Shown here in pieces: positions 1-64,000 of a stretch of 64,000 nucleotides of DNA. The position numbers were made by a program, and so were the translations under genes. The stretch's first letter is position 1; each line of letters opens with the position of its first letter. The DNA comes from an uncultured bacterium. GTDB taxonomy: Bacteria; Chloroflexota; Ktedonobacteria; Ktedonobacterales; JADMIN01. The stretch covers positions 113,448-177,447 of the forward strand of contig CAVTFE010000046.1 of NCBI GenBank assembly GCA_963733745.1. The letters are read 5' to 3'. Below the pieces are notes generated by a model. It made no database searches. It worked only from the letters and a program-made list of their open reading frames with translations, and had not been told where the DNA came from.

Positions 1-1
1 G

Positions 2-586
2 AGGCCATCACAGCGCAACCTTCCCGATCCCGGCGCCCGGCGTGAGTATCGCCAGCGGATAGCCAATCCCACCGATCCGCCGCCACAACAGAGTACACCG
101 ACAACGGGGCGGCCACGGCAAAATGGCCGGTATCCTGCGCAGGGTTCCATGCCTGGCCAGGCTTCTCCGACACTGGAGCAGCGCGAGGCCCGCAACGGGC
201 GCACACCTGCGCCACGACAAACAGAGCGTATAGCCGAGCGGCCACACAACGGTCGCACGGACCCCCGCACGCAAGAAGACGATGATGCCACCCAACTGGC
301 GCACGCGCCGATCCCTCCGCGCGAGTTCAGCGAGCGCGAGCGCCTGGCGCAACGGCCAGAGATTCGGGGAGAAGTGGGTGCGCTCATCGACGACCTGCGC
401 GGGATCTTCCAGCGCGACCGCGCCGTCGCCAGCCTGCCGAATGGCGCGCGCTGTGGCGTCTGCTACCACTACTTTGTGACCGACGAACTGGAGTACCGTG
501 AAGCTGAGGGCTATTATGTCTGCCCTGGCTGCGCCAAATTGCTCGGCGCCAACCGCCTGCCGATGGTCCGCCGTCAGCAACGGTGA
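2..586 (+). CDS. Hypothetical protein, 5'-partial; low-complexity N-terminus and C-terminal CxxC...CxxC zinc-ribbon-like motif
   Basis: The frame of ORF 149..586 stays open back to the window edge; motifs RCGVCYHYF and YYVCPGC. Confidence 0.6.
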   Translation, partial: RPSQRNLPDPGARREYRQRIANPTDPPPQQSTPTTGRPRQNGRYPAQGSMPGQASPTLEQREARNGRTPAPRQTERIAERPHNGRTDPRTQEDDDATQLAHAPIPPREFSERERLAQRPEIRGEVGALIDDLRGIFQRDRAVASLPNGARCGVCYHYFVTDELEYREAEGYYVCPGCAKLLGANRLPMVRRQQR

Positions 587-803
587 CAGGGGCGTCATGC
601 GGTGTGACCAGTGTGTACGCCAGGTCGTATCTGTGATACAATCGCAACGATTGTGGCGCGGAATTCCTGTGGGCGCTTGATGCGCCATCCGTTCCGAGCG
701 AACGCCAGCATCGCCCGGCATTGCATGAACGCGCGGCGAGTTGACGAGATTCGCCTGGCGATTCTTTTCATCATTCCAGCATAAACAGCTGAAGGAGCTA
801 CTC

Positions 804-1001
804 GTGGGCGCGCTTCCAAAAAAGAAGGTCTCGAATCACCGGCAGGGCAACCGCCGCCAGCACCATCGTATCAAGCTGCCGCAGCTCAAGGTCTGCCCGC
901 AATGTCGTCAGGCGCGGCTCTCGCATCATGCTTGCCCGAATTGCGGCACCTATCGCGGACGCCAGGTGTTGCCGGTCAAGGCGGCGCGCGCCGCCGAATA
1001 G
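804..1001 (+). CDS. rpmF: 50S ribosomal protein L32 (zinc-binding type)
   Basis: GTG start after AAGGAG; ALPKKKVS...CPQC...HHACPNCGTYRGRQV. Confidence 0.95.
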   Translation: MGALPKKKVSNHRQGNRRQHHRIKLPQLKVCPQCRQARLSHHACPNCGTYRGRQVLPVKAARAAE

Positions 1002-1050
1002 GCGATAAGTCGAGTAGCGCGCAGATCGTTTGTCTGAGCCGGAGTGGCGT

Positions 1051-2082
1051 GTGAGCAAGCGCATCGCATTCGTCTTCCCTGGCCAGGGCAGCCAGAGCGT
1101 TGGTATGGGCGCGGATATCTTCGCGGCTTCTCCCGCCGCGCGCGCTGTCTATGAGACCGCCGACGCCGCTTTGGACTTCTCGCTCTCGACGTTGTGCTTC
1201 GAGGGGCCAGAGGAGACGTTGCGCGAGACCATCAATACCCAACCAGCCATCGTCGTCACGAGTCTGGCGTTGCTGGCTGCGCTGCAGGAAGTGGCGCGCG
1301 GCGCGGTTAACGCCACCAGTGATCCGCTCGCCGGGCCAATTGTTCCCGCCTTTGTCGCCGGGCATAGCGTCGGCGAGTATGCCGCGCTGGCAGCCGTCTG
1401 GCGCGCTGGATCTGATCGAGACGCTGCGGCTGGTGCGTGAGCGCGGGCGGCTGATGTATCTGGAGGGCAAGCGCATCCCCAGCGGCATGGCGGCAGATTC
1501 TCGGGATGGACGCGCCAACGCTGGAGGCGATCTGCGCCGAGGCAACCGAGCAGGCGCGTGCTGGACTCGACGCGAGCGAGAAGCATCCTGGCGCGGGGCG
1601 GGTCGTCCTCGCCAACGATAACGCGCCGGGGCAGATCGTCATCTCTGGCGATCAGCGCGCGCTCGATCTGGCGATGGAGCTGGCGAAGAGCGCGTGGCGC
1701 GCGGCGCGTCGTGCCGCTGGTCGTGAGTGGCGCGTTCCACTCGCCGGTGATGGCGCCTGCGACGGAAGGACTCGCGCACGCGGTAGACGCTGCGCCGATC
1801 CAGGATGCGCGCGTCCCGCTGATCTCGAACATCACTGCGCAGCCACTCACCAGCGCGTCGGATTTGCGCGCCGAACTGGCGCAGCAGATCGCGTCTCCCG
1901 TACAATGGACACGAACCATTGAGTATCTCGCCGGGCAGGGCGTCGAGGCGTTCGTCGAGATCGGCGTGGGGCAGGTGCTTGCCGGGCTGATCCGCCGTAT
2001 CGCCAAAGACGTTCCCGTCGTCGCGGTGGGGAACGCCGCCGAGGCAGCGAGCGCGGCGCAGACACTCATGGATGCTGAATAG
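1051..2082 (+). CDS. fabD: Malonyl-CoA:ACP transacylase (split by frameshifts, probably sequencing error)
   Basis: FVFPGQGSQ, TQPAI, catalytic AGHSVGEY, VSGAFHS, SPVQW and VEIGVG spread over ORFs 1030..1440, 1506..1922 and 1558..2082. Confidence 0.9.
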
Positions 2083-2129
2083 TGCGGCGTCATCTGGCGG
2101 ACGTGTAAGGCGAAGAAGCGGAGCAACGC

Positions 2130-2556
2130 ATGGATACCTCAGAGAGCCGGCTGCGCGACCTTTCCGCCTCGCTCCGGCCCGTTTCGACGGATTCCCTCAT
2201 GGACGACAGTGAATTGACCGACGCGGAATTGATGCAGCTTGGGACGGGTGCGCATCGCCCCGGCCGTCCTGCGCACGGTGATCGAACAGGCGGCGCTGCG
2301 CATCCAGGGCGTCGCACGGATGGCGGGGCTAGGCGATCATCTCTCGCAGTATGTCGGACGCGCGCTGCCACGACATGGCGTCGGGCTGACGGTGAAGGGC
2401 GAGGTCGTGGACGTGGACCTGTACCTGGTCGTCGAGCCATGGGCGCATCTGGTCGAGGTCGGGGCAGGGGTCCAGGAGTCGGTCGGCGCTGCCATTGAGC
2501 ATATTCTGGGCATGCGCGCGCGCACGATCAATGTCTACATCCAGGATGTCGCGTAG
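2130..2556 (+). CDS. Asp23/Gls24 family protein (one frameshift near 2245)
   Basis: GRVRIAP.VL..I...A...I.GV and VQESV..AIEHILG...INVYIQDV; usual position upstream of nusB. Confidence 0.8.
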
Positions 2557-2560
2557 CCCT

Positions 2561-3019
2561 ATGCCACGCCAACCGCGCGCCGGAACCCGGCGGCAAGCCC
2601 GCATAGTCGCCCTGCAGACGCTCTACGAGAGCGATCTGGCGGGACACGACGCTATGGAGGTGCTACAGCGCCACGTCGAGGACCGGCGTCTGGACGAGGC
2701 TGTAGCCGCATTCGCGGGTGAGTTGGTCGCTGGCGTGGTCGCGCATCAGGAGGAGATCGACGCGCGCATCCAGGAGGCGGCGCCCGAATGGCCACTTGCG
2801 CAGATGGCGCGCATAGACAAGAATATCTTGCGGCTTGCAATCTACGAGATTCTGTACAATAATGCTGTGCCAGCGAGGGCCGCGATCAACGAGGCCGTCG
2901 AACTGGCCAAGCGCTTCGGCGGTGATACGTCGAGCCGCTTCGTCAACGGCGTGCTCGGCGCCATTGTCGGTCAGTCTGTTGAACTCCCACCATCACCTGC
3001 CGGAAGTGAGGAACCCTGA
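2561..3019 (+). CDS. nusB: Transcription antitermination factor NusB
   Basis: [41 protein letters not shown]. Confidence 0.95.
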
Positions 3020-3270
3020 TGTCCACCATGTCACGTGAAGAGATCCTGACGCAGCTCAAGCCCGTGGTCGCGGAACAGCTTGGCGTCGACGAGAGCGAGG
3101 TCCGCGAGGACGCCTCGTTCACCGAAGACCTGAACGCCGACTCGCTGGATCTGGTTGAGTTGATTATGTCGCTGGAGGAGAAGTTTGGCTTGCAGATCAG
3201 CGACGAGGACGCCGAGAAGCTGACGACCGTCGGCGAGGCGGTGGAATTCATCAGCGAGCACGTCAAATAG
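3019..3270 (+). CDS. acpP: Acyl carrier protein
   Basis: [21 protein letters not shown] phosphopantetheine motif. Confidence 0.95.
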
Positions 3271-3313
3271 CCGATTCAGGCCAGCCACTTTGGCGGGACC
3301 TGAGCTTTCCAGC

Positions 3314-3349
3314 AAAAGACGCGAGCCATGCTCAGTGGCCGCGTCTTTT
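3314..3349. terminator. Bidirectional intrinsic terminator
   Basis: AAAAGACGCG...CGCGTCTTTT inverted repeat with A/T tails between convergent acpP and the MBL gene. Confidence 0.7.
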
Positions 3350-3383
3350 CGTGCTTGCTCATGCCTGACTGATACGTAGCGTC

Positions 3384-4289
3384 CTATGTGATACCGGACA
3401 CGTCGCTTGACGCGAACGCATCAGCCTTGGCAGCGCCTTTAGCGGTGTCTATACCCTCACGGGCGTCGGCGGCAACAGGCTCACCGCCCCAGAGGCTCGC
3501 AGTGTCCCAGATGGGGCCGATCTCGCGCGGCAGTGGCGCCGGCTTGATATGCTTGAGGCCGCGCGAGCGCAGCGTCTCGCTCACCTGGGCGCGCGCCAGA
3601 TCAGGCGTGTTGTTCGTTCGGCTGAGGTGCGCCAGCCAGAGCCAGCATGGCCCATCGTCCAGCATCTGTGTTAGCGCCTCGCCGGTCTGCTCGTTGGAAA
3701 GGTGGCCGGTGGGGCCAAGGATGCGCTGCTTGAGATACCAGGGATAGGGGCCATCCAGCAGACGCGCCTTGTCGTGATTCGCCTCGATCACCAGCAGATG
3801 CGCGCCATGCAGCGCCTCGATGGCCTGGGGACCTACCATACCCGTATCGGTCATGACGCCGACACGCCAGGCGCTGGTGGCAAGCGTGAAGCCACTGGGG
3901 GCCACAGCGTCGTGCGAGATGGCGAAGCTGCGTATCTCCAGTGAGCCAAGTCGCGCCGAGCGCCCCACCGACAACTCCACGCGCTCAGGCGCCCAGCCAG
4001 CGGGACGCGCCTCGCGCGACGGCTGCTTCAGCAGGGCGTCGATGGTGCGGGGATCGGAGAGGATAGGGATGCCATGCTGGCAGGCCAGGCTCAACGCGCC
4101 ACAGGAGTGATCGCCATGCTCGTGCGTCAGCAGAATCGCGCTGAGCGACGCCGGAGCGACGCCGACGCTGCGCAGCCGCCCCCCAAGTAGCCGTGCCTGA
4201 AAGCCCGCGTCCACCAGCACGGTCGTCTCGCCAGACTGCACGAGGAGCGCGTTGCCGCTGCTGCCGCTACCCAGAGAGATCACGCGCAC
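3384..4289 (-). CDS. MBL-fold metallo-hydrolase (YycJ/WalJ-like)
   Basis: SGSSGN, THEHGDH, SHDA, TDTG, EANHD, GHLSN, AHLS. Confidence 0.9.
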   Translation of the reverse strand: MRVISLGSGSSGNALLVQSGETTVLVDAGFQARLLGGRLRSVGVAPASLSAILLTHEHGDHSCGALSLACQHGIPILSDPRTIDALLKQPSREARPAGWAPERVELSVGRSARLGSLEIRSFAISHDAVAPSGFTLATSAWRVGVMTDTGMVGPQAIEALHGAHLLVIEANHDKARLLDGPYPWYLKQRILGPTGHLSNEQTGEALTQMLDDGPCWLWLAHLSRTNNTPDLARAQVSETLRSRGLKHIKPAPLPREIGPIWDTASLWGGEPVAADAREGIDTAKGAAKADAFASSDVSGIT

Positions 4290-4485
4290 AGGGTTCGCTC
4301 CTTCGCATCTGGCTGGTCTGGCTGGAAGAACAGGTGGTCGTATGGTACGCCGTCAGCGACTGGTACGGCAAGGAGTATGGGCCAGGCAGACCGTTTCTAT
4401 GAGGAATTGCCCGTGAAGCCGCATGTTACAATGCCTGTGCTGCTTCCTGCCCCTCTCCCCCATGGCCCCATGGAGCTATAACACG

Positions 4486-5958
4486 ATGTCGAGCCATTCG
4501 GATACTCCTGTTGCGCTGGTCACACTCTTTCCCGATGGTTTGCGTGGTAAGCGCATCCATGCTGTTGGCGCCGGAGGCAGCGGCATCTCGGCGGTGTTGC
4601 GGCTAGCCGCCGAGCAGGGCGCGCACGTCACTGGCTGCGATGTGGCCGAGACGACGATGTCGAAGCGCCTCAACACGCAGGGGGTGCAAGTGACGGTGGG
4701 CCACGATCCGGCGCACGTCGCGGGCTGCGATCTCGTAGTGACGACACCGGCGGTGACCTTTCTGGACGACCAGCATCCAGAGCTGGTGGCGGCGCGCCAG
4801 CAGGGCAACCCCGTCATCCAGTGGCAGGAGCTGCTCGGCTACTTGATGCGCGATTCGGTCGGTGTCTCGGTGGCGGGGGTACATGGGAAAGGCTCGACGA
4901 CGGCGCTGCTCGGCGCGCTGGCCATCGCAAGCGGGCTGGACCCCACCGTCGAGGTAGGCGCGGTCGTCACTGACTGGGACGCCAATCTGCGTGTCGGCGC
5001 AGGGCGCTACTTCATCAACGAAGCCGACGAGTTCAACTACAACTTCCTGAACTACCATCCGCGCGTTGTGGCGCTCACTGCCATCGAGTTCGATCATCCC
5101 GAGTTCTTCGAGGACTACACGGCGATTCGTGACGCCTTCGTGCGCTTCCTGCGCGGGATGGACCTAAGCGCGGATAGCAGCCTTCCGCCGCCCGCGCTGG
5201 CGCTCAACGCCGATAGTCCCGGCTGCCTGGACACGCTGCGCCAGTTGGGTGAGTGGCCAGGGCAGGTCCGTACCTTCGCGCTGGAGACGCCAGACGCCTA
5301 CGCTCGCGCCGAAGACATCCGCGACGACACGGAGACCAGCTTCACGCTGCGCATGGGCGCGCGCGCGCTTGGCCGTGTTACGTTGAGCATGCCCGGACGG
5401 CACAACATCGCCAACGCGCTGGCCGCTGCCACAACAGCGGAGTTGCTCGGCGCCAACCCAGCGACGTTCGTTCCCGCGCTCAACGCGTTCGGTGGCCTGC
5501 GCCGCCGCTTCCAGGAAGTTCAGGATGGCGATGTGACGTTCATTGACGACTATGCGCACCATCCGCACGCCGTCGCGCTGACGCTGGAAACGACCCGACG
5601 GCGCTTCCCCGGTCGGCGCATCGTCGCGGTCTTCCAGCCGACCCTCTATACACGCCTCTACCGCTTCCTGACGCCCTTCTCCGAGGCGTTTGATACGGCC
5701 GACATAGCGATAATTGTCGAGATACAGCCCTCGCGCGAACACGACACCGGTCTGATCCACGGGCGCAATCTCGTCGCAAAGATCGCCGAGCGCCCCGTTT
5801 TCGCTGGCCGCGCCGCGCGCTATGGCGGCGACCTCGATGAGACGGCGGCGCTCCTGCGCGCGATCCGTCAGCCAGGGGATGTCGTGGTCGTGATGGGCTC
5901 TGGCCCGGTCAATCAGGTTATTCCGCTGGCCAGAAAAGAGACGGAAGCCGGGCGCTAA
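4486..5958 (+). CDS. murC: UDP-N-acetylmuramate--L-alanine ligase
   Basis: GAGGSGIS, GVHGKGSTT, EADE, FDHP, DDYAHHP, VFQP, MGSG. Confidence 0.85.
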   Translation: MSSHSDTPVALVTLFPDGLRGKRIHAVGAGGSGISAVLRLAAEQGAHVTGCDVAETTMSKRLNTQGVQVTVGHDPAHVAGCDLVVTTPAVTFLDDQHPELVAARQQGNPVIQWQELLGYLMRDSVGVSVAGVHGKGSTTALLGALAIASGLDPTVEVGAVVTDWDANLRVGAGRYFINEADEFNYNFLNYHPRVVALTAIEFDHPEFFEDYTAIRDAFVRFLRGMDLSADSSLPPPALALNADSPGCLDTLRQLGEWPGQVRTFALETPDAYARAEDIRDDTETSFTLRMGARALGRVTLSMPGRHNIANALAAATTAELLGANPATFVPALNAFGGLRRRFQEVQDGDVTFIDDYAHHPHAVALTLETTRRRFPGRRIVAVFQPTLYTRLYRFLTPFSEAFDTADIAIIVEIQPSREHDTGLIHGRNLVAKIAERPVFAGRAARYGGDLDETAALLRAIRQPGDVVVVMGSGPVNQVIPLARKETEAGR

Positions 5959-6039
5959 CCTCTGCGGTTGCCGGATCGTAGTACCCCACAAGACGCGCCG
6001 CGCGGGATTGCGGTCTGCGTTCGCAAGGGAGCGCATAAC

Positions 6040-7062
6040 GTGGGCGAGACCTCGCTCTTGCTCTGGTTGGGCTTCTCGGCGTTCATTGTGGCGATGCTCG
6101 CGCTTGATCTCGGCGTCTTCAGCCGTCGCGCGCACGAGGTCAGCTTCAGCGAGGCGGCGATCTGGAGCGGCGTCTGGATCGGACTGGCCCTGCTCTTCAA
6201 CCTGGGCCTGTATCTCTGGCGCGGGCAGGAGGTCGCGCTCCAGTTCTTCACCGGATACCTGATCGAGAAGACGCTGAGCGTCGATAACATCTTCGTCTTT
6301 GTGCTGATCTTCGCGGCGCTGGCCGTGCCATCCAACGTCCAGCGACGGCTGCTCTCGCTCGGAGTGATCGGCGCGCTCGTCATGCGCGCGATCCTCATCT
6401 TCGCTGGGGCCGCGCTGATCGAGCGCTTTCACTGGATCGTCTATCTCTTCGGCGTCTTCCTCATCATCACCGGCGTGCGTTTCTTCTTTCAGCAGGAGAA
6501 GGAGGCCGAGCCGGAGAAGAACCCTGTGGTGCGCCTCGCACGGCGCTTCTTCCCCGTGACGCCTAGCTATGAGGGCGAGCGCTTTGTCGTACGGCGCAAT
6601 GGCCGCCTCTACATCACCCCACTGCTGATCGCGCTGCTGGCGGTCGAGAGCGCCGACCTGATCTTCGCGCTCGACTCGATTCCGGCCATCTTCGCCATCA
6701 CCCAGGACCCGTTCATCGTCTTTACCTCTAACGCCTTCGCGATTCTGGGGCTGCGCGCGCTCTACTTCCTGCTGGCAGGCTCCATCACTCGGTTGCGCTA
6801 CCTCAAATATGGTCTGGCGGTGGCGCTGGTCTTCGTCGGCCTCAAGATGACCTTCAGCGATGTGTTGCACCTGCCCATCGCGCTCTCGCTCGGCGTCATC
6901 ATCGTGATTCTGGGAGCCGCCACGATCTTCTCACTCTTCTCGCAAGCGCATAAACCCGCTGACCATGTTACAGATGCGGTCGAGATCGCAGGTGACGCGG
7001 AGGTTGAAACTGGAGGAGAGCGACCGGAGCAGCCATCTCTACCGCATGAAGACCGGCGCTGA
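6040..7062 (+). CDS. TerC/Alx family membrane protein
   Basis: GYLIEKTLSVDNIFVF, DLIFALDSIPAIFAIT, SNAFAILGLRALYF. Confidence 0.9.
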   Translation: MGETSLLLWLGFSAFIVAMLALDLGVFSRRAHEVSFSEAAIWSGVWIGLALLFNLGLYLWRGQEVALQFFTGYLIEKTLSVDNIFVFVLIFAALAVPSNVQRRLLSLGVIGALVMRAILIFAGAALIERFHWIVYLFGVFLIITGVRFFFQQEKEAEPEKNPVVRLARRFFPVTPSYEGERFVVRRNGRLYITPLLIALLAVESADLIFALDSIPAIFAITQDPFIVFTSNAFAILGLRALYFLLAGSITRLRYLKYGLAVALVFVGLKMTFSDVLHLPIALSLGVIIVILGAATIFSLFSQAHKPADHVTDAVEIAGDAEVETGGERPEQPSLPHEDRR

Positions 7063-7149
7063 AGCGAGGTCTTTGCGGCGCGTCAACCTCACGGCGCTCA
7101 AGAGGGTGACGGCTTGCAGATAGTGACGCATTTGTTAGCTGGCAGCCTC

Positions 7150-7178
7150 TTGACAATGTGGCGCGAAGGGCCGACAAT
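7150..7178 (+). promoter_or_regulatory. Sigma70-type promoter for the 7310 receiver gene
   Basis: TTGACA-17 bp-GACAAT. Confidence 0.55.
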
Positions 7179-7309
7179 GGCTTGCAAGCGGGCGCGTCAA
7201 TGTGGCCCAACCACCTCGTGGTGTGGTGGGGCTAGTTCCCCATCTCTGTACGCCAGTCCGCGCTTCCGATAACACCATGTCATCATGCGGAGAGGCGTGA
7301 GCGGATACC

Positions 7310-7756
7310 ATGAGCCGTGATGATACCGGTCAGCCACCAGGCGCCGCGCTCAGACCATCGACGGTGTCGCGCTCGCCATTGACCATTCTCTTTGTCGATC
7401 CCGATCGCCCGCGCGCCGAGCGACTGGCTGACGCCGTGCGCGCGACATGTGTCGTCGGCATGGCGCCATCCGCTCACATCGCGCTGGAGGCGCTGCGCCA
7501 GCGCCAGCCAGATATCATCGTCACCGAGCTCGATCTGCCCGATATGGGAGGCGTGGAGTTCATCACACGCGTCCACAGCGATCCGGTGTTGCGACACGTG
7601 CTCATCATGGTCGTGACGAATCGCACCACCGTGCGCGACAAGATCGCGGCCCTGACGGCGGGCGCCGATGACTTCATCGTACGCCCTGTCAGCCCTGAGC
7701 AGTTCTTGCTGAAGATACAGCTCCTTGGGCGTTTCCGGCGGGTGCTGGGCCGCTAA
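7310..7756 (+). CDS. Stand-alone receiver-domain protein, atypical (Glu at phosphoacceptor position)
   Basis: ILFVD...PDIIVTELDLPD...AGADDFIVRP; no output domain. Confidence 0.8.
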   Translation: MSRDDTGQPPGAALRPSTVSRSPLTILFVDPDRPRAERLADAVRATCVVGMAPSAHIALEALRQRQPDIIVTELDLPDMGGVEFITRVHSDPVLRHVLIMVVTNRTTVRDKIAALTAGADDFIVRPVSPEQFLLKIQLLGRFRRVLGR

Positions 7757-7782
7757 CGCCTTCGCCTACACCTTATGCTGCG

Positions 7783-8391
7783 TTATGCTGCGACGCCCTT
7801 CACGATTTCACGTAGCGCGTCGACGACCTCCTGGTTATCCAGCGGCTTCGCCTGCGCCCGCACGTCGGCAAGCAGCTCCATTAATCGAACGCGCGCCGCC
7901 TCTGGAAGCTGTCCGACTGTGGTGGTTGGATCACCTAGCTCAGGATATTGCGCCGACAGGGCGACGCGCTGACCGGCGCGACGTGTGGTGACGCTCTCCG
8001 GACGCTCGATAAATCTGCCGATCTCGTGGAAATCGGCGTCGAAAAAGACGAAGACTGGGATCGAGTGGAACTCGCCGCGATTCAGGTAGTTATCCATCAG
8101 GTCGGGATGCTGATCGCGCAGGAAGATGCGCAGGTTGAGCTTCCCACTCTCGGCGGCGAGCTGGCCAAGGATCGGCAGGTTATCAATCACATCGCCGCAC
8201 CAGTCCTCCGCGAGGATGAGCACATTGAGCGGACGCGGCAGGCGCTTGAATACGTCAACATCAGCCGGATCTAGAACCAGACCACGCTCGTTCGCCTCGA
8301 AGCGTTCCTGGTTGCGTGTCATCTGCGCCTTGAACTCGTCGTAGGTCATGCCCTGCTCGAAGCGCTCACGCGTCACTACTGTCTGAGCCAT
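7783..8391 (-). CDS. Thioredoxin-family protein (single-Cys WCGD motif)
   Basis: LAEDWCGDV, SIPVFVFFD, ERP. Confidence 0.8.
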   Translation of the reverse strand: MAQTVVTRERFEQGMTYDEFKAQMTRNQERFEANERGLVLDPADVDVFKRLPRPLNVLILAEDWCGDVIDNLPILGQLAAESGKLNLRIFLRDQHPDLMDNYLNRGEFHSIPVFVFFDADFHEIGRFIERPESVTTRRAGQRVALSAQYPELGDPTTTVGQLPEAARVRLMELLADVRAQAKPLDNQEVVDALREIVKGVAA

Positions 8392-8556
8392 GGTCTCTCT
8401 ATCTAGGATGGCGCCATTACGGGCGCTGGAGCCGAAGAATCCTTGTCTGGCCCGATACTACACAAGGGGAAGTGTGTACAGAGACTGTAGCGCTATCCTG
8501 CGCCTAGCGCAAGACGTTGTGCGATATAGGTTAAGTCCTGGCGCCTACAGACATGC

Positions 8557-9264
8557 TCAGCGCGAGTCTTCGTCTGGCGCCGCATCCAGATACCAGAAGG
8601 ACGATTGGAGGCCGAGCCGCCGGAAGATGGCCTGCGCCTGCTCGACGGTTCTGCCATGAAAGTCAGGATTCAGCCGGTCGCCATACCAGAACTCCGAGAG
8701 TTCCCACGTCTGCTCCAGCGTCAGCGCCTCGCCAGCCTGAGCGTGATCGCGCCACCACGCACGCGCGCCTTCTTCCGACCGGAAGAGCAGGATGTTCGCT
8801 CAGGTGAAGATCAGATCGTCGTACCACTGGCGAAAGGGCAGGGCAAAGGAGACAACGCCTCTGCCGTGAACGTGACCATCCGTGACGCCGAGCTGCGCAG
8901 GGGCGCCAGTATCGGTGTAAACAGCCTCGATCCGCGCGTCTGCATGCAGCGCAGCCGGGATACCAAGCATGTCCCACGCGCAGTTGGCGTAATACGCGTG
9001 TGTTCCGGCGTGGACGCGGAACGGCGTCAGACGCGCGGCGAATGGGTGCGCCATGCGTATGTCGAGCGTTCCCGGCTGCAGGAAGAGCGCGTGACGACGA
9101 TGCAGACGCTCATACGCCTCACGCGCCTGCTCGGCGGTGATTCCCAGAGCCGTGGCCGTCTCGTCCGCCGTTGGCGGGCGCTCGCGCTCGACAAGAAACT
9201 GGTAGACGAAAAGCCGCACCGACCAGTCGAGTTCGTTATGCTGGTTAGATGCGGCTTCGTCCAT
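8557..9264 (-). CDS. merB: MerB-family organometal lyase, predicted selenoprotein (in-frame UGA at 8800-8802 read as Sec; 235 aa)
   Basis: MAHPF and YANCAWD catalytic motif; the frame continues after the UGA as ANILLFRSEEGARAWW...W...WYGDRL..DF.GRT...F..LGL...FW to TGA at 8557-8559; hairpin follows the UGA. Confidence 0.8.
8766..8799 (-). promoter_or_regulatory. Candidate bacterial SECIS element
   Basis: mRNA UGA-GCGAACAUCCUGC-UCUUCC-GGUC-GGAAGA: perfect 6-bp stem, GG-initiated apical loop starting at +20 after the UGA. Confidence 0.65.
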
Positions 9265-9332
9265 GGTGGGATACCTTTAGGCGACGCCAGCGCTTATCTG
9301 GGCGGCGCCAATGCGTTGAATCGGCGCCTGCT

Positions 9333-9923
9333 CTACGCTACCGCAGCGGTCATCTTGCCCAGGCGGCGAATGGTGAACGCCTTGAAGATGTCGGTAATAC
9401 CGTGCAGCAGCGCCCAGATCCCGCCGAAGATCAGCAGGGTATAGACCTGGACGGGGAAGATTTGCCCGCCGACCCAGAAGCCCAGGCCAACCATGATGAT
9501 CCCGGAGATCAGGCCGAGGACCCAGAGCTGGTTGGCATCCTTGGTCATGAACGCCTCGATGATCCAGAAGATGCCGATCAGGGCGAAGATGAAGCCGAGC
9601 GACTGCGCCACCGCGAGGACCGCCTTGTTCGGGTTGAAGAGAACCCAGATACCAGAGATGAGGAGAATGGCGCCGAAGATGTACCAGAGCCACTTCAGCC
9701 CATCAACCACATAGGCCATCACGAATTCTTCGGCGCCGGCGACCAGCAACATAATCCCGATGGCGAGACCGGCCACCGTGAGCGAACGGCGGTCGAGCTG
9801 CAGGATGAATATGCCTGCCAGAATCCAGATGGCGCCGCCAATCAGCCAGAGCCACCACCACTGGGCGAATTGCCCGACCGCCCGCCGCTGTTGCGGCGAG
9901 CCTGCGCGCGCTGCAGCGCTCAT
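9333..9923 (-). CDS. HdeD/DUF308 family membrane protein
   Basis: About six hydrophobic segments, WWLWLIGG start and repeated G..LL..G pattern. Confidence 0.75.
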   Translation of the reverse strand: MSAAARAGSPQQRRAVGQFAQWWWLWLIGGAIWILAGIFILQLDRRSLTVAGLAIGIMLLVAGAEEFVMAYVVDGLKWLWYIFGAILLISGIWVLFNPNKAVLAVAQSLGFIFALIGIFWIIEAFMTKDANQLWVLGLISGIIMVGLGFWVGGQIFPVQVYTLLIFGGIWALLHGITDIFKAFTIRRLGKMTAAVA

Positions 9924-10082
9924 ACGTGCTCCCTCCCCTATATGCTACCGAATGTCCAACCCTACGCCGCGCCACACGCGAGCGCAGATCATGGTCTACT
10001 TCCAGTATGCCCGTAGATTCGAGAACAGGCAAGACTTTCCAGGCTTTATGCGGAAATCTCGCTGCACAAGCCTTGGGTTTTG

Positions 10083-10559
10083 TTACGCCGGAAAGCGCGC
10101 TCGCAACTCTTCTGACAGCGCGCGAACCTCCTCTGGCGGGACCGCGTCCTCCGCCGAGAGCAGGCTGAAGATGCGCGGGCCACGCAGGTTATCTGTCAGA
10201 TCGGCGGCGCGCGGAATGATATGGACATGCAGATGCGCGAAGTGTGGGGCCTCGGCGTAGAGCGAGACATACTCTTTCTCGCAGCCCGTCACGTCGCGCA
10301 AGACCAGGCACGACCGCCGGATCAGGTCGCCCATCTCCGTCATCTCCTCTGCGGAGAGGTCGTGCAGCGCCTCGGCGTGGCGCTTCAGCACGAGCACGAG
10401 CCAGCCGGGCAGACATGTGGGATATGCGTGATCGACCATCCAGTAGCGCCCCTCATGGATGAAGGGTCCAGGCGAGATGCGCCGGGCGCCAGAGAGCGAC
10501 GGGCAACTCCAACATTCGGCGCTATCCTGCATACTCTCAGTCACGTCTCCAGCCGTCAT
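10083..10559 (-). CDS. HIT family hydrolase
   Basis: HLHVHIIPR histidine triad; PGWLVLVLKRH. Confidence 0.85.
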   Translation of the reverse strand: MTAGDVTESMQDSAECWSCPSLSGARRISPGPFIHEGRYWMVDHAYPTCLPGWLVLVLKRHAEALHDLSAEEMTEMGDLIRRSCLVLRDVTGCEKEYVSLYAEAPHFAHLHVHIIPRAADLTDNLRGPRIFSLLSAEDAVPPEEVRALSEELRARFPA

Positions 10560-10562
10560 ATG

Positions 10563-11162
10563 TCATGCCTCTATTCCCAGCCGCCGCGCGACTCCCGCCT
10601 CGACAGGATACACCCGCTCGCGTGGCAGCAGTCGTTGCGCCTGACTGGCGCGGCCATTAGCGATCAGATCGCGCAGTTTACGCACTAGCGGCGTGCAATC
10701 GCTGATCTCCACCGTCCACTCGTTCACATAGCGCTCGATGACACGACGGCTCAGGCCAACTTGAATGCTATCGACTTGTAACGCTGCGCCGCGTAAGCTG
10801 CGCTCGGGGTCCCATTGGACGATCACAGACGCCTGCTCGAATTGGCGTCTCCACTCTTCAGCGTCAGGGTAAACGCTGCGCTCCGGCGCCGTCAGGACGG
10901 CCATTGAGAGCGCTTCATCCCAGCCCGCGCGGGTAATGCGCACAGCTAGCACATATTCCTGTCCGGGCTTCCGCCCCCAGTTGCTGCGCTCCATCATCCA
11001 AAGAAATGAGGGTTTGATCCACGTCATGCGGTTGAGCGAGAAGGGTGGCACGAAGCGCTGGCTGGCGAGCGCTGGGCGCGCGATCTGTTCCCCATACGCC
11101 TGGTAGATCACGACGCCTGTCGCATCATAATCAGCTCGTATCTCACGCCGCTTCATTGGCAT
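10563..11162 (-). CDS. DUF4291 family protein
   Basis: IRADYD...[34 protein letters not shown]. Confidence 0.8.
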
Positions 11163-11474
11163 TCTGCCTGTTCATTAGGAACGTTCTGGCTTCATGGGAT
11201 GTCATCCGCATTGAGATGACTCAAGAGTATACGATCTTGCTCCCTATCGCTTGCTCTCGGTCGGCGAATAGGGGAAATAGACTGCCATCAATTACAACTG
11301 CCTTGTGACGGCGCGCCTGGTTCCGAATGGTCATTGCTTTTGCTTGTTCGATCTGCTAGAGTTGCGTGAATTGCGTCTGACCAGGCAATCCCCAGTGAGT
11401 ACATACGCGTCTTGGTCAGCGAGATGGGGCGCTTCTCTCCAGGTGGGCGTCGAGAGATGGAGGTATGCCCTCAC

Positions 11475-11903
11475 ATGAACACATCTCGGCTTCGTCGTGT
11501 GTTAGTCATCGATGACGATCCAGCGTTGTTGACCGCCATTACCCGTGGCCTCGACCTCATCGGAGGATTCGATGTGCTGACCGCGCAGGATGGCGCGTCA
11601 GGACTCAACCAGTTCTTCTCAAACCGGCCTGATTGCGTTGTTGTTGATATTCGCATGCCCGGACTGAACGGATACCAATTCGTGCGGGCGCTGCGCGGTG
11701 ATCGCGAGACGGCGGAGACGCCGATTGTGCTGTTGAGCGCGCTGGTGCAGGATCGCGAGCAACTCGCAGGACTCTTGACCGGAGCGGACGCTTATCTCAT
11801 CAAACCCGTGAAGATCGTCGATCTGGTGAATGCGATTGATCGCGCGGTACAACTTTCCGCCGAGGAGCGCCAGGCGTATTTTCGCGGACTTTTCGAGCCA
11901 TAG
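11475..11903 (+). CDS. Single-domain response regulator (canonical Asp)
   Basis: LVIDDD, VVVDIRMPG, GADAYLIKP. Confidence 0.9.
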   Translation: MNTSRLRRVLVIDDDPALLTAITRGLDLIGGFDVLTAQDGASGLNQFFSNRPDCVVVDIRMPGLNGYQFVRALRGDRETAETPIVLLSALVQDREQLAGLLTGADAYLIKPVKIVDLVNAIDRAVQLSAEERQAYFRGLFEP

Positions 11904-11921
11904 GGCAGAGAGGGGATTCAC

Positions 11922-12374
11922 ATGGCAACGCAACGTGACTTTTCGTATCTGCTGGCGCTCGCTCGTCGCCTGTTTTCTCCGGCCAGGATGCGTGTGCTGA
12001 TCGTTGATCCAGATCTTGCCAGCGCGCACGAGCTGGCGGTCGCCTTGCCCAAACACTACGCCCCCATCGTCGTCGGTTCAGGCGCGGAAGCCTACGCCGC
12101 CATTCAGGCCGAACTACCCACGCTCATCGCGACAGAGATCCACCTGCCCGACGGCTCTGGTATTGATCTGCTCGCGCGTGTACACGCTGCCCCAGCGACA
12201 CGGCACATCTACCTCGTTGCGCTGGGAGCCAGGATGTCTATTCCCGAGAAAATCGCCGTCTTTCAGGCCGGAGCGGACGACTGCCTCGTCAAGCCTGTGG
12301 AGCCCGCGCGCTTTGTGAATCATGTCGAGCGGCTGGCGCGCTTCCATCAAGTGCTAGAGTCGTCCGCCAGCTAG
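11922..12374 (+). CDS. Atypical receiver-domain protein (Glu at phosphoacceptor position)
   Basis: VLIVD, PTLIATEIHLPDG, AGADDCLVKP. Confidence 0.8.
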   Translation: MATQRDFSYLLALARRLFSPARMRVLIVDPDLASAHELAVALPKHYAPIVVGSGAEAYAAIQAELPTLIATEIHLPDGSGIDLLARVHAAPATRHIYLVALGARMSIPEKIAVFQAGADDCLVKPVEPARFVNHVERLARFHQVLESSAS

Positions 12375-12422
12375 AGATCACCTGCTACAGCCACGGACTC
12401 TTCGGCGATATGGGAGCAAGGT

Positions 12423-14005
12423 ATGTCTATTTCATCCAATCCAGCACGTGCGCAACAGGCTGTCAGGCGTCGCTTGACGGTCTTTTACTCCACCGCGCTC
12501 CTCCTCATCGCGATGGTCGTTCTTTTCTACACGGGCGCGAGAACGTTTGTCCTCGAGCCGTTGCAAGAGAACCATGCGACCGTCGCGCTGCTTGCAGGAA
12601 ATGAGGAGCTTGACGCGCTCATCATCAGCAGAGATGCGCAGGAACTCGTCAACGCCACGGAAGCGAATGCGCGTGCGCAATATATCCCTGAGATGCGCAA
12701 AATATTAGACGCCTGGAACCGCGATCATGCGACGTTGAGTGGTGGAGATTTCTTCAGCTATCAGGATCTCAGCGAGGCCAGCGTCGCATATGAAGGTGCG
12801 AAATCCGACTACCAGGTAACAGTCGACCTTACAGCCAACCTGATAGCGCTCTATGACAGGCCAGAGGGGATTGGTGTCGCAAGCGTAGCTGGCGCGGTTG
12901 ACGCGCTTGTGGCGGTTGCACGATCGTTCATCACGAAGATCGACCCTATCGTCGGCATTGCCAACGCGGCGAATGACGTGGCGCAGGCGCAGGGAGTCCT
13001 TCTGGAACGCGTGTTGCTGGGCGCTATATTGGCGACCCTGCTCGCCATCGCGCTGCTGGTGTTCCGGCCTGCGATACGCCAGGTTGGTCTGAGTATCGCC
13101 GAGCTGGAGCGCGCGGAAGAGCAACAACGTGAGTTGGCGGCGCTCAAAGACCAGTTCATCATTGACGCGAACCACGAACTACGCACACCCATCATGGCGC
13201 TCTACAATAACCTGGAGCTTCTCTCCCTGGTCGAGCGCCGGGAGCGCGACGATCCTGCCTTGCGGAAGGATCTGATCCAGCAGGCGCTGACTTCTGGGGA
13301 TGGGTTGCTGCGCCTGCTGCGGAATGTGCTCGACGTGGGAGCGCTGGATAGTCAAAACCCACGTGTGACGCCAACGCGCGTGCATCTTGAGCCATTGGTC
13401 CGGCTGGCGCTCGAGACCTTCGACCCGCGCGAGATTGGCGAGGGGGAGCTGGCCCCAGGCGCGTACCAGGCCCGCGCCGTGACGATGAACATCCCAAGCG
13501 ACATGATAGTCTGGTGTGACGAGGGACGCCTGCGCCAGGTGCTGATCAATCTGATCTCCAACGCGCTCAAATACTCAGAGGCAGGCTCGCCAATCGTCAT
13601 CAGCGCGCAGGAATCGACGAAACCTCGATATCTGGCGCTCGTGGACGGCGACCGTCTGACGGCGAACTGCGTTACGCGCGAGTGAGCGTGCGCGACCAGG
13701 GCCTTGGCATTCCCCGTGAGTTCGCCCCCCAACTTTTCCAGCGCTTTGTACGCCTCCCACGCGACATCGCTGGTCCGGTGCGTGGGACAGGAGTGGGGCT
13801 GTACCTGTGTCGTACGTATGTCGAGGCGATGGGCGGCGAGATTGGCGTTGAGAGTTCTGGCGTCCCAGGCGAGGGCTCCACATTCAGCTTCACGCTGCCG
13901 TTCCCGGCGCCGGATACTCCAGAGCACGCGCCTAACGGAAATCACGACCAGAATCAGCTCTCCACGAGCGTGGTGGCCCCCTCTGACCGCCTAGTTCGGC
14001 CATAG
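12423..14005 (+). CDS. Membrane sensor histidine kinase (two TM helices, extracellular helical domain; frameshift near 13680)
   Basis: H-box ANHELRTP, N-box NLISNALKYS, DQGLGI, LFQRF, GTGVGLY. Confidence 0.9.
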
Positions 14006-14009
14006 TTGG

Positions 14010-14408
14010 TCAGTACATCATATGCGCATCGCGGTACCACTTAAACTCCAGGAGATTGTTCGAGGGGTCCACCAGGAAGAAGGTCTGATGCTCCTCGACC
14101 ATCCCCTCGAATCGGGTAAATGGTTCACGGAAGAAAGGTAGCTTGCGCTCGCAGGCGAGGCGCAGGAGGTCGTCGTACTCGCTGCGGTCTCGAAAGGTGA
14201 CGCCGAAATGGCGTGGATACATTTCCGGCTTGGACGCGATCTTGTCAGAATGGTGGCAAACGACCTGATCTCCGAAGAAGTCTAGCGTGATGCGATCGTC
14301 GTAGCGCCGGGCGAGTTTGCAGCCGAGTTTGGCCACGTAGAAGTCGTACGCCTCGTCCAGGTCGCGGGCAGGTATCGCCAGGTGAAAGACATTGTGGGTG
14401 TCACGCAT
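14010..14408 (-). CDS. VOC/glyoxalase-superfamily protein
   Basis: FHLAIP, DFFGDQVVCH, PRHFG, DPSNNLLEFK. Confidence 0.85.
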   Translation of the reverse strand: MRDTHNVFHLAIPARDLDEAYDFYVAKLGCKLARRYDDRITLDFFGDQVVCHHSDKIASKPEMYPRHFGVTFRDRSEYDDLLRLACERKLPFFREPFTRFEGMVEEHQTFFLVDPSNNLLEFKWYRDAHMMY

Positions 14409-14425
14409 GATGGGTCTCCTTCCCA

Positions 14426-15208
14426 CTAACTGATGTAGGCGTCGAGCGCCAGCAACGTGTCGCCGCGCAACCCCAAACGCAAGGTCTCCAGCGCGATAGG
14501 ATCACTTAACGCGATGTTGGCTAGATTGACATCTGGGCCTACTCGCTTGATGAAATAGGTCTGGAGTGACTTGTTGGGGGCCTCGAAGATGATCCTGTCT
14601 GCGCGCACGTCGGACGCAAGGATCTCTTCGATGAGGCCAAAGCGCAGGGCCCCATCAGGCCGGCAGATGCCGCTGGTGCCGCTTTCACGCGCCTCAGTGA
14701 TCACGTAGCGCGCGCCATGTTCCAGATCGGCGCGCATGTACTCGATCCAGCGCGCGGGGTGCAGATGTTCTGAGCGCTCGCTGTCTTTGTAGCCAACCTC
14801 GCTCAATACGGTGAAGTCGCGCGCGAACCGGCTGATGCAGCGTCCTTTCTCGCTTTTCGACAGATCAATCGTGCCGTCAGAAATCTCGACAACCCGGCAT
14901 CCGTGGCGCATACACAGATCATGGAACGCGTCTACTTTGCCCTGGCTGTAATACTTCTCGAAGAGGGTGCCTCCGAAAAAGTACTCCACCTCGTGCGCGC
15001 GCAGACAGGCGATCTTCTGTTCCAGATCGGCCGTGACCAGCGCCGTGCCCCAGCCAAACTTGATCATGTCGATGTGGTCGCTCGCGCTGGAGACGACATC
15101 CTCGAAGTAGCCTGTGGGCGCGCCATTATCGATGACGACCGTCAATCCGCTGGCGCGTGGCTTGCGCGTCCTAGGTGGCAGCGACAAATTCTCATGTGTC
15201 CACATCAT
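14426..15208 (-). CDS. comA: Phosphosulfolactate synthase (ComA family)
   Basis: RKPR..GLT.VID.G, IKFGWGT, GGTLFE, EISDG, SEVG.K, EARESG, IFEAP, VNLANI, LETLRLGLRGDT. Confidence 0.9.
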   Translation of the reverse strand: MMWTHENLSLPPRTRKPRASGLTVVIDNGAPTGYFEDVVSSASDHIDMIKFGWGTALVTADLEQKIACLRAHEVEYFFGGTLFEKYYSQGKVDAFHDLCMRHGCRVVEISDGTIDLSKSEKGRCISRFARDFTVLSEVGYKDSERSEHLHPARWIEYMRADLEHGARYVITEARESGTSGICRPDGALRFGLIEEILASDVRADRIIFEAPNKSLQTYFIKRVGPDVNLANIALSDPIALETLRLGLRGDTLLALDAYIS

Positions 15209-15303
15209 GGTTTCGGTCTCCTTCCGTGCGGCTCGCTAGGAACCCTATCCCTTCTACGACTCCATCGCTTCCTGTTTGCCTGTTGTGGTCCTTTCTCATG
15301 ATC

Positions 15304-16356
15304 CTAGTTGCGTGCGGTCGCTGGACACGGCAGCGGCGGGGCAGTTGGAGGAGGATCTTTCGATTGCGAGAATAGCCATGCCAGCGTTTCTGCCTGGTCA
15401 AGCGGGCTTTTGACAGCCCACAGATCGTGGCCGCGTCCGGGATACTCGGTGTAGCACGCTCCACCGCCATCCGCGCGAATTGCGCTGATCATTCGCCGTG
15501 AACCAGCCACAGGCACGGTTGTGTCGGCTGTGCCATGGAACGCCCAGATCGCCATATGTGTCAGCGCCGCGGCTGCATTTGGATCGCCTGACCCTGCGAT
15601 GGGCATAGCCGCCGCAAAGATGTTGGGCCACCGTTCCGCCGCCTCCCATGTCCCGAAAGCGCCCATGGAGATGCCGGTGACGTAGATGCGATCGCGGTCG
15701 ATGGCGGGATAGGCCTGCAGGGTGGAGGTGAGGATGGTCATCGCCATGGCGAGGGATACGCTTGGCTGGGATGCGAGGGTGTAGGAGCGGACCGAGGCAG
15801 GAACGTTCACCCAGCGGTTGCCCGCGGCCGCCTGCGGGACGAGCACGAAACTTGGCCACCGCTCCTGAGCGGCCACGTTGGTGAACGCCCGCACATAGTC
15901 CTGATTGAGAACGAGGTTCTTATTGTAGACAGAGGCCGCCTTTGCAAGGGCCACCTCGCCTCCACCGTGCAAGATCAGGACCAGCGGATAGCGTCCGGAC
16001 GGTGTGTAATCGGCTGGCGCATACAAGTAGTAGATCATGTGCGCCCCTGACGGATCGCTGTACATGTATGAGCCGAATGCCCCACGTGGGACTGACGCTG
16101 GCTTAAAGCGAGGAACTACGTTTGCTGGCGCCCGCGAGGTGGTTGCGGCCGGAGTCGCGCTCCCTTGGGCGGCGCGCGCAGCGGCGCTGTGTACCGGAGG
16201 CGCCCAGGCGCCCGACACGACGGCCGCCAGTATAGCGACGATCAGCGTCAGAGTGAGGTTCAGCGCCAGCGCCAACTGGAGTGTTATAGGAGCCTTTTTC
16301 GGGGTTTCGGTTCCCTCACCTGCGCGCCTCCTGCGTTTGGTCCTGAGTCTCATCAT
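15304..16356 (-). CDS. Membrane-anchored/secreted alpha/beta-hydrolase (esterase/peptidase-like)
   Basis: N-terminal hydrophobic helix; LHGGGE, GISMG nucleophile elbow, FHGTAD, GHD. Confidence 0.8.
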   Translation of the reverse strand: MMRLRTKRRRRAGEGTETPKKAPITLQLALALNLTLTLIVAILAAVVSGAWAPPVHSAAARAAQGSATPAATTSRAPANVVPRFKPASVPRGAFGSYMYSDPSGAHMIYYLYAPADYTPSGRYPLVLILHGGGEVALAKAASVYNKNLVLNQDYVRAFTNVAAQERWPSFVLVPQAAAGNRWVNVPASVRSYTLASQPSVSLAMAMTILTSTLQAYPAIDRDRIYVTGISMGAFGTWEAAERWPNIFAAAMPIAGSGDPNAAAALTHMAIWAFHGTADTTVPVAGSRRMISAIRADGGGACYTEYPGRGHDLWAVKSPLDQAETLAWLFSQSKDPPPTAPPLPCPATARN

Positions 16357-17707
16357 ATCGTTCGCTCGATCCGCATCGGTTCCAACTCCCGCTGCTCTGT
16401 GTCGCCGCTGGGATCGGCGGCGCGAGCGCCCACGGCAGTGTTATCGGCTTTGCCCGCAACACGTCTGGTTCTGCTTGCTGGCAGCGCAATGCGGCGCACC
16501 AAGGAATCACGCGCTGAGGCGAAGAAGGAGATGAAAACGGGAGGGAGCGGCGTCGAACGACCAACAAGGCGGCTGAGAATCGGCGTGCGCAGCAGCAGGA
16601 TGCTCACGAGTGATGAGCCAACCACAGCGAGTAACCATACCGCAAGTACACGCAAGGGCTCTGGCAATTCGGCTGGCGCCACCAGCGCAGGATGGGTCAG
16701 CGCGAAGGTGATAAACAGCGGATGCATCAGATAGACACCGAATGACGCGTCGGCGAGCAGCCGCCAGGCGCGACCTCCTCTGGGTTGCTGACCGTCTCCT
16801 GATCTCCTGGCCCAGCGACAGGCGACCCACCACAGAAACCCGATGACGCCGAGCGAGTAGAACAACATAACCGGCTGCAACACCGAGATCGCGTACACGG
16901 GATCTTCGTGCGCAATCCCAACGCTATACGCATAGTTACCCCAGTAGAGGAGCAGAGCCCCGACGAATACGAGCGCAATCAGCCTGCCGTGCCGCAACGC
17001 AAACGCGCGCAAGCGATCCAGGCGCAGCGCACATACCGCGCCGAGGACGAAGTAGAACTGATAGACTGGCGCGAGACGCGCGAGGTACTTGACCATCCAG
17101 GCGCCAGCGGCGGTGTCGGCGACGGGTGGGCGCTGGATCACATAAAAGTGCGCAGCCAGGATGAGCAGTTCGAGTGCGCACTGATGATGAGCGTGCGCCA
17201 TGGGTATCGATCAAAGAGCGGCAAGAGCCAGAGCACGAGCGGAAACAACAGGTAGAACTGAATGGTGAGCAAGATGTAGTACAGCTGATACGATGCGTCG
17301 CCTGTCACCAGGTCTGTCGCCCAGGTGGTCACGAAGCGCTGTGGTGAGACGAGCAGGCCGGCGAGCGCAAGGTAAATCGCGCTCCAGATGGCATAGGGAA
17401 CGACGACGCCCATGCCACGTTTGCGCCAGAATACACCGAGGTCGAACCGTTTGCCGACGTAGGTGTACACCAAAACGAGCGCGGTCGTGAACATGAAGAC
17501 TTCGCGGGTGAAGTGCATCGTTCCTTCGGCGGCATGCTGGAGAATGATCCCTGACTGCGCTTGGGCGAAGATGATCGTGCCCGCGAGCGTATGGACGGCG
17601 ACAACGCCGAACGCGGTGACCACCCGAAGCAGATCGAGTTCATGCACATGGGATCGCCCACTGCGGCGCTTCTGGTCAATCTGGCCAACGGTTTCACTTA
17701 CCAGCAT
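16353..17707 (-). CDS. Acyltransferase-3 family membrane O-acyltransferase (frameshift near 17180)
   Basis: ELDLLR...GVVAVH, FTREVF, PY.IWS, YQLYYILLTIQFYLLFP, SFGVYLMHP; about 10 TM segments. Confidence 0.85.
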
Positions 17708-17782
17708 TCCTGGGTGTTCCTCAACATCGAGATGAAAGCCTCCTCGCCTTACGAGCGCCCTCGTGCGCCTACTCAGGGATCG

Positions 17783-19287
17783 CTAGGGGACGGCAAGTGC
17801 GGCCGCCGCAGTCCGCAAGGGCTGGCGCTGAAGTTTGCCAAACGGGGTACGTGGAAGCTCTTTCACCGCCACGAAGTGTTCGGGAATTTTGTAGGCGCTC
17901 AGCCGTAACGCACACGCGCGCCGGAGGACCTCCGCCGTCGTCAGCGTCCATGGGGCGGCAGGTACGACATAGGCTATGACACGCTGTCCATACAGGAGAT
18001 CGGGCGCGCCGACTACCGCGACATCGCGCACATAGGATGTCGCCAGAATAGCTTCCTCGACTTCGCGCGGCGCGATATTTTCACCGCCTCGAATGATGAC
18101 GTCACGCTTCCTACCAACGACGTAGAGATAGCCGTCCTGATCGAAGTATCCCAGGTCGCCGGTATGGAACCAGCCATCAACGAAGGCGTCAGATGCCTGC
18201 CCATCGACATAGCGCGTGATCACGCTCGGTCCACAGACACAAATCTCTCCGATTGTTCCCACCGCGACTTCGCTTAGCGGCTCATCCTCGGGCCTAGTCC
18301 GAGACTGGCAGATACGAATCGCGACGCCGGTAGGCCGCCCTATGAGCCAGGTCTGCGCTCACCAGGAGGAACAGGGTTGGCGGCGATTTGGCTGGCGGCT
18401 TCCGAGAGGCCATAAGTCTCTACTACTGGCACACCGAAGCGCCGCTCGAAGGCCTCAAGGACGGTGACTGGGAGCGGCGCTGAGGCGCTGCGGACAAAGC
18501 GCAGGACGCCGGGAAGAAACGGTGGCTTCTCAGTCGTAAGCAGCATCGCCAGCATCGTCGGCACGGCGCTCGCCCAGGTGACCGCGTAGCGTTCCAGCGT
18601 CTCCCAGAAGTGGCTCCGGCTGAAGTGACGCGCGATGACCAAGGAGCTACCTGCGATGAGTGAAGCGCACAGGCTCACCACTGGCGCGTTGACATGAGAA
18701 AGAGGTAGGGCGGTGAAGCCACGATCGGCTGATGTAAGCTCATGCGAGGCGCGAATATGCTCAGCCGCCCAGACGATCTGTCGCGCATCGAGCAGGATAC
18801 CTTTTGGCTCACCCGTCGAGCCGGACGTGCGAAGGAAACAATGGCCCTCAGTTGGGGCTGGGGCTGGCGCGTCATTTGCGCCGAGTTCATTTTCTTGCGC
18901 CGCTGCGATTATTCGCTCAAAGTCGTCGCAGGTCAGGACCGTCGCATTGAGAAGCAACCCACAGTCTGTTTGACGTTCAACGATGAGGACGTCAGGAGTT
19001 ACCTGCTTAGCGAGACGCGCTTGTTCAAGGAGCGGCGCATCGGGCGAGATTGGGGCAAGTGTATGCCCTCCCGTCAGTGCGCTGAGCCAAACGATTGCGC
19101 TACACAATCCGTTCGACGTTGCGAGCAGAATACGGCGGGGCCTTGTCCCAAGCAAGCGGTGGACAACGCGTATCGCGCTGAGGGTCTGCGCATAGGTGAG
19201 AGTACGACCAGACTCTGCCTCAAGGAGGAAGATTCCTTCCGGATTCTGTTGTGCGTTGCGGAGGAGATGGTCATGCAAGGCAGGCAT
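17783..19287 (-). CDS. AMP-forming acyl-CoA ligase (ANL family; frameshift near 18340)
   Basis: TSGSTGEPKG, RFVRSASAPL, ETYGLSEAASQI, FHTGDLG, GRKRDVIIRGGENI, GKLQR. Confidence 0.9.
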
Positions 19288-19859
19288 TCATTGCTCCGAA
19301 TCGTCGAGAATGGACTCATATCATTGGCCGCTATATCGACTACGCAGCCAGCTTGGCGGCGATCGAGGCGACATCACACGCAGCTGTTTCTACCATCGCG
19401 CTATCCGCTTCAAGCGAGTTATGACTTCTGACGCAGACGATGGGGAACCTCATTCGACATTGAATCCTTTCGAGTGGTTACGAATGAAGGGAGCAGCAAC
19501 CTGGTGATCGCATCCATGCGATCCCATGCGCCGCCGATGTAAGGAGGACTGAGTTTCCTCGCATCTGACGGCAATCGTACCGCAGCAACCTGAAGACTCA
19601 CCGCCTGTTTCCTGAAGAATCTCTGAAGAGAGAAGATCAGGAAATAGAGGATAGGCGCCTGCGGTCTCCTGAGGTATTATACCCATTGGCGGCGTGCTTG
19701 CGCATGTGAGGGTTCGCATTTCCCGCTCTCATCAGGGTAGCCTGGTGACACGCCAGCCCAATTTACGTCCTGACTTTTTCACTTTGCCGTTGGTCTTAAC
19801 TATCTGGTCGCCCGCTCATCTTGGCATACGAGCCAGAAGAATGAGGTGAAGGCGTCGGC

Positions 19860-20970
19860 ATGAGAATCCGTCGGCGGCGGCGATATACGCTCGCACTCGC
19901 GATTGCCGCTTGTGTGCTAGGCATGCTCACGGCGATAGTCGCGCTCACGTTGCCATTCTGGGCGGATCTCGAAGAGGATCTCGCCGCGCCAATCGCGTTG
20001 CTTGCGGCCACGCTCAGCGCCACGCCTTTGCTCCATCATCTCGTCCCATCAGACTTCCTCGCAGTCCGGCACAGAGACACATCTTTTCACTGCTATCGCT
20101 ACGACAGGTTGCGGACGCCCCGCTCCTTCGCGGCCTGGAATGACCACAGTTGATCGACTCTCTGTCGGAGCGCTCACACGCGATTACCGATTGCATGTGC
20201 CATCCACGTATCAGCCGAGACTCAAGACTGCGCTCGTCTTGAGTTTTCATGGACATGGGAGCACAGCCGTTCTTCAGGAGCAGCGCACGGGGCTTTCCCA
20301 TCTTGCCGACCTGCGTCACTTCATCACCGTGTATCCGCAGGGCGCCATTGGTCCAGACGGACAGACTGGGTGGAATACCGGTCGCAGAAAAGACCCTTCG
20401 GTCGATGACGTCAGCTTCGTCGATCACCTCATCACCGCGCTTCAGCGATCTCTCTGCATAGATCCACAGCACATCTACGCTACTGGCTATTCGAATGGAG
20501 GGGGAATGACGGCTATTCTTGCCTGTGAGTTTTCCAGCCGTATCGCCGCCTTCGCGCCTGTCGCAGGTGACTACTATCCGCAGCCCGGTGGCTGTCATCC
20601 AAACCATCCAGCATCCCTCTTGGAGATCCATGGCACGGCCGATGCGGTCAATCCGTACGGGGGAAGCGCCGCACTGCGTTATCCAGCGGTTGGCGCATGG
20701 CTCGCCGCCTGGGCGCAGCGCGACGGCTGCGTCCAGGAACCCATCGTAACGACGGTTGGACAGGGCGTGACGATGGAGGAGTGGCTTGGCTGCAAGGGGG
20801 ACGCGGTCATCCTGCACTACCGTCTCTCAGGCGTCGGCCATGTCTGGCCAGAAATCGCTAGCAATGCGACTAGCGGCTCGAATACCGCCTCGGGCTTCGA
20901 CGCAAGTACGGCTATCTGGACGTTCTTCTCACAACGAACGCTCTCGTCCGAGCAGGCTCCTGCAGCCTGA
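19860..20970 (+). CDS. PHB-depolymerase/LpqC-like secreted esterase (frameshift near 20040)
   Basis: Hydrophobic N-terminus; FHG.G, VYPQG, DDVSFV, TGYSNGG, HGTAD, GHVWP. Confidence 0.8.
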
Positions 20971-21355
20971 AGGCTTATGCGCTCGATGAACCGATTTCGC
21001 GCTCCGAATGAAGTAACCACCGCAGCGTTATCGGATCGCTCTGCCCCATCAGGCTGGCGCCAGAATCGGTACACGCTGCTGTGCGTAGTGTCAATATGGA
21101 GCCTGACCGGACTTCTTTCATCTACCGTATTGCCTCTCGTTGGGCGTAAGCAGGCGGCGTCGGCTAACTGCCTCGCGCTTGCGCTAACAGCATCCCGGTA
21201 TTGTTAACTCTCCAGCAATCTGGTAGAGTAAGCCCACCGTGTGGGACTGGCCCGGCGGATGAGGCGCTGGCGATCATCTGCGTGGATGGACAACTCAAGA
21301 TAGACGATCGCTCGCCTTGACCTCTCGGGATCTTTTCGGGAATGGGGTATACCGC

Positions 21356-21799
21356 ATGAACGCCTTCGAACGCACCGCGATTTCGCCGCGCGCCGTAGTC
21401 TTGATTATTGATCCTGATGACGCCGCCCGCGCCCACACCGCTCTACAGGTGCGACACCTATACGAGGTTGTTGGCGTAAGCAGTCTTCGGCAAGCGCACG
21501 CGCGCCTCACGCAGCAGGGAGATCGCGCCGTTCGCTTTGTTGTGCTCGAGCTGAATACCCCCGATGGCGATGGCCTCTGGCTCATTCGGCATCTCACTAC
21601 CGAAGCGGTCTTTCCCACTGGGACGCGTCCAACGGTCATCTGTCTGACCACACGCAACAGTGTGCAAGACAAAGTCGATGCCCTGCGCGCTGGCGCATCT
21701 GATTATCTGGTCAAGCCGGCGACACACATCCCACTGGCGTTGCGGCTCCAGCTGCTCGAACGCTTTGAGCGCCTTCGGCGTGATGAATGGACCGTGTAA
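21356..21799 (+). CDS. Atypical receiver-domain protein (Glu at phosphoacceptor position)
   Basis: VLIID, FVVLELNTPDG, DKVDALRAGASDYLVKP. Confidence 0.8.
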   Translation: MNAFERTAISPRAVVLIIDPDDAARAHTALQVRHLYEVVGVSSLRQAHARLTQQGDRAVRFVVLELNTPDGDGLWLIRHLTTEAVFPTGTRPTVICLTTRNSVQDKVDALRAGASDYLVKPATHIPLALRLQLLERFERLRRDEWTV

Positions 21800-21819
21800 A
21801 CCGAGGGGAGTTACGCGCC

Positions 21820-22266
21820 ATGGGTTCGAGATCGCGCTTTCGCATACTGGTCGTCGATGATAATCCTGAACTCCTGCGGTCCATACGCTTTGCGCTTGAA
21901 GCGCTGGGAAACTACGAGGTCGAGACGGCGCTCAATGGCGTCGAAGGATTGCAGCGCGCCGTTGACCTGCATCCCGATTGCGTCATCATTGACGTCAAGA
22001 TGCCAGGGATAAACGGCAATCAGCTGGTAACGGTGCTGCGTGGGGACCCGGAGACCGCCGGGATTCCCCTCATAATTTTGTCCGCGCTCGTCCAAGATGA
22101 CGATGTCTTGCGCGGCCACATTGCCGGGGTGGACCAATACCTATCAAAGCCCTTCGTCGTGACGGACTTGATCGCCGCCATTGAGCGCGTCACCCAGATG
22201 ACATCACAAGAGCGTGCGGCGCGGCTGCAACGACTCCTCGATGGAGACGGCGATGACCACAACTGA
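21820..22266 (+). CDS. Single-domain response regulator (canonical Asp)
   Basis: ILVVDD, PDCVIIDVKMPG, GVDQYLSKP. Confidence 0.9.
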   Translation: MGSRSRFRILVVDDNPELLRSIRFALEALGNYEVETALNGVEGLQRAVDLHPDCVIIDVKMPGINGNQLVTVLRGDPETAGIPLIILSALVQDDDVLRGHIAGVDQYLSKPFVVTDLIAAIERVTQMTSQERAARLQRLLDGDGDDHN

Positions 22267-23763
22267 ACAACTTCCCACCTGGGACGTGACCGACAGCGCT
22301 GATCAGGCGCTTGTGACTGGGGCTGTCGCAGTCGAGCAGGGATTCGTCCAGACCTACGAGCGGCAGCGCCAGTTGGGCATGCTGGCTATCCTGGCCCCTG
22401 CGTTCTTAGTGATCTCGACGCTCCTCATTCTTCTCTTCACGGTTTCTGCGCTTCTCTTTCCGAACGTACGCGTCTTTGGCGCAGCGCTTCCCCAGCCATT
22501 GCTGCTGGACGGGCCCTTTACTGCTAGCGGTGGCCTGTCACGCCGTAGCGATCATATTCATTCGCCGTGAACGTATCTTGCTCCCATCTGTCTTGGTCCT
22601 CACCGGAAGCGCGGGCGCCATCGTGGCGATCCTCGTGGTCTGGGTATGGACAAATGGGCTCGACATCTTGGTGATCGTTGGTTTGACCACATTGAGCACG
22701 GTCATTGTGATCGCTGGAGCTCTCGGCAGTCGTGCCTTGATCCTGGCCGTCACAGCGCTCATCAACGTCATTACTGTCATCATCATCGGCGGAGCGCTCA
22801 TAGGAAACGCGCTTGCCCCCTCCGTCGCCGGCGCGGTGCAGACACAGCTTGCGCTGTTCGCTCCTACCATCCTCATGGTCCAGTGGGCGATCGCCGTCAC
22901 GATGATCGCGCAGTGGCGCGCAATGCGGCGCACGCTCCGCGAGGTCGGCATCGCCTACGAGCGCGCGCAACAACTTGATGCGCTGAAAAATCAATTCATC
23001 TCTAGTGTCAATCACGAGCTCCGTACGCCGCTTGCGACACTCCAAACCTATATTCAGACCTGTCTGCTGGGGTGGGATCGCCTCGCGCCGCAGAAGATCC
23101 GCGACGCCTTGCAGCACGCCGATCGGGTGAGTCGCGCGCTCTCCGACCTGGTCAAGGATATCTTGAGCACGCGAACCATTGAACAAGATGGGCAAGCGTA
23201 TCATGCTCGGCTCTGTCAACCTACGTGAGGTCATTGACAAAGCGCTCACCCTCGTCGACCCCAGCGACGGCTCTACGGCGATGCGCGATCTCCATCTGCG
23301 TGTCGCCTCAGATCTCGTGGTCTGGGCCGAGGCGATCAGACTGCAGCAGATCATGACCAATCTCGTCTCGAATGCGCTGAAATACTCTTCTGAAGGAAGC
23401 CCCCTCACCATCGAGGCGCGCATACTCGAACCGGCAAGCCAGGGGCGGCGAGTCACGCGCAGGCTATCTAAGGTGGGCGCAGCCATAGCGCCTGCAATCG
23501 AGATCGTGGTGAGCGATAATGGACTTGGCATCCCGCCGGAGCAGATTCCGCTGCTGTTCCAGCGGTTTGTGCGGCTGCCGCGCGATCTAGCGTCGACGAC
23601 CACCGGCACGGGGCTGGGTTTGTACCTGTGTCGCACCTACATGGAGGCGATGGGAGGGCATATTTGGGTGGAGAGTAGCGGCGTTCCTGGTGAAGGATCG
23701 CGCTTCTATCTCCAACTGCAAACGCCGCCAACTCGTCGATCGGTGATCTCACAAGCCCGCTAG
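22253..23763 (+). CDS. Multi-pass membrane sensor histidine kinase (frameshifts near 22515 and 23190)
   Basis: About six TM segments; VNHELRTP, NLVSNALKYS, DNGLGI, LFQRF, GTGLGLY. Confidence 0.85.
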
Positions 23764-23817
23764 TCGCCTCGAAGCGACACCGTGTATCGCAAGCCAGGGA
23801 AGGAAACTGAGGCTCTC

Positions 23818-25409
23818 ATGGCGCGCGCGCTCCCACCCCGACACCCTGGACTCCCCTATATCGGCGACACGGTCCCGCTGCTCACGAATACGCTTGCCTA
23901 TGTCACGGCGCAGCGGCGTCGCTATGGGGATCTGTGGGGTACGCAGTTTATCGGCCAGCGCGCAGCTGTGGCGATTGGCGCAGAGGCGCAGCGTCAGATA
24001 CTCATGAACAATGCGCAGTTTCCCGCCGCGCCTGGCTACGAGTTCGTCAAGCCGCTGCTGGGGCATTCGCTCTTCGACATGGATGGCGACGAGCATACCC
24101 ACGAGCGACGCGCCATGACGCCGGCCTTCTTGAGTAGCCAACACGCCGCATATCTCACGCGACTCGATGATGCATTTTGAAGAAGGCGCTCAGCGGGTGG
24201 GGGAAATCTGGGGAACGCGTCTTTTATCGGGACGCGCTCGCCGTGATGTTCGCGTTTTCCTGTGCGATTACCATTGGGCTCGATACAAGCCCACAGGCCA
24301 GCGCCGCCGATCAAGGTTTCTTGCGCCACTGGCTCGCCATGCAGGGCGGCCTCCTCAATCCGTTACGGATCGATGTCGTAGGGCTTCCCTGGCGACGCTC
24401 ACTTGCCGCGCGGCGGTGGCTTGACCGCTATCTTCTTGATCTGATAGCACAGCGGCGCGCTGCTGCCTCATCTACTGTGACGCCTGCCGCGTCCGCCGAT
24501 ATGCTTGACCTCCTCCTGCAGACCCAACGGGCCCGCCAGGATAGTACAACTGACAGTGGCGCGGCGCCACTGAGTGATCGGCAGATCGTTGACCATATCA
24601 TCTTGCTGCTCTTCGCCGGCTACGAGACGACAGCGGGCGCGGTTTCCTGGCTACTCATCGAGTTGCTGCGCCAGCCACCGCAAATCCTCGCGCGTGTGCG
24701 TGAGGAAGTCCACGCCGAAGACCATGACGCTCCGGTCACTCTCGAGGGAATGAAGAGCACACGGTATCTGGATGCGGTGATCAAGGAGACATTGCGCCTG
24801 CATCCAGCACAGCACGTGAGCATTCGCGGCGTCAGCGCGCCATGGTCCTATGCCGGTCGGGTCGTGCCAGCAGGCTGGAGCGTCATGATCGCGCCGATGT
24901 ACACGCACCGAATGCCTGAGTACTTCGCAGACCCCGAGCGATTCGACCCAGAGCGGTTCCTGCCACCACGTGAGGAGGACCGGGCGCACCCCTATGCGCT
25001 GGTCGAGTTCGGCGGTGGGGCGCACGCCTGTCTGGGGTCAGGCATCGCCAAATTGGTGATGAAGGCGATGGTGACCAAGTTGTTGCGCCGCTATGAACTG
25101 ACCCTTGTCCCTGGGCAGGACTTCACCCCCGTCTTCATTCCCGCTGGCCGTCCTCGCGGCGGCGCACGCGTCCGCTACTCACAGGTATCGTGGGCTCCAG
25201 ACGTCACAGAGCAGGAGACAGACCTCAAGCGCGCGACAGATGTGCGTAGAATGAGCCATGATGGCGCCAGACGTACGAGACAAGGCCGTAACTGGACCCT
25301 GCTCGGTGTGGCGCTCGTCGCTGGCGCGCTGGCCGTGGCGCTCGTCGTGATCCTTCTCAAGAGGCGCGGAATGAGCAGCAGACACATCACAAGGATGCCC
25401 GGTGTTTGA
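23818..25409 (+). CDS. Cytochrome P450 (frameshift near 24177) with C-terminal hydrophobic extension
   Basis: AGYETT I-helix, ETLR (ExxR), PERF, FGGGAHACLG heme-Cys. Confidence 0.9.
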
Positions 25410-26595
25410 CTGGCGATCCATCGCAACTACATTGCGCCCCGGTCGTGAGACCGAGAGTCAACGCCGGCAAGCGGCGCGCGCCCAGGCGATCGAGCCACTG
25501 CTCCGCACGGCGACCGCGACGTTGGTCGCAGCCAACCCGTCATTCGAGCGCTATGTCAGCCAGAGTGTGTTCTTCGCCACGGCGTGCGCGCCGCAGACGC
25601 TCGTCGATGATGATGCGGCCCTGCTGGCCTATCTCATCTGGTGGATCTTCATCACCGATACCTATATTGATCAGGAGGACCGGCCATTTCTGTATAACGC
25701 CGAACAGATTGAGCGTACGCTGTTATCGTGCCTGCCAACCCTCGTGCGCCGCCATGGCGAGAGCGAACTTCGCCGCATTGGCTGGCCGTCTCTCCCGCCT
25801 GCCACCTGGCTGGATACCGAGTCAGCGCTCCCGATAGAGGGTGCAAATAAGCTGGGTGAGGAGCGCGTCTTTAGCGACGCCTTGACGCAGTGGCTGGAGA
25901 GGGTCGCTCAGCGTGGTGTTGGTCTGCGGCGGATCGCACGGCAGATCGCGCGCTGCATCGGCTCGATGCGCCAGGAGCTCGCCTGGTCCTGCGCGCTGAG
26001 CCAACGTGCCCCGCGTTCGCGCCTGCCAACACTTGACCAGTATCTTCTGGTCGCTGCGCGTACTACTGGATTGCACCCCACCGCTGCGCTCGTCGCCTCG
26101 CTGGCATCCCTGTCTGGTCAGGCGTATCGGCGCGCATGGCTCCTGGTCGAGCGCGCGGCGCCCATAATCCGCTTAGCCAATGATCTCGCGTCCGATGACA
26201 CAGATGGGATGGAGAGCCATCTCACTGCGCTCCACGCGGCGCACTGCGAACAGGCAGGCGCATTTGCGCTGGCGCATGGCTTGACGACCGAGGATAAGCG
26301 CTATGCGCGCTCAGTAGTCGCAAGCGCGCTGCAGCGGCGATTACGCGCCTTTGCCGCATCACTTGAAGATGTAGCAGGGAGTGAAGGGCCGTCCACCGAT
26401 GCCCTCTCGCAATTCGTCACGCGTACGCTCGCAACGTCGCTGGCTGCCTATGGTGACGGAAGCGATTATGTGACGTCTGAGCCACTGCGTCTGGTCGAGC
26501 CATCCCTTCAAGCTATCGGAGCCGACTCCGATGCCGAGTTTACGCCTTATTTCGACCTTTCCGTCGGGTATGCTGACCAGCCGATTGCCCATTGA
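25402..26595 (+). CDS. Class I terpene synthase/cyclase-like protein
   Basis: WIFITDTYIDQED (Asp-rich motif), YL...R..G, IRLANDLASDDTD (NSE/DTE-like motif); start overlaps the P450 stop. Confidence 0.7.
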   Translation: MFDWRSIATTLRPGRETESQRRQAARAQAIEPLLRTATATLVAANPSFERYVSQSVFFATACAPQTLVDDDAALLAYLIWWIFITDTYIDQEDRPFLYNAEQIERTLLSCLPTLVRRHGESELRRIGWPSLPPATWLDTESALPIEGANKLGEERVFSDALTQWLERVAQRGVGLRRIARQIARCIGSMRQELAWSCALSQRAPRSRLPTLDQYLLVAARTTGLHPTAALVASLASLSGQAYRRAWLLVERAAPIIRLANDLASDDTDGMESHLTALHAAHCEQAGAFALAHGLTTEDKRYARSVVASALQRRLRAFAASLEDVAGSEGPSTDALSQFVTRTLATSLAAYGDGSDYVTSEPLRLVEPSLQAIGADSDAEFTPYFDLSVGYADQPIAH

Positions 26596-26784
26596 CCGCT
26601 GGAATCGTACGAGGGCGCGGGCAAGCGTTCGGGAGACAGCGCGAAGCCAGGCGAGTGCGACTCCATCGTCGACGCCAACGACCTACGTCTTCTTGTGGCG
26701 CCGCATATAGGCGCCATGACGTGTGCGCCGGTGTTCGAGTCATGGGTCCACATGGGCGCGCTCAAGCCGCACTCCGCGCAGGAG

Positions 26785-29439
26785 TCATCCTCCCTCAGGC
26801 CCAAGCTCCTGGCGCGCCAAGGCAGTAGCGGCATCGAGGGTGAACGCCTGGCCTTCCGCGAAGAAGATCGCCAGCGCGCTTTCGTCAACCGCGGCGCGCA
26901 AGCTATCCAGATCACGTTGGCGCAGATCACGCTCAGCGGGGTCGAGTAGACGCGGCGCAACGTCGCGGTGGGCTACAGCCGCTCCATGCAGACGCGCCGC
27001 ACGTTCCAGCGCGCCGCGCTGACAGGCGAGGGTTCCCACTCGCTCGACCAGCCACCACAGATACTCGCTTGCGTCTGTTCGATGTACGAGCGCTGCCAGC
27101 GCCTGCGCCAGGTCGCCCAGCGCCGATGTGACGTCTCCGTGGGCGAGAGCAAGGCTGGCGCGAAAGTAGCGGACGCGGGCGGCGCCGACGACGCCGCCGA
27201 GCGCGTCAAAGGTATCGACAGCCTCATCCAGGTAGGCGCCAGCGACCGTCGCATCACCCAGACGCCAGTAGGCGCGTCCCAGTGTCCAGGCGCAGTTCGC
27301 TACCCAGTAATCGCTGCGTTCCAGCGCACAGCATCGATACGCTGGCGTTGTCACCTCAATGGCGCGCAGCGGTTCGTCCAGAACGACCAGCGCCTCACCG
27401 AGACCGTTCCAGGTGGCGGCGCGGGCAATTTCACTCTCACCCACCGCACGACTCAGCGCAAGGCTCTCCTCATAATAGGCCAGCGCCTCACGTGGCCGGC
27501 CGGTATCGACGTAGAGATTGCCGAGATTGAATAAGGGAAAGATCATGCCCTGTCGCTCGCCGGTCTCACGATACAGGGTCAGGCACTCCTCATACAGCGC
27601 GCGCGCACGCTCGTAGTCATGGAGCTGCGTCACGACGTTGGCCAAGTTGCCCAAAGCGCCAGCGATGTGATTTCTGTCTCCCAACGCGCGCCGCAGCGCG
27701 AGCGCCGCTTCAGCCGCCTCGCACGCGCGATCCAAGCGATCGAGCCGATACGCCATCACCAGCGCGCCGGTCCATGCTTGGGCGAGTTGCTCGCGCTCCT
27801 CCGGACTTCTGGGGGTATCCGCGCGCGCGATGAAGCGCTCCAGCCAGTCCAGACCCTCACGAAACTGGGCGCGCGTATCCCAATAGCGGCGTAGCCGGCT
27901 CACCATCCGCAATCCGTGGTCGATGGCTCCCGTCTCCCATGCCCATGCCAAAGCGGCGCGCACGTTCTCGTATTCCAGTTGCAAAAGCGCGAAAAGCCCC
28001 TCAGGCTGATCCGTCACGCGCACGTCAATGCGCTGGGTAAGGTCGAGGAAATACTCGGCATGGCGCCGTCGCGCCTCATTCCACTCCCCAGTGGCGCGCA
28101 ATTGCTCCTGCGCATAGGCTTGTAAGGTGACGAGCTGGGTGTAGCGCTGTGTGTCCCCGGTATCCGTGCGGCGCAGGAGGTGGGCGTCGACGAGCATGGC
28201 GAGGTCTGCCAACAGCGCCTCTGTTGTCCATTCGGTCACAGCCGCGACTGCGTCCACACTCGCGCCACCCACAAACACGCCCAGCCAGCGAAACAGCCGT
28301 TGTCTTTCTGCGCTCAGCAGGTTATAGCTCCACGCAATAGTCGAGCGCATCGTACGCTGATGATCGGCGAGATCCTGTGGACCATCCGTCAGAATCTCCA
28401 GAAATGACGGTTGCGCCACCCATTCCTCCAGGCGTCGCAATCCCACATGTCTGACGCGTGCGGCGGCCAACTCGATGGCGAGCGGCAGCCCGTCCAGCCG
28501 CGCGCAGATGTCAGCGACCAGGCGCCCTTCTTCCAGGGTTGTAAGGGTGAAATCAGGTTGTGCCGCGACCGCGCGCTCGACGAACAGCGCCACCGCTGGG
28601 ACAGTGCGCAGGTCATCGAGAGAGTCTAGCTGTGTGGAATCGGGGAGGGCGAGTGGCGTGACAGGATAGCAGCGCTCACCACGCACATTCAAGGGCCAGC
28701 GGCTCGTTACGAGCGCTTTGACTCCCAGACTGCCGATGAGCAGCTCTAACACGATACGTGCGGCGGAGAGCACTTGCTCGAAATTATCCAATACCAATGT
28801 GACGTGTCGCTGTCGTAACGTGTGAATCACCGTGTCGCGTAGGGACAGACCTCCGCTCTCCTGAATGCCGAGCGCCCCAGCGATGACTGGCAGCGCGCGG
28901 TCAGGATCGTGCACTGGAATGAGATCAACAAAGACAACCTCTTGTCGCCGCTCCTGCCGCAGCCGCATCGCCACACGCAATGCCAGGCGTGTCTTTCCGA
29001 CACCAGCGGCGCCCGTCAACGTGAGCAGCCGGGTCGTTGGATCATCCAACATGCTCAGCAGCGCGTCCTCGTCGCGCTCGCGCCCAAAGAGCGGCGTCAA
29101 TGGAACAGGGAGATTTCCCTCGACTCGCGCAATGCCGCCTGCGCTTCCGGAGGGCGCCGTGTCAATTGCAGCGGCCTGCTGGTCTGCGCCTCTCTCTGCC
29201 CAGCGCGCTTGCCGCGCCGCCACATCAAAGATCGCAGCCTCCTCTGGACTCAGTTTGAATGCGGCTACGAGCAATTCCACGGTGCCTCTTTGGGGCGCCT
29301 GGGTCAGTCCACGCTCCAGCATGCTGATCGCTTCAGGACTCACGCCTGCGCGTCCGGCGAGTTCTTCTTGCGTGAGGCGCCGCTCACGCCGGTAGCGACG
29401 GAGTAGCGTGGCGAAGCCGGGCGCATCGTTGCCTGCCAT
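26785..29439 (-). CDS. XRE-HTH / STAND (NB-ARC-like) ATPase / TPR regulator
   Basis: LTQEELA..AGVS...IS.LERG; Walker A GAAGVGKT; Walker B LVLDNFEQ; LDGLPLAIELAAAR; C-terminal TPRs. Confidence 0.9.
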   Translation of the reverse strand: MAGNDAPGFATLLRRYRRERRLTQEELAGRAGVSPEAISMLERGLTQAPQRGTVELLVAAFKLSPEEAAIFDVAARQARWAERGADQQAAAIDTAPSGSAGGIARVEGNLPVPLTPLFGRERDEDALLSMLDDPTTRLLTLTGAAGVGKTRLALRVAMRLRQERRQEVVFVDLIPVHDPDRALPVIAGALGIQESGGLSLRDTVIHTLRQRHVTLVLDNFEQVLSAARIVLELLIGSLGVKALVTSRWPLNVRGERCYPVTPLALPDSTQLDSLDDLRTVPAVALFVERAVAAQPDFTLTTLEEGRLVADICARLDGLPLAIELAAARVRHVGLRRLEEWVAQPSFLEILTDGPQDLADHQRTMRSTIAWSYNLLSAERQRLFRWLGVFVGGASVDAVAAVTEWTTEALLADLAMLVDAHLLRRTDTGDTQRYTQLVTLQAYAQEQLRATGEWNEARRRHAEYFLDLTQRIDVRVTDQPEGLFALLQLEYENVRAALAWAWETGAIDHGLRMVSRLRRYWDTRAQFREGLDWLERFIARADTPRSPEEREQLAQAWTGALVMAYRLDRLDRACEAAEAALALRRALGDRNHIAGALGNLANVVTQLHDYERARALYEECLTLYRETGERQGMIFPLFNLGNLYVDTGRPREALAYYEESLALSRAVGESEIARAATWNGLGEALVVLDEPLRAIEVTTPAYRCCALERSDYWVANCAWTLGRAYWRLGDATVAGAYLDEAVDTFDALGGVVGAARVRYFRASLALAHGDVTSALGDLAQALAALVHRTDASEYLWWLVERVGTLACQRGALERAARLHGAAVAHRDVAPRLLDPAERDLRQRDLDSLRAAVDESALAIFFAEGQAFTLDAATALARQELGPEGG

Positions 29440-29679
29440 GCTCTCCCTCCGTCGCCCTGCACGCGTTCCTGCGGCCATTGCGGCCATTGTAGCACTGCTC
29501 CCCAGCGCCATCTCAGTTGTTCACCGGTGACTCACCCATGCCATCTTCCGCCCACTTTTGCGGGTGATAGTACGGATCCTCCGTGGTGTGCGCGTCATGC
29601 CCAAGGCATACTGCCTCAAAGCGGCGAGCGGCAACCTTCCGGCGGAGTGACGCGTTGACAGCGACTGGAGTGTTGGGCG

Positions 29680-30496
29680 ATGGACGGCGAGTCTGAGGCT
29701 CCTCCGCTCGTCGGATCGCAACTGGCGCGCGCCGAGCGCGTCCTGGCGAGCGCTGGCTTGCCTGCCCCACAAGACGAGGCGCGGTCACTGCTTGGCGCGC
29801 TACTCGATACCTCAACCGCGTTGCTCCTTGCCCAGCCTGATCGCGGTATGAGCCCGGTTGGAGGTCGAGGCCTACGCCACGTGGATTGCGCGTCGGGTGG
29901 CAGGAGAGGCGCTCGCGCACATTACCGGCCATCTGGCGTTTATGGGGTTGGACATCACCATGGACCAACAGAGTCCGCTGCCCCCGCCAGATGCGCAGCA
30001 AGTGGTGGAGGCAGCGCTGGATTGGGCGCGTCGGAGTGGCTCGCGCGAACTCTTGGCTGCGGAGATTGGCGCGGGATGCGGAGCCATCTCCCTTGCTCTG
30101 GCCGCATTCGAGCCGCGCTTCACGCGGATCTACGCGATTGACTCTTCGGCTGAGGCGCTGCGGATCGCCTCCGACAATGGCGCGCGCTACCTGCTCAATC
30201 TGGTCATCCACTGGATAGAAGGAGACAACCTCGATGTGATTCGTGAGCCGGTGGATCTGGTCATCAGCGCCCACAGGGAAATGGCGCTCACTCCGAGATT
30301 CACCCAACTGTTGCAGCAGGCGCCGGCCAAGGTGCGACCTGGTGGCGCGCTGATATGTAGCGTCGACACCGCCTCTCAAGCAGAGGTGACCGCACATCTG
30401 AGAGGCGCTTTGCCGGGGGCGGAGGTGTATGTGAATCCCCGATTAGATGGAACGATTGTCGTGGTGGCGCAGACGTTGCGTCATCCCGCACAGTGA
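29680..30496 (+). CDS. PrmC/HemK-like methyltransferase paralog with degenerate motifs (frameshift near 29860)
   Basis: RRVAGEALAHITG..FMGL and EIGAGCGAI SAM loop; NPPY replaced by AHRE. Confidence 0.65.
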
Positions 30497-30520
30497 TGCG
30501 GCATATGAGACCAGGAGGGA

Positions 30521-31037
30521 ATGTCAAAGGTCATGAAGGTCCGGCACAGCGCCCTAAATTGTGTCATGCTCATGCTGGCGCTAGGCAGCATGTTGGCTGT
30601 GACTGCGTGCGGTTCAGGTACAGGGACCACTGGCGGTTCGACTGGTAACGGAACGCCGACCGTCGCAGCCACAGCGACGGCGAAGCCCAAGCCCACCGCT
30701 GTCCCGCACCTCACCGTGGAGTATTGCCAGCAACTCATGTCGTTGAGACGAGATGAACACCCTCTTCAAGCCGCCAGCCTCAGCCAGTACGATCGTCCCG
30801 ACGAACGGCGACACCGGCGGCGCATGCAACTACGAAGTCGCGAAGACCAACATCCCGCTCATCATCTACTTCCTCGAGTGGAAGGGACCTAACCCCATTC
30901 CCCAGAGTGATATCGAAGCCGCGCTAGCCCAGGCCACTGGTACCGACCTTACATTCACTGTCACTACACCCGTGACTGGCATAGGCGATCAGGCAGAGTA
31001 TGTTGAAGCGACGGGGCGAGGGACCAGCGCTGGATAG
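30521..31037 (+). CDS. Putative lipoprotein (frameshifted near 30745, possibly truncated)
   Basis: Hydrophobic signal ending VTAC, Gly/Thr-rich linker, C...C and GIGDQA segment. Confidence 0.55.
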
Positions 31038-31551
31038 GGCAGCAGAGAGGTTATTTGCAGGCGATAGCCCAGTCGATGAGCTGCGTGCGGCGCGAATTGG
31101 GTTGGCCGAACGCCGTATGAGGGAGGCGCTGCTCGCATTGGATGAAGCGAGCATGCGTGAGGCGTCAGCGCACGAACTAGCGGCATACACTGCAGCCATG
31201 CAATCAGATCCTACACGATGAGCCCGTCGTTCTCACTGATACTTGCGACCTCGTAGCGAGCTTGCTATGAAGTCTGCAAGATCCTGGCGGTGTGTGGTAA
31301 GTCTCTTGAAAGGATAGTAGGCTCTTACGATGATCTCACCAATCACTATGATGAGCCAGGGAATGGGAGAACTCGTGACACGATCTGTAAACTCGTGTAC
31401 CATCAGCCGAGTTCCCATCCCCTGGGGCATTTGCGCTTGTAGAGTATGGCCACTTGTCATAGTATAGAATACCGGCCCATGTGGCCCCTATCGGTCACTA
31501 TTCATAACATAGGCGTTGCCGGGAATACGCGTTGTCGCAAGGAGGGCGATA

Positions 31552-33258
31552 ATGGGTGAATCGAATTCTCGCCGTAAGAACGGCGCCAATAGGACAGAAA
31601 CCGCCTCAGCGACCCCAGCGCCCTCGCACTGTAGTGGCAACCTAGGCGCGACTGATTCAGCGGCGTATCTGGCGGCTATCGTTGAGTCTGCGGATGACGC
31701 CATCGTGAGTAAGACATTGGATGGGATCGTCACCAGTTGGAACGCCAGCGCCCAGCGCATGTTTGGCTTCACTGCACAAGAGATGATCGGACAACCCATC
31801 CTGCGCTTGATTCCACCTAACCGCCGCAACGAGGAGGAGCTGATCCTCTCCCGCCTCCGGGCGGGAGAGCGAATTGAGCACTTCGAGACCGTGCGCGTGA
31901 GGAAGAATGGACAGCCCCTGGAGGTCTCGCTGACGATCTCGCCTGTCCGCGACGCCACGGGAGCGATCATCGGAGCCTCGAAGATCGCACGCGACATCAC
32001 TGAGCGACGCAACCTTGAGACTGCAGTGCGCATGAGCGAGCAGCAACTCCGCTTGGCGCTAGACGCCGCCGCGATGGGTACGTTCATCTGGCATGTCGCG
32101 GATGATCGTGGCGAGCCGGATGCGCAGATGCTAGCGTTGTTCGGACAGCCCTCCAACGGCACGCTAACACTCGCTCAGGCGCTGGCGACGATGATCCATC
32201 CAGAGGACAAGAACCGCTACGCCGAAGCAGTCGCACGCGCGACTGATCCCGGAGGAGATGGAGAACTGCGGGAGGACATCCGCATCATCTTGCCCGACGG
32301 CTCGCAGCGGTGGGTCGCGATTGTGGGGCAGGTCTACTTCGAGGGTAAGCCGCGACGCCCGACCTATATGGCTGGGGCAGCGACGAACATTACTGACCGG
32401 AAGGATGCCGAGGAGGCGTTACAAAACGCGCACGACAAACTTGATCAGCGGGTGCGTGAGCGGACGCGCGACCTCGCCAGCGCCAACCGTTCCCTGCGAC
32501 GCCTCTCGCGCCAGGTACTGGAGGTGCAGGAGACGGAACGGCGGCGCATTGCGCGCGAGTTGCACGACGAGATTGGCCAGGCGCTCACCGGTGTCAAGAT
32601 GATGCTCGAGACGGCCAGTTTAACACGCGCAGCAGCAACCGATGGTAGCTCTGACAGCGTCTCGCCTCTACTAGAAGAGCTCGCTCTGATTGAGGACACG
32701 TTGAACCGCGTGCGCGACCTTTCGCTTGATCTGCGCCCGGCCATGCTGGATAGCCTTGGCCTGCTGCCTACTCTGTTGTGGCGCTTCGAGACCTATTCGC
32801 GCCAGACAGGCATTCAGGTCGAGTTTCATCACACCGGGCTTGAGGAGCGCTTCGCTGCAGAGGTCGAGACAGGAGCCTATCGCATCGTGCAGGAGGCGTT
32901 GACCAACGTCGTGCGGCACGCTGCCGTGCCCCTCGTACGGGTCCACCTAGCGGCGACCGATGAGGCGCTGCGCATCTACGTCATCGACGAAGGGGTGGGC
33001 TTCGAGTCCGATGAGGCCATTGCAGCAGGTCTCTCAACGGGTCTAGCCGGTATGCGTGAGCGTGCGACGCTTCTGGGTGGCGTCTTCCTTCTATCCTCTG
33101 CTCCCGGCGCAGGAACTACCATCGAGGTTGAGTTGCCGTCTCCGCGTCGTGAGGGCGCTGAACGTGGAAGGGATGATGAGCGAGATCTGGAGCGAGATGC
33201 GGCCAGGGATGCGGCGCATGACGCCGGACATCCTCAAACAGTAAGTGGCAAGGAATAG
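31552..33258 (+). CDS. Cytoplasmic PAS-PAS sensor histidine kinase (HisKA_3/NarX type)
   Basis: AIVESADDAIVSKTLDGIVTSWN PAS; ERRRIARELHDEIGQ; QEALTNVVRHA; DEGVGF; GLAGMRER. Confidence 0.92.
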   Translation: MGESNSRRKNGANRTETASATPAPSHCSGNLGATDSAAYLAAIVESADDAIVSKTLDGIVTSWNASAQRMFGFTAQEMIGQPILRLIPPNRRNEEELILSRLRAGERIEHFETVRVRKNGQPLEVSLTISPVRDATGAIIGASKIARDITERRNLETAVRMSEQQLRLALDAAAMGTFIWHVADDRGEPDAQMLALFGQPSNGTLTLAQALATMIHPEDKNRYAEAVARATDPGGDGELREDIRIILPDGSQRWVAIVGQVYFEGKPRRPTYMAGAATNITDRKDAEEALQNAHDKLDQRVRERTRDLASANRSLRRLSRQVLEVQETERRRIARELHDEIGQALTGVKMMLETASLTRAAATDGSSDSVSPLLEELALIEDTLNRVRDLSLDLRPAMLDSLGLLPTLLWRFETYSRQTGIQVEFHHTGLEERFAAEVETGAYRIVQEALTNVVRHAAVPLVRVHLAATDEALRIYVIDEGVGFESDEAIAAGLSTGLAGMRERATLLGGVFLLSSAPGAGTTIEVELPSPRREGAERGRDDERDLERDAARDAAHDAGHPQTVSGKE

Positions 33259-33263
33259 ATGTC

Positions 33264-33920
33264 ATGACGACAATCGTGTTGGCCGACGACCACCCAATCG
33301 TGCGGGAGGGACTCCGTCGCTTGCTGAACACCCAACCGCAGTTTACTGTCATCGGTGAAGCGGAGAAAGGGCGCAGCGCCCTCGATCTCATCGAGCAACT
33401 CCAGCCGGACATCGCCTTCGTCGACCTGATGATGCCTGATCTCAACGGGCTGGAGGTCATCAAGCGAGGACTGCGAGCATCGCCCAACACACGGGTGCTG
33501 GTTCTCTCGATGTATTCCGATGAGCCGCATGTCCTCGAAGCCTTACGCGCGGGCGCCATGGCCTACATCCTTAAGGGCGCCACTGCTGAGACAGTGCTGT
33601 TTGGGTTACACGAGGTCCTAGCCGGGCGTCGCTATCTAAGCCCACCGCTTTCTGATCGCGCGGTCGAGGTGTACTCCTCCCTGGCTGGCGCCACTGGAGG
33701 TCCGATGGATGCCTACGACCTCTTGACGGCGCGTGAGCGCGAAGTGCTGCAACTCCTCGCGCATGGCGCGAGCTACGCCGAGATCGCCGAAAAGTTGACG
33801 ATCAGCCCGCGCACCGCCGAGACACATCGTACGAACATCATACGCAAGCTCGATCTCAACACGACCGCCGAGGTCACGCTTTACGCCGTCCAGCGCGGCC
33901 TGATCGACCCCAACTTGTAA
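33264..33920 (+). CDS. NarL/LuxR family response regulator
   Basis: LADDHPIVR, VDLMMP, LTAREREVLQL...IAEKLTISPRTAETHR HTH. Confidence 0.95.
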   Translation: MTTIVLADDHPIVREGLRRLLNTQPQFTVIGEAEKGRSALDLIEQLQPDIAFVDLMMPDLNGLEVIKRGLRASPNTRVLVLSMYSDEPHVLEALRAGAMAYILKGATAETVLFGLHEVLAGRRYLSPPLSDRAVEVYSSLAGATGGPMDAYDLLTAREREVLQLLAHGASYAEIAEKLTISPRTAETHRTNIIRKLDLNTTAEVTLYAVQRGLIDPNL

Positions 33921-33958
33921 GGGACATGGCCTACCGGCATGACCAGTCGTTGAGGCAG

Positions 33959-33998
33959 CTACGGGCACGCCACTGCCGCACTACGGGATGCCCGTATT
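33959..33998 (+). promoter_or_regulatory. 40-bp operator-like element, copy 1
   Basis: CTACGGGCA-N14-TACGG-GATGC-CCGTATT; same layout as 34461-34500 and 39382-39421. Confidence 0.6.
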
Positions 33999-34109
33999 AC
34001 TTTCAGCGACGACGTCATCTATCCTGTGATCGGGCTGCGCCGACTTCATGGGGGTACATGAATACTCCCAGCGTCAGTCTATCGCACTCTGGACGCAGAG
34101 ACGCTGCAC

Positions 34110-34331
34110 ATGGACAAATCGCTTGCGGAGCAAATACACCAGATCATCGACTCACTCCTCCTCGCGGAGCCCCAGTCGAAAGGGATGCTCAGCACCGCGA
34201 AGGAGAAACAGCTCTCGTTCGGGCTGACATACAACTACATCGATGACGACATTGCCCAGATCACCGGCCGGTTGCGGTATGTGGAGAATGTCGCCAATCG
34301 CCAAGACACAGCGCCTGACCTTAATAGGTGA
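34110..34331 (+). CDS. Small hypothetical protein
   Basis: 73-aa ORF with protein-like composition, downstream of operator copy 1. Confidence 0.45.
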   Translation: MDKSLAEQIHQIIDSLLLAEPQSKGMLSTAKEKQLSFGLTYNYIDDDIAQITGRLRYVENVANRQDTAPDLNR

Positions 34332-34460
34332 TCGTAACCGCTGGGCTGCGATAGGGACCATCGCTGCGGCGCGAGTCACCAGTCCTTCGGATCTTACTGC
34401 AAGGCTCACACCTTGGTATGACAAGCTCGTGTTGGCCAGGAGACGAAAGATTACCGCTGG

Positions 34461-34500
34461 CTACGGGCAGCGAGAGGCCGAAGTACGGGATCTCCGTATT
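34461..34500 (+). promoter_or_regulatory. 40-bp operator-like element, copy 2
   Basis: CTACGGGCA-N14-TACGG-GATCT-CCGTATT. Confidence 0.6.
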
Positions 34501-34728
34501 CTCCTCCGACAGACAAGCAGGTATCCTAGTCATCGGTCGAACGATGGAGGAAAGAGCCGAGATCTGCCTCGCTCAACCTGCATAGCGATCATGCCACAGG
34601 CCCGCAAGGATAGCGCACATGTTGGCAGGGAGGCCAACGTTTTGTGGCGTAATGACAGGTATGGCGCTCGAGTCCTGCTCGATTCGGCGCTCCCCGCGCC
34701 GGCGCCTCAGCAGTCCAAGGAGGGACAA

Positions 34729-35160
34729 ATGTTATCGCAGCGCAACACGCACTACTGGCTCTGGTTTCTGCTGTTCGGCGTCGTTTCGGCGCTCGTGACC
34801 GTCTCGAAGGGAGAAGGGGTCAGCACCGAGACGATGTGGCTGCTTATCGCCGGTCTCGTAGGTCTGGTGCTGGGAATGCTTCTTCCCTCGCTCTCTCGCC
34901 CGTATGATCTGGTGATCGGGTTGCTGTTTGCTGGCGTCGGGTTGCTGGGGATCCTGCATAACTTCGGGATGAACCTCGTCGCCACAAGCGGCATCGCTCC
35001 CAATGCGATTGATGAGACGGCAATTCTGGGCTTGAGCCTGAGTCTGCCGTATGCGTTGATCCATACAGTGCTGGGCCTGACCTCGCTCAGTCATGGCTTG
35101 CGCGCGCGGGTCGCGACCAGCCGGGTCGCGGTCGCCACGCCAACCGCCGTCGCAGAGTAG
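34729..35160 (+). CDS. Four-TM membrane protein (DUF4383-like)
   Basis: AAGGAGG RBS; hydrophobic helices; LIHTVLG near the C-terminus. Confidence 0.6.
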   Translation: MLSQRNTHYWLWFLLFGVVSALVTVSKGEGVSTETMWLLIAGLVGLVLGMLLPSLSRPYDLVIGLLFAGVGLLGILHNFGMNLVATSGIAPNAIDETAILGLSLSLPYALIHTVLGLTSLSHGLRARVATSRVAVATPTAVAE

Positions 35161-35258
35161 GACGGGGCGCACAGCGTGCTCGACTGGCAGGGGGATGAAT
35201 GACGCTCTCCTGCCCACTGCGAGCCTATGGAGGCGCTCGCAGGAAAAGGACTCTCACG

Positions 35259-35531
35259 ATGTTGATCAATCTGCTGGTCTGGATCATCGTTGGCGGCATC
35301 GCTGGCTGGCTTGCCAGTCTGGTGGTGCAGGGCACGGGCATGGGCATCGTCGGCGACATCATCGTCGGCATCGTCGGCGCGCTGATCGGCGGCTTCGTCC
35401 TCTCGCTGCTGCTGCCGGGCACATTTGGCATCACCGGCTTCAACCTGGGGAGCCTGGTCGTCGCCTTCATCGGCGCGGTCCTCCTGCTCTTCATCGTCAA
35501 GCTCTTCACTGGACGGCGAGCCGTCTCCTAA
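35259..35531 (+). CDS. GlsB/YeaQ/YmgE (transglycosylase-associated) stress membrane protein
   Basis: WIIVGGIAGWLAS...GDIIVGIVGALIGG...VAFIGAVLLL. Confidence 0.9.
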   Translation: MLINLLVWIIVGGIAGWLASLVVQGTGMGIVGDIIVGIVGALIGGFVLSLLLPGTFGITGFNLGSLVVAFIGAVLLLFIVKLFTGRRAVS

Positions 35532-35640
35532 GGACAGCGCAAGAGCAGCCGCAGAGATACCCTCGAGGGGAGTTGTGACAACGGGGTCCCAGCTTCCCTT
35601 GTAGTGTTCGAAAGAAACCATCAGAGGACAGAGAAAGGAG

Positions 35641-35937
35641 ATGCTGACGATGCACCGGATCTTCGGGTTCATTGGCCACCTGGTGGGGGCGATGCTGAAA
35701 GGCTTCTTCTTCACTGGCATGGCTGCCGCACTCGTATGCGCTGTGGCGCTCTTCCTTACTGAGTGAAATCACCGTGTGACTTTGGATACGTCACTGGCCT
35801 TTGGCCTCGTCATTGCGTTCCTGGCTGGCGTGCTTGGCGCGGCGGTGGCGCTGATCTACCACCTGAGTCATCTCGATAGCCTTCACCATGCGGCGCAACA
35901 TTACAGCGATAGGCGAGCCGGTCAGCCTCGGGCATGA
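35641..35937 (+). pseudogene. Small two-TM membrane protein with internal TGA (35764-35766)
   Basis: AAAGGAG RBS; hydrophobic reading frame continues in frame after the TGA. Confidence 0.5.
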
Positions 35938-36026
35938 GCGGCTTCACTGAAGTGTCGCTCGCCAATGTCCGTTGCGGACTGATCGAATGCGCAGTCCACT
36001 GCGCGAAACACGAAGGGAGGCAGAAG

Positions 36027-36999
36027 ATGGACCAACAAGAACATGTAGACGTTGCAGATGCTGCGACAGGCGCCGAAAGCACCAATTACTCTCCAGGCGC
36101 GACAGTCTACGACGCCGACGGCGAGAAGCTCGGCACGGTAAGCGACCGGCAAGATAAGGAGGACTTCCTTGTCGTCCACAAAGGGCTGCTATTTAGCCAC
36201 GACGCCTACATCCCGCGCGCCGCTATCAATCATAGCGACGTCAATGGCATTCACCTGCTCGTGCGCAAGGATGACCTCAAGGGCATGAACCAGACGACGC
36301 TGCCAGAGCCGACTGCGCCCACCCCCATGGCACCGCCCATTCCAGTGCCAGATATGGGCGCAGCGGCGGTCGCGGCCACCGCCTTCTCGGATGCCGCCAT
36401 GCGTGAGCCTGCGCCAGCCAGTGGATCGTCCGCGCAGTCCGCCGTCGGAGCCGCGCCAGCCAACGACACGATCCGCGAGCAGGTCGGCCCGCTCTTCGAC
36501 ACCTTGCATGAGCGCGTTGAGCCGATTGTCGAGCAGGTGAAGGATCAGGCGTCGGCGGTGGCGCAGCAGCAGATGAGCTCCGCCGCCGAGGGACTCGATA
36601 GCGCGGCGGGCGCGGTCAATGCGGTCGGCGACCGGCATGCGCGAGAATAACCTTGGCGCACTATCGCAGTACACAGACCTGGCCGCAGAGCAAATTGAGA
36701 AGGCGGCGGCATGGCTGCGAACGACGACTCCGGAAGAGATTGCGCGGAACGTCGAGGATTTTGCCAAGAAGCAACCGGAACTCTTCGCTGCCGGAGCAGC
36801 TGTGCTCGGGCTGATCGGGCTGCGCCTCCTGCGCAACACAGGGCAGAACGGCGATGAGAAGAGGGAACAGCGAGATAGTGGGCCGGATCGCTGTTTTCGG
36901 CGCGGATACCGTCCCCAGGGGCGATCCGGCGCTGAGCGTGGGACGGGCAACGCAGGCCATAAGCGAGGCTTGTATGGGCGCTGTTCCGCAATGAAGTGA
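36027..36999 (+). CDS. PRC-barrel-like (DUF2171-type) stress protein with Ala-rich helical tail (frameshifted)
   Basis: GATVYDADGEKLGTV, FLVVHKGLLF..DAYIP; C-terminal VEDFAKKQPELFAAGAAVLG. Confidence 0.6.
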
Positions 37000-37036
37000 T
37001 ATGGACTAGGCGTGTGAACACGATGACGAGGGGACG

Positions 37037-38071
37037 ATGAAGCGCATCTACACACTCCGGCGGCTCTTCGTCGACGGCGTTCATAGTCGAGCGGATCTCG
37101 ATCAGGCCATCCGAGAGGGCAACGCACTCACGCGCGCGGTCGCCACCATCGCCGCGTTCTGGGTCAAGATCAACAACGACTGGATCTTCAACCTCTCTGG
37201 CCTGTTGGCGTATAGCTTCCTCTTTGCGATCTTCCCACTGCTCATCCTCATTCTCGCCATTACCGGCTATATCCTCAGAAACATCGCGCCTGGAACCGAG
37301 ACGCTTGTTACCGATAACATCGTGCGGGCGCTCCCGGCGGGGATCGGCTCCGTGATCGTCGAGGTCGTGAGCGAGCGGCTCAAGACGAGCGCTGGCTGGC
37401 TGCTGGTGGTGGGTATCGTCACCGCGATCTTCGCCGGCTCGCGTCTCTTCATCACGCTGGAGAACTGCTTTGGGATCGTATTTCGGTTGCGCAGCCGCGA
37501 CCCGATCCGCCAGAACCGCATGGCCTTCCTGCTGCTGCTGCTCTATCTCGTCCTGCTGCCACTCTTCCTGATGACGTTTCTCCTGCCAGCGGGTATCGAG
37601 CGCCTCTTCGATCCATCCGGGCGGGATCTGGTGGGGACGGCGGTCGTGACAATCGTCGGCTTCGCGCTGGCCTTCGTCGCGGCGACGCTCCTTTTCGCGC
37701 TGACCTATGCTTTCGTCCCCTATCGCAAGCGCTTCTGGAGGCAGCTACGTCCCAACTGGCGTGGCGCTGTGGTCGCGGCGCTGCTGTTGCTGCTCTATGA
37801 GGCGCTCTTTCCGTTCTACGCCAATCTCGTGTTCAATCCCGATAACTATGGAACCGTCGCGGTCTTTGCGGTCGTGATTCTGGCCTTCTTCTACTATCTC
37901 GCCTTCATCCTGCTGCTGGGCGCGGAGATCAACTCGTGGGTGGCGGGGCAGCGCGAGACAGCCGCCGACCTGCCGGGCATTCTGCATGCGGTGCAAGCGC
38001 ACGACTCCACGCGCGGCGCCGCTGGGCCGACGGCGGGCGAGCCACAGGAAGAGATGCAGCGCCATGGCTAG
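37037..38071 (+). CDS. YihY/virulence factor BrkB family membrane protein
   Basis: LAYSFLFAIFPLL, YG.VA, FYYLAFILLLGAEIN. Confidence 0.88.
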   Translation: MKRIYTLRRLFVDGVHSRADLDQAIREGNALTRAVATIAAFWVKINNDWIFNLSGLLAYSFLFAIFPLLILILAITGYILRNIAPGTETLVTDNIVRALPAGIGSVIVEVVSERLKTSAGWLLVVGIVTAIFAGSRLFITLENCFGIVFRLRSRDPIRQNRMAFLLLLLYLVLLPLFLMTFLLPAGIERLFDPSGRDLVGTAVVTIVGFALAFVAATLLFALTYAFVPYRKRFWRQLRPNWRGAVVAALLLLLYEALFPFYANLVFNPDNYGTVAVFAVVILAFFYYLAFILLLGAEINSWVAGQRETAADLPGILHAVQAHDSTRGAAGPTAGEPQEEMQRHG

Positions 38072-38209
38072 AGCCAATGCGCCACAGGTGGACAAAGATT
38101 TGCTGTGCGTCGCGTGGCGCTCGTCCACTCGCCCATGAGATTCTTGGGGCGCGCTGAGGCCTGCGCAGACATGCACGGGTGCTGACTACAATCGCCGCTT
38201 CGCCTACGC

Positions 38210-38593
38210 TTAATGCTTCTCGTCTTCCGAAGACGCTGGCAGATGCAGGTCATAGCCAGTGGGATGCTTTGGCTGATAGAGGAACAGCTCAGCGCCGCTT
38301 GGAAGATGGATGGAGGCCAGAATCCCCCAGCCCTCGTCGCTTGGCGGGCGGGAGATACTGACGCCCTTGGCAGCTAGTTCGCTCAACGTTTCCTCGATGT
38401 CGTCGCACATGAGGTAGAACTCGTGCTTGGAGGGTCCTTCTGTTGGATGCACGGCGACCTCGGCAGGCGGCAGTTTGAAGATCAGCCATCCTGCGCCTGC
38501 GTCGACCCAAGGAAATGCCAACACATCTCGAATAAATGCGCGGTCAGCGTCGGCGTTGGCGGAGTAGAGAATGACATGCGCGCCGCTGATCAT
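38210..38593 (-). CDS. VOC/extradiol-dioxygenase-like small protein
   Basis: GAHVILYS..ADADRAF, GWLIFKLPPAEVAVHP, DEGWG, LYQPKHP. Confidence 0.8.
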   Translation of the reverse strand: MISGAHVILYSANADADRAFIRDVLAFPWVDAGAGWLIFKLPPAEVAVHPTEGPSKHEFYLMCDDIEETLSELAAKGVSISRPPSDEGWGILASIHLPSGAELFLYQPKHPTGYDLHLPASSEDEKH

Positions 38594-38865
38594 CACAATG
38601 TCCTCTCACTGGCGTTTGTGTCCGATTCTCCTCTTGTGTTGCGCACAGCAGCACACTATGCCCTGGTGTGCGAGGAGATCGCTGCTGAGGATCAGGTCAA
38701 CCGAACAAATGTGCAGTACGTTGGTCTCAAGAACATGCGCTCTCCCCCTTCAGCTGAAGAGGGAGCTTTGCGTGGCTCAAAGCAGTATGGGAGTGTGCGT
38801 CAACGGGCTGAGCAGCACGAGTTGATGACACCTGCCGACCGCCCCCACCAGCGCATAATGTCCAC

Positions 38866-39078
38866 TTAGGACCAGTGTACGTTGGGGCTGAATTGGTCAG
38901 GACGCCTGCCGATGGCAGCACTCGCAGCAGTCTTGCGCGGACGAACCCTGTCCTCCTGCGCATGTGCCTGCGCGTCGTCCCACACCCGCATCAATCGCGC
39001 GATAGCCTGTTCAATCTCCTCGTGCTCCAGTGCCTGCGTCCCCGGTGTCCCGTAGTCCTGCCATAGCTCGCCTTGCAT
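38866..39078 (-). CDS. Small hypothetical protein (MQGELWQDYG...)
   Basis: ATG with GGAG upstream; lies downstream of operator copy 3 in the same orientation. Confidence 0.4.
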   Translation of the reverse strand: MQGELWQDYGTPGTQALEHEEIEQAIARLMRVWDDAQAHAQEDRVRPRKTAASAAIGRRPDQFSPNVHWS

Positions 39079-39381
39079 GGTCGTGCTCCGTTCGCTTCGC
39101 GCCCGCCTGATACTGAGAGTGGTGTAACCCTGTAACCCCGTTTTACCCCAAGACGGTTGCAGGGGGAGGGACAGGGCGGGACGCCACTCTTGACGCAGAT
39201 CTGAGGTGGCTGAAAAGCACACTGAACAGGGCATCACGAGCGATCGGTATCCTTACCGACATGTCGCGTCCCTGCGGAAGGCTCGTGACCCGGATGCTTC
39301 CCGTGAGCGATGAGCAGCTGCGCCACACACCTCTCACCCCGATCCACTGATGACAGGCTAACCCACCACGTGTGCGTGGAG

Positions 39382-39421
39382 AATACGGGATCTCCGTATT
39401 CGCGCCTCGTGCTGCCCGTAG
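39382..39421 (-). promoter_or_regulatory. 40-bp operator-like element, copy 3
   Basis: Minus strand CTACGGGCA-N14-TACGG-AGATC-CCGTATT. Confidence 0.6.
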
Positions 39422-39499
39422 ATCAGTGTACGGGTCATACTGCGGTGAGCGCCTCGCGTACCTCGCGCCGCCGCCGGGAGGCGATATATAACCTGCTTG

Positions 39500-39658
39500 C
39501 TACAACTTCCGTGTAACGAACGCCGCCACGAGGCCGACGAGCAGACACGCGACGCCGAGCCAGACAATCCAGCCGCCGCGTGTAGCCGCTAGGATGAAGA
39601 TACCAAAGCCAAGGACGCCGCAGAGGATGCACACGCCACGAAAGAACAGGCGGCTCAA
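39500..39658 (-). CDS. 52-aa two-TM small protein (not in ORF track)
   Basis: TTG start; (M)SRLFFRGVCILCGVLGFGIFILAATRGGWIVWLGVACLLVGLVAAFVTRKL. Confidence 0.45.
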   Translation of the reverse strand: MSRLFFRGVCILCGVLGFGIFILAATRGGWIVWLGVACLLVGLVAAFVTRKL

Positions 39659-39785
39659 TCGCGTGGTGAATCACCTCATTTCCTCTCGCTACCGAGTTCA
39701 CGCTCCAGTCGCCCTTGCGCCTGCCGTTCGGCATATATGACATACTTGCTACACTGGTGGACAACAGCCGCTCTGGAGGCAAAGC

Positions 39786-39932
39786 ATGTATGACCGTCCA
39801 AGCGCCCTTGGGCGTTTACTGGGCCGTCCACCAAAGGCGCTTAATTGGACCCTGGTTGCCTGGGTGGTCGGCGTGGCATGGCTGCTGTTGGCAGTTGCCC
39901 TGTGCGTCGCGCCCAACATCCTGCTCCATTAG
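39786..39932 (+). CDS. 48-aa single-TM small protein (not in ORF track)
   Basis: GGAGG RBS 6 nt before the ATG; extended -10 TGcTACACT upstream; MYDRPSALGRLLGRPPKALNWTLVAWVVGVAWLLLAVALCVAPNILLH. Confidence 0.55.
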   Translation: MYDRPSALGRLLGRPPKALNWTLVAWVVGVAWLLLAVALCVAPNILLH

Positions 39933-40478
39933 AGGATTGCCCGCGCGGCGGCAGGCATGTCGCGCCCAGGCACCCACTCGCGCCGCCGAGGGCAGACTAT
40001 ACAAAGCTTGTTTGCTATTGAGCACATGGCCGGTCCGTCGTCAGGCGAGCGACCGCAGGTGGCCGGTTTTCTTAGAATCCTAGGGCCGCGCGGAGCTTTC
40101 CCGCCGTCCTTTGTCCCACCCGTGGAATGGTGAGCACCCCGTCACGATGATGCACGAGCACATCCGTTCGCGCCGGGACGAACCAATACACCGTGGTAAC
40201 AACGCGAACGTTCCTAATATCAGCCCGCATGATACATATGCGTGGCGCTCCTCGACGTCTCGGCTTGTAGATTAGCATCGTGTCAGTGAGCGAGATGCGC
40301 CCGCGTAGTGTCCTGAATATCCGTGATGACATTGGGCACCCCGTTCTAGCAGGGTACCTGCGGCGCAGCCATATTCGGCGCGCTTGCCTGGCGCAAGATG
40401 GCAGTTTGCTCACCGCGCCAGTTCCGGTCAACGTGTTCTATTCCAACGGTACTTAGTCGTATAAAGCCGCTTAAATTC

Positions 40479-40524
40479 TGGAGCCGGTGGTCGGGGTCGA
40501 ACCGACAACCTACGGTTTACAAAA
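40479..40524 (-). tRNA. 3' half of tRNA-Thr(UGU) only (fragment; probable att site)
   Basis: Minus strand TTTTGTAA-ACCGT-AGGTT-GTCGG-TTCGACC-CCGAC-CACCGGC-T-CCA; no D-arm or 5' acceptor strand upstream. Confidence 0.8.
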
Positions 40525-40897
40525 ACTGACCCCGGCGTCTCGTCAGGTATATAACGGGCTCTGATGGCCCTAAAATTCGGCGCTCCGAGCATCGATCGAT
40601 TCTTGGGCGTATCCAGGAGTCTCTGCTCGTTGCTTCATGGGTTTCTACACGACACCACTGTGCAGGGACACCTTGCGCAGCAGTCGAATTGCCGTGTTCA
40701 TGCGGCGCTTCCACTTGCCTTCTGTGCAACCCACAAGAAGCAACGAGGCGTGCTCTAGGTCCCGCAAGCCCCAAACGGCGCTCGTTGCGGAAGCTGTCCG
40801 CGTCCCCTCTTCCTGACCGTCGGTCAACTGGCCTTTCCAACGAGATCTTCAGGTAGCGAAGGTCCTGAGACCCCCCTGTGATGAGGGGCGGACTGCT

Positions 40898-40929
40898 GTG
40901 AGGAAGTCGTGACATGGCGAACTCATACT
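40898..40929 (+). promoter_or_regulatory. Tandem-repeat promoter upstream of PFOR
   Basis: GTGAG-N6-GTGAC-N10-CATACT. Confidence 0.55.
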
Positions 40930-41000
40930 GGTAACGGCGCGAACGCCCCGTCGCCGTCACGGCGCACGGTGTTGAAGCGCAACACAGTGAGGAGAGAGCC

Positions 41001-44684
<3,684 letters not shown>

Positions 44685-44759
44685 AGGACGAAGCATCACG
44701 GTGGACGCCTGGTGTGGCGCTCCTGATCGCTTTCTAGCAAAGACCAAGGGAGAACGACG

Positions 44760-45757
44760 ATGCCTGATCTACGCACGACCTACCTTGGCCTCGCACTGAA
44801 GAATCCACTCGTGGTCTCGGCGTCTCCTCTCTCGAAGAGCGTGGACACCGTGCGACGACTGGAGGACGCTGGCGCAGCGGCGGTGGTGATGTACTCCTTG
44901 TTCGAAGAAGAGATCACCCATGAGAGCTTCGAACTGGATCACTATCTGGACGCTGGCGCGCACAGCTACGCCGAGAGCATGAGCTACTTCCCTGACCTGG
45001 AGACCTATAGCATCGGCCCGGAGCGCTATCTGGAGCACGTGAGCCAACTCAAAGCAGCCGTCAACATCCCGATCATCGGCAGTCTGAATGGCGTCTCCTC
45101 GGGCGGCTGGGTGGAGTACGCGCGGCGCATCGAGGCAGCGGGCGCCGACGCGCTCGAGCTGAACATCTACTACCTTCCGGCGCGGCCCGACCTGACCGCC
45201 GAGGAGGTAGAGAACGAGTACATGGAGCTCATTCGCGACGTGTGCGCCGAGGTCAGTGTCCCAGTCGCCGTGAAGCTCAGCCCCTACTTCACGGCGTTGC
45301 CCCATATGGCCCAGCGATGCGTGGAGGCTGGCGCCAATGGTCTCGTGCTGTTTAACCGGTTCTACCAGCCTGATTTCGACCTCGAGGCGCTCTGCGTCAC
45401 GCCCAATTTGCAGTTGAGCACCTCGAACGAATTGCGCCTGCGTCTGCGCTGGGTGGCGATGCTCTATGGGCGCGTCATGACGGACTTCGCCATTACCGGC
45501 GGCGTGCACAGTCGGCGAGGATACGGTGAAGGCGGTGATGGCTGGCGCGAGCGTGGCGATGATGGCTTCCGAACTACTCGCCCATGGCAGTCGAGCGCGT
45601 CGCGGGCGTCCTGGCGGAACTGAGCGAGTGGATGCGCGAGCATGAGTATGACTCTCTTACCCAGATGCGCGGCTGCATGAGCCAGCGCGCCATCGCCGAC
45701 CCAGGGGCGTTCGAGCGCGCCAACTACATGAAGACCCTCAACTCCTACACACGCTAG
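44760..45757 (+). CDS. Dihydroorotate-dehydrogenase-like FMN protein commonly paired with PFOR (frameshifted near 45510-45600)
   Basis: [53 protein letters not shown]. Confidence 0.85.
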
Positions 45758-45856
45758 CGGCCATCTGTCGAGGATTCCGGGAGCATCACTAGTCGGCGCT
45801 TTGTCCATGTCATTGGGCAAAGCGCCGAGAGATACGCGAGAAGTGGGCGGCGCAGA

Positions 45857-46267
45857 TCAGACGGCGACAAGCAGGTGTCGTTCTGCGCGTGCAACCACGA
45901 GGCATAGATCTTCTGGATCGACCGGCTCGGCGACGATGGGCGCCTGGATGCGCCCAAGCACGCGTCCAAACACCACCTCAACCTGCTCAGGAGTAGGGGT
46001 GATGACCACAAAAGCATGCTTGTCTGCCAAACGCTTGTCGTGAGTCGCGGCGCCAAGGATAGCCACGCTGTCTGCGCCGGTCATGGTGTTATCAAAGAGC
46101 GATACATCAAAGAGCACTACCATACCGCCCTTACTCTCGCGGAGCAGCGCCAAGGCGCTCTCCGGGCTGGCGGCTTCCAGCACAATATACCCTTCGTCTT
46201 CCAAAAGGTCGCGAAGAGTTCTCCGCACGCACGTATCCGTGTGCGCGATCAGTATAGATGTCTCCAT
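45857..46267 (-). CDS. Stand-alone, divergent receiver-domain protein
   Basis: ILIA...LRDLLEDEGY.VLEA, VVLFDV, EP in place of KP. Confidence 0.7.
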   Translation of the reverse strand: METSILIAHTDTCVRRTLRDLLEDEGYIVLEAASPESALALLRESKGGMVVLFDVSLFDNTMTGADSVAILGAATHDKRLADKHAFVVITPTPEQVEVVFGRVLGRIQAPIVAEPVDPEDLCLVVARAERHLLVAV

Positions 46268-46460
46268 GTCCTGTCTCCTCTCTGCATAGCCCCCGTATCG
46301 TTCACGTCGGCGCCTCGCGCGCCCCAGACGGCTACGTCAGACGTCTACTCATGGTGTAGTGCATCTCCGTCACAACGACGACACGCTATCTTCCCAGCGC
46401 CTCACGAGCGCCACACGGCTTCCCGCAGCGGCGTCGGCAAGGCGTTCAACCGTGCTTACA

Positions 46461-46548
46461 CGCGATACATTCGCGATACATTCGCGATACATTCGCGATA
46501 CGTACACGATACGTACACGATACGTTCACGATACGTTCACGATACGTT
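46461..46548. repeat. Tandem repeat, 8 x 11 bp (CRCGATACRTW)
   Basis: cgcgatacatt x3, cgcgatacgta, cacgatacgta, cacgatacgtt x3. Confidence 0.95.
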
Positions 46549-46678
46549 CGACCGTCGGCGCTACTTCCTTTGCTCCGGCGCTGTCGCGCTACGCCAAGCT
46601 GATACGAGCACAGAAACCAGGTGGCAAGTCCTGACGGGGCGCCACCGTGATCGCCTTGCGCGCTTGGCGCCTCTGGCA

Positions 46679-46710
46679 GTGAGCGCGCTGTGACACTGGT
46701 GGGCGACACT
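46679..46710 (+). promoter_or_regulatory. Tandem-repeat promoter upstream of hsp20
   Basis: GTGAG-N6-GTGAC-N10-GACACT. Confidence 0.5.
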
Positions 46711-46810
46711 ATCTATGGACCCAAGCGCAAGGGGTGGCGCAGTTGGATTGCGCAGTTGGATTGCTGCGAACGTCACCCCGTCGCGCAGGTCGCATTGCAG
46801 GAGGCATGCC

Positions 46811-47281
46811 ATGAGTTCCCCATCTGATGCCGTTGATGTCTTTACCCCATTGCGCCAAGTCGTGAGCCGCTTCATCGATGATGGGCCGGTAAGCGCCGAT
46901 TGGCTGGTGATGCTCGGGCGGAGTATCCCAGTGGATGTCATCGATACGCCCGACGAATACACCATTGAGGCGTCGCTGCCTGGAGTACGCCCTGAGCATG
47001 TCCAGATTAGCGTCGCTGACAACACCGTGACGATTCGCGTGGGCCGCCGGGCGATCGCGCGCCATGACGCCGATGTCACCTATCTGCGCCGTGAGCGTGT
47101 AGAGCGGCCAACCCCTGAAATGAGTCGCACGATCACCCTGCCTGTTCGCGTCAACCCTGAGAAGGTGAATGCGACTTTCGAGCATGGGGTGTTGACACTC
47201 CATATCGTCAAAGATGAGGAGACCAAGTCTCACCTGATTCCGCTTCACGTCACGCGGGAGAAAGAGGTCGCCAAGCGCTGA
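46811..47281 (+). CDS. Hsp20/alpha-crystallin family chaperone
   Basis: PVDVIDT.DEY...ASLPGV, RTITLP, ATFEHGVLTL. Confidence 0.9.
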   Translation: MSSPSDAVDVFTPLRQVVSRFIDDGPVSADWLVMLGRSIPVDVIDTPDEYTIEASLPGVRPEHVQISVADNTVTIRVGRRAIARHDADVTYLRRERVERPTPEMSRTITLPVRVNPEKVNATFEHGVLTLHIVKDEETKSHLIPLHVTREKEVAKR

Positions 47282-47416
47282 GCCAGTGCGCCAAAGGATG
47301 GCGACGATCTGCCGCCACCGACTACTGGAAAACTGCGTGACACGTCCCGCAGATTGGCCTCGATGGCGCTCAGCACTGCCATCGGAGGCCAATCTGCACT
47401 TGCAGGAGAGATATGC

Positions 47417-49144
47417 ATGGCCATCACTGTACGTCCGGCGTCCGATGTGCGTCAGCGTCAGGGACCTAGCGCGCGTACGGCTCGCCCCAATCGCGCGCGG
47501 CAGATCGCCACGATTCTCGCCCGCAACGGCTTTGGATTCATGATTGGGCGAGTGAGCAGAGACGTGCGTGTCTCTTTGCGCAGAGCCACCGCTGACGGCG
47601 CACCAAGGCCCGTGAGGAGTCTAAGCGGCCCTGAACGGGCGCGGCTGACCATTGAAGAGCTCGGCCCCACGTTTATCAAACTCGGGCAGATTCTCTCCAC
47701 CAGAGGAGATCTTGTGCCAGCCGCTTATCGAGCGGAACTGGTCAAGCTCCAAGATGCGGCGGCGCCAGTGCCCGAAGACGAGATTCGCGCTGAGCTGCTC
47801 GAGGAACTGGGCTGTCCCATTGAAGACGCGTTCAGGAGTTTTGATTTCACACCGCTGGCCGCCGCGTCAATCGGGCAGGCGCACACCGCAACATTATTAG
47901 ATGGCACAGAGGTCGTCGTTAAGCTCCGTCGACCGGGCGCGCTCGCTCTCGTGACGGAAGATCTACACATTCTGCAGGACCTGGCGCTGCGCGCAAGCCA
48001 GCACTGGAACGCGGCGCGAGAGTATGATCTGGTCGGCGTCGCGCAGGAATTCGCACAGACATTACGCACAGAGCTTGATTACCTCCACGAGGCGCACAGC
48101 ATGGAGCGCATCGCCGCGAACTTCGCCGATGACGGAACAGTGCATATCCCGACCGTCTATTGGGACCTGACGACGACCCGCATGTTGACGCTGGAGCGGA
48201 TCTACGGCTGCAAGATCACTGAGTTCGCTTGTCTTGAGGCGGAGGGGCTGCGCAGAGCGGATGTTGCGCATAGGGCGGCGCGTCTCCTGTTGACGATGAT
48301 CTTAGACCACGGCTTCTTTCACGCGGACCCACACCCGGGCAACGTGCTTGTCGAGCAGGATGGGCGCATTGCCTTGATCGATTTTGGGATGGTCGGCGCG
48401 GTTGACGCGGCGACTCAAGGGAAACTGCTCCGTCTCGTGATGGGGATCACGGAAAAGAATGCAGGCACGCTCACCGATGTCATGCTCGAGTTGGGCATCT
48501 CTGGCGCGCACGTGGATCGCAACACCCTGCGCCGCGACATGCAACGCCTGCTGGATCGCTATGGTGATAGTGTGCTCGGTGATGTGCCGGTTGGCGCCTT
48601 CTTGGGTCAGGTGGTGGAGGCGCTCCGGCGGCAACGGATTCGCCTTCCCTCCGATCTCGCGCTCCTGCTGAAGACGCTGGCTATGGGCGAAGGTCTGGGA
48701 AAAGAGCTTGATCCTGAGTTCAATCTGCTTGATGTCTACATCCCGTTGACGCAGGATCTGGTCCGCCGACAGGTCACACCGGCTACCTGGACGAAGCAAT
48801 TCTTGCTCGCCGGTATCGACGCTTTGCAGGTGACGATGCAAGTGCCACAACAACTGCGCCGGATCCTCGGCGACATTGAGCGTGGTGGCTTTGAGGTCAA
48901 TCTTCAGCCGGCGAGTTTTGATCCCTATTTCGAGCGACTGCAGCAGTTGGTCAACCGCATCCTTATCGCCCTTCTTGCCGCCACCTGCACGATTTCAACC
49001 GCCATAATCGTCGCGGCGTACCATCCCGCTCGGTGGGACTGGGTGGCTGAGACGCTGTTCTTGCTCGCATTGCTCTTCGCGGGCGTATTTGGTGGCTACA
49101 TCCTCGTCGCCCTTGCGCGCTCCAGACGTTCGCATGGCCAGTAG
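47417..49144 (+). CDS. AarF/ABC1/UbiB family kinase
   Basis: ELGPTFIKLGQILSTR, AAASIGQAH, VVVK, FFHADPHPGN, IDFGMVG. Confidence 0.92.
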   Translation: MAITVRPASDVRQRQGPSARTARPNRARQIATILARNGFGFMIGRVSRDVRVSLRRATADGAPRPVRSLSGPERARLTIEELGPTFIKLGQILSTRGDLVPAAYRAELVKLQDAAAPVPEDEIRAELLEELGCPIEDAFRSFDFTPLAAASIGQAHTATLLDGTEVVVKLRRPGALALVTEDLHILQDLALRASQHWNAAREYDLVGVAQEFAQTLRTELDYLHEAHSMERIAANFADDGTVHIPTVYWDLTTTRMLTLERIYGCKITEFACLEAEGLRRADVAHRAARLLLTMILDHGFFHADPHPGNVLVEQDGRIALIDFGMVGAVDAATQGKLLRLVMGITEKNAGTLTDVMLELGISGAHVDRNTLRRDMQRLLDRYGDSVLGDVPVGAFLGQVVEALRRQRIRLPSDLALLLKTLAMGEGLGKELDPEFNLLDVYIPLTQDLVRRQVTPATWTKQFLLAGIDALQVTMQVPQQLRRILGDIERGGFEVNLQPASFDPYFERLQQLVNRILIALLAATCTISTAIIVAAYHPARWDWVAETLFLLALLFAGVFGGYILVALARSRRSHGQ

Positions 49145-49201
49145 CGTCATGAGCAGCAACTGAGGAGTGATCTGCGCCCTCGACACAGCATCATTGTACT
49201 A

Positions 49202-49393
49202 GCGGCTGACACCGTGCGCGATGAGGATGTAGAACTGAACACACAGGGCATCCATCTCGCCTTCGCTGCGCTTCAAGGGCCGGTGCGCGATCACCTCATC
49301 AAGATGGAGTTGCAGAAGACCATCGACGCGCGGAACTTCTCTCCCACGCTGCACACCGCGATCACGGCCACTGCGGAACAGTCAAAAGCGTAG
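49202..49393 (+). pseudogene. Remnant of a STAS domain (SulP-type transporter C-terminus)
   Basis: AADTV...ELNTQGIHLAFAALQGPVRDHL...NFSPTL; no start or N-terminal part. Confidence 0.5.
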
Positions 49394-49570
49394 TGAGGAG
49401 CGTCACAGTATCCGCTTGGACCTTTATCATGCCGCTTATCAGCGCCGAAACGCTCGCAAGTGACCAGGGGGCTTGAGTCTGCGTGTTGAACGTAGAGACA
49501 TTGACGAGTGCGGCGCCCTAAGGCGGCCACGGAGCGCAGGGTGGAGGCCCAATTGCACAATTTGCGCACT

Positions 49571-50993
49571 ATGCACAGCCGCTATCCACGCCTGTCGCTC
49601 CTCGATCGGAGTGCGCTCAGGATCGAGCGAGCCGATACACCAGCGCATATCGCTGGTTTGTGCCTCATCAGGGCCGAGCCGCTGCTTGACGCGACTGGCG
49701 CGCTGGATCTCGAGACTGATCAAGCGCCACCTCGAGCGGCGCCTCGTTCGCGCCCCAGCGCTGCGCCGGATCATCCAACCGACGCCTCCGCTCGGTGGTC
49801 CCCCGGTGTGGGTCGACGACCCCCACTTCTCGATCGATCGACATATTCTCAGCGCGCGGCTCGCTCCACCGGGGGATGAAGTCATCCTCCTGAGAACCGT
49901 CGAGCTCGTGCTGCGTCAGTTGCTTGACCGCACCCGCCCCCTCTGGGAGGTCTGGTTCCTCACCGATCTGGAAGACGGACGGGTGGGGATGCTCGTCAAG
50001 ATCCACCATGCGCTCGCCGACGGCGGCGCCGCCATCGCGCTCATCATGTCTCTGCTCGATCTTGCGCCAGACGCGCCAGAGCCACCTGCCAGCAGGTGGC
50101 CGCTCACACTTGCGCCCTCACCACAGGCGCTCGTCTGCGACAACATTGGTAGCAGACTGGCCGCGATCCGCTCGACCCTTGCACACCCGGCCCAGGTCGC
50201 ACGCGGCGTCGGGACGACGCTCACCGATTCAGCCCGATTTCTCGGGCGTTGGAACGCCGCTCCGCGCACATCACTGAATGCATCCTCCGAGCCGGGATGT
50301 CGCATCCGGGCCTTTCCGCTTGACCTGCAGACGGTGCGAGCAGTGGCGCATGCTCACCATGCCAAGATCAACGATGTCGTTTTGTCCGTGGTGAGCGGAG
50401 GCCTGCGCGAGCTGCTCATCACACGCGGCGAGGCTGTCGCGGGCCTTGAGCTGACGGCGCTCGTCCCTGAGACGCTGCGAGCCGAACAGGCTACTGGACA
50501 ACTAGGCAATGCGGTGGGCATGTTGCTGGTGCGGCTGCCAGTTGGCGAGCATGACACGTTGCGGCGACTTGCGCATGTGGCTCTCTCAACACAGCTTGCC
50601 AAGGCGGAGCAACATCCCGGGTTCATCAGTGACGTGTTGGGAATTGGGGCTGCCATCGGCATTGCGCGGCCGTTCATTGCGCGACAGCGAATGGCCAATA
50701 TCTTCGTGACCAACGTGCCTGGCCCACCGGCGCCCCTCTATGTCTTGGGCGCCAGAATCGACGAGGTTTTGCCGTTCATCGGACCCGGCGGGAATGTCAC
50801 GCTGATGTTCGCGGCGCTCTCCTACTGTGAACGTCTCAACGTGCTTGTCACTGCCAATGCAGCCGCCTGCCCCGATCTCGACACGCTGATTGCGGGGATG
50901 AGACGGAGTTGGGAGGACGTCATGGCGAGAACGGACGCAAGAGCGGTTACAGCGCTCTCGGGAACCAGCGGAGATCGTTCGACCGCGTTGTAG
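49571..50993 (+). CDS. Wax ester synthase/diacylglycerol acyltransferase (frameshift near 49718)
   Basis: RLSLLD, RPLWE, HHALADG catalytic motif, INDVVL, TNVPGP. Confidence 0.9.
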
Positions 50994-51055
50994 TCGCGTC
51001 GTCGCACCGATGGTGAGAGCTGACACTCCCCCGGCTGAAGCCGGGAGGTTCTGGC

Positions 51056-52314
51056 TCAGCGCCAGCTACTTGTGGCCCGTGTACAGGGCGCTACTCCGAT
51101 GGGACGGAGATACTTGACCGTGTCGGCTTGCATCTTGCTGTAGCGGCCAAAGACCGCTTTCGAGCAGATATTGGCGCTGCCGTTCACATCCCGATGCACC
51201 TGCGCGCCACAGCCCGCGTACCGAAAGCGGCGCCCGCGCGGCGAGGAGGGCTGGACGTGCCCACTCACACTACACGTTCTGGTGGAATATGCTTCGTCGA
51301 TCCACTCCACGGTGATCCCCAGCCGCGCCGCCTTCTCGGTGAGGTAGCGGGCGAACTGCCCATGCGGCCACTGGCTGATCTTCTGGTGATCTTCTGGTCA
51401 CGCGTCCCAGGCTGACTCCGGTTTGGATGTCACGCACATCCCCTACCGCGATGCGGCTCACCCCGTCCTCTTGGCAGAAGTCCACGCACTTTCCTCGCCG
51501 CCTGATGCAGCAGATCGCGTTGCTGGCGATACACCCTGGCGCTCATCTGGGCTTTGCGCTTGAGCAAGCGTTGCGCGCGGCGAGATCCGGGCTGGCAACG
51601 ACTCAGCTTCTCCTGCAGCACGCTATGGACCTTATTGCGCCATTGCTTGCACGCGCGTAAGCGTCGTCCCGAGACCACGAGCGCATGGCGTCGAGTCGTG
51701 GTGACCGCCGCGACGTGCACCTCGCCCAGATCCACCCCTGCGACCGCCCCTATGGGCAGCGAAGGTGGCAGCGTTTCGCCCGTATCTAGCGTCAGACAGA
51801 GCTCGTAGTGGTCCGCCCGCCAGGTCACCTCCACCCGACGCAGGTTCGCTCCCTGATACTCGGCAGGCAACGACAGCAGCAGCGGGGGCCGCTGTCCGCC
51901 GGTGGGCAGGCGCAGATAGCCAGAGGGCAGGATCGTGAGCGCCTGATCCTTCCAGATCACCGTCTGGTAGACTTTGGGGTGGCGAGGGTAGTCCGTCTGG
52001 ATGCGCCCGGTTGCAGCCAGCTCCTGCCGCCGCAGGTCGGTGGCCGTCTCCACGTTGGCGCTGAATTTCTGGCAGAGGGCTTGCACACTCTGGCTGTGCA
52101 GCGCATACTGCCCGCCCTTGGTCGCCTGCTCCAACTCGCCGGCCGAAAGCCACTGTCCCTGTGCTCGCGCCTGGGCATGGAGGGTGAGCAAATCCGTCCA
52201 CAGGCGTCCGGCCTCTTGTCGCAGCGCCTGAGACTGCGACAGCTGCGCTGCGGAGAGACTACGCAGAGAGATGAGACGCACGGCGCACCGCGTCTTTGTC
52301 TGCTTGTAGGGCAT
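51056..52314 (-). pseudogene. tnpB: TnpB RNA-guided nuclease, frameshifted
   Basis: LHSQS.Q, AGVDLG (RuvC-I), IAVGDV (RuvC-II), DEAYSTRTC, HRDVNG (RuvC-III); frameshifts near 51490 and at a short duplication near 51376-51398. Confidence 0.85.
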
Positions 52315-52341
52315 TGGTCGCCTCCTGCTCACCGCGAACGC

Positions 52342-52371
52342 AGCATACTCGCTAGAACAGATGTTTGTCAA
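52342..52371 (-). promoter_or_regulatory. tnpB promoter with embedded LexA-like box
   Basis: TTGACA-18 bp-TATGCT then AGGAGG RBS; GAAC-AGAT-GTTT at 52355-52366. Confidence 0.6.
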
Positions 52372-52462
52372 GGGCAGGGCGGGGCGATTCATCCCCCGCT
52401 GAAGCCAGGGGCATTCTCGCCCCGGTTCTGTAATGTAATCGTGAGTTTGACAGCGCCCGCAT

Positions 52463-52494
52463 GTGACTGTGGTGTGAGACATGGTTGCCAGAAT
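52463..52494 (+). promoter_or_regulatory. Tandem-repeat promoter upstream of the 52576 gene
   Basis: GTGAC-N6-GTGAG-N10-CAGAAT. Confidence 0.45.
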
Positions 52495-52575
52495 GATTGG
52501 TGGATGGCGAAGTATCCGGTGTGGGGCAGAGTACTCCGCGCCAGGCGTTCAGCGCCATTAAAGTGAGCTGATTCT

Positions 52576-53094
52576 ATGGCTGTCGAAACTCGTCCGCCTG
52601 TCAACCCGTTCATCCCAACACGTACATCCTCAGAAACGCCGATTCGCCGTGCTGGATATTGGGGGCTGCGCGCCGCGATCATCGGACTCACAGCGTTCAT
52701 GGCATTGACCGCGATCCAGGGGGCGATTTTCGTCCTTCCGGTAATGCCGCGCGCGGCGCTGCAAAAGGGCGTCCTGGCCCTCTTCCCAGACTACACGATC
52801 CCAGCGCTCGCACTCGGCTTGCTGTGTGGTGGCGCGGCGTTGCTCGCCCTCATCCTGGTGATCGCGCGGCCTCGGCTCGGCGCGCTGACCTCAATCATCG
52901 CAGGGGTGTTCATGATCGCCTTTGAGCTGGTCGAGATCGTAGTGGTCGGCTTCACTCCTGCGCAAACACCCGATCAGTGGCCGGCCTGGCTGCAAGTGGT
53001 CTACCTAGCGGTTGGCGGCGCCATAGTGATCCTTGGTGCGCGACTGTGGAAGGCCGAGACCGGGTCCTACGCGCTCAGATGGCCATCCCGGTAG
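52576..53094 (+). CDS. Hypothetical four-TM membrane protein
   Basis: Hydrophobic helices; F.DY.IP.L.L segment. Confidence 0.7.
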   Translation: MAVETRPPVNPFIPTRTSSETPIRRAGYWGLRAAIIGLTAFMALTAIQGAIFVLPVMPRAALQKGVLALFPDYTIPALALGLLCGGAALLALILVIARPRLGALTSIIAGVFMIAFELVEIVVVGFTPAQTPDQWPAWLQVVYLAVGGAIVILGARLWKAETGSYALRWPSR

Positions 53095-53156
53095 TCAACC
53101 TCCATCTCGCCAGGTCGGCGCATGCCACTGGCGGCTGCTGAAAGCTGAGGCGCGCT

Positions 53157-54026
53157 ATGCCCATTGAAGTGAAGTGGCCCCGAGCGGCTACTCCGTTGAC
53201 AGTGCTAATTCTGATCTTGCTGCCACTCGTCACCCTCATCGGGCTCTTGGTTCCGGGCTTCTATCGCGACACCGTCTGGATGATTCCACAGGCACGCGGA
53301 CAAGATCTGGTCACGCTGCTCGCTATCGAGCCGTTGCTGATTGTGGTGTTGCTTGCCTATCGCGCACGGCCACTGGCTGCCACTCTGGCATGGGCGGGAG
53401 CGTTGAGCTATGTGCTGTACACCTACGCCATGTACAGCTACACGACCTACTTCAACGCGCTGTTCTTGGTGTACGTCGCGTTGTTCTCGGCCTCGCTTTT
53501 CGCGCTGATTGACCTGCTGGCGCATCTCGATCCCGCGCAGGCGCGCGCCGCCATACGCCCAGCGACGCCTACACGCGTGATCGCGGGGTTTTGCGCGCTG
53601 GTTGGGCTCTTCTTCCTCGCCTCGTGGTTGGGACAGATCGTGCCCGCGACCTTGCAGGGAACCGTGCCTGAACCGATTCTGCTGGCCAAGACGCCGACCA
53701 GCGCCGTCCACGTCCAGGATCTTGCAGTCGTACTCCCGCTGTACTTCCTGGCGGCGGTCTGGCTCTGGCGACGGCGCGCCTGGGGGTTCGTCCTGGCGCC
53801 AATCTTGCTCATCTTGGCCGATGCAATGCTACTAGCGATCCTGGCGATGGGCGTGTTCATGGCCCAGGCGGGCTTTGCAGGCTCGTTGGACATGGCGCCG
53901 GTCTTCGCCGGTCTGGCGCTGCTGAGTCTCACACTCACCAGTGTGTATTTCGCGAATATCCAGGCGCCAAGCGCTGCTGAGACGCCAGCGCCTCCCATGT
54001 CTACCTCGCTGTCTGCTGTTGGTTAG
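53157..54026 (+). CDS. Hypothetical multi-pass membrane protein
   Basis: About eight TM helices; QARGQDLVTL, Y.LYTY, DLAVVLP. Confidence 0.75.
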   Translation: MPIEVKWPRAATPLTVLILILLPLVTLIGLLVPGFYRDTVWMIPQARGQDLVTLLAIEPLLIVVLLAYRARPLAATLAWAGALSYVLYTYAMYSYTTYFNALFLVYVALFSASLFALIDLLAHLDPAQARAAIRPATPTRVIAGFCALVGLFFLASWLGQIVPATLQGTVPEPILLAKTPTSAVHVQDLAVVLPLYFLAAVWLWRRRAWGFVLAPILLILADAMLLAILAMGVFMAQAGFAGSLDMAPVFAGLALLSLTLTSVYFANIQAPSAAETPAPPMSTSLSAVG

Positions 54027-54434
54027 ACCATACGATACATGGGAGGCGCGCGCAGCGCAAAGAGTGAGCGGCGCACACCGGCGCGACACTCGTCAGTAAG
54101 GAGAAGAACCTGTCAGCTACCCCGTAGCTAAATGCATCTAAGGAGCATCACCTTGACGCCATCAGGAGCACTACTTGCCGTGCATCCCTACCGGGTTCGC
54201 ATCCGGTGGCCGGCTGACAACCAGAGTGGGGCTGTCCGGCCCGTCTATGTGCAAGCGACACCCACTATCTCCCCGGCCTTTCGGCCTATGTCGCTTGATG
54301 TCACCATCCTAAGCACGACGCTCGCGGTTACTCCGCGAGATAGTTCTCTAATCTCGCACAGGTAGACAAAAACGGAAAGGAGACGGCGCTTCCTCCCCAT
54401 GCTTAAATGCAGGGGTATCCGCGCCGGATATTTG

Positions 54435-55115
54435 ATGAACGCTCGAGTATTGTCGGGCGCAGCAATGTTTGGTGCAGGTAGCGCCGCTGTCGCTGTACTC
54501 CTCACACGCCGCCTCGCCGAGCGCTCCGGCGCAACCAGGAGTGAGGCGCACAGCGCGCTCCCGGGAGATGAGCTTGTTGCCGATCCACAGATTCAGACAA
54601 CGCGGGCGATCACGATCCACGCGCCGGGAGATGCCGTCTGGCCCTGGGTTGCGCAGATCGGCTACCATCGTGGCGGCTGGTACACCAACGCCCGCCTCGA
54701 CAAGCTGCTCTGGCATATCGAGAACCCCAGCGCCGAACACATCCTGCCCGAGTTTCAGCGCTTGGAGGTCGGCGATATCGTGCCTGATGGCCCCGAAGGG
54801 ACGGCGCGCTTCACCGTCGCGGCGATCACGCCAGGTCGCCTGCTCGCCCTGCACGATCCGGATGGCACGCACATCCCGAACACGGACTTCAGTTGGACGT
54901 TCGTACTGCACGAGATCGACGCCGGCAGCACGCGACTGATCCTGCGCACGCGCGCCACCTATCCACGGCGGTGGTGGATAACGCCGCTCGCCTATCTCGC
55001 TCTCGGTCCCGCCGACTACTTCATGTCGCATGTGCTGATGCTGCGCGGGATCAAGGAGCGGGCAGAGCGAACGAGCGCAAGCGAACTCCCAGTCAAGCAG
55101 ATCGCGCCTGTGTGA
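54435..55115 (+). CDS. SRPBCC-like protein
   Basis: LPGDELV, TRAITI.AP..VWPWVAQIG..RGGWY, TRLILR, GIKERAE. Confidence 0.8.
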   Translation: MNARVLSGAAMFGAGSAAVAVLLTRRLAERSGATRSEAHSALPGDELVADPQIQTTRAITIHAPGDAVWPWVAQIGYHRGGWYTNARLDKLLWHIENPSAEHILPEFQRLEVGDIVPDGPEGTARFTVAAITPGRLLALHDPDGTHIPNTDFSWTFVLHEIDAGSTRLILRTRATYPRRWWITPLAYLALGPADYFMSHVLMLRGIKERAERTSASELPVKQIAPV

Positions 55116-55390
55116 TCTGGGGAGCGAGTAAGCATGCAGGCTATGGTTCCATCGACTCTCTAGCCAGCAAGCCGTCTCTGTCAGTTCACGCTGCGTACGC
55201 ATGCTTCCTTCTCGACTGCGGCGCGAGTCTTGCCAACGATGAGCGTCTATCACATCAAGGTGCGCCGCGGCGCATAAGCCCTTCAGCGCCGCAGTTTGCC
55301 CGTCTCTGTCGTTGTGCTCGCAGCTTCAGCGCAGTTCGCACGCTGACACTCCTACGTTCGCAATCTCAGCGACGGCGCTGCGTGGAGGGC

Positions 55391-56812
55391 CTATTGTGAC
55401 GTCGATGCTCCATCTTGCGCACGGACCGTCGTGACAGCAGGTCTTCCGATGAGGTCCTCCCATGCCCGTGTCATCCCGGCCGCGAGCACGTCAATGTCGG
55501 GACAAGCGGTTGCATTGGCGGTGACGAGAATGTTGAGGCGCTCGCAGTACGACAGCGCCGCGAACATCAAGGTGACGTTACCAGCAAGCCCCAGGATCGG
55601 CATGACATCGTCGATCCTCGCGCCCAGGACATACAGGGGCATGCGCGGACCAGGCACATTCGTCACGAAGAAATTGACCATTCGTTGTCGCTCGATGAAC
55701 GGCCGCGCCAGCCCGATGGCCGCTAGCCAGCTGAACAAGCCATTGATGTAGGCGGGATGCTGCTCACGCCTGGCAGCTTGAGTCGAGATAGCAATACGCT
55801 CGAGCCGCTGGATGGCATCGGCCTTACCTGCAGGCAGCCGCACAAGCAATGCGCCCGCCGCATTGCCCAGTTGTCCAGCAGCCTCCGCGCTCCGGAGCGT
55901 CGCCGGAACTGAGGTCGTCAGCTCCAGGCCATTGACAGACTCGCCGCGTGCCAAGAGCAGCTCACGGACGCCGCCGCTCACGACAGCAAGCACGACATCG
56001 TTGATCTTTGCGCCGTGTGCATGGGCCACTGCGCGCGCCATTTCCAGATCGAGATGCACGACGTGGATGCGGCGTCCGCGGGTCGGCAGCGCATTCAATG
56101 ACGTATCTGGCGCGGCGTCGCTCAGGCGATAAAGCTGGAGCGAGTCAGCAAGTGTTTGATCGACGCCACGCAGAAGCTGGATGGGATGAGCCAGGCTGAA
56201 GCGGAGTGAAAACGCTTTGCTCCTCATATTATCCGTCAAGAGCGCCCAGGACGAGGGCGCCGGCGTTGGAGTCCACGGTGTCTCTGGCGGATTGGGTGTG
56301 TCGGGCGCAAGATCAAGGAAGGTCATCATCAAGGCGACCGCCGCCAGGCCATCGGCGACGGCGTGATGAATCTTGAAGAGCATGCCGATCCGTCCGTCCG
56401 CTAAGCCAGTTAAGAACCACAGCTCCCACAGGGGATGGGAGCGATCCAGCAATGGCCGGAGCAGGCGCTCCGTCGTGGCGAGGAGACTCGTTTCATCGCC
56501 TGGTAGGGCGACTGCTGTGGATCTGACATGCCGATCGATCGAGAACGCCGGATCATCGATCCACAGCGGTGGGCCACAGAGTGGTCGTGCGGGAAGAACG
56601 ATGCGGCGCAGCATCGGCACACGACCCAGACGTCGCTCGAGGCGACGTGTGATCATCTCAAGATCGAGTCTACCCTGAGCATCGAGCAGCGGAGCTGCTG
56701 CGACGATACAGAGGCCGGCGATGTGCGCAGGCGTTTCTGGTCGCTCAATGCGCAGATTGCTGCGGTCGGCGAGGGACAGGCGATCGTATCTGCTGTCCAT
56801 TCTGCTGTCCAT
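55391..56812 (-). CDS. Wax ester synthase/diacylglycerol acyltransferase (second paralog)
   Basis: RLSLAD, HPLWE, HHAVADG, INDVVL, TNVPGP. Confidence 0.92.
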   Translation of the reverse strand: MDSRMDSRYDRLSLADRSNLRIERPETPAHIAGLCIVAAAPLLDAQGRLDLEMITRRLERRLGRVPMLRRIVLPARPLCGPPLWIDDPAFSIDRHVRSTAVALPGDETSLLATTERLLRPLLDRSHPLWELWFLTGLADGRIGMLFKIHHAVADGLAAVALMMTFLDLAPDTPNPPETPWTPTPAPSSWALLTDNMRSKAFSLRFSLAHPIQLLRGVDQTLADSLQLYRLSDAAPDTSLNALPTRGRRIHVVHLDLEMARAVAHAHGAKINDVVLAVVSGGVRELLLARGESVNGLELTTSVPATLRSAEAAGQLGNAAGALLVRLPAGKADAIQRLERIAISTQAARREQHPAYINGLFSWLAAIGLARPFIERQRMVNFFVTNVPGPRMPLYVLGARIDDVMPILGLAGNVTLMFAALSYCERLNILVTANATACPDIDVLAAGMTRAWEDLIGRPAVTTVRAQDGASTSQ

Positions 56813-57002
56813 GCGCGGCTCCCTTCGCTCTTCCCGACTTCGCACGGTCGGCTGTTGCGCCTGAGCAATCCAGGGATCGCGTGAAGTCGACTGGGCGCAG
56901 CTATATCCGGGTGGCCCGCACATAGCCAAGCGCCGCCACGTTCCTGGGCGCTGTAAGCATCCCGCTCCGGACGTCAGCGCATACCAGCGCAATGCAGATC
57001 TT

Positions 57003-57272
57003 CTACGCTTGCTTCTCGACCTCAATCGTGCAGTCTGTCACGAGCGCCACGACCGCGCCCAACGCTGCCCATACTGGAACCAACGCAGCGCCCACGACGC
57101 CGACGAGGAGCGGGAACTCAACGATGGTATGGCCATCTGGATGCTTGACGATGACGCGGCGCACGCTCCCTTCGTGGACGAGTCGCTGGATCTGGGCCAT
57201 CACCTGTTCGCCGGTCAGGCGAACGCGCTCGGTGGATGTCTCGTTATCGGGGATTGACGTTTGCGGGTTCAT
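57003..57272 (-). CDS. DUF4342 family protein
   Basis: LVHEGSVRRVIVK...EFPL.VG...P.WAALGAVVALVTDCTIEVEK. Confidence 0.8.
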   Translation of the reverse strand: MNPQTSIPDNETSTERVRLTGEQVMAQIQRLVHEGSVRRVIVKHPDGHTIVEFPLLVGVVGAALVPVWAALGAVVALVTDCTIEVEKQA

Positions 57273-57648
57273 CTAGATTCCTCCAATTGTGCCTGTTGAG
57301 AAGGTCTTCTCGGTTGGCGGGACTGTGGCGGTGTCAAAGGAAACACTCCCCTGTGTCAAGATGGCGCAGTGACATCACAGTGGGGCCACATGCCGTTGAG
57401 GCTGTATCACGACACGCTCTCAGTCGGTGGCCACGGCGGTGGAGTGTCAGGAGGGCCAGCAAAGTGGTCAACACAAGAAGATGCGAAGGAACTCGCGAAG
57501 CGCCATCCCAGACCGGTCCAAAGCTCTCCGCACGTAGGACTTGGGACCAGTTTGTGTCTTGATCGCGGGGTAGTGTGACACAGAAGGGAAGCGAGAAGCG
57601 CATCATGATGATGGCTCATGATGATTTGAGAGGAAGGGAGCGATTGCA

Positions 57649-58521
57649 ATGCGCTCACGTCTCACAGCAGCAATTCGACGGCATCCAGTTGTGGCCTTTG
57701 CGCTGCTTACCTACGCGATCACGTGGATGCTCGTTCTGCCGCTCGTTCTCAATGGTCTCGGCGTCACCCACCTCATCCTGCCCGCTGGCTGGCATGCCCT
57801 GGGCGCCCTTGGGCCGCTCATCGCCGCCTTCGCCGTGGCTTGGGTCACGCAAGGACGCCAAGGGACCTCCACCCTGCTGAGGAGCATCGGACGGTGGCGT
57901 GTGGGATGGTTCTGGTGGGCGGTGGGCATCGGCACGCCGCTGCTCATGCTAGGGCTGGGGATCGTCTTCGTCGGTGTCTGGGGCCAGCAGTGGCCGAATT
58001 TCAGTTCGACGCTTGCCTCTGCCTCCGCGGTCAGCTTCTGGCTGGTTGACGGTCTACTGACTGGAGTGCTCTACGGCGTGTGTGAGGAGGTCGGGTGGCG
58101 TGGGTTCGCCCTGCCGCGATTGCAACGCCGTTGGAATGCCCTCATCTCCACACTGCTGCTCTTTGGGATCTGGGCCGTCTTCCACATTCCCTTCTTCCTC
58201 TACCGTTACACCTTTGGGCTGGGGAGCCTGGTGGGGTTCTTGCTCGGCCTGTGTGCTGGAGCCATCTGGCTCACCTATCTCTATAACAGCACGGGAGGGA
58301 GCGTGCTGATCACCATGGTGTGGCACAGCCTCTTCAACGTCGTCAATGCGATCGCATTGGTCGCGCTTCCGGCCGCTGCCGCAGTGATGTCAGTCCTGGC
58401 GGTCCTGCTGGGGATCGCAGCGCTCGCCATTGGCAAGCCGACCCGCCTCTCCTCTGCGCGCGAGACCGAGAAACCGACACAAGCGCCAGCGCCCGCAGCG
58501 CGGCTGGTCTCTCCGAGTTGA
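57649..58521 (+). CDS. CPBP (Abi/CAAX-protease-like) intramembrane metalloprotease
   Basis: EEVGWRGFALP, WAVFHIP, YNSTGGSV...WHSLFN. Confidence 0.9.
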   Translation: MRSRLTAAIRRHPVVAFALLTYAITWMLVLPLVLNGLGVTHLILPAGWHALGALGPLIAAFAVAWVTQGRQGTSTLLRSIGRWRVGWFWWAVGIGTPLLMLGLGIVFVGVWGQQWPNFSSTLASASAVSFWLVDGLLTGVLYGVCEEVGWRGFALPRLQRRWNALISTLLLFGIWAVFHIPFFLYRYTFGLGSLVGFLLGLCAGAIWLTYLYNSTGGSVLITMVWHSLFNVVNAIALVALPAAAAVMSVLAVLLGIAALAIGKPTRLSSARETEKPTQAPAPAARLVSPS

Positions 58522-58568
58522 GACACTGCTGGCTCCGCGACACGCTTGTGATCCTGGCCGTCTGCCGC

Positions 58569-58600
58569 GTGACGCTCACGTGACGGCACGGCGCTAGGCT
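58569..58600 (+). promoter_or_regulatory. Tandem-repeat promoter upstream of the USP gene
   Basis: GTGAC-N6-GTGAC-N10-TAGGCT. Confidence 0.55.
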
Positions 58601-58654
58601 GTGATGGATCGGCTGGCGATCTCGCTGGAGCAGCGCACAGAAAGGTGAAAGCAG

Positions 58655-59617
58655 ATGTTTACACGTATTCTCGTTGCGGTGGAAAACGCGGCCCAGGCCC
58701 CACGCGTGGAAGCGCTAGGCGAACTGCTCGCCAAGCAGAGCGCGCTGCGCGCCCCACTGCATGTGGCACTTATGCACGCCACCACGCGTCCACTCGGACG
58801 TGTCGAGACCCGGGTGTCCAGCGACGACCTTGAACAGCTCACAGAACGGCTGCGTGAGGCTGGCGTCGACGCGCGCTATCTGCTGGAGTTCGAGAAGCCT
58901 GCGCGTGGGATCGTCGAAGCTGCGACCCACATACGCGCAGACCTCATCGTGCTGATGCCGCATGGCCGTCTGGGTCTGGATGCGCTGCTGCATCCGAGCG
59001 TGACGGCGAAGCTACTCGCGAGCGGCACAGCGCCCGTGTTGATCTGGCCGGAGCGCCTGCCAGACACCTGCGCGCAGGAGCTGTTCTCCTTCCCTGGCTC
59101 GAGGGTCATCGTCCCACTGGACGGGAGCCAACTAGCCGAACGCGCCCTCCCCGCTGCGATCGACCTGGCCAACGCCTATGAGCGCTCGCTGCTGCTCGTG
59201 CGGGTCACGCCTGGTCTCATACCGCCGCTTGTCGCGATGGGCACGATGGGTGCGCTAGGCGCCGGCGCGTATGCGCCGTCCGATCTGCGGCAGGTGGAGC
59301 AGGAGGAGGCGCAGGCCTACCTGAGCGGGATTGTTGAACGCTATGCGAACGACAGCAGTGCGCCGGTGGAGTCGATAACCTTACTTGGGGCTGCCGCACC
59401 CCGCATTCTCGAGCTTGCCACCGCACATCCAGGCAGTGTCATCGTGATGAGCACCCATGGACATGGCCCGCTGGCGCGGGCAGCGTTGGGCAGCGTGACC
59501 AGCGCGACGGCGCAGGACGCCACCGTGCCGATCCTGGTTATCCCACCACATGCGCTAGCGCCACTGGCTCGAACCGCTCCGCTCAAGCGCCCAACCGTCG
59601 CGGTGGCGCACGAGTAA
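58655..59617 (+). CDS. Tandem-domain universal stress protein
   Basis: FTRILVAV, ADLIVL.PHG, VIVPLDGS.LAE.AL, VMSTHG...LGSV. Confidence 0.9.
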   Translation: MFTRILVAVENAAQAPRVEALGELLAKQSALRAPLHVALMHATTRPLGRVETRVSSDDLEQLTERLREAGVDARYLLEFEKPARGIVEAATHIRADLIVLMPHGRLGLDALLHPSVTAKLLASGTAPVLIWPERLPDTCAQELFSFPGSRVIVPLDGSQLAERALPAAIDLANAYERSLLLVRVTPGLIPPLVAMGTMGALGAGAYAPSDLRQVEQEEAQAYLSGIVERYANDSSAPVESITLLGAAAPRILELATAHPGSVIVMSTHGHGPLARAALGSVTSATAQDATVPILVIPPHALAPLARTAPLKRPTVAVAHE

Positions 59618-60253
59618 AGAGGGCGTCTCCTCTTGGGGGATAGCCGAGACGGCAACGCGTCGCACCGATGCTCGCCCGGTCGGATGGCGTTGGCGGCTGG
59701 TCACAATTCGTGAGCGGCGGTTCAGCAGCCTCCGGCCGGCCATCGTATCTCTGCGTCGTCTCGGTCTCACAGGCCTGACACTCCCCATAGCTCAAGCTTG
59801 GCGTCCTCAGGCTACGCAGGTGGCAACCCACTAGGTTGACGCCTGATGGCGGTGTCCCCACCTATCGCAAGGGGCGCCGTACGACTCCAAAGAGGCGGCC
59901 ATTAGAGGACCTTGGAGGTGCGTATTCTCCCACAACAGGGAGAAAGCGGAAGGCGCTATCCCCACGACTGAAGTCGGCGGCCGCGCGCCAAAAGAAAAGG
60001 TCACCGGGGATGGCGCTGTTCAGCTTCGCATCGCCAATGAACATGTCGAAGTTTTGCCTGTCTGCGGAGAGAGATTCCATATCGCTCCTTTCGTCTGATT
60101 GTGTTAGGACACACATCTGAGCGCACCTTGTGAGGACGCCACCGCGATCTGTGTTCTCGCTGTGCGCTGATCGCTGTTTGCTGTTGAATGGCAGGAGGAG
60201 TAGGCGCTGGTGCAGCTCTTCATGCCGTTGCACAGTAGAACAGGAGGTCAGCA

Positions 60254-60922
60254 ATGCTCAAGCCACTGGCGTTAAGCGCAGGCGCGATCCTGAGCGGCAG
60301 CGCGAGCGCACTTGTGCTAGTCGCGGCGCGCATGTACTGTCGACTACCCGAGCCGAGCTTTGTGGCGGTTGATGGGGTCACCACCATCGCTGACGCGATA
60401 GCGGCCTGTCGCCGGAGTGGTCTTGCCAGCTGGGAGTTGGTGGCCTACGCCCAACACCTGGTCGCACGCAAGTTCACCTACTCGCGGCTCAACACCTGGG
60501 ATACCCCGTCGCGCGCCTTCGCACGCGGCAGGGGGTATTGCGAGCAGCAAGCGCTGGCGCTGAAGGCTGTCTACAATGCGCTGGGGATTGAGGTCCGGCC
60601 CGTGTTTGCATTGCGCTGTGTGTCTCCCCCCAAGATGGTAGATGGCGTGTGGTGGCCAGGAGGAGTGTCTGGCCATGCGTGGTTGCGGGTCTGCATTGGC
60701 GATGAGGAACAAGATGTGTGTCCCGGTTCGCTCGAGAACACTCCTGGGCACACCCAGTTCCGTGTCCTCTCTCCCGTGCATACGTGGTCACCCTGGTTGC
60801 GTCCTTTCACGCATGTCGGTTCCTCCATCGAGAATATGCGCCGCGATCTCGTGGCGCAGTGGCAGACACAGCGGTCAGGCGCAGCGCAATCGACCGTCAT
60901 GCAGGCAGGAGGGCGACGATGA
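60254..60922 (+). CDS. Transglutaminase-like domain protein
   Basis: GRGYCEQ.A, GHAW.RV, D.CP Cys-His-Asp pattern. Confidence 0.65.
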   Translation: MLKPLALSAGAILSGSASALVLVAARMYCRLPEPSFVAVDGVTTIADAIAACRRSGLASWELVAYAQHLVARKFTYSRLNTWDTPSRAFARGRGYCEQQALALKAVYNALGIEVRPVFALRCVSPPKMVDGVWWPGGVSGHAWLRVCIGDEEQDVCPGSLENTPGHTQFRVLSPVHTWSPWLRPFTHVGSSIENMRRDLVAQWQTQRSGAAQSTVMQAGGRR

Positions 60923-61419
60923 AGACCGTGGTGATCTATGACTCGCGGTTCGGCAATACCGAGCACTTGGCCGAAGTGATCGCTCGGCGATTGGGCGCGG
61001 ATGAGCCACTGTGGGCGGCGGATGGGGCTGCTCGAGCGGCGCTGCAACAACGTAACTGGGATCTCCTCGTCATTGGGGGGCCGACGCAGAACCATGCAGC
61101 CAGTCTGACGATGCGCGCGCTGCTGGAGGGACTGCCACGTGGAGCGCTCAACGACGAGCATGTGGCCGTCTTTGATACGCGCTACCGCATGGCGAGGTTT
61201 CTGACGGGCTCTGCCGCAGGCTGGATTGCCGCGCGTCTTGGTCGCGCTGGCGCGACACTCGTGGTGGCGCCCGAAAGCTTCTTTGTCGAACAGGACACGC
61301 CACCGGTAGGCGCGAAGCGGCGACATGGCCAGGAGCGGCTGGAAGCGGGTGAGGAGGAACGAGCGCAGATCTGGGCGAACGGTGTCGTTGAGCACGAGGG
61401 TGCGCCGACCCATGCATAG
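60919..61419 (+). CDS. Flavodoxin-family protein
   Basis: VIYDSRFGNT, GGPTQ, AVFDTR, GSAA, PESFFV. Confidence 0.88.
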   Translation: MKTVVIYDSRFGNTEHLAEVIARRLGADEPLWAADGAARAALQQRNWDLLVIGGPTQNHAASLTMRALLEGLPRGALNDEHVAVFDTRYRMARFLTGSAAGWIAARLGRAGATLVVAPESFFVEQDTPPVGAKRRHGQERLEAGEEERAQIWANGVVEHEGAPTHA

Positions 61420-62107
61420 CCGTTGGGAGTTCGCTCCTCGTGCCTTGCGCTGGTGCGGACACAGGGATTCCCGCGGCAGCAATGCGTTGCGGCGCTGGAC
61501 TCGGCGCTGGTGCGACTGGACCCGGCCGAACCCGCATGGACTGGCAGGGACTGCATCGCGAGCAGGGATGACTGCCGTGCGCGATCGGCTGGTGGGCGCA
61601 TGCCACACAATGTGACGCGGTCGTGACGCAAATGCCTTGCTTCTTGGGCGCTATGGGGCTAGAGTGTAAGTAGACCTCGACAGGGAGGGGAATCGGTAGA
61701 GCGAGGGTGATCTGTCGAGGGGGGAACGAGAAAGGAGCAGCGTCACGTGAAGCGCACGGCACACCTCCTAGTCGTTCCTGTACGGGAGCTCTACGGGGTC
61801 TGCCAAACTGACCACATCTGCCGGTCCTAGAACAGCCTCCGTAAGCTGCATCCCCGGTGCGAACGCCACCCCACACCTGCGCCTCGAGCAATTGGTCAAT
61901 ACAACCAGGGCGCACCCAGGTGCCCCAGCGGCAAGAGGTCGTGCACGCGCCATCAGGGATGAGACACAGAGGGGCCACTGCTATTCGAGCAGTGGCCCTT
62001 TTGCAATGCCCAGATGCTGGTGACCCAACAGGATCTTAGGCCCGAGTGATTCATTCTCATGGCAGCGTGTAGGCGCTGGACCGCGATGTGGCAGACACCA
62101 GCAGACA

Positions 62108-62494
62108 TCACAACGAGTGCAGGATGATCGTCGCTATGACGCAGACCGCGACAAGACCGACGACCACCCAAAGCAGCCGCCACACACGCGTACCTGCCAA
62201 CCCACTTCCCAACACCGCGCCGGCGATCACCAACTCCACCGTCAGCACGCCAGACACCGCGACCGAGTAGCCCCTCACCTCGTGCCGTTTCTTGCGCAGG
62301 ATCGAGATGACATCCATTGCCGTGCAGCCAGCCAGACCAACAAGCACCAGCTCCATCGGCCGGAAGGCGAGATCCTCGCGACCATGCTCGCCACTCGCGT
62401 CCATCGTCACGGTGTGCCCAGAGCCAGACTCCGCGATGAAGCGCATCCCCTCCATCAACCGCGCCTTGGCCGTCATCATCTCAGCCACGGTCAT
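62108..62494 (-). pseudogene. OsmC/YhfA-family protein, truncated and fused to an unrelated hydrophobic tail
   Basis: SGSGH.V.MD, RPMEL.L.GLAGCTAMDVISILRKKR; the second-Cys half is missing and replaced by TM-like sequence. Confidence 0.65.
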
Positions 62495-62579
62495 CTTCTC
62501 TTCACTTCGTGACTGCACCCTAGGCGGTCGCGTACTGGCTCGTATGCGACCGCTTGTTACGCGCTGGGTACAGCGCTCT

Positions 62580-63800
62580 CTAGACATGGCCCTGCGGGAC
62601 GATGTACCAGTAGGCGCGGTTGAAGAGTTGTTTCTCCATGTGGTAGTAGAGGCTGGGGCGTGGTGGACGTGGTGGGTGCTCGTAGTCGAAAACCAACTGC
62701 GTCGCGTGGTTATGCCCCGTCTCTAGGAAGCACATCACCTCGCCGGTGTATATCCCATGCTTCAGATCTGGCTTTTCTCCAAGCACCTCAGCTTCGATGC
62801 GACTCGCGATCACCTTCGCCTCGAAGTGCGCCGCCGAGCCGCTCTTGGAGACTGGCAGATCAGTCGCGTCGCCGAGCGCATACACCCGCTCAACGTCTTT
62901 GACCTCCAGAGTCTCGCGGTTCGTGGGGATCCAGCCTTGCCCGTCACCGAGTCCGGAGTTCTCGATCACCTGGGCGCCGCGATGTGGTGGAACCATGACC
63001 AGCAAGTCGTAGGGCAGTTCCTCGCCCTCCAGCGAACTGATCACCTGGCGCTCGGTATCCACGGCCTCGGTGTTGAAGAAGACGGTGGTCTTGATGCCAC
63101 GTTCCTCCAGCAGCGGCGCGGCCACCTCGGCCACACTCTCAATCGGGAAGACGCGGTTGAGCGGGAAGGTGTAGTGGATCTCGGTTTTCTGGCGCAAGCC
63201 ACGATGCTCAAGCCACTCATCCAGCAGGAAGACAAACTCCAGCGGCGCCGGTGGACAGCGGTACGGGATGCCACCGATGGCGAGCACGATGCGTCCACCC
63301 TGGAACGTATCCAACGCCGAACGCAGCCGAAGGGCGCCCTCCAGGCTGTAGAAGTGGTGCCATTTGTCCTCGGCTTCGTGCAGCCCTGGCAGGTCCTCCG
63401 GAGCCAACCGCGCCCCTGTGCCCAGGACGAGGTAGTCGTAGGGAATGGTGAGCATGCCAGCGGTGTCGGTCGACTTTCCTGTTCTTCCCGTTGCCCTGTT
63501 TGCTGTCTGTCCGTCTCCGGTCTGCAACACCCGCAACTCGCGGTCCTGGGTGTTGATCTGGGAGACATGGCCGACGACCAGCTTGACATGCGAGTTGAGC
63601 AGACTGCGCTCACTGCGACTCAGCTCGATGCCCGCCGAATGGTTGAAGGGCAGGTAGAGCCAGCCGGGCATGTACTGGTGCGAGCCGGTGGCGTCGATGA
63701 CGGTGATCTCCGCCTCATCGGTGTGGAGCTTGCGCGCGAGCACGTTCGCGACAATGGTGCCGCCGACACCACCGCCGACGATGACAATCTGTTGAGGCAT
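62580..63800 (-). CDS. Sulfide:quinone oxidoreductase-like FAD disulfide oxidoreductase
   Basis: IVGGGVGG, HQYMPG, YRCPPAPLE, GDATD.PVSKSGS.AH, Y.GEVMCF. Confidence 0.85.
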   Translation of the reverse strand: MPQQIVIVGGGVGGTIVANVLARKLHTDEAEITVIDATGSHQYMPGWLYLPFNHSAGIELSRSERSLLNSHVKLVVGHVSQINTQDRELRVLQTGDGQTANRATGRTGKSTDTAGMLTIPYDYLVLGTGARLAPEDLPGLHEAEDKWHHFYSLEGALRLRSALDTFQGGRIVLAIGGIPYRCPPAPLEFVFLLDEWLEHRGLRQKTEIHYTFPLNRVFPIESVAEVAAPLLEERGIKTTVFFNTEAVDTERQVISSLEGEELPYDLLVMVPPHRGAQVIENSGLGDGQGWIPTNRETLEVKDVERVYALGDATDLPVSKSGSAAHFEAKVIASRIEAEVLGEKPDLKHGIYTGEVMCFLETGHNHATQLVFDYEHPPRPPRPSLYYHMEKQLFNRAYWYIVPQGHV

Positions 63801-63846
63801 GGAGAGTCTCCTTTCAAGGACCAATCCACAGCCAGCGAGTTCCGCG

Positions 63847-64000
63847 CTAGCGCGCCTTGCGCGCGACGAAGCGGGTGTAGCCCTCATGCGGCTCCGTCGC
63901 CAGCAAGCTCATGCCCAGCCTTCGCAAGCCAGGCCGGAATGTCTTTGAGCGACCCGGATCGCCCGAGAGCACGGCCAGCGTCCCACCGATGGGAAGCGTC
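63847..64000 (-). CDS. TusA/SirA-family sulfurtransferase, 5'-partial (frameshifted)
   Basis: LPIGGTLAVLSGDPG / SLKDIPAWLAKAGHEL / YTRFVARK. Confidence 0.7.
   Translation of the reverse strand, partial: TLPIGGTLAVLSGDPGRSKTFRPGLRRLGMSLLATEPHEGYTRFVARKAR

What the first reader, a model, noticed from the sequence alone, without database searches (positions are those of the whole stretch)
21356..26595. Signalling cassette coupled to a P450 + terpene synthase pair: possible terpenoid signal circuit
Seen: five co-directional genes (pseudoreceiver, receiver, ~6-TM kinase, P450, class I terpene synthase-like) with gaps of about 20, -14, 54 and -8 bp. The kinase input is almost entirely membrane-embedded. 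The synthase motifs are non-canonical (DTYID, NDLASDDTD). Established: synthase + P450 pairs make oxidised terpenoids, and multi-TM kinases often sense hydrophobic ligands. Inference: the locus may both make and sense a terpenoid signal, like an autoinducer module, or modify a terpenoid under kinase control. No prenyl-diphosphate synthase or class II cyclase is adjacent, so the substrate must come from elsewhere.
Basis: partly seen in the sequence, partly recalled or inferred. Interest (0 to 1): 0.7.

Follow-up and report, generated by a model that had tools for sequence, protein, structure and literature searches.

The report
Kinase-coupled diterpenoid operon of soil Ktedonobacteria
In a group of uncultured soil bacteria, genes for terpene-building enzymes repeatedly sit directly behind a membrane-embedded sensor kinase and are inherited with it, and this copy adds a P450, so these cells likely make an oxidised diterpenoid that the kinase would sense as a self-made signal, a kind of bacterial signal I did not find described.

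Summary
The five genes and the four gaps are as stated, but the kinase has two frameshifts and the P450 one; close relatives are intact, so these are likely assembly errors. The last gene has a class I terpene synthase fold (Z 26.2). Its odd motifs keep the metal ligands and resemble those of the active synthase Sat1646.

The missing substrate source was found: the same genome has a paralogous receiver-kinase-class II cyclase-synthase cassette. This synthase family and that cyclase occur in exactly the same 10 of 169 genomes of the order, and in all 10 one or both sit behind a kinase of one 6-TM family. A same-genus genome keeps kinase-cyclase and kinase-P450-synthase as a split pathway. P450-partnered synthases and their kinases each form their own clade.

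Against a dedicated circuit: most modules of this kinase family (55 of 68) have no such neighbour, neither receiver has an output domain, and no ligand, product or transcript is shown.

Verdict: a real, conserved, kinase-linked diterpenoid pathway. Self-made signal sensing is the leading reading but is inferred (about 0.45).

The parts
21356..21799 (+). Stand-alone atypical receiver (Glu in the phospho-Asp column, no output domain)
   Evidence: PF00072 46.8 bits; alignment. A related atypical receiver leads the cassette in G017, G023 and G062; that column is D in two of them and E in one.
21820..22266 (+). Stand-alone receiver with Asp58 and a short C-terminal helix, no DNA-binding domain
   Evidence: PF00072 82.8 bits; 54% identical to the receiver of the C14 cassette.
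22253..23763 (+). Histidine kinase with six membrane helices and short loops, HisKA and HATPase_c; two frameshifts in this assembly
   Evidence: intact orthologue P0118, 504 aa, 93%.
23818..25409 (+). CYP120-like cytochrome P450 with ExxR and heme Cys motifs and a lineage-specific hydrophobic C-terminal tail; one frameshift in this assembly
   Evidence: PF00067; best solved relative 2ve3 CYP120, E 1.4e-54; intact in G001; tail in 5 near orthologues, one predicted membrane segment.
25402..26595 (+). Class I terpene synthase-fold enzyme of a family partnered with class II diterpene cyclases
   Evidence: PF19086 over cut-off; model pLDDT 79.8; Z 26.2 to LrdC 6oh8 (rmsd 3.0, 285 aligned) and 9kgb (rmsd 3.5, 300 aligned); D86, D90, R257, N260, D261 invariant in 39 rows; dN/dS 0.24 against G001.

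Best explanation
The five genes are one variant of a conserved Ktedonobacterales unit in which terpene enzymes are encoded behind a six-helix membrane kinase; the class I synthase likely converts a bicyclic diterpenyl diphosphate made by the class II cyclase encoded on another contig, the P450 likely oxidises the product, and the kinase would sense that fat-soluble molecule in the membrane and pass phosphate to the stand-alone receiver. Shown: gene content, folds, intact catalytic motifs, co-occurrence and co-inheritance. Inferred: substrate, product, ligand identity, one transcript, phosphotransfer and any feedback. The downstream target of the receiver is unknown.
For: (1) Class I fold, with labdane-related diterpene synthases LrdC and Sat1646 among the top, statistically tied rows. 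The family profile's best solved hits include Stt4548 and Sat1646, which take copalyl diphosphate (abstract listing). (2) The genome's only class II cyclase hit and both PF19086 hits lie in kinase cassettes. The cyclase keeps DxDD and is closest to copalyl diphosphate synthases. Two polyprenyl synthases are present. (3) Synthase family and cyclase occur in the same 10 of 169 genomes, including three where they are unlinked; in 10 of 10 at least one follows a family kinase. (4) G001 has kinase-cyclase with the synthase cleanly missing, and kinase-P450-synthase as its only PF19086 hit. (5) P450-partnered synthases form a clade (98/95) and their kinases form a clade (100/100) that is sister, at 92/84, to the cyclase-linked kinases. 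Kinase and synthase distances correlate over 9 pairs, r 0.90. (6) 13 of 68 kinase-found modules have a cyclase, synthase or P450 within 2.5 kb against 1.25% expected, with 7 label changes on the tree. (7) The sensor has no soluble input domain, and its best fold matches are 6-TM anchors of a diguanylate cyclase and of adenylyl cyclases (Z 12.9 and 12.6, borderline), a design shared with the autoinducer receptor CqsS (PMC4821796). (8) Membrane positions 145 and 200 differ by clade (E/E in 8 of 8 cyclase-linked, G/Q in 9 of 9 of the P450 clade).
Against: 55 of 68 kinase-found modules have no cyclase, synthase or P450 hit in the stretch held, some cut by contig ends. A kinase without terpene neighbours (L102) nests among the cyclase-linked ones, and forcing it out is rejected at p 0.037. 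Without the extra orthologues the window kinase was unresolved. Co-inheritance of neighbours is expected for any old operon, so r 0.90 does not show ligand specificity. Close P450 relatives occur with no kinase or synthase nearby (L060, L061), and L059 has P450-synthase with no kinase end in the 230 bases upstream. Kinase-linked P450s are not clustered on the P450 tree beyond shuffles. The window synthase is on a long branch (1.39) and has Asp265 where 30 of 35 relatives have Tyr or Phe, so activity may be altered. Neither receiver has an output domain. The 6-TM fold match is within the range that can mean a common helical bundle. The divergent kinase-P450-synthase triple (P0119, P0066, P0014) rests on equal source and contig length, not on DNA that I read.
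Confidence: 0.45

Rival explanations
1. The enzymes make an oxidised diterpenoid for the membrane or for defence, and the kinase senses something else (membrane state or an outside cue). It only gates production or shares a promoter, with no sensing of the product.
For: The kinase family is multicopy (up to 5 copies per genome at E 1e-70) and mostly without terpene genes. The genome has no squalene-hopene cyclase hit apart from the class II diterpene cyclase (genome 69% complete), so a diterpenoid could serve as a membrane lipid (inference). All chemical evidence for the best explanation fits this rival equally.
Against: Cyclases, synthases and P450s were joined to different kinase clades several times, P450s often between receiver and kinase, which is more natural if the enzymes shape the kinase input. 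No transcription factor is in the unit to regulate the enzymes.
Confidence: 0.3
2. The P450, and perhaps the divergent synthase, serve as accessory input or signal-removing parts of the kinase, as proposed for CvnE P450s of actinobacterial conservons. They would bind or destroy a terpenoid made by the C14 cassette rather than build a new one.
For: CvnE P450s accompany kinases that lack an extracytoplasmic sensor domain (PMC13343842, abstract and passages). Receiver-P450-kinase and P450-receiver-kinase units without a synthase exist (7 of 76 modules). The window P450 has a membrane tail. The synthase branch is long.
Against: In G001 this synthase is the only class I partner found for the cyclase, and it keeps all invariant metal and diphosphate ligands under purifying selection. 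P450s of this clade also occur away from kinases. The P450 tail evolves near neutrally (dN/dS 0.95 on 75 codons). No roadblock or GTPase gene is in the unit.
Confidence: 0.15
3. The kinase pair and the terpene genes are only old neighbours with no functional link.
For: In G051 the cyclase, and in G027 and G030 the synthase, lie away from any family kinase. Kin are not independent, and most linked cases belong to one kinase branch.
Against: Overlapping or near-zero gaps; linkage kept through reordering in 10 of 10 genomes; a separate kinase clade (G027, G030) also carries the cyclase; enrichment far above 1.25%.
Confidence: 0.1

Closest known systems
Salinispora sat/terp1 labdane-related diterpenoid cluster (class II SaCPS, class I SaDTS/Sat1646, P450 CYP1051A1; PMC9814573, passages seen)
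   Same: Class II plus class I plus P450 logic; same class I fold (Z 25.5, rmsd 3.1, 268 aligned to 7e4n); similar motifs (DWQVD and NDLASYERD against DTYID and NDLASDDTD).
   Different: Only 14-17% identity. The cyclase is on another contig, the P450 is CYP120-like, and the enzymes are tied to receiver-kinase genes, which the passages seen do not mention for the sat cluster.
CqsA/CqsS-type autoinducer systems (CqsS 6-TM receptor: PMC4821796, abstract and section 9 seen; CqsA as a PLP-dependent synthase is recalled)
   Same: A kinase whose input is six short-looped membrane helices, beside an enzyme able to make a fat-soluble small molecule.
   Different: Terpene enzymes instead of a CqsA-type synthase. 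No CqsS family hit among the top NCBIfam rows. A non-hybrid kinase with two stand-alone receivers. Ligand sensing is untested.
Conservons / actinobacterial G protein systems with CvnE P450 (PMC13343842, abstract and passages seen)
   Same: A multicopy, lineage-restricted kinase module, a subset of which carries an accessory P450, with no extracytoplasmic sensor domain.
   Different: No roadblock, DUF742 or small GTPase gene; a canonical HisKA kinase with receivers; terpene cyclases and synthases as further cargo.
ComQXPA (recalled) and the prenyltransferase-cyclase peptide cassettes in earlier scan notes
   Same: An isoprenoid-fold enzyme next to a multi-TM kinase.
   Different: No conserved small peptide gene found in 31 intergenic stretches of 8 loci. 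The enzyme has DxxxD plus NSE motifs and hits PF19086, not PF00348.

Membership tests
Class I terpene synthase | All-helical class I fold | tested here: met
   Z 26.2, rmsd 3.0, 285 aligned to 6oh8; all listed top rows are class I fold enzymes.
Class I terpene synthase | Literal DDxxD motif | tested here: not met
   DTYID. First and last Asp are invariant in 39 rows; active Sat1646 also lacks the second Asp.
Class I terpene synthase | (N/D)Dxx(S/T/G)xxx(E/D) motif | tested here: met
   N260-D261-S264-D268; definition from PMC11469919.
Class I terpene synthase | Mg-dependent conversion of a prenyl diphosphate | not testable with these tools
   Needs an assay.
Labdane-related diterpenoid pathway | Class II cyclase with DxDD available in the same genome | tested here: met
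   G000:C14, DGDD, PF13243 54.4 bits; same 10 of 169 genomes as the synthase family.
Labdane-related diterpenoid pathway | GGPP supply | tested here: inconclusive
   Two PF00348 genes; chain length not determined.
Labdane-related diterpenoid pathway | Class I enzyme accepts the bicyclic diphosphate | not testable with these tools
   Inferred from co-occurrence and from G001.
CqsS-type autoinducer circuit | 6-TM short-loop sensor on a histidine kinase | tested here: met
   H, N and G boxes present.
CqsS-type autoinducer circuit | Sensor homologous to CqsS | tested here: inconclusive
   No Pfam hit on the membrane part in 8 members; fold matches to cyclase anchors at Z 12.3-12.9; MASE-type look-alikes of mixed families. 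No direct comparison with CqsS was made.
CqsS-type autoinducer circuit | Adjacent CqsA-type synthase | tested here: not met
   Neighbours are a P450 and a terpene synthase.
CqsS-type autoinducer circuit | Kinase responds to the product of the adjacent enzyme | not testable with these tools
   Needs biochemistry.
Conservon / AGPS | cvnA-D core (kinase, roadblock, DUF742, GTPase) | tested here: not met
   The five genes are two receivers, kinase, P450 and synthase.
ComQXPA-like peptide pheromone | Small conserved Trp peptide gene | tested here: not met
   No small ORF shared between genera; the only matches were between the window and G001, over the opposite-strand neighbour gene.

The most novel reading that the evidence does not exclude
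Uncultured Ktedonobacterales use diterpenoids as self-made signals. A lineage-specific family of 6-TM kinases has repeatedly recruited cyclases, synthases and P450s, and paralogous cassettes in one cell make and read chemically distinct dialects: a cyclase-synthase product for one kinase and a P450-oxidised product for the other.
Probability: 0.3. Interest if true: 0.85.

Novelty: new variant of a known kind. Interest (0 to 1): 0.62.

Why it matters
Bacterial terpenoids are mostly known as products, seldom with a receptor. Here candidate synthases and a candidate receptor come as matched sets, in two versions within one genome, so ligand-receptor pairing can be tested directly in E. coli without culturing the organism. 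The locus also gives an uncharacterised class I synthase family (45 representatives at 50% clustering, two fused to class II cyclases) and a candidate ligand class for an orphan 6-TM sensor. Nine paper searches listed nothing on this unit; the library lacks most subscription journals.

Tried and rejected
Metagenome scan with the window synthase: 144 pattern matches, none confirmed. Alignments A1 and A2 were too diverse to seed a locus scan. P450-kinase fusion suspected in G004: rejected, they are separate ORFs. Small peptide gene: none conserved. Promoter and terminator scan: at chance level, 2 against 1.7 and 5 against 3.2. No RNA holder listed. Complex prediction of the kinase core dimer with the P450 and heme: no answer, score 0.00, not evidence either way. 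First clade test on kinases was mis-specified (two nested proteins of unknown context left out; p 1e-6); the repeat with them included gave p 0.037. The first kinase tree was a quick tree in place of an unfinished careful one. Rows left out of trees: three short kinase pieces, 25 rows for size and 14 more. The census filter dropped three rows as other kinases, one of them (L062) wrongly, so 75 modules became 76 by hand. The fold search used the whole kinase model; the membrane domain was not searched alone. No paper held the word tolypothrichol, so the chemistry of the 9kgb match is unknown to me. The sensor was not found with one query in 0 of 23 genomes of family f3 or in the other sampled families of the phylum. 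No earlier scan note matched the synthase by sequence.
Full report
Observation. The window is part of contig C46 of a 6.1-Mb, 69%-complete genome; named homologues are Ktedonobacterales. The five genes, their order and the gaps 20, -14, 54 and -8 are confirmed. The kinase has two frameshifts and the P450 one. An intact 504-aa kinase at 93%, an intact P450 in G001 and contigs of related strains indicate assembly errors; other genes of the window also appear split. Against G001 the synthase has dN/dS 0.24 and the two P450 parts 0.05 and 0.21, so neither looks like a decaying gene.

The synthase. PF19086 is over its cut-off. The model (pLDDT 79.8) matches class I terpene synthases, with LrdC and 9kgb at Z 26.2 and Sat1646 at 25.5; rows within 1 Z are tied and include sesquiterpene synthases, so the fold does not fix the substrate. 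A profile of 39 relatives finds Stt4548, 9kgb and Sat1646 first. D86, D90, R257, N260 and D261 are invariant. The second Asp varies (21 of 35 D). Sat1646 binds metal with DWQVD and NDLASYERD (PMC9814573 passages), and the NSE definition allows a final Asp (PMC11469919 passages). Asp265 in place of the family's aromatic residue and a long branch leave room for altered activity.

The substrate. Contig C14 carries receiver, 6-TM kinase, class II cyclase (DGDD; nearest solved relatives are copalyl diphosphate synthases) and a paralogous synthase. These cassettes hold the genome's only PF13243 hit and both PF19086 hits. Over 169 genomes of the order, the synthase family and this cyclase are found in the same 10. 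Orders seen: atypical receiver-receiver-kinase-cyclase-synthase in G017, G023 and G062; receiver-kinase-synthase-cyclase in G012; kinase end-cyclase-synthase in G002; receiver-kinase-synthase in G051, with the cyclase elsewhere beside an O-methyltransferase; kinase-cyclase in G027 and G030, with the synthase elsewhere. G001, of the same genus, has kinase-cyclase with the synthase missing between two aligned blocks, plus kinase end-P450-synthase as its only PF19086 hit (76% complete). This is the best evidence that the window-type synthase takes the cyclase product from another locus. It is an inference from gene content.

The P450 variant is old. Synthases known or inferred to lie beside a P450 form one clade (98/95). 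One such pair was read as DNA (L059, P450 60%). Others rest on equal source and contig length: kinase P0119 (60%), P450 P0066 (63%) and synthase P0014 (34%) at 8,094 bases; P0067 and P0021 at 4,526; P0120 and P0035 at 8,828; P0141, P0061 and P0005 at 21,249. The matching kinases form a clade (100/100) sister at 92/84 to the cyclase-linked kinases, with one kinase lacking terpene neighbours nested among the latter (forcing it out gave p 0.037). The P450 is CYP120-like. Its hydrophobic tail is confined to near orthologues and weakly constrained.

The kinase family. Receiver plus 6-TM kinase is a multicopy unit: 21 of 45 genomes of the family at E 1e-70. The sensor was found in 12 of 301 genomes of the phylum, all in three families of the order. 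Of 76 modules examined, 18 have a cyclase, synthase or P450 within 2.5 kb (with L062 added back). Counting only modules found by kinase searches, 13 of 68 do (7 of 53, whose query was itself terpene-linked, and 6 of 15 new ones), against 1.25% for a random place in the own genome. The label changes 7 times on the tree, so independent events are few but more than one. Most modules have no such neighbour, and that is the main fact against a dedicated circuit. The sensor has no Pfam match. Look-alikes are MASE-type membrane sensors of mixed families. The only non-kinase fold matches listed are the membrane parts of ImcA (Z 12.9, rmsd 3.3, 197 aligned) and adenylyl cyclases (Z 12.6, rmsd 4.2, 213 aligned), borderline for helical bundles. 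PMC4821796 (abstract and section 9) shows that such anchors share a 6-TM short-loop design with the autoinducer receptor CqsS.

Mechanism. Most likely: GGPP, then a bicyclic diphosphate by the C14 cyclase, then a diterpene by the window synthase, then oxidation by the P450; the product partitions into the membrane and is read by the co-inherited kinase, which phosphorylates Asp58 of the stand-alone receiver, with the Glu-type receiver as a modulator. Every arrow is inferred. The chemistry is better supported (about 0.75 that the pair makes an oxidised terpenoid) than the sensing (0.45 overall). Rivals: the kinase senses something else (0.30); the P450 is an accessory or signal-removing part, as proposed for CvnE (0.15; PMC13343842); no link (0.10). 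A peptide-pheromone reading, suggested by earlier scan notes, found no conserved small ORF.

Known and new. The chemistry works like the Salinispora class II-class I-P450 cluster; class II cyclases commonly pair with class I synthases (PMC9814783 passages). The signalling anatomy works like CqsA/CqsS but fails membership, and it is not a conservon. I did not find the combination in nine searches, nor Ktedonobacteria in a large bacterial diterpene screen (PMC12009305 passages). No supplements were read; gene-neighbourhood tables in those of PMC9814783 and PMC12009305 could bear on novelty. Verdict: real and conserved, a new variant of known kinds, interest 0.62.

Noticed in passing
L062:1651-4363 (G004), L063:7652-10826 (G051), L147, L166, L151, L150, L121: CYP120-like P450 genes sit between or right beside the receiver and the 6-TM kinase with no terpene synthase, in several separate kinase clades.
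   Followed up: partly
P0045, P0047 (812 aa): Natural fusions of a class II cyclase to this class I family (DSLLD and DTLLD), candidates for bifunctional diterpene synthases.
   Followed up: partly
window 26785-29511 (-): HTH-AAA-TPR (STAND-type) regulator convergent on the synthase, in the same place in G001; not seen at this position in the other cassettes.
   Followed up: no
window about 11400-14005 (+) and G000 C39, C48, C65, C94, C97: Further receiver-kinase modules in the own genome; several come with Glu-type receivers. C65 is followed by genes that look like a nitroreductase and an isoprenylcysteine methyltransferase-type protein (by eye, not scanned).
   Followed up: partly
L182:8495-11217 (G051:C8): Class II cyclase followed directly by an O-methyltransferase, about 145 kb from the kinase-synthase pair.
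   Followed up: partly
L173:2961-3067 (G001:C252): Clean absence of the class I synthase from the C14-type cassette in the same-genus genome.
   Followed up: yes
window 14010-19287 (-): Co-directional run of AMP-binding enzyme, acyltransferase 3, S9-type hydrolase, phosphosulfolactate synthase ComA and glyoxalase genes, two apparently split by frameshifts.
   Followed up: no
L034-L050: Distant class I relatives in other Chloroflexota; 15 of these 17 loci have a class II cyclase hit within the 1.5-kb flanks.
   Followed up: no
L018:5370-6683 (G000:C14): An HNH-type (IscB-like, by eye) ORF ends 45 bases before the receiver of the C14 cassette.
   Followed up: no
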